Assembly (NCBI GenBank): GCA_913043225.1
Contig: CAJWLU010000028.1
Location: 1 to 39,560, forward strand
DNA from: an uncultured Acidobacteriota bacterium
GTDB taxonomy: Bacteria > Acidobacteriota > Vicinamibacteria > Vicinamibacterales > UBA8438
Reading direction: 5' to 3'
Length of the DNA stretch: 39,560 bases
Under the pieces are notes generated by a model. The model was not told the origin of the DNA, ran no database searches, and saw only the letters and a list, made by a program, of their open reading frames with translations. The position numbers were made by a program, and so were the translations under genes. Shown here piece by piece: positions 1 through 39,560 of this stretch (position 1 is the first letter of the stretch; each line of letters opens with the position of its first letter).

Positions 1-106
1 CGGTGTTGTCGTCGACCCGACCCGCTAATGCGCTCTGGGCCGAGGCCGCGGCCGGCACCAGTATTAGGATGCCGAGCACGACAGCAAAGAACTTACCAAA
101 CTTCAT
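1..106 (-). CDS. 5' end of a secreted protein, probably a TonB-dependent receptor with a carboxypeptidase-regulatory-like N-terminal domain (runs off the window)
   Basis: Not in the ORF track. Manual translation MKFGKFFAVVLGILILVPAAASAQSALAGRVDDNT: signal peptide (ASA-Q) then an 'S-x-x-x-G-x-V-x-D-x-T' start typical of this domain; strong AGGAGG RBS upstream of ATG 106. Confidence 0.65.
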   Translation of the reverse strand, partial: MKFGKFFAVVLGILILVPAAASAQSALAGRVDDNT

Positions 107-167
107 TACGCCCACCTCCTTGGTAGCGAGAACAGCAAGCTGCTACAAAGATCCTCAGCGACATTAC

Positions 168-184
168 AGCAATTAGCATGCCTG
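168..184 (-). promoter_or_regulatory. Putative sigma-54 (-24/-12) promoter for the 1-106 gene
   Basis: Minus strand reads CAGGCATGCTAATTGCT, i.e. GG-N10-GC with TTGC at -12, about 60 nt upstream of the ATG, in an AT-rich intergenic region. Confidence 0.5.
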
Positions 185-553
185 AAATACGCACTTGGTT
201 CATTCCATCAAGCAATTGTTAAAAAAGAACTTAGTGATCTTGAAGATGGCACGTCGATACGCATAATTGGATATCAGCCCAATAAATCCAAAGATATGGA
301 TATTGGTCTTTTGACCGAAGAGCAAGCAAGGACGGGGACGTGGATGACGAAGCCCCGACCAGTTTTACGTCGGTTCAATTTACGTCGATCCGAGGTACGG
401 TGACCTCCACGCCAGGGCACGTGTCGGTCGCAATACCCGGCCCTCCCTCACTTCGCTCGAGGTGTTCGTTGCCACGGTGTTTCCGCTGACATGCGGCGAT
501 TCTCCCGCCGCGTGTGGTAGATTTCCCGCCGGTATCCACTCTTGACGAGGCCC

Positions 554-1579
554 ATGCTGAAACATCTGAAACCGTACTGCCTGACTCTCTTCGCCCTGGT
601 CGTTGCCGCGACCGTTTCCGCGCAAGGTCGCGAGATCCTGCCGCCGGTGCCGACACCTGACATCGCGCCGGGGAGCATCACGTGCGACGAGTGTCCCTAT
701 CCATATCCGAGCAAGTATCTGGACATCAACGTGTACCGCCAGGACGTCCGCATTTCTTACATGGACGTCGCCCCCCGAGGCATCGCCAATGGCCACACGG
801 TCATGTTGCTGCACGGCAACAACTTTGGCGGTTTCTACTTCGGAGTGATTATCGAGGGGCTGATCGACGCCGGTTTCCGCGTGATCGTGCCCGACCAGAT
901 TGGCTACGGGAAATCGTCGAAACCGATCGCACCCTACAATTTCAGTTCGCAGGCGAGAAACACCCATCTGATTTTGCAGGAGGAAGGGATCGAGAAGGTC
1001 GCGCTGGTCGGGCATTCCATGGGTGGGATGCTGGCGACCCGTTTCACGACTCAGTATCCCGACTCGGTCGAGCGGCTCGTAATCTACAACCCGATCGGGC
1101 TGTCCGATGGCCGCTTCAATCGCCCGATGACCCCTGTCGACCAGATTTACGAGCGGGTGTTGCAGACCGACTATCAGAGCACGCGTCGGAGCCTCAGCCG
1201 CTACGTCGGACACGACCCGTCGGCTTGGAACGACGAGTTCGAGCTCTACACGCGCATTCGCACATCGTGGACGCTCAGCTCGGACTGGCCACGCCTTGCG
1301 ATGGTGCAGTCGATCATCAGCCAGATGCTCTACGGCGATCCGGTGGTCTACGACTGGCCCCACATCCGCGTGCCGACCCTGGCGTTCGGAGGTGCGGAAG
1401 ACCTGCTCCTCGGGCCCGCCGAGACGTTCCAGGAGCGGATGCGGGTGCTGGCCGAGACCGTGCCTAACGGCAACGGCCGCCTGCACTTGATTCCGGGCCT
1501 CGGGCACGTGCCGCATCTGGAGGATGCCGATGCCATCGTGGTCCCACTGGTGGAGTATTTGCTGGAGAGCGTCGAGTGA
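554..1579 (+). CDS. Secreted alpha/beta-fold hydrolase
   Basis: Signal peptide, LLHG oxyanion region, GHSMGG nucleophile elbow, C-terminal GHVPH. Start placed at ATG 554 after GAGG. Confidence 0.9.
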   Translation: MLKHLKPYCLTLFALVVAATVSAQGREILPPVPTPDIAPGSITCDECPYPYPSKYLDINVYRQDVRISYMDVAPRGIANGHTVMLLHGNNFGGFYFGVIIEGLIDAGFRVIVPDQIGYGKSSKPIAPYNFSSQARNTHLILQEEGIEKVALVGHSMGGMLATRFTTQYPDSVERLVIYNPIGLSDGRFNRPMTPVDQIYERVLQTDYQSTRRSLSRYVGHDPSAWNDEFELYTRIRTSWTLSSDWPRLAMVQSIISQMLYGDPVVYDWPHIRVPTLAFGGAEDLLLGPAETFQERMRVLAETVPNGNGRLHLIPGLGHVPHLEDADAIVVPLVEYLLESVE

Positions 1580-3273
1580 TGCAAAGCGTCTGGTGCCGGT
1601 TGCTTGTGACCGGCCGTGCCGTCGTGCTGCCGTTGGTTGCGCTGGCTACCGCGTGTGGGAGCGGCAGCACCGGAGGTGACGCGCCGCCGGGCGTCGAGAA
1701 CGACGTCGCCACTCATGTCATCGATCGCACCGCATACCTGGACCAACTTCGCGGTTTCTGGCTGGGAGGCGTGATCGCTAACTGGACGGGGCTCCCCACC
1801 GAGAATCTTCGCACGAGCAAGCCGTTCTTCACCGACGAAGACTGGCTGTCGACCCAGCGTGATGGGCGCGTTACGCTCGACTACGTGCTGGATCAAGATC
1901 CGTGGCAGGCCGACGACGACACCGACATCGAGTACGTCTACCAGCACGCCATGGAGCAGTACGGTACCTACCTGCTCACGGGTGAGCAGATCAGTCGGGA
2001 GTGGCAAGACCACATCCGGTTGCCTCGTCTCTGGGTGTCGAACCTGGCGGCGCTTGGCCAGATGCAGAATGGGGCCATGCCGCCGGCTACCTCGCTTCCC
2101 ACCAACAACCCGATGTGGGACATGATCGACGCTCAGCTGACCACCGAGGTTTTTGGTGTCTTTGCGCCTGGCCGTCCCGACGTGGCGCTCGAAATGGCCC
2201 ATCTCCCGATCCGGACCACCGCCTACCTGCACTCGGAGTGGGCGGCAGAATTTTACGTAATCATGCACGCGGTGGCACCGGTCGTTGACCCGAACCTGTC
2301 ACGCGGCGACCAGGTCATGTGGCTGGCCGAGCAGGCCCGCCAACGGGTGCCCGACTGGTCGTATATTGCTGACATGTACGATTTCGTGAAGGCCGAGTAT
2401 CTGGCGAACCCGGACAAGGACGATTGGGAGCAGACTCGAGACAAGTTGCACGAGCGTTACCAGAACGACGGCGCGGCCGGGTACGTGTATCGCTATTCGT
2501 GGGACGCGGGCATCAACTTCGGCGCGTCCATCGTGAGCCTCTTCTACGGTGAAGGGGACTACAAGAAGACCATCCGGATCGGCACCTTGTCCGGCTGGGA
2601 CTCGGACAACCCGACCGCCACCTGGGGCGGGCTGCTCGGCTTTCTCTACGGCTACGCCGGTCTCGAGGAGCACTTTGCGAAGTACGACTTTGCCGACGGC
2701 TACAACATAGAGAGGACCCGCTACGATTTGCCACGGCCGCTCGATAGCCTGACTGGGATGTCCGAGCGTGGGCTCGAGGTCATCGACCAGGTCGTGGTGG
2801 AAGCGATGGGCGGCGCCGTCGACGGGGACACCTGGGTAATTCCCGTCGGTGAGCAGATCGCCGTGGCGGACGTGGCCGAGACCGAGATCGCTTGGACGAC
2901 CATCGAGGATAGCGATCCTCGCTGGGAGTTCGACGGGTTCACCAGCGAGCCACGGCACTGGAACGCGTCGGGGGCGACGCTGGCCTTCGGTTACGCCGAC
3001 TGCGAGGCCCGGGTCACGTTCACCGGCTCGGCCGTGCAGTACTACGCCCATCGGAACCCGACCAGCGGTTCAGTTGCGTTGAGCCTCGACGGCGTCGAGC
3101 AGGGAATGTTCGATCTGAGCTACGACGCCGACCCGGAGGGGCAGTTCTACGTGAAGGTGTTTGAGGCGCTCGGTCTCGATGACGGGGAGCACACGCTGGT
3201 TATCGCGTGTGACTCGACGGACGCCGAGAAGACCATCGACATGCTGTGGGTGATCGGTGAGCAGGCGGACTAG
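1576..3273 (+). CDS. ADP-ribosylglycohydrolase-family lipoprotein with a C-terminal beta-sandwich domain
   Basis: Lipobox LATAC; ADDDTDIE and GWDSDNPTATWGG metal-binding motifs of the ARH family; C-terminal IEDSDPRW...SLDGVEQG beta-rich domain. Confidence 0.8.
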   Translation: MMQSVWCRLLVTGRAVVLPLVALATACGSGSTGGDAPPGVENDVATHVIDRTAYLDQLRGFWLGGVIANWTGLPTENLRTSKPFFTDEDWLSTQRDGRVTLDYVLDQDPWQADDDTDIEYVYQHAMEQYGTYLLTGEQISREWQDHIRLPRLWVSNLAALGQMQNGAMPPATSLPTNNPMWDMIDAQLTTEVFGVFAPGRPDVALEMAHLPIRTTAYLHSEWAAEFYVIMHAVAPVVDPNLSRGDQVMWLAEQARQRVPDWSYIADMYDFVKAEYLANPDKDDWEQTRDKLHERYQNDGAAGYVYRYSWDAGINFGASIVSLFYGEGDYKKTIRIGTLSGWDSDNPTATWGGLLGFLYGYAGLEEHFAKYDFADGYNIERTRYDLPRPLDSLTGMSERGLEVIDQVVVEAMGGAVDGDTWVIPVGEQIAVADVAETEIAWTTIEDSDPRWEFDGFTSEPRHWNASGATLAFGYADCEARVTFTGSAVQYYAHRNPTSGSVALSLDGVEQGMFDLSYDADPEGQFYVKVFEALGLDDGEHTLVIACDSTDAEKTIDMLWVIGEQAD

Positions 3274-3317
3274 CTCCGCCGCTCCGGTCGGTCGAACGAA
3301 CTAGCGACCCGGCGACC

Positions 3318-4766
3318 ATGCTGATTGAATTCGACAACAGCTACGCCAGGTTGCCCGAGCGTTTCTACGCGCGCCAGGCCCCGACCCCGGTCCCTCGCCC
3401 CGAACTGATCCGGCTGAATGCCGAGCTAGCGAAGGTGCTCGGGATCGATGCGGTATGGCTCCGTTCAGACGAGGGGGTAGCGATGTTGGCGGGCAACGTC
3501 ACACCCGAGGGAGCCGAGCCGCTCGCTCAGGCGTACGCGGGGCATCAGTTTGGCGGCTTTGTGCCACAACTGGGCGACGGTCGGGCGTTGCTGCTGGGAG
3601 AGGTGGTGGATGTCGTAGGTGCCCGCCGTGACGTGCAGCTGAAGGGCTCAGGCCGGACGCCGTTCTCCCGGGGCGGTGACGGGAAATCGGCACTGGGGCC
3701 TGTCATTCGCGAATACGTCGTCAGCGAGGCGATGGCCGCGCTCGGGGTCCCGACGACTAGGGCACTGGCGGCGGTGGCCACCGGCGAGCAAGTTATCCGT
3801 CAGCAGGGCCCGGAACCGGGTGGGGTCTTTACCCGGGTCGCCTCCAGTCACATCCGGGTCGGCACGTTCCAGTACTTCATTGCGCGTCGGGACCACGACG
3901 CCGTTAGGGAATTGGCCGACCACGCGATCGCCCGTCACTATCCTGAGGCAGCCGAGTCGCCCGCACCGTATCGGACTCTGCTCGAGCGCGTCGTGGCCGC
4001 GCAGGCCGACCTGATCGCCCACTGGCTCTCGCTGGGCTTCATTCATGGCGTCATGAATACCGACAACACGACGGTGTCGGGGGAGACCATCGACTATGGC
4101 CCGTGCGCGTTCATGGACGACTTTCAGGCGCGGAAGGTGTTCAGCTCGATCGACACTGGTGGCCGGTACGCGTGGGGCAACCAGTCGGAAATCGGACTCT
4201 GGAACCTGACACGGTTTGCCGAGACCTTGCTGCCACTACTGGCCGACGTCGAGTCCGAGGCCATTTCGACGGCCGAGCAAGTACTGCAGGGCTATGCGGG
4301 TCGGTTTAGTACGGAGTTCGGCCGACGGTTCCGGAACAAGCTGGGCCTGACGGCCGAGGTCGACGGCGAGCGGATTCAGGCCTGCCTCGATCTCCTGGAA
4401 CGCCAGCAGATCGACTTCACGGTGTTCTTCCGGAGGCTGACTGTTGTGGCCGGGGGAGGAGACGTCGGGCCGCTTCGAGCGCTGTTCTCGGAGGGGGCGT
4501 CGTTCGACGACTGGTTCGAGACCTGGACAGGCGATACGAGCCCAGGCGTGCGGTTCGACGAGATGCGCACGGCCAATCCGATCCGCATTCCGCGGAACCA
4601 CCGGGTGGAAGAGGCGATCCGAGGGGTCTACGGCGGTGATTACGCTGCTTTTCACCGGCTGGTCGATGCGCTCGCCGTTCCCTATGAGGACCGGGCTGAC
4701 TACGCCGACCTCGAGTGTCCTCCGCAGCCCGAGGAAGTGGTCCAGCGGACGTTCTGCGGCACGTGA
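3318..4766 (+). CDS. selO: Protein adenylyltransferase SelO (YdiU/UPF0061 family)
   Basis: YAGHQFG, QLGDGRA, LKGSGRTPFSRGGDG, HGVMNTDN, IDYGPCAF, PRNH and terminal TFCGT motifs. Confidence 0.95.
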   Translation: MLIEFDNSYARLPERFYARQAPTPVPRPELIRLNAELAKVLGIDAVWLRSDEGVAMLAGNVTPEGAEPLAQAYAGHQFGGFVPQLGDGRALLLGEVVDVVGARRDVQLKGSGRTPFSRGGDGKSALGPVIREYVVSEAMAALGVPTTRALAAVATGEQVIRQQGPEPGGVFTRVASSHIRVGTFQYFIARRDHDAVRELADHAIARHYPEAAESPAPYRTLLERVVAAQADLIAHWLSLGFIHGVMNTDNTTVSGETIDYGPCAFMDDFQARKVFSSIDTGGRYAWGNQSEIGLWNLTRFAETLLPLLADVESEAISTAEQVLQGYAGRFSTEFGRRFRNKLGLTAEVDGERIQACLDLLERQQIDFTVFFRRLTVVAGGGDVGPLRALFSEGASFDDWFETWTGDTSPGVRFDEMRTANPIRIPRNHRVEEAIRGVYGGDYAAFHRLVDALAVPYEDRADYADLECPPQPEEVVQRTFCGT

Positions 4767-4888
4767 GCGGTCGCCCCCGTGGCGTGCTTGGCGGCGCGAG
4801 CAGTCTCCTCGAAGAGCGGTGCGGCTTGAGGCGCACCGGCCCACTAAAGGAATCGGCAGATCCGGCCGCAACCGTAGGATGGGTCTAA

Positions 4889-5248
4889 CTAGCGTTCCCG
4901 GGCACCCTGGCAGTCCAGGCAGAACGGCGCTTCGGGACGCGCCTTCAGGCGCGGGTAGCCGATCGGCTCCTCACAGGTCCGGCAGTGTCCGTACTCACCC
5001 GTGCGATACGTCTCGAGTGAGGCGTAGACCTGACGGAGCTTAATGTCGAGGGTTGAGCGGCTCGCCCTGGTCATCTGTTGCTGCTGGATGGCATCCATCC
5101 GCGAGAGGCGCCCGATGGGCGTATCCAGATCGACCGGCTTCGCTCCGTCATTGGCGAGCCGAAGGGTGGCCTTGAGGTCTTCCCGGGCCGTCAGCAGGGC
5201 CTGGTGCAGTTCCTCCAGCTGTTCCGGCGTCAGTTCTTCGGCACTCAT
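4889..5248 (-). CDS. TraR/DksA-family C4 zinc-finger protein
   Basis: GRLSRMDAIQQQQM coiled coil; YGHCRTCEEPIGYPRLKARPEAPFCLDCQ. ATG 5248 overlaps the upstream gene's stop (TGATG). Confidence 0.9.
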   Translation of the reverse strand: MSAEELTPEQLEELHQALLTAREDLKATLRLANDGAKPVDLDTPIGRLSRMDAIQQQQMTRASRSTLDIKLRQVYASLETYRTGEYGHCRTCEEPIGYPRLKARPEAPFCLDCQGARER

Positions 5249-7098
5249 CAGGGGATGACCCAGATGGGCGAGGACCAGGCGCGCTCTTGGAGGGTAGCCG
5301 GCGTGTCGGGACGCGGTTCGACACCGGCGCGGATGGCGTCCCAGGTGGTCCACCGGCAGGTCGGGTTTTCAAGCACGCGGACGTAGTAGAAAGCACGCTC
5401 GGTCGGGTCGAAATCTGGGTCGGACCATAGGGTCAGCAGGTCGGTGTCTCCGACGTCGTCGCTGATACCGCAGGTGGTCAGGTCGACAGTGGACCCGTTG
5501 TCCGGGCACCGATGCGTGTCCGGGTCGACCGACAGGCCGTCCGAGCAGGCGACGTCATAGACCTGTTCGGACGACTCGCCGTTCTCGAGCCAGCCTTTGA
5601 TGATCTGTACCCGCTGCAGGGGAGCACTGAGCGGGTCGCGCACGGCCCAGACGAGAAACTTGGGCGTCTCTGCGGGAGCTACCAGCTCACCACCCATGGC
5701 GACACCGTTCGCATAGGCCGTGGCAATCATGTCTGGAGCGCTGGTCAGGTCGTCGGCGTAGCCGGTGCCGCCAAAGAACCGCACCCGAATTCTTGGGCCG
5801 GTGGTGGCGAATGTCTCTCGGCGGCGGAAGGCATCAAAGATCGACTCGCGCGTGTTCTCCTCGGCCCATACCCCCGCCAGGCCAGCCGCGCCGTTCAGCA
5901 CGCCCAGGCCGGTGCCATAGCGGCTGCCGTCAGGTCGCGTTGTCTCGAACGGCACCGAGACCCCTGGCTGCGGTTGGCCGCTCGGTGTGAAGTACTCCTC
6001 TTCTCTGGCGTAGGTCGCGCCGGTGTGGTTGTCTGTGGCGCCGATCAGGCCGAAGCGGAACGGGTTGACGCCGAGCTGTTCTTCGAGCCGGAGCCCGTTC
6101 AGATATGCGTCCCGCACGTAGCTACCGCTCGGCTGGCTAGGGCGGTTCCCGCCAACCCGGTATGGGCGGATCTCGAAGTCGGCCCACTCGTCGTTGGGCG
6201 AGAGGGCCGGATGCGTGTCGGAGGTGCCCTTGGTCTGGGTGACCTCGACGACCGGTTCGTTGCGAAGACGGGTTTCTGCGTAGGTCGCGTCGAGCGGCGC
6301 TCCGTCGTAGGTCTCCATTGCGAACATGAGCCCGTTCGAGCCGTTTGAGTTATGGGGGATGGCCAGCGCTTCCATCCCCGCCTCGCGGTTCAGGTCCATC
6401 CAGGCCCAAAGCTCTTCCGGGTTGAATGTGTCGATCCGGCTGAGGGGCATGTCCGGCACCTGGCTGCCCCGGTAGATCACGTTCCGGTGCAGGTTCTGGT
6501 TCTCGGGGCTGCCGGTGAATTCGTAGCCGATAAAGGTGGTGAACTGTCCCGGTTCGTAGTGCCGCTCGGCCGCCTCGATGATGTCTTGCCAAGCGGATCG
6601 GACGACGGTCTCGTCGAGCCAGCCGTCGCGGAGGCCCAGGGTATAGGCCCTGATCGACGCGTAGGCGCCGGCACGCTCGGCGCCGGTAAGTTCACCTGAC
6701 CGAATCCGCTCGACGACGACGGCATCGGGGTGCTCTGAGACCGTCTGGGTCGGGTCTTGCGACGCCCGCAGCATGCCGAGCATCGCAGCGTGGTCGGTGA
6801 CTGCATAGAAGTCGAGCGGGCGGTCGAGCTGGACCTCGAATCCGGCCGGATGCATGAGCGCCTCACCCTTGGCGTGGCGATAGGCATCGTCCGGCGTGTT
6901 CCGTGTCCCGTTCATGAACGCGTCGAACGAGTAATTGGTATGGGTGTGCAGGTCGCCGAAGTAGGCGTTGCGCAGCGGGTTGGCCTCAACGGCGGGTTCG
7001 GCCGGGGACGGCGTCGATTCGGTCGGGGCCGTGCCGCCGCAGGCCGCGAGTCCTACGACAAGCAAGAGACTTGCGCGCCATGCTCCAGGTCGTTCCAC
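5248..7098 (-). CDS. DUF3604 domain lipoprotein (PHP-like metallohydrolase)
   Basis: YFGDLHTHT, LDFYAVTDHA, NLHRNVI, AIPHNSNGSNG, YYVRVLENPTCRW, QERAWSSPIW; lipobox LAAC. GTG start inferred after GAGAGGGA. Confidence 0.9.
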   Translation of the reverse strand: MERPGAWRASLLLVVGLAACGGTAPTESTPSPAEPAVEANPLRNAYFGDLHTHTNYSFDAFMNGTRNTPDDAYRHAKGEALMHPAGFEVQLDRPLDFYAVTDHAAMLGMLRASQDPTQTVSEHPDAVVVERIRSGELTGAERAGAYASIRAYTLGLRDGWLDETVVRSAWQDIIEAAERHYEPGQFTTFIGYEFTGSPENQNLHRNVIYRGSQVPDMPLSRIDTFNPEELWAWMDLNREAGMEALAIPHNSNGSNGLMFAMETYDGAPLDATYAETRLRNEPVVEVTQTKGTSDTHPALSPNDEWADFEIRPYRVGGNRPSQPSGSYVRDAYLNGLRLEEQLGVNPFRFGLIGATDNHTGATYAREEEYFTPSGQPQPGVSVPFETTRPDGSRYGTGLGVLNGAAGLAGVWAEENTRESIFDAFRRRETFATTGPRIRVRFFGGTGYADDLTSAPDMIATAYANGVAMGGELVAPAETPKFLVWAVRDPLSAPLQRVQIIKGWLENGESSEQVYDVACSDGLSVDPDTHRCPDNGSTVDLTTCGISDDVGDTDLLTLWSDPDFDPTERAFYYVRVLENPTCRWTTWDAIRAGVEPRPDTPATLQERAWSSPIWVIP

Positions 7099-7393
7099 GG
7101 TTGCGTCCCTCTCGTGGTAGGTGTGACCGAATTCTCTCTGACAGCTGGAGTCTATCGCGACTCGCCGCCGGGGATGTTTCAGTCCATCCACGTTTTCCGG
7201 AAGTAAGCGACGAAGCGCCAATTCATCCGATGAGGCGAAATGCCGTCGCCGTGACCCCGCTGGATGAACGTTGCCCTGATGGCCGGTTTGGACGGTCCCC
7301 CGGCCTATGCGGGACAAGACCGGTTCACGCTGGTGACCGACGCGATGCTGCAGGCGCGCGATGCAGACGGCTGGATCTAGCGAGCGGGGTATT

Positions 7394-7828
7394 TCATCTG
7401 CGAGCCCGCGCTATGGCGGCGGCCAGCGCCTCGGGCTCGTCCGTGCCAATTCGGACCCGACGTCCGTTGGTCAAGTCGAGTTCCACGGCCTCGAAACCCG
7501 CGACATTGTACAGCCAGCCATTCCCGATATAGCGGATGCCCTGCCCAAGTAACCAGCTGTTGCGGACCGTTCGATGATCTTTGACGGTATCGAGGGCTAT
7601 TCGTTTGCGGAACCAGCCTCGAATCGGCCGCACGCCGAAACGGATGGTGATCTCTGAGGCGTCAACTGAGACAGTCAGAGCGCCAAAGCCGAGGAGTAGA
7701 AGAAGCACCGGGCCGACAGCGACAACGGCGACTCTGGCGAGGAAGAAGAGCAGTGCGCTCCCGCCGACGATCAGCCAAAGGCTGCCTCTCTGCGTGTGCG
7801 TATAACGCAGGAAGCCGTCACGTTCCAT
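7394..7828 (-). CDS. Small membrane protein (two TM helices plus a PH-like domain)
   Basis: Two hydrophobic segments, then GIRY..GWLYNVAG.EAVEL...GRRVRIGTDEPE. Confidence 0.7.
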   Translation of the reverse strand: MERDGFLRYTHTQRGSLWLIVGGSALLFFLARVAVVAVGPVLLLLLGFGALTVSVDASEITIRFGVRPIRGWFRKRIALDTVKDHRTVRNSWLLGQGIRYIGNGWLYNVAGFEAVELDLTNGRRVRIGTDEPEALAAAIARARR

Positions 7829-7854
7829 CGGCTCAGTGAGATCACCGCCCGGCC

Positions 7855-8220
7855 TTACGGCGTGGCGTTCCAGATGTCCCGATGCATCCGCCAGCCGGCT
7901 TCACCACGGGTCCACATCTCGACGTACTTACCCGTCAGTGGTTGTTCGCCCGCTACCTCCAGCCTGAATGTGCCGATCACGTTAGCCAGATCGCCGTCCA
8001 CGAACATCTCTTGAATCTCGAGGCTCGCCGACTCCACGCTACCCGCAAAATCGCCCCAGAATCAGGAAATCGCCTCTAGTCCTTCGATGGGTGCCGCGTC
8101 GGGGGGCAACAGCACCGCGTCCGCGGTGTAGACCGCAGCGATCCCGGCACCATTCTTGGCGTTGAAGGCGCGTACCCACTCTTCGCTTGCGGTTCGGATC
8201 TGGTTGGCATCTGCTGATAT
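7855..8220 (-). pseudogene. DUF4440/NTF2-like (YybH-type) gene interrupted by an in-frame TGA
   Basis: ORFs 8062-8283 and 7855-8037 share a frame: YTADAVLLPPDAAPIEGLEAIS*FWGDF...GKYVEMWTRGEAGWRMHRDIWN. The AAGGAG RBS is followed by ATA (8218-8220) rather than ATG. Confidence 0.75.
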
Positions 8221-8319
8221 CAGTCGACTCCTTTGCTCTAATAACTCACATTCTTGTGCTGCGTGTTGCTGGCCGCTGTTCAACCGCGTCGCATGATCGA
8301 TGAATTGATCAGATCGCGT

Positions 8320-8640
8320 TCAGCTGCCAGCTGGTTTGTAGTCGACGGCCACCTTACTTGCGGCATCTATGTCTTCAGGCGAAATCAAAGGCATGAGGCT
8401 TACCTTGATGACACCGCTGGCATTAACTGCCAAGGATATGGCCGTAGCCGTTTTTGCGTCTGGTGCATCTATAAATCCCACGACATCATCTTCGCCATAA
8501 GCGAAATACGCCGACTCAACCGTGCACCCATGATTGGAGAACAGCTGGGAGATATAACGAAGTCGTGAGGTTCCGCCTTCTTTGAGCAGACCTCTCACCC
8601 CTTCCGCGGCATAGCGCCCTTTGAACATATATTTGGCCAC
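8320..8640 (-). CDS. GYD domain-containing protein
   Basis: KYMFKGRY..EGVRGLLKEGGTSR...YFAYGEDDVV pattern; GTG start after GAGGAGG. Confidence 0.85.
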   Translation of the reverse strand: MAKYMFKGRYAAEGVRGLLKEGGTSRLRYISQLFSNHGCTVESAYFAYGEDDVVGFIDAPDAKTATAISLAVNASGVIKVSLMPLISPEDIDAASKVAVDYKPAGS

Positions 8641-8700
8641 TGCATGCCCTCCTCTACGAATTGATATCAGGCACCATTTGGTCCACGCCAAACGCCTGGA

Positions 8701-9081
8701 TCAGCTGACTTCTACGTAAGTACCCGTCCACGACCCGTCCGCGTGATTCAGGATTCCTTCGGTCCTAAGTTTTCGTCCATCCGACAGGTCATGATTCAGC
8801 TTAATCCGCACGCGGAGTTCCATGCCGATCCGTTCAAACGTGCCATGGGCGATATCTGCGAGAACCGTTCCATCCTCAAGAATGGTCTTGGCGACCCAGG
8901 TACAAGTGCCGGAGCTTGCGCCGCCCTCGCTAAGTGGCTGGCTATAGCTAAGGCTCCCCAATGGGGCATTGAACTCAGTCGCGCTGCCTTCAAATGAGGT
9001 GACGTGAGTGAGGACGCCCGGTGAGGTCTCGGTGAGCGTGAAGCCCGTTCGGGTGAAGCTGTATTCTCCAGAGCTGGCCAC
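8701..9081 (-). CDS. Hypothetical beta-rich protein
   Basis: 126-aa ORF with AGAGGAG RBS, co-oriented with its neighbours. Confidence 0.65.
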   Translation of the reverse strand: MASSGEYSFTRTGFTLTETSPGVLTHVTSFEGSATEFNAPLGSLSYSQPLSEGGASSGTCTWVAKTILEDGTVLADIAHGTFERIGMELRVRIKLNHDLSDGRKLRTEGILNHADGSWTGTYVEVS

Positions 9082-9150
9082 AGTGGTCTCCTCTTGAGTG
9101 TGTTCGTGAAGTCAGCACGCAGGCTCTCAGTAGACAGCTCGTCCTCACGC

Positions 9151-9909
9151 TTAGTCGCCAGCTGAATAATTAAGGTCTGGTCTACTCCGCCAATTTGTGC
9201 GCTCAGTTCTGACGCTAAAGGAATTACCACTGAGAGCGCCCTGGATAACACTTCGGTTCTCTTCGCGGTGCTCGTAGTAGTCAGCCGCGTCAAGGGCAGG
9301 GTAGAACACGGAATACGCATTGCCGCTTCCCCCAAGAACCGTCCTCGCCACAAAGCGAGGTTGATCGCTCCCAGCCGCCCGAAGTGCTGCACTTACGCCA
9401 GCCATCGACTCCATGGCGGCTTGTCTGGTCCCCGGTCGCGCATAGATCTTGATCTGATGTGTAAACATTCCTTCGCCCTGGGCGACCCTCGGGTTGTCCG
9501 GCCGGTAAAAAAGTTCTGGCATCGGCGCAGAGATCTCTCTCCAGAAGCGGTTGACAGTGTCAGGTATCCCTGAATTACCACCTCCAGGGCGAGCGTCAAA
9601 CCACTCGGTCCGCGCTGCCATGTCGGACCAGCCGTTCGGTAAAGCAATGCCGATTCGGGCCACGTTCGTTTCGCTAATCCATACGGTCTCGTTCCACGGA
9701 TAGTCCTCTGACTCGCGGTACTCGATGGCTCGTTGGCGAGCCTCTTCCCAGGCAGAGACTTCACCGGGCTTAATCTGCATATACATCGAAAGATATAACC
9801 CCTGCGTTTGCCCCTCATTAGTCTGTGCGCCATCTGGCGAACAGCCAATCAGAGCGACTGATGTCAGCAAGGCAAGAGTGAGATAGATTCTTGAAAAAGA
9901 ACGAGTCAT
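9151..9909 (-). CDS. Hypothetical lipoprotein, paralog of 9946-10689
   Basis: Lipobox LIGC, GGAGG RBS; aligns by eye with the upstream gene. Confidence 0.75.
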   Translation of the reverse strand: MTRSFSRIYLTLALLTSVALIGCSPDGAQTNEGQTQGLYLSMYMQIKPGEVSAWEEARQRAIEYRESEDYPWNETVWISETNVARIGIALPNGWSDMAARTEWFDARPGGGNSGIPDTVNRFWREISAPMPELFYRPDNPRVAQGEGMFTHQIKIYARPGTRQAAMESMAGVSAALRAAGSDQPRFVARTVLGGSGNAYSVFYPALDAADYYEHREENRSVIQGALSGNSFSVRTERTNWRSRPDLNYSAGD

Positions 9910-9945
9910 TGAGAGCCTCCGCAAAAAGTGTCGGTGTGAGCTGAG

Positions 9946-10689
9946 TTAGTCCTCGGGCACGAAATCGAGATCTCGTAGTCGCGTCCAGTTTCTGACCACG
10001 GTTCTCTGTACCGCTCCGGGCGTCCGCTCGCCGCGAAGACTCTCAAAAATCGGTTGCAGCGCCTCTCGTCCGCCGTAGTAGGCGGCAGCACTTTCTGCTG
10101 GATAAAAAATACTGAAGTGGGGGCTTCCGCCCATGACTCCGCTCATCACAAACCGTGCCTGAGCGATGCCGGCCTCCTCGAACGCCGAAGACACGCGGGC
10201 CATGGAGTCTCGCAGAGCCTGTCCATGACCAGGGGCACCATAAAGACGACGTTCTTGAAGGAAGTTTGTCGTGCTCGGTTCATACCCACTTGGACGATAG
10301 GCTAATTCAGGCCGTGTGCGTGTCAGTTCGTTCCAGAACCGCGAAACTGTATTCGCAAAGGTTCCAGAGCGAGGGTTGTCTCTGCGCCATGCTCGGCGTG
10401 CCTCTATGTCAGAGAAGCCGTTCGGCAGTCGTATGCTCAGGCGAACGACGTTGTCTTCGCTGATCGTGACTCTTTCATCCCAGCTGTAGCCATGTTCCTG
10501 CAGATGCGCAATCTGTTGTTGGCGCCCTTCTATCCAGGCGTCTCGTTGGCCAGGCGCAATCTGTGCGTACAGGCGCATTACCATCATGCCTTCATCATTG
10601 GTCTGGGCGTCAGCTGCCGTCGGCCCCATGAGCACGAACGGTAGCCCGAGGAGGGAGCAAAAAACGTGTTTGGTGATGTGCTTAATCAT
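9946..10689 (-). CDS. Hypothetical secreted protein, paralog of 9151-9909
   Basis: Signal peptide ending ADA-Q; shares QI.PG...AW...R, ISE.NV.R..I.LPNG.SD..AR..W and FYPA..AA.YY motifs with the neighbour. Start uncertain. Confidence 0.75.
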   Translation of the reverse strand: MIKHITKHVFCSLLGLPFVLMGPTAADAQTNDEGMMVMRLYAQIAPGQRDAWIEGRQQQIAHLQEHGYSWDERVTISEDNVVRLSIRLPNGFSDIEARRAWRRDNPRSGTFANTVSRFWNELTRTRPELAYRPSGYEPSTTNFLQERRLYGAPGHGQALRDSMARVSSAFEEAGIAQARFVMSGVMGGSPHFSIFYPAESAAAYYGGREALQPIFESLRGERTPGAVQRTVVRNWTRLRDLDFVPED

Positions 10690-10784
10690 GATGTCTCGCA
10701 AGCATGGATATCCGTAGTCTTTAGAGCCAGAAGCCATTCAATGACACGAGCGTCTCTTCGCGTGCGTGTCCTTACTGCCCTGAA

Positions 10785-11195
10785 CTATTTCCATTCCCAG
10801 CACTTGTTCACGGCAGTTCCATCCGGCGCCACGTCGTATTCCCCAGCCAGGCCAACATGGTTCAGGTCGGCGAACCGCGGAGCGTCTGTATGGACAAACA
10901 GCATCGTGGCAAAGTGGGTTGATCCGTCTTCGCCGGCGGCCTTCGCTGCACCACGGCCTGTGACCGTCAGGACTTCACCGTCCACGGTTGTCATGACTGC
11001 CGTGCCCTCCCCGTAGACCGAACCGTCCGGCCTCGCCAGTGCCGTGTATGTCCATTTCGTCGTCTCTTCGACGCCTCGGATCGTGCCCTTGAGCGTGAGT
11101 GAAATCTCGTTCTTGATGCCGTGTTCGTCATTCGACAGTTCACGGACAGCGTCTATGGTTCCGGTCTCGTCGAGAATAAGGTTTCCAAGTGCCAT
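10785..11195 (-). CDS. Conserved hypothetical beta-barrel-like protein
   Basis: MALGNLILDETG...RPDGSVYGEG...NKCWEWK; GGAAGGAG RBS before ATG 11195. Confidence 0.75.
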   Translation of the reverse strand: MALGNLILDETGTIDAVRELSNDEHGIKNEISLTLKGTIRGVEETTKWTYTALARPDGSVYGEGTAVMTTVDGEVLTVTGRGAAKAAGEDGSTHFATMLFVHTDAPRFADLNHVGLAGEYDVAPDGTAVNKCWEWK

Positions 11196-11897
11196 GTTGC
11201 CGTCTCCTTCCAGGGGATACGTGAGGGCCTGTCCGGCAGGCCACAGTTTGGCGCGGCAAAAGCGCCACACCAGCTTTATCTTGCCGGAGGCGGAACTGCC
11301 GCCCGCGGGTTCTCGCCAAGCGCATGTTTCGACGCCAAGCTCAAGGCCGAAACAGCGTCTACGAACGCGCTACCTTTGAGAGCGAATTCATCATAGCAGA
11401 AGAGGTGCAAATGGAGGTGAGCCGGAAGACTGGCACCGGAGGCAACATCCTGGGCGACAGTGGCAAGAGGGGACGTTGAATTAGAACGGGTGATTGTTCT
11501 AATGGCGAATGGTTTGACGTGCCCTCGCAATTGAGCAGCAGTGATAGGCGGACCAACTCTGAGCTCAGCGCTTGGTGTTGACGGAACTATGACGGGGCGA
11601 TCGCGCGATGGGGATCAGTGAGCGGCGGCCCTGGCCGTGGTCAAGATAAGTGCGTCCGTGCTGCGCTATCAGCCGGCGCTGGACTGCAACCGAGGGCTGC
11701 GGGCGCGGACCGTCCCCTCGTGCATTAGCATCGTCGGTAGGGGGTCGGTTTGTCTGAAGCTGCGACCCTCTCGCGCGCGCAGTTTGCCGCGCACCTTACG
11801 TAGGGACAACGGAGCATGGTCACCGTTGGGCTCTAGACCGATGCGCTACTGACGGTGGGGGGTGTCGAGTTCTCGCTCATTCGAGCGACGAACGGTG

Positions 11898-12299
11898 CTA
11901 ATCCACGAAGGCGGCTGTCACCAACTCCGTGTCAAGGTATTCCGTCCACTTCTTGATCCGGCCATCATGCACCTCGATGACAAAACAGTAGGTGTTGTTG
12001 TACGACCGTCCGGTCTTCGTTCGAGCCGTCCCTTGCACCTGTGCGACTACGGTATTCCCTTCCGCGATCGTGTTCTGGACCTCTCCACGAATGCCATTCT
12101 CGTCGAGCTGCTCTCCGAGACGCCCAAATAAACGCGAGGCGAGGTCGTCTTTCCCGACGTAGGTCCCGGAATAGATGGTCTGGCCGATGATCGTCCACTG
12201 CACGTCGTCAGCAAAGCAGTCGAAGAACCCTGGCATGTCTCCAGCAGAGAGCGCCGCGAACGTCCGTACGACCAGATCTCGGTTTGCCTCAACAGTCAT
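11898..12299 (-). CDS. NTF2/SnoaL-like (ketosteroid-isomerase-like) protein
   Basis: FADDVQWTIIG, IAEGNTVV, GRSYNNTYCFV, DGRIKKWTEYLDT. Confidence 0.9.
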   Translation of the reverse strand: MTVEANRDLVVRTFAALSAGDMPGFFDCFADDVQWTIIGQTIYSGTYVGKDDLASRLFGRLGEQLDENGIRGEVQNTIAEGNTVVAQVQGTARTKTGRSYNNTYCFVIEVHDGRIKKWTEYLDTELVTAAFVD

Positions 12300-12607
12300 A
12301 TAGATTCCACTTTCTGTGCGACCAATCTTTCGACGCAACACCCATGCCTAGCGAGTTCTATTCGTCATCGAGCCATTCGGCTCTGCAGTCGATCGCAGCG
12401 GAGCGTTCTAGTGGTCGTCTGACATCCTCGTTGCGTTGGAGCACGTCCTTTCTGCTCCCGCCTCCTACTGTATCGCCTTTGGGGGCTTGCCGCGGGGGCC
12501 GAACGTGCGGATTAGTGAAGCCATGTGCAGCCGGGAACAGCCTGGTCCGCCGGCGGCCGTCTGAGAGTGTCGCACCCCTGCTCGGCGCGCCAGCGCCAGG
12601 CGTGTTC

Positions 12608-13087
12608 TCAGTCCTGATCTACTAGCGGTAGAAAGATCGAGATCCGGTCCTCATCACCCACCGCCCGCGAGATGTGGCCCTGGCCGGTGGTGTCTTCGGC
12701 CAGTAGGATGTGACCGGGTCCGAGCGTGACGGTCGAGCCGTCGCCGATCACGATCTCGCTCGTGCCGCTCAGCGTGATCACAAACTGCTTACGCGGGGCC
12801 GGGTGCCAGTCGATGAAATACTCCGGTGATGTGCGGCGGAACTGCACGCTGCTGATGTCGATGGGTTCGCTCATCTCCGTGAAGCTGTTGGTCCGGGTGA
12901 GCGACGGCTCCATTTCCTCGGCGTGCGTCTTTCCGTCGTCGCCGGTGTAGATTCGCGTGAACTTGATCGGCGTGCGCTCCTGCGCGAGCGCGTGGGTGTC
13001 ACTGGTCCAGTGCACGCTAACGATGGCGAGCGTCGGAATCCAGCCGAGAGCGAGCACAGCGAGGGCAATGCGGCGCGGCAGGGTCAT
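12608..13087 (-). CDS. Secreted cupin-like protein
   Basis: N-terminal hydrophobic segment; RIYTGDDGKTH, DWHPAPRKQFVITLSG, LAEDTTGQGHISR. Confidence 0.8.
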   Translation of the reverse strand: MTLPRRIALAVLALGWIPTLAIVSVHWTSDTHALAQERTPIKFTRIYTGDDGKTHAEEMEPSLTRTNSFTEMSEPIDISSVQFRRTSPEYFIDWHPAPRKQFVITLSGTSEIVIGDGSTVTLGPGHILLAEDTTGQGHISRAVGDEDRISIFLPLVDQD

Positions 13088-13110
13088 GGTTGGAACCTCC
13101 GCGTCCTAGG

Positions 13111-13701
13111 CTACTGGCTTTGGCGCTCGTCTTCCAGATGCGCGGTACACCCCGCGAGGCGGACGGTCCATGGCGGGCGAGGCTCGATCTCGGTGAGGGA
13201 GGCGTTGACGAACCAGTCGAGCGGGGCCTCCCCGGGCGTGGGTTGCAAGTGGAATTCGGCCAGCGCCCGACAGACGAGGCCGTGAGTCACGACTGCCACG
13301 GGACCGTCGTGTCCCGAGGCCACCTCAGTGACATGGGTCCACAGCGACGCTACTCGTGTCCGAAACTCGACCCAGGGCTCGCAGTCGGTTGCGTCGCAGG
13401 CCGGTCCGTAGAAGAAGTGTTCCACGTCCTCATACGGACGTCCGGCGAGGCCGGCCAGTCCGCGCTCGCGCAGGATCGTCAGTGAGTCGATCGGGATGTC
13501 GCCAGTGGGGGACAGGGCGGCGGCGGTCTGGCAGGCGCGGTGGTAATCGCTGGACAAGATCCGTCGCAGGCCGACACTGGCCAGTCTCGCGCCGAGTTGC
13601 CGCGCCTGCCATTGCCCATGGTCTGACAGTGGCGTGTCCGGTGTCTGCACGACCCGGGCCGCGTTCCCTTCCGTCTGGCCGTGTCGAATCAGGTAGATCA
13701 T
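13111..13701 (-). CDS. Histidine phosphatase (phosphoglycerate mutase) family protein
   Basis: LIRHGQT, SSDYHRACQTA, VVTHG, NASLT. Confidence 0.9.
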   Translation of the reverse strand: MIYLIRHGQTEGNAARVVQTPDTPLSDHGQWQARQLGARLASVGLRRILSSDYHRACQTAAALSPTGDIPIDSLTILRERGLAGLAGRPYEDVEHFFYGPACDATDCEPWVEFRTRVASLWTHVTEVASGHDGPVAVVTHGLVCRALAEFHLQPTPGEAPLDWFVNASLTEIEPRPPWTVRLAGCTAHLEDERQSQ

Positions 13702-13773
13702 CTATCTGGGGTGTGACGAAGCGCCCGGCATTGTACTCAGCCTGCGGACGTTGTGCGTGATACGTTGCCGAGC

Positions 13774-15006
13774 ATGTCGGGACCTCCGATGAACAACAAA
13801 CACGTCGGCGCCTGGGCCTTGTTCGACTTCGCGAACTCCGTCTACCCGGCGGTGATGACCACCGCGGTGTTTCCGGTGTTCTACGTCAACGTCGTCATCG
13901 GTGACGACGGCGGGCTGGGGGAGTTGTGGTGGTCGCGGGCCGTCTCGCTGTCGGCACTGGTGGTGGCGGTCTCGTCGCCGTTGCTCGGCGCCGTCGCCGA
14001 CCGCGGCGGAGCGCGCAAACGGTTCATGTTCGGCTATACCGCCGTCAGCCTGATCGCGGTGGCGATGATGTCCACCCTCGACCAGGGCATGGTGGTCCAG
14101 GGGTTCTTGCTGTTCGTGGTGGCCAACATCGGATTCGAGAGCGCGCTGGTGTTCTACAACGCCTACCTACCCGACATCGCGCCGCCCGAGAAGCAGGGCT
14201 GGGTGTCCGGGCTCGGCTTCGGCGTGGGCTACCTGGGCTCGGCTCTCGGGTTGCTGATGGTCATTCCGTTCGCAACCGATCGCATCGAACTCGTTTGGCT
14301 GATGGTGTCCGGGTTTTTCCTGGTGTTCGCGTTGCCCGCCTTCGTAGTGCTTCCGAAGGACGCGCCGACCGAAATGACGATCGGTCAGGCGGCGCGGTGG
14401 GGTCTCACCAGCTTCCGTGAGATCGTGGGTGAGGTCTGGGCGCTGACCGATCTCCGTAACTTCCTGCTCGCGTTCTTCTTCTACATCGACGGCGTCCTGA
14501 CCATTATCGTGATGGCCGGCGTGGTTGCCACGGAAACCTTCGGGTTCGACCAGCAGGGCACGATCATTCTGTTTCTAGTCGTCCAGTTCTCGGCGCTCAT
14601 TGGCGCTTTCTCGCTGGCACGTCCCACCGATCGCCTGGGGCCGAAGAAGGTGCTGAACGGCGTCCTGGTGCTGTGGATATCGGTGAGCATCGCCGCCTAC
14701 TTCATCCAGAGCCAGGTGCTGTTCTACGCTATGGCGGTGCTGGCTGGTCTCGGACTCGGGTCGGTGCAGTCGGCGAGCCGGGCTTTCCTGTCGTCGCTGA
14801 TTCCGGACGGCAAAGAGGCCAGGATGTTCGGGTTCTATGCCCTGTGCGGCAAATCGTCGTCTGTGCTGGGGCCGATGCTCTTCGGCTACGTGACACTGTT
14901 CGCCGGCGGTAACCAGCGTCCCGCCTTCCTGGCCTTGACCGGGCTGTTCCTGCTGGGTCTCGTGCTGCTCCAGCGGGTGCCCGATCCTAGAGCTGTCTCC
15001 CGGTAG
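13774..15006 (+). CDS. MFS transporter, UMF1/ATG22-like
   Basis: AWALFDFANS, VFYNAYLPDIA, SGLGFGVGYLG, AFFFYIDG, QSASRA; about 12 TM segments. Alternative starts 13753 and 13789. Confidence 0.9.
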   Translation: MSGPPMNNKHVGAWALFDFANSVYPAVMTTAVFPVFYVNVVIGDDGGLGELWWSRAVSLSALVVAVSSPLLGAVADRGGARKRFMFGYTAVSLIAVAMMSTLDQGMVVQGFLLFVVANIGFESALVFYNAYLPDIAPPEKQGWVSGLGFGVGYLGSALGLLMVIPFATDRIELVWLMVSGFFLVFALPAFVVLPKDAPTEMTIGQAARWGLTSFREIVGEVWALTDLRNFLLAFFFYIDGVLTIIVMAGVVATETFGFDQQGTIILFLVVQFSALIGAFSLARPTDRLGPKKVLNGVLVLWISVSIAAYFIQSQVLFYAMAVLAGLGLGSVQSASRAFLSSLIPDGKEARMFGFYALCGKSSSVLGPMLFGYVTLFAGGNQRPAFLALTGLFLLGLVLLQRVPDPRAVSR

Positions 15007-15012
15007 CCGGCG

Positions 15013-15411
15013 CTATGCGTCGTCGGCCGGAGCCGGCGTGACCCCTTCGGCCTCGAACACCTGCCGCGCCAGCCGGAACGCCTCCACACCCGCCGGAATG
15101 CCGGCGTAGATGGCCACCTGCATCAGGGTGTCCCGGATCTCTTCGACGGAGCAGCCGTTCCTGATCGCGCCCCGGACGTGGGTCTTGAACTCGTCGCTCC
15201 GGTTCAGGGCCGAGATCATGGCCAGGTTGATCAGGCTCCGCTGCTTGTCGCTCAGCGTTGGCCTAGTCCACACCTTGCCCCAGCAGTAATCGGTTACCAG
15301 CGCCTGAAACTCGGCGTTGAAGCTGTCCAGGCCAGTCAGCGCCTTGTCGACGTACTCGTCGCCGAGCACCCGACGTCTGGCCTCCAGCCCGGGTCTATCC
15401 AGTTGTGGCAT
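15013..15411 (-). CDS. Carboxymuconolactone decarboxylase family protein (PcaC-like)
   Basis: GLEARRRVLGDEYV, CWGKVWTRP, HVRGAIRNG, AIYAGIPAG. Confidence 0.9.
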   Translation of the reverse strand: MPQLDRPGLEARRRVLGDEYVDKALTGLDSFNAEFQALVTDYCWGKVWTRPTLSDKQRSLINLAMISALNRSDEFKTHVRGAIRNGCSVEEIRDTLMQVAIYAGIPAGVEAFRLARQVFEAEGVTPAPADDA

Positions 15412-15497
15412 CTCATGGTCCTTTCTCGGGTCGTTGCGGCCCGCGAGTGTACCATCTGGGCGGTCGGCGTCGGAGGCGCTGACCGACGGAGGAAGCC

Positions 15498-16658
15498 GTG
15501 GATTTCAGATTAAGTGAAGAGCAGGAGGCGCTGCAGGCGGCTGCACGGCAGTTTGCGCGGGGAGAGGTGCTCAAGGTAGCCGAAGAGCTCGAACGCGACG
15601 CCCTGCCGCTGTCACGCGACTGGGTCAAGAAGTACGCCGAGATGGGCTTTCTCGGCATCAACGTGTCAACCGAGTACGGCGGCCTCGGTTTGGGAAACGT
15701 CGACGCGTTTTTGGTGCTGGAGGAGTTCGCCAAGATTTCTTCGGCGGTGGCGTTCCCGATCTTCGAGTCGGTCGCCGGGCCTGTCCACGCGCTGGCACAC
15801 TTTGCCACCGACAGCGTCAAGCAGCGAGTCATCCCAGCCGTGTGCCGTGGCGAACTGATTGTCGCCGTGGCGATGTCCGAGCCGGAGGCCGGTACCGCGC
15901 TGACGGATCTCCGCACCAGGGGTGAGATCAAGAACGACCGGATCAAGATAAACGGCGCTAAGCGGTGGTGTTCTGGCGGCGGTCATTCCGACACCTATCT
16001 GGTCTACTGTCGGCTGTCGAATGCCCCTGGTGCCAAGGGGATCGGCGCCGTGCTCGTCGACAAGGACACTCCGGGCCTGACCTTCGGTGAGCCTGAACGA
16101 CTGATGGGGTTCCGGGGCATTCCTGATTCGGACCTCTACTTCGATAATGTGGAGGTACCGGTCGAGCATCTCGTGGTGCCGGCCGGTGGTTTCCCGAAGC
16201 TGATGCAGGCGTTCGACCTGGAGCGGTGCGGAAATGCAACGATGGCACTTGGCCAGGCCTCTGGGGCTCTTGAAGAGGCGCTGGCCTGGGTCCAGGAGCG
16301 CGAGCAGTTCGGCAAGCCGATCGTCGAATTCCAGGCGGTGCAGCTCAGGTTGGCCGAGATGGCGATGAGGGTGGAAGCTTCGCGGCTGCTGATCTACCGC
16401 GCGGCGCAGAACGCCGAGAACGGGCTGCCGTCGATTGCCGATTCCAGCATCGCCAAGTGTGTGGCCAATGAGTCAGCGCGCGAAGTCACCAGCGCTGGCG
16501 TGCAGCTGATGGGTGGCTATGGCTACTCGAAGGACTACCCGATGGAACGCCGCATGCGCGACGCCTGGGGCTGGGGTATAGCCGGCGGCACCATTGACAT
16601 CCAGAAGGTGAACATTGCGTCGGCGCTGGTTGGTCGCAGGTTCAACCAGCGTCGGTGA
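15498..16658 (+). CDS. Acyl-CoA dehydrogenase
   Basis: AMSEPEAGT, INGAKRWCSGG, REQFGKPI, QLMGGYGY, IAGGT. Confidence 0.93.
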   Translation: MDFRLSEEQEALQAAARQFARGEVLKVAEELERDALPLSRDWVKKYAEMGFLGINVSTEYGGLGLGNVDAFLVLEEFAKISSAVAFPIFESVAGPVHALAHFATDSVKQRVIPAVCRGELIVAVAMSEPEAGTALTDLRTRGEIKNDRIKINGAKRWCSGGGHSDTYLVYCRLSNAPGAKGIGAVLVDKDTPGLTFGEPERLMGFRGIPDSDLYFDNVEVPVEHLVVPAGGFPKLMQAFDLERCGNATMALGQASGALEEALAWVQEREQFGKPIVEFQAVQLRLAEMAMRVEASRLLIYRAAQNAENGLPSIADSSIAKCVANESAREVTSAGVQLMGGYGYSKDYPMERRMRDAWGWGIAGGTIDIQKVNIASALVGRRFNQRR

Positions 16659-16708
16659 CCGTCGGCCTGCGGACGAACGACGGCAAATGGAGGGACTAAA
16701 GTCACGCC

Positions 16709-17269
16709 CTATCGGAATTCCGGCAGTTCCTGCATGCCCGGCGAGAGAGCCGTCCGGGTGGCGTTCATCGTCATGGCCAGAAGTGAGTAGTAGCCGAGGA
16801 TGCCGACCAGATCGATGACTCCCCGTTCGCCGAAGCGGTCGAAAGCCCGCGCGTAGGTCGGCTCGCTCACCTGCCGGGTGTCGAGTAGTTCCCTGCAGAG
16901 GCCGTAAAGCGCTATCTGATCCTCATCCAGATCAGCTGGTGTGTCGCCCTGCTCGATCGCCTCGATGATGGCGGCTGAGACCCCGGCCTTGGCCGCTATC
17001 GGAGCATGGATGCCCCATTCGTAGCTCTGGCTCCAGTGCCGGGCGGTGACAAGGATGGCCAGCTCGCTCAGTCGCGGCGGGAGTGCGCTCCGATAGCGTA
17101 GGTATTCACCGACCCGCTGGGCGTGGCGCAGCAGCTCTGGGCTCCGGAGGAGCGGCACGAAGGGTCCCTCGAACTCGTCGGTTTTCCGGGTGTCCTTGTA
17201 GTCCTGGACCGCCTCGCGTTGGGCGTCGGTCATCTCGGCATCTGGCATCGGCGGCATTCGGTCGGTCAC
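16709..17269 (-). CDS. Carboxymuconolactone decarboxylase/AhpD-like protein
   Basis: GPFVPLLRSPEL, ELAILVTARHW.QSYEW.IH, GILGYY; GTG start after AAGGAG. The longer ORF-track N-terminus is probably spurious. Confidence 0.85.
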   Translation of the reverse strand: MTDRMPPMPDAEMTDAQREAVQDYKDTRKTDEFEGPFVPLLRSPELLRHAQRVGEYLRYRSALPPRLSELAILVTARHWSQSYEWGIHAPIAAKAGVSAAIIEAIEQGDTPADLDEDQIALYGLCRELLDTRQVSEPTYARAFDRFGERGVIDLVGILGYYSLLAMTMNATRTALSPGMQELPEFR

Positions 17270-17600
17270 TGGCGGCTCCTTAACGTACGGTCGAGTATCA
17301 ATCGTATAATCCCGGAGCGGACCTCGCACTGAAACGGACACGCATGACGACTGCCGACGGACCCTAATGTCGACCTGGGTTCGTGAGGTTGCTCCATCCA
17401 GGGGGAGTAAGGCGTCGTTGCGTGGGAACCGGACCAGGGATCTAATTTCCACAAGAGTTGTTCGCTGGTTGACCGTCTGAGGTGCGACGAGACCTAGTTC
17501 GAGGGCGGGCCCGAAGTCGAGTTCGGCGGTCGTCACCCTGGCGATTAATTTCAAGGGGCTACGGTCCACCGACCAGTGCCCAGAGATTTGAAGGACGGGT

Positions 17601-18374
17601 ATGAGTTACAAGGCGTTGTTCGATCTAAGCGGGCAGGTGGCCGTGGTCACCGGGTCGTCGAAGGGGATCGGCCGGGTCATCGCCGAAGCGCTAGCCGAGG
17701 CGGGCGCCAAGGTGGTGGTGTCGAGCCGCCGCGAGGAGAGCTGCGCGCCGGTGGCCGAGGCGATCAACGTGGCTGGCGGCGAAGCGGTGGCCATTCCCTG
17801 TCACATGTCCAAGGGCGAGCAGATTGACACACTGGTCGATGGCGCCATGTCGAAGTGGGGACGAATCGACGTGTTGGTGTGCAACGCCGCCGTCAATCCG
17901 CACTTCGGTCCGATGGCCACGGTTACCGAAGAGGCGTATGACAAGGTTCTCAATACCAACGTCAAGCACAACCTCTGGCTGTGCAACCGGGTGATTCCGC
18001 AGATGGCCGAGCGGCGTGATGGGGCGGTCATTATCGTGTCGAGCATCGCCGCGCTCAAGGGCAATGACATGCTCGGCATCTACGGAATCTCGAAGGCAGC
18101 CGATGCCCAGCTAGCCCGGAACCTCGCCGTGGAATGGGGACGCAGCAACATCCGTGCGAACTGCATCGCCCCGGGCTTGGTCCGCACCGACTTTGCTCGT
18201 GCGCTGTGGGAGGACCCGGAGAGGCTCGCTAAGGCGACCGCCACCTATCCGCTGGGGCGGATTGGCGAGCCGGAAGATATCGCCGGCGCCGCCTTGCTGC
18301 TGGCATCGCCGGCCGGCCGGTTTATCACCGGCCAGACACTTGTGGTTGACGGTGGCGTGACGATTTCTGGTTGA
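17601..18374 (+). CDS. SDR-family oxidoreductase (DHRS4/LvaD-like)
   Basis: TGSSKGIG, NAAVNP, YGISK, IAPGLVRTDFARALW. Confidence 0.93.
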   Translation: MSYKALFDLSGQVAVVTGSSKGIGRVIAEALAEAGAKVVVSSRREESCAPVAEAINVAGGEAVAIPCHMSKGEQIDTLVDGAMSKWGRIDVLVCNAAVNPHFGPMATVTEEAYDKVLNTNVKHNLWLCNRVIPQMAERRDGAVIIVSSIAALKGNDMLGIYGISKAADAQLARNLAVEWGRSNIRANCIAPGLVRTDFARALWEDPERLAKATATYPLGRIGEPEDIAGAALLLASPAGRFITGQTLVVDGGVTISG

Positions 18375-18394
18375 GGTCGAGGTACCATTCGGTC

Positions 18395-18736
18395 ATGAAC
18401 TATCAGGTCTTTGTCGTTCTCCACTTGGTGTCGGTGATCCTGATGTCGGGTGTCACCTTTGCCGCCTTCGCTGCGTCTGCTCAGGAGAACCGTCGCACCT
18501 TCCTGATGACCTCGGGCATCCTCAGCCTGCTGGTGTTTATCAGCGGCTTCGGGGTCATGGGCATGATGGGGCTGGGCTTTCCCGGTTGGGCCATGGTGAA
18601 GCTGGTCTGCTGGCTAGTCCTCTCGGGCCTGACGGGGATGGCCTTTCGGATGACCGACAAGGTGCCGATGCTGTCCACCCTTGCGGGCGTCATCATCGCG
18701 ATCGCGGTCGTGATGGTGGTGTACAAGCCGTTCTAG
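18395..18736 (+). CDS. Small four-TM membrane protein (SirB2-like)
   Basis: Four hydrophobic helices, H in TM1, PGWAMVKL, C-terminal YKPF. Confidence 0.7.
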   Translation: MNYQVFVVLHLVSVILMSGVTFAAFAASAQENRRTFLMTSGILSLLVFISGFGVMGMMGLGFPGWAMVKLVCWLVLSGLTGMAFRMTDKVPMLSTLAGVIIAIAVVMVVYKPF

Positions 18737-18788
18737 TACTACCGTGGGGCTTCGCCTCAAAGCCCTCGCCATCAATGGTGGGGCTCAC

Positions 18789-18821
18789 CAAAGCCCCACG
18801 CCGTGCCGGCGGGGGGCTTTG
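18789..18821. terminator. Probable bidirectional intrinsic terminator between convergent genes
   Basis: CAAAGCCCC-ACGCCG-TGC-CGGCG-GGGGGCTTTG stem-loop with A and T flanks. Confidence 0.65.
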
Positions 18822-18835
18822 TGTGCGCCTAGGCG

Positions 18836-19897
18836 CTACTTCGCACCGTCGATCAGATCTATACCCTTGCGGGCCAGATCTCGGACGCGGCGGCCGTAGC
18901 CGGCGAATCGCTGATCCTGGGTCTGTCCGCGGACGAAGCGGATGTAGATCTGCTGCACGATCACCAGCAGCTTGAATACTCCGAACACGTGATACCAATC
19001 GGCGCGGCTGGTGTCGAGGCCGGTCCGTTGGGCATACCGCTCGATCACCTCGACCCGGCTCGGGAAGCCGGGCTGCTCGGTCGGCATCCGTGCGGCTGCC
19101 TGCCAGTGGGGCGGATCGTTCGCTGCGGTCCAGAAGCTCAAGAGGAATCCAAGGTCGGCCAGCGGGTCGCCACGGGTAGTCATGTCCCAGTCAAGGACGG
19201 CCACCGGCGTGGCCGGGTCGTCCCAGGAGACGAGGACATTGTCCAGCTTGAAGTCGTTGTGGACGAGCGTTGTCTTCTGCGCGCCAGGCGGCTCGCTGCC
19301 GAGCCACGAGATCATGCGCTGCACGTCGGCGACGTCTTCGCTGCGGGCGACGTCCCACCGACTCGTCCAGCCGGCCATCTGACGTGCGAGAAATCCGTCG
19401 GGTCGCCCGAGACCGCCGAGCCCGCCCGCGGCCGGGTCGACACCATGCAATTCGCCGAGCACGTCGACCAGCATCTCGCCGATCCGTCGGTTCAGCGCCG
19501 GGTCGTCGCGGAATACCTCCGGCATCTGCTGCCGGATGACCTGCCCGTGGCGTCGCTCAAGGACGTGGAAGTCTACGCCCAGCACCTCCGGGTCTTGACA
19601 TAGGACGTAGCTGCGGGGAGCGAGCGGAAACACGTCGCCGAGACGCTCAAGGACCTGATGCTCGCGACCCATGTCGTGTGAGCCGGGCGCGACAGGCCCG
19701 AGGGGAGGCCGCCGCAGTACGTACTCGCGCGTGCCAAAGCGGAGCAGGTAGGTCAGATTAGCGTGGCCACCGCCGAATTGTTCGACCTCGAGCGCGCCGT
19801 CGGTTTCCGGTAGGTGATCGCGGAGCCACGGTTCGAGCCGGGACAGGTCAAGCTGCTCGTCCGGCCGGATCGCGATCAGCTCGGGGTCAGAGGGCAC
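18836..19897 (-). CDS. APH/choline-kinase-like phosphotransferase (LvaA / ACAD10-11 kinase-domain type)
   Basis: QFGGGHANLTY, VLRRPP.G, HDMGRE, HNDFKLDN, VLDWDM, GDPLADLG. Confidence 0.9.
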   Translation of the reverse strand: MPSDPELIAIRPDEQLDLSRLEPWLRDHLPETDGALEVEQFGGGHANLTYLLRFGTREYVLRRPPLGPVAPGSHDMGREHQVLERLGDVFPLAPRSYVLCQDPEVLGVDFHVLERRHGQVIRQQMPEVFRDDPALNRRIGEMLVDVLGELHGVDPAAGGLGGLGRPDGFLARQMAGWTSRWDVARSEDVADVQRMISWLGSEPPGAQKTTLVHNDFKLDNVLVSWDDPATPVAVLDWDMTTRGDPLADLGFLLSFWTAANDPPHWQAAARMPTEQPGFPSRVEVIERYAQRTGLDTSRADWYHVFGVFKLLVIVQQIYIRFVRGQTQDQRFAGYGRRVRDLARKGIDLIDGAK

Positions 19898-19908
19898 GAC
19901 CAGCGACC

Positions 19909-21090
19909 CTAGGTGATTTCGAAGAGGCCGGCCGCGCCCATGCCGCCGCCAATGCACATCGTGACGACCACGTTGCGCGCGCCGCGGCGCTTTCCCTCGA
20001 TTAAGGCGTGGCCCACAAGCCGGGCCCCGCTCATCCCGTAGGGGTGACCCACCGAGATCGACCCGCCGTCCACGTTAAGCTTCTCCATCGGGATGCCCAG
20101 CCGGTCCCGGCAGTAGACGGTCTGGACGGCGAACGCCTCGTTGAGCTCCCATAGATCGATGTCGTCCATGGTCAGCCCGTGCCGCTCGAGCAGCTTCGGC
20201 ACCGCGAACACCGGTCCGATGCCCATCTCGTCCGGCTCGCACCCGGCCACCACCATGCCGCGGTAGATGCCGAGCGGCTCGATGCCCCGTTGTGACGCCA
20301 GGGTGCCATCCATTACGACGCACGCCGAGGCGCCGTCCGACAGCTGGCTCGCGTTGCCGGCGGTGATGCACTTGTCCTCTCCCATTACCGGTTTAAGCCC
20401 GGCCAGGCCTTCGAGGGTGGTGCCGGGACGGTTGCCTTCATCCTTGGTCAGCGTGACCTCTTCGTCCCAGGTCTCGCCGGTCTCCTTGTTGGCGGCGACC
20501 TTCACCGTGGTCAGCGGTACGATTTCCTTGTCGAGCCGACCGGCGGCCTGCGCGTCGGCCGTGCGCTGTTGGCTCACCAGTGCGTAGGCGTCCTGCGTCT
20601 CCCGGTCGACGCCGTAGCGTTCGGCCACCACCTCGGCAGTGTCGATCATGCTCATCCACAGCTCGGGTTTGTTCTGCATCAGCCACTCTTCGGTGAAGTG
20701 CTCCTGGTTCAGGTTGTTCTGCACCAGGCTGATCGACTCCACCCCGCCGGCTACCATCACCGGTACCTTGTCGGTCAGCACGCGCTGGGCCGCCACGCTG
20801 ATCGCCTGCATGCCCGAGCTGCAGAACCGATTGATGGTCGTGCCCGAGGTCGTCACCGGGAGCCCGGCGCGGATCGCCGAGAGCCTCGCCACGTTGTGCC
20901 CGGTCGCCCCTTCGGGCAGACCGCAGCCGATGACGACGTCCTCGACCTCTTCGGGCTCGACTCCGGCGCGGGAGACGGCGTGCGAAATGGCGTGCGCGGT
21001 CAGTTCTGCGCCATGAGTCTTGTTGAAGGCGCCACGGAAGGCCTTCCCAATCGGGGTGCGGGCGGTCGATACGATGACGGCGTCAGACAT
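19909..21090 (-). CDS. Acetyl-CoA C-acyltransferase (thiolase)
   Basis: [38 protein letters not shown]. Confidence 0.95.
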
Positions 21091-21104
21091 GAGGGTTCCT
21101 CGAA

Positions 21105-22331
21105 TTAGTTCCCGGCCTTCGGTGCCGGGTCGTGTTTCTTGATCTCCAGCCGTGCGACCGCCCGACGGTGGACCTCGTCGGGACCGTCTGCCAGACGGAG
21201 GGTCCGGGCATGCGCCCACGCGGCCGACAGGCCGAAGTCGTCGCAGATGCCGGCGCCGCCGTGCACCTGGATGGCGCGATCGATAACGTCGAGTGCCATG
21301 TTGGGGGCCACCACCTTGATCATGGCGATCTCGGCGCGGGCCACCTTGTTGCCCACCGTATCCATCATGTGCGCCGCCTTTAAGGTCAACAGACGCGCCT
21401 GTTCGATCTGGATACGGGAGTTCGCGATTTGTTCCATGACCACGCCCTGCTCGGCCAATGGTCGTCCGAAGGCTACGCGGGAACGAGACCGGACGCACAT
21501 GGCCTCGAGCGAGCGCTCGGCCACACCTATGAGCCGCATGCAGTGGTGGATGCGGCCTGGACCCAGCCGCCCCTGCGCGATTTCGAAGCCCCGGCCTTCA
21601 CCCAGCAGGATGTTGGTCTTCGGCACCCGCACGTTCTCGAAAGTTACTTCGAGATGGCCATGCGGGGCATGGTCGTAGCCAAACACGGTCAGCGGACGAA
21701 CCAGCGTGACTCCGGGTGAGTCGGCCGGCACCAGCACCATCGACTGCTGCTGGTGCTTCGCCGCCGTGGGATCGGTCTTCCCCATCAGGATGAACAGCTT
21801 GCAGCGAGCGTCTCCCGCGCCGGATGTCCACCATTTGCGCGCGTTGATGACGTAGTCGTCGCCGTCGGCCTCGATCCGGGCCTCGATGTTGCTGGCGTCC
21901 GACGACGCCACCTCCGGTTCGGTCATGGCGTAGGCCGAGCGGATGGTGCCGTCGAGCAACGGCGGTAGCCACTCGGCTTTCTGCGCAGCGCTCGCATACC
22001 GCACGAGCGTTTCCATGTTCCCGGTGTCCGGCGCCGAGCAGTTGCACGCTTCGGGGCCGATCGGCGAGCGGCCTAGGATCTCGCACAGCGGGGCGTACTC
22101 GACGTTGCTCAGCCCGGCGCCGAGGTCGCTGTCGGGGAGGAAGAGGTTCCACAGACCGGCGTTCCGCGCCGCTTGCTTGAGCTCCTCCATGATGGGCGGT
22201 GACACCCACCGGTTCTCTGACCTGGAGACCTGTTCGGCGTAGACGGCTTCGTTGGGGTAAATGACCTTGTCCATAAAGGTCAGGAGTCGCTCGCGAAGCG
22301 CGTGGGTGCGGTCGGAATAGGCGAAGTTCAT
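21105..22331 (-). CDS. Acyl-CoA dehydrogenase, ACAD10/11 (LvaC)-type
   Basis: [55 protein letters not shown]. Confidence 0.93.
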
Positions 22332-22746
22332 GTTGGTATCCGGTTGGGGCGGGCCGGTCACGCGTCGGACGGCCCACAGTATAGTCCGCCTGTTCTGAGA
22401 GCTTTACCGGAGGTTAAGCGCCCCACAGTAGACCATTCTGCGTGTGGACCAGATGAAGAGAGGCATGGAGACCGACCGGCACCGTGTACCGTTATTGCCG
22501 GCGCACTCCCTGTCAGCGTGCTGCTGGGCCACGATATCTTTGTCTGGGGGTTGAGAAAGGCGGAGAGCTAGGAGTTCATGCTGATGCCCTGGGCGCTTGC
22601 CGACCGGATCCGGCTAGCCCTGTCTGAGGGACTGCCACTGTCGCAGTCGCTCCTGGAAATCTCTGGACTTTCCCGGGAGATCCGCCATACTGACGAGTGG
22701 CGGCGAGGAATCTAGGAGCGGTGCGCATTGGCGCCCGTGGGGGAGA

Positions 22747-24000
22747 ATGAACATGCGACTTTCTAGTGTGGTTCTGGCCGGCGGCGCGGTACTGGTGCTG
22801 GCAGGAGCCGCGGCGGCTGTGGCGGCCGAAGGGACGCCGACCTTTGCCAAGGACGTAGCGCCGATCCTGTACGAGAACTGTGTGTCATGCCATCGGCCGA
22901 ACCATCTGGCGCCGATGTCGCTCATTACCTACGATGACACCCGCCCCTGGGCGCGCGCGGTGAGAAGCAAGGTCGAGTCGCGTGAGATGCCTCCTTGGGG
23001 CGCTGACACGAGCGTGCGGACCTACAAGAACGACTCGAGCCTGACCGACGAAGAAATCAAGACAATCGCCGCCTGGGTTGACGCTGGTTCACCACGAGGC
23101 AACGACGCAGACCTGCCCGAAGTGCCGCAGTTTACTGAAGGCTGGTCGATCGGTGAGCCGGACCTGATCTTCACGATGCTGGAACCGTTCAAGGTGCCGG
23201 CCGACGGGACCGTGCCGTACTCCTACGTCACCGTGCCGACCAATCTTCCGGCCGATACTTGGATCTCGGCCCACGAGTATCGTCCGGGAGACAAGCGCGT
23301 CGTGCACCACGTCATTTCCCAGGTGCTCGAGGACGACGGCATGCCGGCCACTGGAGAGGTGAAGCTAGAGCGGGATCGCACCCGCAGCCGGGCGCGCGGT
23401 TCGCGCGTGGGCGGCTATGTGCCGAATCGCCTCGGAGACGTCTATGAGGACGGCGTAGCCGTGCGGCTACCGAAGGGCGCCGACATCGAAGCGCAGATGC
23501 ACTACACCACGATCGGCGAAGAGGCCTGGGACCAGAGCAGCTGGGGGGTCGTTGTGACCCGCGAGCCCGATTCCAGCATTCGCCGGGCCGGAGGCGGGCA
23601 GGTGGCCAACCTGGGCTTCCGGATTGAGCCGAACAACCCGGCCTATGAGGTGACGGCCAGCCGGAAGATCGACGAGGACACCTATCTGTCGACGATGATG
23701 CCGCATATGCACGTGCGCGGGAAGTCGGCGAAGTATGTGATCGTCTACCCCGACGGCACCGAAGAGGTGGCGCTGTGGGTGCCGAACTATGATTTCAACT
23801 GGCAGCTGAATTACGAGCTAGAGGAGCCGATTTTCATGCCGGCCGGTTCGCAGCTGAAGACCATCTTCACCTACGATAACTCGACCAACAATCGATTCAA
23901 TCCGGACCCCTCGTCCGAGGTGCGTTGGGGCGACCAGACGTGGGAAGAGATGATGCTTGGCTACTTTGGCACCGTCGAAGCGCCAGCTGACGACAACTAG
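22747..24000 (+). CDS. Secreted c-type cytochrome fused to a copper type II ascorbate-dependent monooxygenase-like domain
   Basis: Signal peptide; CVSCH heme motif with MPPW; VVHH, MHY, PHMHVRGK, YDFNWQ, WGDQTWEEMM. Confidence 0.85.
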   Translation: MNMRLSSVVLAGGAVLVLAGAAAAVAAEGTPTFAKDVAPILYENCVSCHRPNHLAPMSLITYDDTRPWARAVRSKVESREMPPWGADTSVRTYKNDSSLTDEEIKTIAAWVDAGSPRGNDADLPEVPQFTEGWSIGEPDLIFTMLEPFKVPADGTVPYSYVTVPTNLPADTWISAHEYRPGDKRVVHHVISQVLEDDGMPATGEVKLERDRTRSRARGSRVGGYVPNRLGDVYEDGVAVRLPKGADIEAQMHYTTIGEEAWDQSSWGVVVTREPDSSIRRAGGGQVANLGFRIEPNNPAYEVTASRKIDEDTYLSTMMPHMHVRGKSAKYVIVYPDGTEEVALWVPNYDFNWQLNYELEEPIFMPAGSQLKTIFTYDNSTNNRFNPDPSSEVRWGDQTWEEMMLGYFGTVEAPADDN

Positions 24001-24036
24001 GCGCGCGACACCGTTCGGATGCCAAACTCTGGCATC

Positions 24037-24074
24037 AAAGGCCGGGAGCCCACGGGCTTCCGGCCTTTTTCTTT
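24037..24074 (+). terminator. Rho-independent terminator
   Basis: AAAGGCCGGGAGCCC-AC-GGGCTTCCGGCCTTTTTCTTT directly downstream of the 22747-24000 gene. Confidence 0.85.
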
Positions 24075-24221
24075 GCGGACGTCAAAGACTTGGTTGGGCA
24101 GATCGTTGAGGTGGACTGGGTTCGGCCGCCTTACCCCGTTCTGCTGTAGTCTACAGACCGTGGTTTCGCCTCCGGATACCTTGGTGTTTCGACTTGAAGC
24201 TGGTCCCGGCGCCTGGCCCGC

Positions 24222-25754
24222 GTGGGGATAGGACGCCGAGACGTGCCCCCGTCGAACCCCGAAGCGCGCACGGACTGGCCGATCTTCATTACCGCGGTCA
24301 CAACCTTGCTTGCGATCGCCGGGCCGCTCATGGTCTGGCCCGAGGCAAGTGCCAGTCTGGTCGATCGGCTCTACGAGGTCCTGACCGGCCGGCTCGGCGT
24401 GGTGTACATCGTGGCGGGCTCGGTCGTGCTGATTTTCGTGCTCTGGCTCGCGCTGGGCCGCTACGGGATCGTGGTGTTGGGACAGCCTGGCGTGCCCCCG
24501 CGTTTCACGACTGCCAGCTGGGTGTCGATGGTGTTCTGTGCTGGGGTGGCCACCGGCATTCTCTATTGGGGCACCGTGGAGTGGGCGCACTACTACGTTG
24601 GCCCACCCTTCGGGGTGTCGCCGCGTTCGGATGAGGCGATCGCTTGGGCCGCCACCTACGGAATGTTCCACTGGGGGCCGACCGGATGGGCCTTCTACTG
24701 CTTGCCGACGCTGGCGATCGCACACGCCTACTACGTCTGTCGCCAGCCCCACATGCGCATCAGTAGCGCCTGCCACATGGTGCTGCGTGACGCCACCACC
24801 GGCCCGCTCGGACGGGTCACCGACACACTCTTCATCGTCGGCGTGCTGGGCGCGGCTGGGACCTCGCTCGGTTTCGGCACGCCCATGATCGCTGCCGGCC
24901 TGGGGCGGCTCGCTGGTCTGGAGCCGACCTTTGGTCTGCAGGCCGGCGTCGTGGCGCTTTGCGCCGTACTGTTTTCATTTAGCGTGTATGTCGGACTCGA
25001 GCGTGGGATCAGGCGCCTCAGTAACTTAAATGTGGTGGTCACCAAGACGCTGCTGCTCTTTGTCCTGCTGGCCGGGCCGACGCTGTTCATCCTGGAGATG
25101 TTTGCCAACAGCCTGGGTGTGCTCGTCTACGGCTTCCTGCGGATGAATACCTGGACCGACCCGCTGGGGAACTCGCGGTTCATCGAAGACTGGACGGTGT
25201 TCTACTGGGCCTGGTGGGTGGCGATCGGGCCGTTCATGGGTATTTTCGTGGCTCGGATCTCCGAGGGGCGGACCATTCGACAGGTGGTCCTGGGCATGTT
25301 GGGTTGGGGCAGTCTGGGCTGCGCTGTTTACTACGGCATCCTCGGGAACTATGCGCTGAACTTGCAGCTGACTGGCGTCCTCGATGTCACGAGTCTGGTG
25401 CTCGAGCAGGGTGAACCGGCAGCGATCACGGCCGTAATCGCGTCGCTACCGGCCGGCGAAATCGTGCTGGGTGTGTTCTTGCTGGCCAGCCTGGTGTTTC
25501 TGGCGACCACCTACGATTCGGCCGCTTACGCGCTGGCCTCAAGCGCGTCCACGGGGCTGGCCCAGGACGCCGAGCCGGAGCGGTGGCATCGGATGTTCTG
25601 GGCGTTCGCTTTGGCGCTCCTACCCCTGGTGCTGATGCGCCTCGGCGGGCTCGATCCGATGCGCACGGCGTCGCTGCTGGCCTCGGTTCCGTTACTCGCC
25701 GTCTTTGTGATGATGGCGGTGTCGCTGATGCGGGCGCTCGGTCGGTCGGCCTGA
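24222..25754 (+). CDS. BCCT (betaine/carnitine/choline) family transporter
   Basis: SWVSMVFCAG, FHWGPTGWAFY, GTSLGFG, WTVFYWAWW..GPFMGIFVARISEGRTIRQ, TTYDSA. Confidence 0.93.
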   Translation: MGIGRRDVPPSNPEARTDWPIFITAVTTLLAIAGPLMVWPEASASLVDRLYEVLTGRLGVVYIVAGSVVLIFVLWLALGRYGIVVLGQPGVPPRFTTASWVSMVFCAGVATGILYWGTVEWAHYYVGPPFGVSPRSDEAIAWAATYGMFHWGPTGWAFYCLPTLAIAHAYYVCRQPHMRISSACHMVLRDATTGPLGRVTDTLFIVGVLGAAGTSLGFGTPMIAAGLGRLAGLEPTFGLQAGVVALCAVLFSFSVYVGLERGIRRLSNLNVVVTKTLLLFVLLAGPTLFILEMFANSLGVLVYGFLRMNTWTDPLGNSRFIEDWTVFYWAWWVAIGPFMGIFVARISEGRTIRQVVLGMLGWGSLGCAVYYGILGNYALNLQLTGVLDVTSLVLEQGEPAAITAVIASLPAGEIVLGVFLLASLVFLATTYDSAAYALASSASTGLAQDAEPERWHRMFWAFALALLPLVLMRLGGLDPMRTASLLASVPLLAVFVMMAVSLMRALGRSA

Positions 25755-25762
25755 CCCTGTGA

Positions 25763-27214
25763 TCAGGACGTCACGCGGCCGAATACGAGTCCCTGAGCCG
25801 TACCGGCCGAGAGCGTGAAGCCGGTCACGGCCCCCCGCGCGTTCCGCCGGAACACGAACTCCACTTGGCGCGGTCCGGTCCAGGCCGGGAAGTCAACGCC
25901 CCGGAATCGGTCCTCACCCAAGGGCTCGAGCGCGAGCGGTGGCCATCGTTCGATCCGGACCTGGAGCGTGCCATTGGCCAGCGCCAGGTGATACCGCCCG
26001 TCTAGTTCCTCGCTGTAGAACACGCCGTCGTAGTCGCCGGACACCAGCGAGAGATCGACTACCGGCTCCCTCTCCTGGACGGGGCGCTCTCGGCGCGGGG
26101 CGGTTGGTGCCGCCAGGTCAAGGCGGTCGGCCAGGACCAGGTCGAGCACCCGATACGCGAACCACAGCGGGTTCAGGTCTTCCCGGTTACACAGCACGGC
26201 GACCGTGGTGTCTTCCTCCGGTACCCGAAGCAGGTGCGCCCGGAAGCCCCAGGTGCTTCCGCCATGGGACTGGGTGATCTCGCCACGGTACTCGCCGAGC
26301 ACGATGCCGCCGCCGTACTCCGTCCGGCTGCCATCGGCGAGTGTTCCAGGCGCCAGCATCTGCTCGGTGAATTCCGGTCCAGCCACACCGTCGGCAATGA
26401 ACGCTCGGCTCCAAACCAGCAAGTCCTCGACGGTGGTGTAGAGCTGCCCATCGCCCGCTGTGGCAAAAGGGAAATTGTGTACCATCCGGAAGCTGGCGGC
26501 GTTACCCCTGGCCGGGGCGTAGCCGGTAGCACGGTTGGGTACCACCTGCTCGGCATCCTCGTACAGGAAGCTCGCTGTCATCCCGAGCGGGTGGAAGATG
26601 CGCGTTTCGGCGAAGTGGTCGAACCGTTGGCCAGACACGCGCTCCACGATCGTTGCCGCGAGCATGTAGCCGGTGTTGCTGTACCGATAGCGTGATCCGG
26701 GCGGGTCGACCAGCGCGTGTTGCCGTGCGAGGAGTTCCACGATGTCTTGATGCTGGATGGGCGCGTAGAAGTCTCGCCCGCCCAGCGCCATCAGATTGAG
26801 GTAGTCGCGAACGCCGCTGGTGTGATGCAGCAGGTCGCGCACGCGAATCGGCGTTTCGTGCTCCGGCAGTTCCGGGAGATAGTCTCTGACGTCATCGTCA
26901 AGTGAGAGTGCCCCGTCTTGGGCGAGTAGGACCGTGCTGGCCGCGGTGAACTGTTTTGTGACGGAGCCGACATCGAAGACGGTCCGCGGCGTGATCGGGA
27001 TCCGATGATCGAGGTTGGCCAGCCCGTATCCGCGTGAGAGCTCCGTGGTCTCGTCGCGTGCGACGCCCAGCGCGCACCCTGGGCTATCCGCCGCGATCTC
27101 GGATGAAAATATCGTGTCGATCTGGTCAGACAACGCGGAAGAGGAGTATTCGCCGGCGCACGCGATGGTGCCGGTGGTCAGGATGAGCAGGAGTGCCACG
27201 TGCCTGGCCGTCAT
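25763..27214 (-). CDS. Serine hydrolase, beta-lactamase/D-aminopeptidase-like (probable lipoprotein)
   Basis: SVTK (SxxK), LLHHTSG, YSNTGY, HGGS; C-terminal YDGVFYSEELD beta domain. Confidence 0.9.
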   Translation of the reverse strand: MTARHVALLLILTTGTIACAGEYSSSALSDQIDTIFSSEIAADSPGCALGVARDETTELSRGYGLANLDHRIPITPRTVFDVGSVTKQFTAASTVLLAQDGALSLDDDVRDYLPELPEHETPIRVRDLLHHTSGVRDYLNLMALGGRDFYAPIQHQDIVELLARQHALVDPPGSRYRYSNTGYMLAATIVERVSGQRFDHFAETRIFHPLGMTASFLYEDAEQVVPNRATGYAPARGNAASFRMVHNFPFATAGDGQLYTTVEDLLVWSRAFIADGVAGPEFTEQMLAPGTLADGSRTEYGGGIVLGEYRGEITQSHGGSTWGFRAHLLRVPEEDTTVAVLCNREDLNPLWFAYRVLDLVLADRLDLAAPTAPRRERPVQEREPVVDLSLVSGDYDGVFYSEELDGRYHLALANGTLQVRIERWPPLALEPLGEDRFRGVDFPAWTGPRQVEFVFRRNARGAVTGFTLSAGTAQGLVFGRVTS

Positions 27215-27226
27215 CGCAGTTCCAGG

Positions 27227-28501
27227 TTACGGGCGGTCGGTCAGATAGGGGATGGTCTGTGGTCCTTCCGGTAGCACGCACAGACGCGCATTTGGGCCCG
27301 ATCGGGCGAGCGCCTCACGGGTCGCAGCGGCCACGTCGGCCACCGGGGTCAGGTGCGCGGAGCGGACTTGGTCGTCGGACAGCCCGTCGGTTCGCAGCAG
27401 TACATCGGCACGTTGCTGGATCTGCGCCTGTACCTGCACCTCCCACTGGTCGTGCCGGTTATGTCCGGGGGTGTTAATCATGTCCAGCAGGTCGGGCGCG
27501 TTGTTGCGCTGGGTGAGGATGTCGAGATACTCACCATGATTGGGGTAGCCGTCGGCGCACTCTGCCGCGCAGACGATGACGCCTTGGTCTTTTACCACCT
27601 GCGCCGCGGCCGACATCCCCTTGACTGCCTGATACAGGTTCTGGTCGAGAGGATAGCCGCTGTTAGTGGTGACCACCACGTCGAAAGGTTCGTCGCACGC
27701 CTGCATCGCTGTACGGCGGACCACTTCCCGCACGGTTCGATGTACTTGGAAGAGTTCGCCCGCAGCGACGTACGTGATCTGGCGGTCGCGGTTAATGGCC
27801 ACGTCGACGCTGAAGTCGACGCCCACCCGCGCCGCGATGCGCCGGATGCCGTCGTGGATGGGGTTGCCTTCGGTGATGCCCCAGCGCGCATTGGGATGCC
27901 GGATCATCTCGGCATCGTGTAGCCGCATGATGGTGGCGAAACCCGCTAGGCCCGGCGCCACCATCTTGGGACCGCCGCTGAATCCAGCGAAGAAGTGCGG
28001 CTCGACGAAACCGGTCGTGATCCGGACGTCGGCTTCCATCCAGGTGCGATTCAGCCACACGGGGATCCGGTCGTCGACTTCACCCTGTGACACGAGCTGC
28101 GACTGGTCGAAGGCGTCGTGGATGACGATGCGATTGTCGTCGACGATGCGCCCACCGAGCATCTCAACGAGTTCGTCTCGCGTGGTGGCCCGGTGGGTGC
28201 CGCTGGCCACCATGATGCTGATCTGGTCGGTAGGAACGTGCGACAGCGCCTCAAGCACCACCGGTAGGACCGTGGCGCTGGGCATCGGCCGAGTGACGTC
28301 GCAGATCGAGATGGCGACGGTCTGGTCTGGCCCGACGAGCTCGCGCAGCGGGGCCGTGCCCGTCGGGCGGGTGATGGCGTCCCGTACCGCGCTCGCCTCG
28401 TCGGGCAGCCCATCCACGTAGGTCGGTTCGATGATCGTGGTGCGGTCCTCGGGGAACTCGACGTCCAGCCCAGAGCGACCGTAAGCGAGCGTCACGCGCA
28501 T
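27227..28501 (-). CDS. larA: Nickel-pincer-dependent LarA-family racemase/epimerase
   Basis: MRVTLAYG start, DVTRPMP, ASGTHR, HDA, EPHFFAGFSGGPK, GYPLDQNLYQAVKG, AECADG, VLPEGP. Substrate not assignable from sequence. Confidence 0.9.
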   Translation of the reverse strand: MRVTLAYGRSGLDVEFPEDRTTIIEPTYVDGLPDEASAVRDAITRPTGTAPLRELVGPDQTVAISICDVTRPMPSATVLPVVLEALSHVPTDQISIMVASGTHRATTRDELVEMLGGRIVDDNRIVIHDAFDQSQLVSQGEVDDRIPVWLNRTWMEADVRITTGFVEPHFFAGFSGGPKMVAPGLAGFATIMRLHDAEMIRHPNARWGITEGNPIHDGIRRIAARVGVDFSVDVAINRDRQITYVAAGELFQVHRTVREVVRRTAMQACDEPFDVVVTTNSGYPLDQNLYQAVKGMSAAAQVVKDQGVIVCAAECADGYPNHGEYLDILTQRNNAPDLLDMINTPGHNRHDQWEVQVQAQIQQRADVLLRTDGLSDDQVRSAHLTPVADVAAATREALARSGPNARLCVLPEGPQTIPYLTDRP

Positions 28502-29034
28502 GTGAGTACCGTCTGGATCTGGGACACGACTTCGTCGGCACGCGTCCCGATCTGCTCGTCGGAGAGCGTACTCAGTGGGTGGGTGATGATCACCGGTTCG
28601 AGCGTGTCGGCGCCCAGTGCAGCGCGTTGGACGTGCGCCTCGCGTATGAACCCGCTGGTGATGATGGCCGCCACCGGAACTCCTCGTGTTTCGAGCCCGA
28701 CTGCGTCGTGCAAACTGCACGACGTGCAGGACCCTCAATCGCCTATGGCGCTGATGACGACATCGTTCTCTGCCGCCACCCGGTCGAGCAGGTCGTCAGG
28801 CGCAAGCCGTGAAAAGCTCTCCTTGGTGTAGCGGGTGAAGGTTGTCCCGGACGCGTCGCGTTCGACCCGGCTCATCACCGCTCGGAGCAGCTTCGACGCG
28901 TTCCATTTCGAGTTATCGAAGATGCCAATGCGGAGCGTGTCGAGCGAGCGAACCCGCGGCGCGAGCGAGACGGCGGCGGTGGTGACCGTTCCACGGGGAT
29001 CGAAGACGGGGGGAGACGGGAGATGATTGGTCAT
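28492..29034 (-). CDS. UGSC-family selenoprotein, copy 1 (180 aa; Sec at TGA 28735-28737)
   Basis: ORFs 28735-29034 and 28492-28713 are in frame and joined by TGA-GSCTSCS: ...VVISAIGD-U-GSCTSCSLHDAVGLETRGVP...IITHPL; SECIS-like hairpin at +11. Confidence 0.9.
28705..28723 (-). promoter_or_regulatory. Bacterial SECIS-like hairpin, copy 1
   Basis: mRNA: UGA-GGGUCCUGCAC-GUCGUGCA-GUU-UGCACGAC. Perfect 8-bp stem, GU in the apical loop, starting 11 nt after the UGA. Confidence 0.8.
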
Positions 29035-29107
29035 TGGGTTTGTTCTGTAGGCGACTCACGAAGTCTGAAGCTTGAACCCTCTGGGCCTCTGACGTCGACC
29101 GCTCCCC

Positions 29108-30208
29108 TTACAGTTCACACGTCCCGTCCACGCAACGGTGTGTGCCGGGGTCGCGGCCGTCGATGGCACGGAGGACGGGGGAGGTCATGTGGCCCCAGCC
29201 GGGGAGGAAAGCCGAAAACCGTCCTTCTTTGCCACCGGCCACGAAGAGGTGGATGTCCTCGGGTGTCGGTACGATCGGAATCCGGGCGCCGGTCTCCCGC
29301 CGATACCAGCGTGGGAGATTGCGGTTGTAGACCTTGCCGTAGCGTCCGCTGAAACTGATGTCGTCGTAGGTATTGGTCGTGTGCGACCACAGATAGCGGC
29401 GGACATCGCCGCGCGTCCAGTTCCTGGACGCGATCGTCGCCGCATGTTCCGGACCGATGACCACGGCGCAGGAACCGCTGCTGACCGCGTTGTTGTGAGC
29501 GATAGTGCTCATCGCCGAGATGATGCTGTCGAGGATGCCCTCTGGGTCGTTAGCCACGTGGTTTGTCACACTGTGCGGGGGCTCGGCGGCAATGCAGAAG
29601 GCCGTGCTCTCGTCTGGCCGATAGCCCTGCTCGACGTGATAGGGCGCCCAGGGGCTGGCCTCTTCGTTCTCGGCGATGCAGAACGTGTACTTGCCGGGGT
29701 GACCTAGCGTGCTCTTGTCGAGGTCGCCAGGCCAGCCGCCCCCCACGTTGAGCAGGATGAGGCGGATGGCGCGGCCGATAGTCGCGTTGGCCCGATGTCC
29801 AGACCCGAACACGTTGGCGCCAGAGTTCAACCCGATCGCCTCGCGTACTGGGCCGTTCACCACTACCAGCGGTGCCGCCATATGGGTGGTGGCTTGGATG
29901 CCGTTCAGATTGAAGTGCGACGTGCAGAGAGCCAGTAGTGCCGTCCTGACGACCGGGGCGTAGGCGGGCTTGCATCCGGCCAGCACGAGATTGATGGCCA
30001 TTACCTCGCGGGTCAGGTTGCCCCATCGAGGCGGCACTCGCACTTCGAGGTGGTCCGGATTGCCACCCAAGGCCTGCACCATCGCGTCCACCGACTGTGG
30101 GGTCGGAGGCACGACCGGCAGCCCGTCGGTCCAGCCTTGCTCGAAATACCACTCGATGAGCCCGGCGGGATCGGTGGGAGTGCTCGTGATTGTCTGTGGT
30201 TCCGACAT
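29108..30208 (-). CDS. Uncharacterised conserved protein, 'WTDGLPVVPPT' family (UGSC partner)
   Basis: GWTDGLPVVPPT, AINLVLAGCKP, QATTH, RANATIGRA, STLGHPGKY, AENEEASPW, GPEHA, VAGG..GRFS; GAGG RBS before ATG 30208; C-terminal CVDGTC. Confidence 0.85.
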   Translation of the reverse strand: MSEPQTITSTPTDPAGLIEWYFEQGWTDGLPVVPPTPQSVDAMVQALGGNPDHLEVRVPPRWGNLTREVMAINLVLAGCKPAYAPVVRTALLALCTSHFNLNGIQATTHMAAPLVVVNGPVREAIGLNSGANVFGSGHRANATIGRAIRLILLNVGGGWPGDLDKSTLGHPGKYTFCIAENEEASPWAPYHVEQGYRPDESTAFCIAAEPPHSVTNHVANDPEGILDSIISAMSTIAHNNAVSSGSCAVVIGPEHAATIASRNWTRGDVRRYLWSHTTNTYDDISFSGRYGKVYNRNLPRWYRRETGARIPIVPTPEDIHLFVAGGKEGRFSAFLPGWGHMTSPVLRAIDGRDPGTHRCVDGTCEL

Positions 30209-30352
30209 GGTTGACCTCGCCACTATACCCCGTGACCGTGGCTGCCGGCCCTCTGGCGGTACTTCGCGCGAATTCAGGCCCGCCCGGCGACCAGGGCGGG
30301 TAACATTGGCGCCAGTAAGCGATATCTCCACGGGTGCCGACGGCACCAGGGA

Positions 30353-32263
30353 ATGGTCGAAGAGATGCAGAGACAGACAGCCGTGGCGCTCACGTTGGTG
30401 ATCTGCTTGACGCCGAAGTTAGCCCTTGCACAACGTGGGGTAACCGACGGGCAGTGGAGAAGTTACGGCGGCGACGACGCCAGCACGAAGTACTCCGCGC
30501 TCGAACAGATCGACGCCGACAACGTGGAGCAGCTCACCGTGGCTTGGCGATGGGAGTCGCCAGACGGCGCCATCGCCGGTGACAACCGACGCCTGACCCC
30601 GGGTGCCTTCAAGGCGACGCCGTTAATGGTTGATGGCGTCCTCTACATCCGGACGTCGCTCAGTGTCGTGGGGGCAGTCGATGCGGCGACGGGCGAGGAG
30701 CTGTGGGTGCGCGATGTCGGTAGCTACGAGATGGGGCGCCCGACCAACCTGGGATGGAACTCGCGCGGCGTTGGCTACTGGAGCGACGGCATGGAGTCAC
30801 GTATCTTCCTGGCGACGGGCGACGCGCATCTGTGGTCGTTTGACGCGGCCACCGGCCGCCCGATTGGTGGCTTCGGCGCCGACGGTAAGATCGATCTCAC
30901 GCAGGGCATGCGGCGAGAGGTCGACCGACGCGCCTACACCGTGATCTCGCCGCCGATGATCGTCGGCGACGTCGTGATCGTGAACTCTTCGATTTCCGAC
31001 GGGCCTCGCTATCAACAGGCGCCTCCGGGCGACATCCGCGGGTTCGATGCCAGAACGGGAGAGCTTCGTTGGACGTTCGAGACCGTGGCACAGGCGGGCC
31101 AGTTCGGCAACAAGACCTGGGAGGACGACTCCTGGACCTATACCGGCAACGCGAACGCCTGGTCGATCATGAGCGCCGATCAGGAGCTGGGCTACGTCTA
31201 CCTTCCGATCGGGACGCCGACCAACGACTGGTATGGCGGCCATCGGCTCGGCGACAACCTTTTTGCCGAGAGCCTGGTGTGTCTCGATGCGGCCACCGGC
31301 GAGCGGGTCTGGCATTTCCAGATGGTGCACCACGGGCTGTGGGACTACGACCTGCCGGCGGCACCCACCCTGGTGGACGTGACCGTCGACGGGCGAGAGG
31401 TGAAGGCGGTGGCTCAGGTGAGCAAGCAGGGGTTCACCTACGTCTTCGACCGGGTCACCGGCGAGCCGATCTGGCCGATCGAGGAGCGTCCGGTAGCCGC
31501 GTCGACGGTCCCTGGCGAGCGCGTGGCGCCGACCCAGCCGTTTCCGACTAAACCGCCTGCCTTCGAGCGGCAGGGCATCTCTGTGGACGAACTAATTGAC
31601 TTCACGCCTGAGCTGAGAGCCGAGGCGGAGGAGATTCTGTCGCGATACGAGTACGGCGATCTGTTTCATCCGCCCTCGCTGAAAGGGACTATCCAGATGC
31701 CCGGGTGGGCTGGCGGGGCGAACTGGCAGGGCGCTGGGTTTGACCCCGAGTTGGGCTATTTATTCGTTCCGTCTCGCACCAGCCCGATTTCGGTTAGCCT
31801 CCAGGATGCTGACCCCTCCGGCTCAGATTTTCGGTATATCCGTGGTCGTAGCCCACTGCGTGGTCCGCAGGGGTTCCCACTGGTGAAGCCGCCGTACACG
31901 CGGCTGACCGCCATTGACTTGGAGACTGGCGAGCACGCCTGGCAGGTGCCGTTCGGAGATGGTCCAAGACAGCGCGTGATCGCGCTTGGCGCGCCGGATC
32001 CTGGGCCGCTCGGGGGCGCCGCCTTCACCGGACCAGTGGTGACCAAGACCCTGCTCCTCATTGGGATGAACGATCGACAGGCGGGCGAGTCGCAGGTCCT
32101 TGTGGCGTTCGACAAGGCAACGGGCGAGCAACTGGCGACGGTGGCGTTGCCCGAGAGTGTCGCCGGCACGCCGATGACCTACGAGGTCGACGGACGGCAG
32201 TTCGTCGCGGCGGCTTTCGGCGGCGGCTCGACGGCCGGTTTGCTCGCGCTGGCGCTGCCGTAG
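30353..32263 (+). CDS. PQQ-dependent dehydrogenase (quinoprotein glucose-dehydrogenase-like), secreted
   Basis: W.SYGGD..STKYS.L.QI, ATPLMVDG, repeated DAATG..W propeller motifs, WHFQMVHHGLWDYD, PMTYEVDGRQFV. Confidence 0.92.
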   Translation: MVEEMQRQTAVALTLVICLTPKLALAQRGVTDGQWRSYGGDDASTKYSALEQIDADNVEQLTVAWRWESPDGAIAGDNRRLTPGAFKATPLMVDGVLYIRTSLSVVGAVDAATGEELWVRDVGSYEMGRPTNLGWNSRGVGYWSDGMESRIFLATGDAHLWSFDAATGRPIGGFGADGKIDLTQGMRREVDRRAYTVISPPMIVGDVVIVNSSISDGPRYQQAPPGDIRGFDARTGELRWTFETVAQAGQFGNKTWEDDSWTYTGNANAWSIMSADQELGYVYLPIGTPTNDWYGGHRLGDNLFAESLVCLDAATGERVWHFQMVHHGLWDYDLPAAPTLVDVTVDGREVKAVAQVSKQGFTYVFDRVTGEPIWPIEERPVAASTVPGERVAPTQPFPTKPPAFERQGISVDELIDFTPELRAEAEEILSRYEYGDLFHPPSLKGTIQMPGWAGGANWQGAGFDPELGYLFVPSRTSPISVSLQDADPSGSDFRYIRGRSPLRGPQGFPLVKPPYTRLTAIDLETGEHAWQVPFGDGPRQRVIALGAPDPGPLGGAAFTGPVVTKTLLLIGMNDRQAGESQVLVAFDKATGEQLATVALPESVAGTPMTYEVDGRQFVAAAFGGGSTAGLLALALP

Positions 32264-32283
32264 GTTTTGTCACCGACGGCTGG

Positions 32284-32529
32284 ATGTTCACCGAAGGAAG
32301 AGACCCGGGGTGCCCCTCCTTTCGGACCGGTGTCGCTCTTTCGGCGCTGGCGACGATCGCGTGGCTCTGGTTAGTGGGCCACTTCTCGGACGACTGTTCC
32401 TACATTCACACCCAGGGCATGAAAGCCAGTTTCTGGGACGGGCTCGTGCCGAGGAGGTCGTTCATCAGCCTGCCGCTCGGCTGGATTCTCAGGCTGATGC
32501 CTCGTTTGGAGTATGTCTTCGCGTCTTGA
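32284..32529 (+). CDS. Possible small membrane ORF or gene remnant
   Basis: 81-aa ORF with one hydrophobic segment filling the gap between neighbours; no recognisable motif. Confidence 0.3.
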   Translation: MFTEGRDPGCPSFRTGVALSALATIAWLWLVGHFSDDCSYIHTQGMKASFWDGLVPRRSFISLPLGWILRLMPRLEYVFAS

Positions 32530-33772
32530 CGACTTGCGGGAGCTACCCGGACGGTGGCTGAGTTGGCTATGGCTCGCCGTAGCTGCGGTTGGACTGACGT
32601 CCGGTCTGCTGTTGAACGACCAGGTCGCGTCCGATCCGCATGCGCTAGGGCCCCACACGATCAGTTTGCTTGGCCCGCTGGTCGGAGCTACGGCCTTCTT
32701 GACCGCTGCCTGCCTGCTTGATCGGCTGACAGGGTCCACGCTGCTGGCAATGGGCGGTCTGTTTATCGTCCTATGCCTTCCATTCGTCGGGATGCTGGGC
32801 GCCCCGATCGTCCATCTCGAGGGAGATGACTCATTCCGCTACAGCACCTACGCCCATCACATCCTTACGGAACGGACCCTCTGGGGCGCCGACGGCCTGT
32901 TGCACGATGTGCCCTACTACGTCGACCAGCCTGGCTACCGCTATGTGCTTGCCGCGACGATTGCGCTGCTGGGAGGCGAGCATCGCGGGCTCCAGTTGTT
33001 CGACATGGGGGTGATGCTGGCCGGCACGGTCGGCGCGCTCGTGGCCGTGTCCTCACGTGGCGACAGGCCGGCCACTATGGCTCTCGCGGTGTTCCTGCTC
33101 GCTGCCTCCCCTTACGCCGCGAAGAACATCCTCTATGGCTACACGGAATGGTTTGCGGTACTGCTCTGTATGCTGGCCACGTGTCACGTTCTGAAGAGGC
33201 AGTGGCTGGTCGCGATGGTGATGCTGGCGCTAATGCCATTCGTGCGTCAGAACCTGCTGGTGGTCTCGATGGTTCTGGCGGCGACGGTGTTGATCCTCAC
33301 CCGCCGCTATTGGCTAGGTCTCCCTTATTTGGCGCTCCTCGGACTGCCGCTGTATCACAACGTCCATTACGCGGACCGGTGGCAGTTCCTAGTCACCAAT
33401 CGTGGTGTTGAGGTCGAGCTTGAGGCCGGGTGGTTGGGGACCCTGCGCGAGGTGATGGTCGCGGCAGCGTCGAAGGTGCCGCACTACCTCGGTTACCACC
33501 CCGACCAGGATCTGGGCACGATCGCGATCGCGGTCATGTTCGTGCCGCTGGGCACCGGGCTGGCTGGGTGGCTCCTGTCGAGGCTCGAAGCGCCGGGCCG
33601 GTGGGTGCTGGCGGCGGTGGCCGTGGCAGCCATTGCGCCGACGCTCGTGCTTGGGCACGGGTCGTACCCGAGGTTCGTCTACGTGAATCTGGCGGTGATC
33701 GTTCTGTCCTACTGGATGGTCCGAGCGCTTACAGGTCGCCGAACTTCTTCCCCTCGTCGGCCAGACGCTTGA
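32513..33772 (+). CDS. Polytopic membrane protein, possibly a GT-C-fold glycosyltransferase
   Basis: Many TM helices; early loop GDDSFRY..YA and DQPGYRY; later TE..A and RQN motifs resembling ArnT/PMT-like proteins. Confidence 0.6.
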   Translation: MSSRLDDLRELPGRWLSWLWLAVAAVGLTSGLLLNDQVASDPHALGPHTISLLGPLVGATAFLTAACLLDRLTGSTLLAMGGLFIVLCLPFVGMLGAPIVHLEGDDSFRYSTYAHHILTERTLWGADGLLHDVPYYVDQPGYRYVLAATIALLGGEHRGLQLFDMGVMLAGTVGALVAVSSRGDRPATMALAVFLLAASPYAAKNILYGYTEWFAVLLCMLATCHVLKRQWLVAMVMLALMPFVRQNLLVVSMVLAATVLILTRRYWLGLPYLALLGLPLYHNVHYADRWQFLVTNRGVEVELEAGWLGTLREVMVAAASKVPHYLGYHPDQDLGTIAIAVMFVPLGTGLAGWLLSRLEAPGRWVLAAVAVAAIAPTLVLGHGSYPRFVYVNLAVIVLSYWMVRALTGRRTSSPRRPDA

Positions 33773-35834
33773 GGAGCGGCGCTGGTTCGAGCCATTCGCC
33801 GTGTTCGTCGTGGAGCCGGCTCATGACGTCGTAGATCGTCTTCACGCCCACGAGATCGGCCCAGAACATTGGGCCGCCGCGGTAACGTGGGAACCCGTAG
33901 CCGTTCATCCAGATCACATCGATATCGCTAGCACGGAGGGCGAGCCCCTCTTCGAGGATCTTGGCGCCCTCGTTGACGAGCGCATACATGCAGCGCTCGA
34001 GGATTTCCTGATCGGTTACCTGACGCCGCGTGAGGCCCTGCTCCTCCGAGATCGACACGATGAGCTGCTCGATCTTCGGATCTGGGATCGGCGTCCGGTT
34101 ACTCTCTTCGTACCGATACCAGCCGGCCCCGGTCTTCTGACCGAATCGGCCCAATTCGCAGATCCGATCAGCCACCGTGGAGTAGCGGAGATGTTTCGGG
34201 CGTGTGGCCGCCTGGCCCTGCCGAATCCTCCAGCCGACGTCCAACCCAGCGAGGTCCGCCATGGTGAACGGACCCATTGGGAGACCGAAGTCAAAGATCA
34301 CTTTGTCGATCTGCTGTGGGGTGGCGCCTTCCTCGAGGAGGAAATCGGCCTGCCGACGGTAGGCATATAGCATCCGGTTGCCGACGAAACCGTCGCACAC
34401 GCCAACCAGCACGCCGATCTTTCCGATGCGCTTCGACAGCCACATGATGGTGGCGATCGTCTTGGGCGAGCTGGCCTCGCCGCGGACGTTCTCCATCAAC
34501 TTCATGACGTTGGCCGGACTGAAGAAGTGAGTACCGATCACTTTGTCAGGACGAGAGGTGACGCTGGCGATCTCGTTCACGTCGAGTGTCGATGTGTTCG
34601 TGGCCAAAACCGCCTCGGGCTTGCAGATAGAGTCGAGCGTGCCGAATACCTCTTTCTTTAGGGCCATATTCTCGAACACGGCTTCAATCACGACGTCGGC
34701 CTGGGCCAGGTCGGCGTAGTTGAGTGTGGTCGAGATCAGGCTGAGCCGCTGGTCCATCTCTTCCTGCGAGAGCCGTCCTTTCGAGACGGTGGCGGCGTAG
34801 TTCTTCTTGATGGTCGCTATTCCCTTGTCGAGTGCCTCCTGAGAGACTTCGAACACCTGCACCGGGATTCCGGCGCCAGCAAAGTTCATGGCGATGCCGC
34901 CACCCATGGTGCCGCACCCGATGACGGCGGCCGCGTCCACCGGCTGGGTCGGTGTGTTCTTGGGGACGTCGGGAATCTTGGCTACTTCCCGTTCAGCGAA
35001 GAACGCATGCCGCTGCGCCTTGGACTGGTCGGAGGCTACCAGCTTCAGGAAGCTGGCGCGTTCATAGGCCAGCCCCTCCGCGAACGGCTTCGTGACGGCC
35101 GCTTCCACACAGTCCACACAGGCGTAGGGAGCGTCGAAGCCACGGGCGCGGCGGGCCATTTTCTGCCGGAACTCGTCGAACAGCGCCGGGTTGTCCCGCG
35201 CTTTAGCGAGACGTTCGTCGAGGGCCGAGGCGCGGCGCACCGGGGCGCCTCCGTCAGCTAGTTCGAGAGCCTGGGCTACGGCGGCTGCCACGACGTCACC
35301 GTCGACAACCCTGTCCAGGATGCCCAGAGCGGACGCCTTGGCGGCCGGCAGCATCTTTCCGCTCACGATCATGTCGAGCGCGGCGGACACCCCGATCAGA
35401 CGCGGCATCCGCTGCGTGCCCCCCGCCCCCGGGAGGATACCGAGCGTTACCTCCGGCAGCCCGACCCGGGTGCCCTGGGCGGCAAGGCGCACGTGGCAGC
35501 CGAGGGTCAGCTCGCAGCCACCGCCGAGTGCGACACCGTGAATGGCGGCCACCACGGGCTTGTCGAGTGCTTCCAGCCGGTCGATAAGATCTGGCAGCGG
35601 AGGTGTTCCTTTGGGCGGTGTCTTCCCGAACTCCCGGATATCGGCGCCGCCGCTGAACATCTTGCCGTTCCCTGTTAGCACGATGCCGAGGACGTCGGCA
35701 TCGTCGGCCACCGTGTCGAGTACCTGTTTAAGACCGGTACGAACGGCGAAGCCCAACCCGTTTACCGGAGGGTTATTCAGGGTGATGACGGCGATGCCGT
35801 TTTGGTGCGAAACGGAAACGGCGTCTTCAGACAT
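33729..35834 (-). CDS. Bifunctional enoyl-CoA hydratase / 3-hydroxyacyl-CoA dehydrogenase (FadB/PimF-like)
   Basis: NPPVN, FSGGADI, ALGGGCE, PGAGGTQR, GCGTMGGG, ATNTSTLD, HFFSPANVM, GFVGNR. Confidence 0.95.
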   Translation of the reverse strand: MSEDAVSVSHQNGIAVITLNNPPVNGLGFAVRTGLKQVLDTVADDADVLGIVLTGNGKMFSGGADIREFGKTPPKGTPPLPDLIDRLEALDKPVVAAIHGVALGGGCELTLGCHVRLAAQGTRVGLPEVTLGILPGAGGTQRMPRLIGVSAALDMIVSGKMLPAAKASALGILDRVVDGDVVAAAVAQALELADGGAPVRRASALDERLAKARDNPALFDEFRQKMARRARGFDAPYACVDCVEAAVTKPFAEGLAYERASFLKLVASDQSKAQRHAFFAEREVAKIPDVPKNTPTQPVDAAAVIGCGTMGGGIAMNFAGAGIPVQVFEVSQEALDKGIATIKKNYAATVSKGRLSQEEMDQRLSLISTTLNYADLAQADVVIEAVFENMALKKEVFGTLDSICKPEAVLATNTSTLDVNEIASVTSRPDKVIGTHFFSPANVMKLMENVRGEASSPKTIATIMWLSKRIGKIGVLVGVCDGFVGNRMLYAYRRQADFLLEEGATPQQIDKVIFDFGLPMGPFTMADLAGLDVGWRIRQGQAATRPKHLRYSTVADRICELGRFGQKTGAGWYRYEESNRTPIPDPKIEQLIVSISEEQGLTRRQVTDQEILERCMYALVNEGAKILEEGLALRASDIDVIWMNGYGFPRYRGGPMFWADLVGVKTIYDVMSRLHDEHGEWLEPAPLLKRLADEGKKFGDL

Positions 35835-35917
35835 GCAGGAAACCTCGGGATGACGGAAACGGGCGGGACTGTTGCGGCGGGAATTATAGCGCGGGAGGGC
35901 GGGTTGCGGGCTGACGG

Positions 35918-37474
35918 CTACACTAGCTCCTTGGCCACGTGCTTCCGGCCAGACAGGATCTCGTAGAAGTCCTCCCGGATCGGACCCTGCTTGGTCAGCA
36001 TTGAGATAATCGGCACGGCTACGAGTGGGACGAAGAACGTGGGATACGACGGATCGATGCCTTCGCCGTCGACGGTGAAGCAGTAGGCCAGAATCTCGCG
36101 GAGCAGTCCGGAGCCCTCAGGCGCCGTGAACCCGACGGCAAGCGAGATCTTGATGGCCGCGAACCAGATGAGCCCGGACCCGTAGCCGACGGCCATACCC
36201 CAGTAGGCGCCCAACTCCGTGGTGCGTGGCCAGTAGACGACGTAGGCCACCGAAAGTGCTGGTGGCACCACCATGGCAAAGCCAAACAGCAGCAGATCCA
36301 GAATAGACACGTTGGTATAGGTGGCGACGACCCAAGCCGCTAGGGCTGCGACGAACGCGTAGATCGTGGTCGTGATCTGGTACGCCTTGAGCTGCTTCTT
36401 CGATGAATAGTTTCGTGTGAAGGGGAGCCAGTCCCTTACGAACATGGTGGCGCTCGAGAGGAGAATCGGACCACCCGACGAGATGACGGCGGCGAGGACG
36501 GCGGCTATCGCCACGCCGCCCACGACAGGACTGATCTCGGAGGCCAACGTGGTCAGGTTCCGATAGCCACCGAGCCCGGCGTCGAGACCGTAGCGCGCGG
36601 TGGTCAGGATGCCGATCAGGCCGGCCAGAATCGGCATCGCCGCGCCGATCAGGCCGCCGAGGAGAAAAGCCGGCGCAATGCTGCGCTCGGCGCGGGCGGC
36701 GGTGGAATAGTTCGTATAGATTGACGCCGCTGGGGTATGGACCGCAGCAGCGAAGAACATACCGAACACTGGGAGCCAGCCAGCGCCGATAAAGCCCCAC
36801 CAGGCAGCCTCGCTCCGGGACGCCGTGGCTAGGTGTTCGCTGATGCTGGCCTGCACGCCCGTCCAGCCGCCGAGCTGGTCGATGCCCATGAGGCCGACAG
36901 CGCCCAGCCCGAGCAGAACTACGGTGCAGTGGATGAGGTTCGAGACCGCGGTGCCCCACAGTCCTCCAAGTGACACATAGGTAGCGAAGATCACGGCCGC
37001 CACCATGACCCCGCCAAACATCGAAAGCGGCGTCAAAGTGCTGAGGATGACCCCGATCACGTACGCCTCGATCAGGTTGACGATGGCGTACTCGGTCTGC
37101 ACGCAGAGGCTGGTTAGCCATTGACAGCGGCGGGTGCCGTAGCGGATCGTGAAGATCTCACCGACGGTGTGGAGTTTGGCCCGTCGATAGTAGATGCCGA
37201 AGAACAGTCCGACGATGGCCAGGGCCAGGAAGGTGTTGATGCCGTACCACCAGAGGTTCCAGACCCCTCCGCTGATGACGTCGCCGGCGACGCCATAGGT
37301 GCCAGCTCCACCGATCCGGGTGCCCGCGACGCCGAATGCGACCATCGAGGTGGACATCCCGCCGCCGGCCACAGCCCACCCCGCCGAGCTGCGCGACCGC
37401 CGGGCCATGAGGCTGCCCACGGTCGTCACTACAACGAGGTAGACGACAATGACGCTGATGGCGATGGCGTCCAT
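35918..37474 (-). CDS. Sodium:solute symporter (SSS) family protein
   Basis: About 13 TM segments; W.VAG, TVGE....RYG, YVSLGGLWG, LAAVISS, TTELGAYWG. Confidence 0.88.
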   Translation of the reverse strand: MDAIAISVIVVYLVVVTTVGSLMARRSRSSAGWAVAGGGMSTSMVAFGVAGTRIGGAGTYGVAGDVISGGVWNLWWYGINTFLALAIVGLFFGIYYRRAKLHTVGEIFTIRYGTRRCQWLTSLCVQTEYAIVNLIEAYVIGVILSTLTPLSMFGGVMVAAVIFATYVSLGGLWGTAVSNLIHCTVVLLGLGAVGLMGIDQLGGWTGVQASISEHLATASRSEAAWWGFIGAGWLPVFGMFFAAAVHTPAASIYTNYSTAARAERSIAPAFLLGGLIGAAMPILAGLIGILTTARYGLDAGLGGYRNLTTLASEISPVVGGVAIAAVLAAVISSGGPILLSSATMFVRDWLPFTRNYSSKKQLKAYQITTTIYAFVAALAAWVVATYTNVSILDLLLFGFAMVVPPALSVAYVVYWPRTTELGAYWGMAVGYGSGLIWFAAIKISLAVGFTAPEGSGLLREILAYCFTVDGEGIDPSYPTFFVPLVAVPIISMLTKQGPIREDFYEILSGRKHVAKELV

Positions 37475-37489
37475 GACGAGGCCGCTGCG

Positions 37490-38023
37490 CTACCCGGTGA
37501 TGGCCGACACAATCGAGTGATAGGCGGCGCGCGCCTTCTCGTGCATTTCTTCGTCAGTCGAACCCTGGACCGGATGAGGAACGAAGATCGACGCCTCCGC
37601 CATTTCGGGCATTCCGAGCGCGGCCGCCTGGGTTTGGGCCGCGTGGACAAACTCCGATGAGGCGATCATCACCGACGGGATGCCTCGCGCTTCGTAGTCG
37701 ACCAGGTCGTGCACACTGCACGACGTGCAGGACCCTCAATCGGCGAGGGCCTGGATGACCGCCCGGCACCGTGAGGCTACCTTGGCCCGGAGGTCGGATG
37801 GTGACGGCTTGGTATAGGTGGGCTTGCGTAGTCGGATGATCTCCAGATCGGGAAGGTCTGCTCTCAGGAGCCGTTCCACTTCATTCAGGAAGACGTCGCC
37901 GCGCGGCTTCGCGATGTCGATCAGTCCCAGGGGACCAGTCAGCTGGTCGGGCCGCGTGGCTGGACGACGCCCAATCGGCTCCTGTTCAGCCGTGGGGTCA
38001 AGAATCACCAGTGATCCACTCAT
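37490..38023 (-). CDS. UGSC-family selenoprotein, copy 2 (177 aa; Sec at TGA 37736-37738)
   Basis: ORFs 37736-38023 and 37490-37714 are in frame: ...AVIQALAD-U-GSCTSCSVHDLVDYEARGIPSV...FVPHPVQ; same SECIS-like hairpin as copy 1. Confidence 0.9.
37706..37724 (-). promoter_or_regulatory. Bacterial SECIS-like hairpin, copy 2
   Basis: mRNA: UGA-GGGUCCUGCAC-GUCGUGCA-GUG-UGCACGAC; identical to copy 1 except one loop base. Confidence 0.8.
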
Positions 38024-38059
38024 GACGTACCCTGTCGGGAGAGCCTCACTCTATCACCG

Positions 38060-38425
38060 CTATCTGCAAATTTCCCGGGTGACCGCCATCGAACCCATGG
38101 TGCCACTGGCCCAGCCGCCGAGGAACGCCGAGAACTTCCCGGCAGTGCCTCCGCCCACCATGATGAGGATGTCGGAATTCTCCTTGAACTTGGGGACAGG
38201 TCGGGCTAGAGCTTCCTCGGTCGGCTGTCCGTCTGGTCCCTTCCAGTCCGGTGGCAGACCGGCCGGCACCGTGCCTTTCTGGCACTCGTCGTTCGGCAGC
38301 AGGTCGCGAAGTGGGCGGGCCGTCACCTCCTGGATCCTCGCCCGCAGGTCCGCTTTGCTGTAGCCGTCGGCCTTGAAGGTGCGGGCATGCTCGGGGCTGA
38401 CCACTAGGAGCACCTCGCCCATGCG
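38060..38425 (-). pseudogene. C-terminal fragment of a second 'WTDGLP'-family UGSC partner gene, 5'-truncated at the breakpoint
   Basis: GEVLLVVSPEHARTF..GYSKADLR...DILIMVGGGTAGKFSAFLGGW matches GSCAVVIGPEHAATI..NWTRGDVR...DIHLFVAGGKEGRFSAFLPGW of 29108-30208. Similarity stops near 38425. Confidence 0.8.
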
Positions 38426-39367
38426 GTGTATGGCTTCTTCAACAACGGCGGAGCCCGGGCCTACGTGGTCAACGTGGGCGTCGACGACAAGGGGCCCGAC
38501 AAGAAGGCCGGAAAGTTCATCGGGACCGACAATGGGCCAGGGACCCGCACGGGCCTGAAGACCCTTGAGGACGTGGATGACATCAACATCGTCGTGGCGC
38601 CGGGCCAGACCGATCCGGCCATCGTGGACGCGGTCCTCTCCCACTGCGAGAACATGCGTTACCGGTTCGCCATTCTCGATTCGCCTGAGGTGATCGAGAA
38701 GGGGGGCGTCGACAAGTTGGGCAAGCCCCGGGACAGCAAGTACGGCGCCTACTACTTCCCCTGGATCGAGGTCTACGACCCGAAGCAGGGCAACGTCACT
38801 GTCCCCCCCAGCGGGCACATGGCGGGGGTGTACGCTCGCAGTGATGCCGAGCGTGGCGTTCACAAGGCCCCTGCGAATGAGATTGTGCGTGGTGCCCTTG
38901 GGCTCAAGTACACGGTCACCAAGGGAGAGCAGGACGTGTTGAACCCGAAGGGGATCAACTGCATCCGCGAGTTCAAGGACCGCGGCATCCGGGTGTGGGG
39001 CGCTCGCACGGTGTCGTCGGACGCCTCGTGGCGCTACATCAACGTTCGCCGGCTGTTCAACATGGTCGAGGAGAGCATCGAGCGCGGCACCCAGTGGGTC
39101 GTCTTCGAGCCCAACGACCACAAGCTGTGGAAGCGGGTCACGCGTGACATCACCGCCTTCCTGATGCGCGTGTGGCGCACCGGCGCGCTCTTCGGAGAGA
39201 GCCCGGAGCAGGCCTTCTTCGTCAAGTGCGACGACGAGACCAACCCGCCCGAGGTCATTGACGCAGGTCAGATGATTTGCGAAATTGGCATGTGCCCGGT
39301 CAAGCCGGCTGAGTTTGTCATCTTCCGGATCGGCCAGATGGCCGCCGGTGGCGATATTTCGGAGTAA
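38411..39367 (+). CDS. Contractile tail sheath protein (eCIS/Afp-type), 5'-truncated
   Basis: LAHAVYGFFNNGG..AYVV, RFAILD, AYYFPWI, VPPSGHMAGVYARSD.ERGVHKAPANE, LNPKGINCIR, VWGART, WRYINVRR, WVVFEPND, PVKPAEFVIFRI. In-frame TAG at 38405-38407; the usual PGVY N-terminus is absent. Confidence 0.9.
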   Translation, partial: HLAHAVYGFFNNGGARAYVVNVGVDDKGPDKKAGKFIGTDNGPGTRTGLKTLEDVDDINIVVAPGQTDPAIVDAVLSHCENMRYRFAILDSPEVIEKGGVDKLGKPRDSKYGAYYFPWIEVYDPKQGNVTVPPSGHMAGVYARSDAERGVHKAPANEIVRGALGLKYTVTKGEQDVLNPKGINCIREFKDRGIRVWGARTVSSDASWRYINVRRLFNMVEESIERGTQWVVFEPNDHKLWKRVTRDITAFLMRVWRTGALFGESPEQAFFVKCDDETNPPEVIDAGQMICEIGMCPVKPAEFVIFRIGQMAAGGDISE

Positions 39368-39406
39368 ACGCTCCACGGATTTACACCCATTTTTCGGAGG
39401 TAGGGC

Positions 39407-39560
39407 ATGGCCCAGGACAATCGCCGCGACCATGATTACGTCGGGCAATTCAACTTTACGGTCGAGATCGAGAACGTCACCGTCGGGCGCTTCAAGTCCG
39501 TGGACGGCTTGGACTCGGACACCGAGGTCATCGAGTATCAGGACGGCGACGACCTGATAC
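39407..39560 (+). CDS. Tail tube protein (T4 gp19-like, Afp1/5 type), runs off the window
   Basis: Not in the ORF track. GGAGG RBS; MAQDNRRDHDYVGQFNFTVEIENVTVGRFKSVDGLDSDTEVIEYQDGDD fits the F.F.VEI....F..V.GL...EVIEY..G tube signature. Confidence 0.88.
   Translation, partial: MAQDNRRDHDYVGQFNFTVEIENVTVGRFKSVDGLDSDTEVIEYQDGDDLI

Follow-up and report, generated by a model that had tools for sequence, protein, structure and literature searches.

Does the in-frame TGA that interrupts a short gene in this stretch of Acidobacteriota DNA (39,560 nucleotides, hereafter the window) encode selenocysteine (Sec), and, if it does, to what family and what kind of enzyme does the product belong? According to the original prediction, two short open reading frames join across TGA 28735-28737 into a 180-residue hidden selenoprotein that standard gene callers split in two. 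The first part of the question turns on three features:

28492..29034, minus strand: UGSC-family selenoprotein gene, copy 1 (180 aa, Sec at residue 100), recognized from its translation and its matches to NF041046 and PF24696.
28735..28737, minus strand: in-frame TGA read as selenocysteine, on the evidence of Cys homologs, TGA in relatives and Sec machinery.
28704..28724, minus strand: bacterial SECIS hairpin (stem 28724-28716 / 28712-28704, loop GUU at 28715-28713), from its fold and conservation.

Translation of 29034..28492 on the minus strand yielded a single 180-residue frame in which one internal codon, number 100, is TGA; the residues GSCTSC come directly after it. A plus-strand frame over 28492..29034 was ruled out. 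The piece preceding the TGA corresponds to the listed 99-residue ORF 28735..29034, and the only possible starts in the piece that follows it are a TTG at codon 108 and a GTG at codon 121. GC contents by codon position agree before (0.62/0.51/0.79) and after (0.65/0.51/0.78) the TGA, and both halves thus look coding in the minus frame. The TGA is also present, with 0 differences, in a second set of marine metagenome contigs, where it is covered by two overlapping contigs (27000-28738 and 28711-29218), neither of which bridges it with 31 letters on each side. That gene callers split the gene was confirmed by the databases, which hold two proteins 95% identical to copy 1 that end exactly at D99. 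Copy 1 therefore calls for an annotation fix, the gene being cut at the TGA by automatic callers and the databases containing the cut forms.

Both this protein and a paralog encoded further along the window score above the cut-offs of the NCBIfam model NF041046, 'UGSC family (seleno)protein' (150.1 bits for copy 1 and 152.8 bits for copy 2, cut-off 125, over nearly the full model), and of Pfam PF24696 (183.9 and 147, respectively, against 25; E 3.7e-54 for copy 1). Copy 1 is thus a selenoprotein as predicted, but not an unknown one, since it belongs to a family catalogued since 2007, when the UGSC-containing protein was named by Zhang and Gladyshev (PMC1976440). A survey of ocean sequences published in 2008 counted 255 UGSC selenoprotein sequences and 21 Cys homologs, making UGSC its fifth most numerous selenoprotein family (Table 2 of PMC2398784), and a 2026 review refers to UGSC as predicted and uncharacterised (PMC13188914). 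No functional study of UGSC was found in the literature outside subscription journals, as far as its accessible text goes.

Homologs with Cys aligned to the TGA were among the checks proposed with the original prediction. In the best 120 of 733 database homologs (118 full-length proteins plus the two ending at D99), residue 100 is Cys in 117 of the 118 full-length sequences and Trp in the remaining one (P0008). The U/C-G-S-C motif is found in both copies and in the Cys homologs. The predicted U-x-x-C-x-x-C motif stood insofar as GSCTSC follows the TGA; the motif that defines the family is, however, U-G-S-C (UxxC), and the third cysteine, C106, is not family-wide. The latter occurs in all 80 TGA forms, its codon there belonging to the SECIS stem, but in only 67 of 118 Cys-form homologs. 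Many Cys-form homologs have a cluster of four to five cysteines (GDCGSCCSCC in 54 of the best 120 homologs), an arrangement that also fits metal binding.

Genomic relatives tell the same story at the DNA level. In the best 80 of 534 loci, most of them with Vicinamibacterales or Acidobacteria in the title, TGA occupies the Sec position without exception; their frames run 79-99 codons past the internal TGA and terminate with TGA (60), TAG (14) or TAA (6). Among 61 related genomes, all 67 UGSC matches over the cut-off hold exactly one TGA, and the gene is present in 33 of 36 genomes of the same family. The two counts are not independent, since the loci are kin, mostly from one order, and partly overlap the 61-genome set. 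The search for the Sec machinery, also among the proposed checks, found all four components in the genome: selA, selB and selD over their cut-offs, and tRNA-Sec (selC), no other tRNA bearing a TCA anticodon being detected there. The co-occurrence of selA with UGSC (34 of 35 genomes with a UGSC match) does not discriminate, as selA is near-universal in the set (56/61).

The SECIS-like hairpin anticipated downstream of the TGA was recovered as a 9-bp stem with a GUU loop starting 19 nt after the UGA. The evidence for it lies in its strong conservation rather than in folding energy, which alone is weak (z -2.25 over 58 nt for copy 1, z +0.17 for copy 2). A 6-bp core is paired in 80/80 relatives, with one pair alternating between G-C, G-U and A-U (69/8/3), and the loop reads G-U-N in 79/80. 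Synonymous sites are frozen across the hairpin: the Ser codon of the loop is AGT in 67/67 sequences, while another Ser of the gene is AGC in 71/80, and in the stem fixation reaches 93% for Thr codons and 96% for Ser codons, compared with 46-89% for those residues elsewhere in the UGSC gene.

The paralog provides a second instance of the same arrangement:

37490..38023, minus strand: UGSC-family selenoprotein gene, copy 2 (177 aa, Sec at residue 96, TGA 37738-37736, same SECIS; NF041046, 152.8 bits).

As originally claimed, the TGA recurs at the same position in a diverged paralog 9 kb away: the TGA of copy 2 (37738..37736) lies 9,001 nt from that of copy 1 and in the same alignment column. The two proteins share 31% identity, yet the DNA surrounding the TGA matches at 36 of 37 nucleotides. 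No further UGSC copy was found in the genome (96% complete). A 28-nt stretch covering both TGA and SECIS has one and the same sequence in the two paralogs (28711-28738 and 37712-37739); its conservation in other marine organisms is so strong that metagenome contigs end within it and depth jumps to 165-327. This may also be why UGSC loci are frequently fragmented in assemblies.

Could the TGA instead be an ordinary stop in a split gene or pseudogene, a sequencing error, or a Trp or Gly codon under another genetic code? The Trp of P0008 at residue 100 and the in-frame TTG and GTG codons after the TGA are what such readings can draw upon. Against them stand the presence of the TGA in both paralogs, in 80/80 relatives and in the other metagenome contigs, and the frozen synonymous sites of the hairpin. 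TGA is not globally reassigned, since it also terminates UGSC genes, and the sole TCA-anticodon tRNA found being tRNA-Sec argues likewise against another code. We consider all these readings barely credible. The apparent stop codon within copy 1 almost certainly encodes selenocysteine, and Sec decoding and UGSC membership taken together are, on the sequence evidence, as good as certain. That the recoding is ordinary Sec insertion is well supported by the Sec machinery, the Cys homologs, the conserved TGA and the conserved hairpin with its frozen synonymous sites. On this well-supported reading, tRNA-Sec and SelB decode UGA codon 100 under the direction of the hairpin that follows 19 nt later, and the product is the predicted 180-residue UGSC-family selenoprotein.

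What the protein does is best approached through the gene immediately upstream:

29108..30205, minus strand: partner gene 1, encoding an unnamed 365-aa protein of the GWTDGLPVVPPT / AVMAGC family ('Unknown_1'), 73 nt upstream of UGSC copy 1.

The 365-residue protein gave no match in Pfam or NCBIfam (E 0.001) and no clear match among solved folds. We identify it with Unknown_1 of Zhang and Gladyshev (2008), because its AVMAGC and NGP motifs also occur in the alignment text of their Fig. S1A (PMC2398784). The fusion of Unknown_1 with UGSC was already noted by these authors, in the text and in the same figure (PMC2398784); the UGSC family, the recoding and this fusion are thus all already in print. 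Members of the partner family are numerous (7,997 of 8,000 scored candidates; 5,107 representatives), and one of them lies no more than 6 kb from UGSC in 78 of the best 80 of 534 loci. Of the 150 longer partner representatives listed, 66 were scanned, and a UGSC domain is present in 42 of these: in 13 it is whole and N-terminal, in 25 it is a post-Sec half, and in four it is a C-terminal portion stopping just before Sec. Other domains in these 66 proteins are AhpC/TSA (4), ferredoxin-thioredoxin reductase beta (2) and pyridine-nucleotide disulphide reductase (1). Two partner cysteines are near-invariant (C78 in 112/116 and C176 in 111/116). Docking was performed on the two domains of a natural Cys-form fusion homolog rather than on the window's own UGSC-partner pair, and yielded 0.60 against 0.00 for the best control, with runs agreeing in at least 92% of contacts and partner pLDDT of at least 88. 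The docking mark was reached by 116 of 157 solved pairs and by 2 of 215 mismatched pairs, and at 0.60 or below by 18 of the 157 solved pairs and by both of the mismatched ones; the docking support for the pair is weak. Taken as a whole, it is quite likely that UGSC and its partner act together.

The UGSC model (pLDDT 90.3) alternates strands and helices with no beta-hairpin, and its top listed fold matches are of flavodoxin, TIR or Rossmann type. Sec100 is modeled at the start of the helix that follows a central strand of this alternating beta/alpha domain, a usual site for a nucleophile, and Cys103 is invariant in the UGSC alignment. On balance, we lean towards UGSC supplying the selenol in a thiol/selenol redox enzyme of two subunits, the other being the 365-residue protein encoded upstream. 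Cys103 would resolve a selenenyl-sulfide formed at Sec100, the partner, with C78 and C176, would provide the substrate site or relay electrons, and thioredoxin-type donors would re-reduce the pair; a CxxC redoxin is fused to partner 2 in this lineage. We infer such a selenol/thiol cycle at U100/C103, fed by thioredoxin-type donors, with the same slight preference. The pair and its fused redoxin donor make a concrete target for finding the function of UGSC.

Three other functional readings were weighed against this one. UGSC and its partner might be a remote analogue or relative of component B of the Stickland reductases (PrdB/GrdB plus large subunit), the selenol attacking a substrate carbon and cleaving a C-N, C-S or C-O bond. 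Profile-profile alignment (hhalign) of UGSC with 23 PrdB-like selenoproteins gave a probability of 24% (E 8e-4, 49 columns), and a second such alignment 17% (E 1.5e-3, 73 columns), with a D-V-x-x-x-x-x-U-x-x-C helix followed by an E-x-R-G-I-P-T strand in register in both; the control alignment of the partner with PrdB gave 0.1%. PrdB moreover requires Sec and a partner subunit (PMC11229817), and GrdB carries a UxxCxxC motif (PMC13188914). These hhalign probabilities are low, however; the UGSC HMM missed the pre-Sec parts of PrdB-like proteins (best E 0.43), PF07355 is absent from the Pfam matches of 101 UGSC members, the partner shows no sign, by Pfam, of being a PrdA/GrdE-type pyruvoyl proprotein, and C106 is not family-wide, all of which leave this kinship unlikely. 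Alternatively, the U/C-rich loop could be a binding site for a metal or an Fe-S cluster, and the partner the remainder of a metalloenzyme such as a hydro-lyase or a Ni/Fe handling unit. The cysteine clusters of the Cys-form homologs would suit such a role, but each of the two fold matches either was no better than background or scored level with unrelated flavodoxin-like folds, U100 and C103 alone are retained throughout the family, some fusions having just two Cys, the domains fused to the partner are thiol-redox modules, and the LarA neighbor described below is lineage-specific; we hold a metalloenzyme to be decidedly unlikely. It is very improbable that UGSC is a stand-alone thioredoxin-like oxidoreductase or peroxidase whose tie to the partner is mere co-regulation: the UxxC motif and the placing of UGSC among thiol oxidoreductases or Trx-like proteins (PMC2398784) speak for it, while the occurrence of UGSC-partner fusions in both orders, the adjacency in 78/80 loci and a hairpin-free model with flavodoxin/Rossmann-type best matches speak against it.

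PF07355 had no match in the genome, nor had the controls of the same search, and PrdB-like selenoproteins were absent from the 20 other same-family genomes searched. In other families of the class, PrdB-like selenoproteins (LLVPV-U-PxC) do occur: 25 of the 25 PF07355 matches examined end at a TGA, past which 23 read on in frame.

Two further genes bear on the setting of the UGSC-partner pairs:

27227..28501, minus strand: nickel-pincer LarA-family racemase (NF033504, 520 bits against a cut-off of 460), whose first 10 nt overlap the end of UGSC copy 1.
38060..38422, minus strand: partner gene 2, 3' third, which in relatives is the end of a redoxin-partner fusion.

LarA accompanies UGSC in 61 of the best 80 of 534 loci, but in none of the 12 whose titles name other phyla; the genome encodes larB and a LarE-type gene on other contigs. 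The racemase and, nearby, a FadB/J-type beta-oxidation enzyme and solute transporters are lineage-specific hints at a small organic acid. Combining these elements, one may picture an undescribed, very widespread two-subunit selenoenzyme in which a remote PrdB/GrdB-like selenol on a flavodoxin-like domain, docked to the 365-residue subunit and served by thioredoxin-type donors, would reductively cleave or isomerise a small organic substrate in marine bacteria; in the present genome it would be coupled to the nickel-pincer racemase. We offer this composite tentatively, and rather doubt that it holds in full.

In relatives, the gene preceding UGSC copy 2 is a single redoxin-partner fusion with a redoxin of the CxxC type, whole in 4 of 8 regions examined and, in 2 more, cut by a contig end or more distant. 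Here, the gene is broken between a separate contig (C40) and position 38,422 of the window, each end joining unrelated DNA. At the junction (38415-38430), the partner 2 piece abuts a phage-tail-sheath-like gene of which the 3' part is present (38426-39367, plus strand; PF04984, PF17482), and an independent contig departs from the window sequence at 38,428, beyond which depth falls. The break is probably an assembly chimera, and the last 1.1 kb of the window may be foreign to the genome. On C40 (913-2322), the redoxin-partner gene is represented by its 5' part, which continues in the same frame into a tail bearing CxxCH; next comes a Tat-exported molybdopterin-enzyme-like ORF with no Pfam match. 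Tail and ORF may resemble ActA/ActB of alternative complex III, and this join is probably a second chimera.

Elsewhere in the window, the 7900-12600 stretch has a lower GC content (55-59% vs 64%) and several small ORFs, including two paralog-like exported proteins on the minus strand (9151-9924 and 9946-10737), and was possibly acquired. A tRNA-Ser(cga) called by ARAGORN at 4438-4534, inside ORF 3318-4766, is probably a false call, as Rfam found none at its gathering threshold.

Set beside known systems, the decoding apparatus conforms to that of bacterial SelA/B/C/D: the 3-nt loop starting G-U and the 19-nt spacing fall within the bacterial SECIS consensus (loop 3-9 nt, stem 4-16 bp, spacing 16-37 nt; PMC13188914), and no difference was found. 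UGSC resembles PrdB/GrdB (PF07355) in that its Sec belongs to a UxxC(xxC) motif located where a helix begins behind a D-V-x-x-x strand, and in having a larger partner, but differs from them in lacking a significant sequence match and in a partner of no recognized pyruvoyl type. The model looks flavodoxin-like, whereas a Trx-like fold had been supposed in 2008 (PMC2398784). No feature places the two copies outside the UGSC family, with which they share scores over the cut-offs, the U-G-S-C motif, Cys homologs and abundance in aquatic metagenomes; local features are the two paralogous modules 9 kb apart, the LarA gene overlapping copy 1 and the redoxin fused to partner 2.
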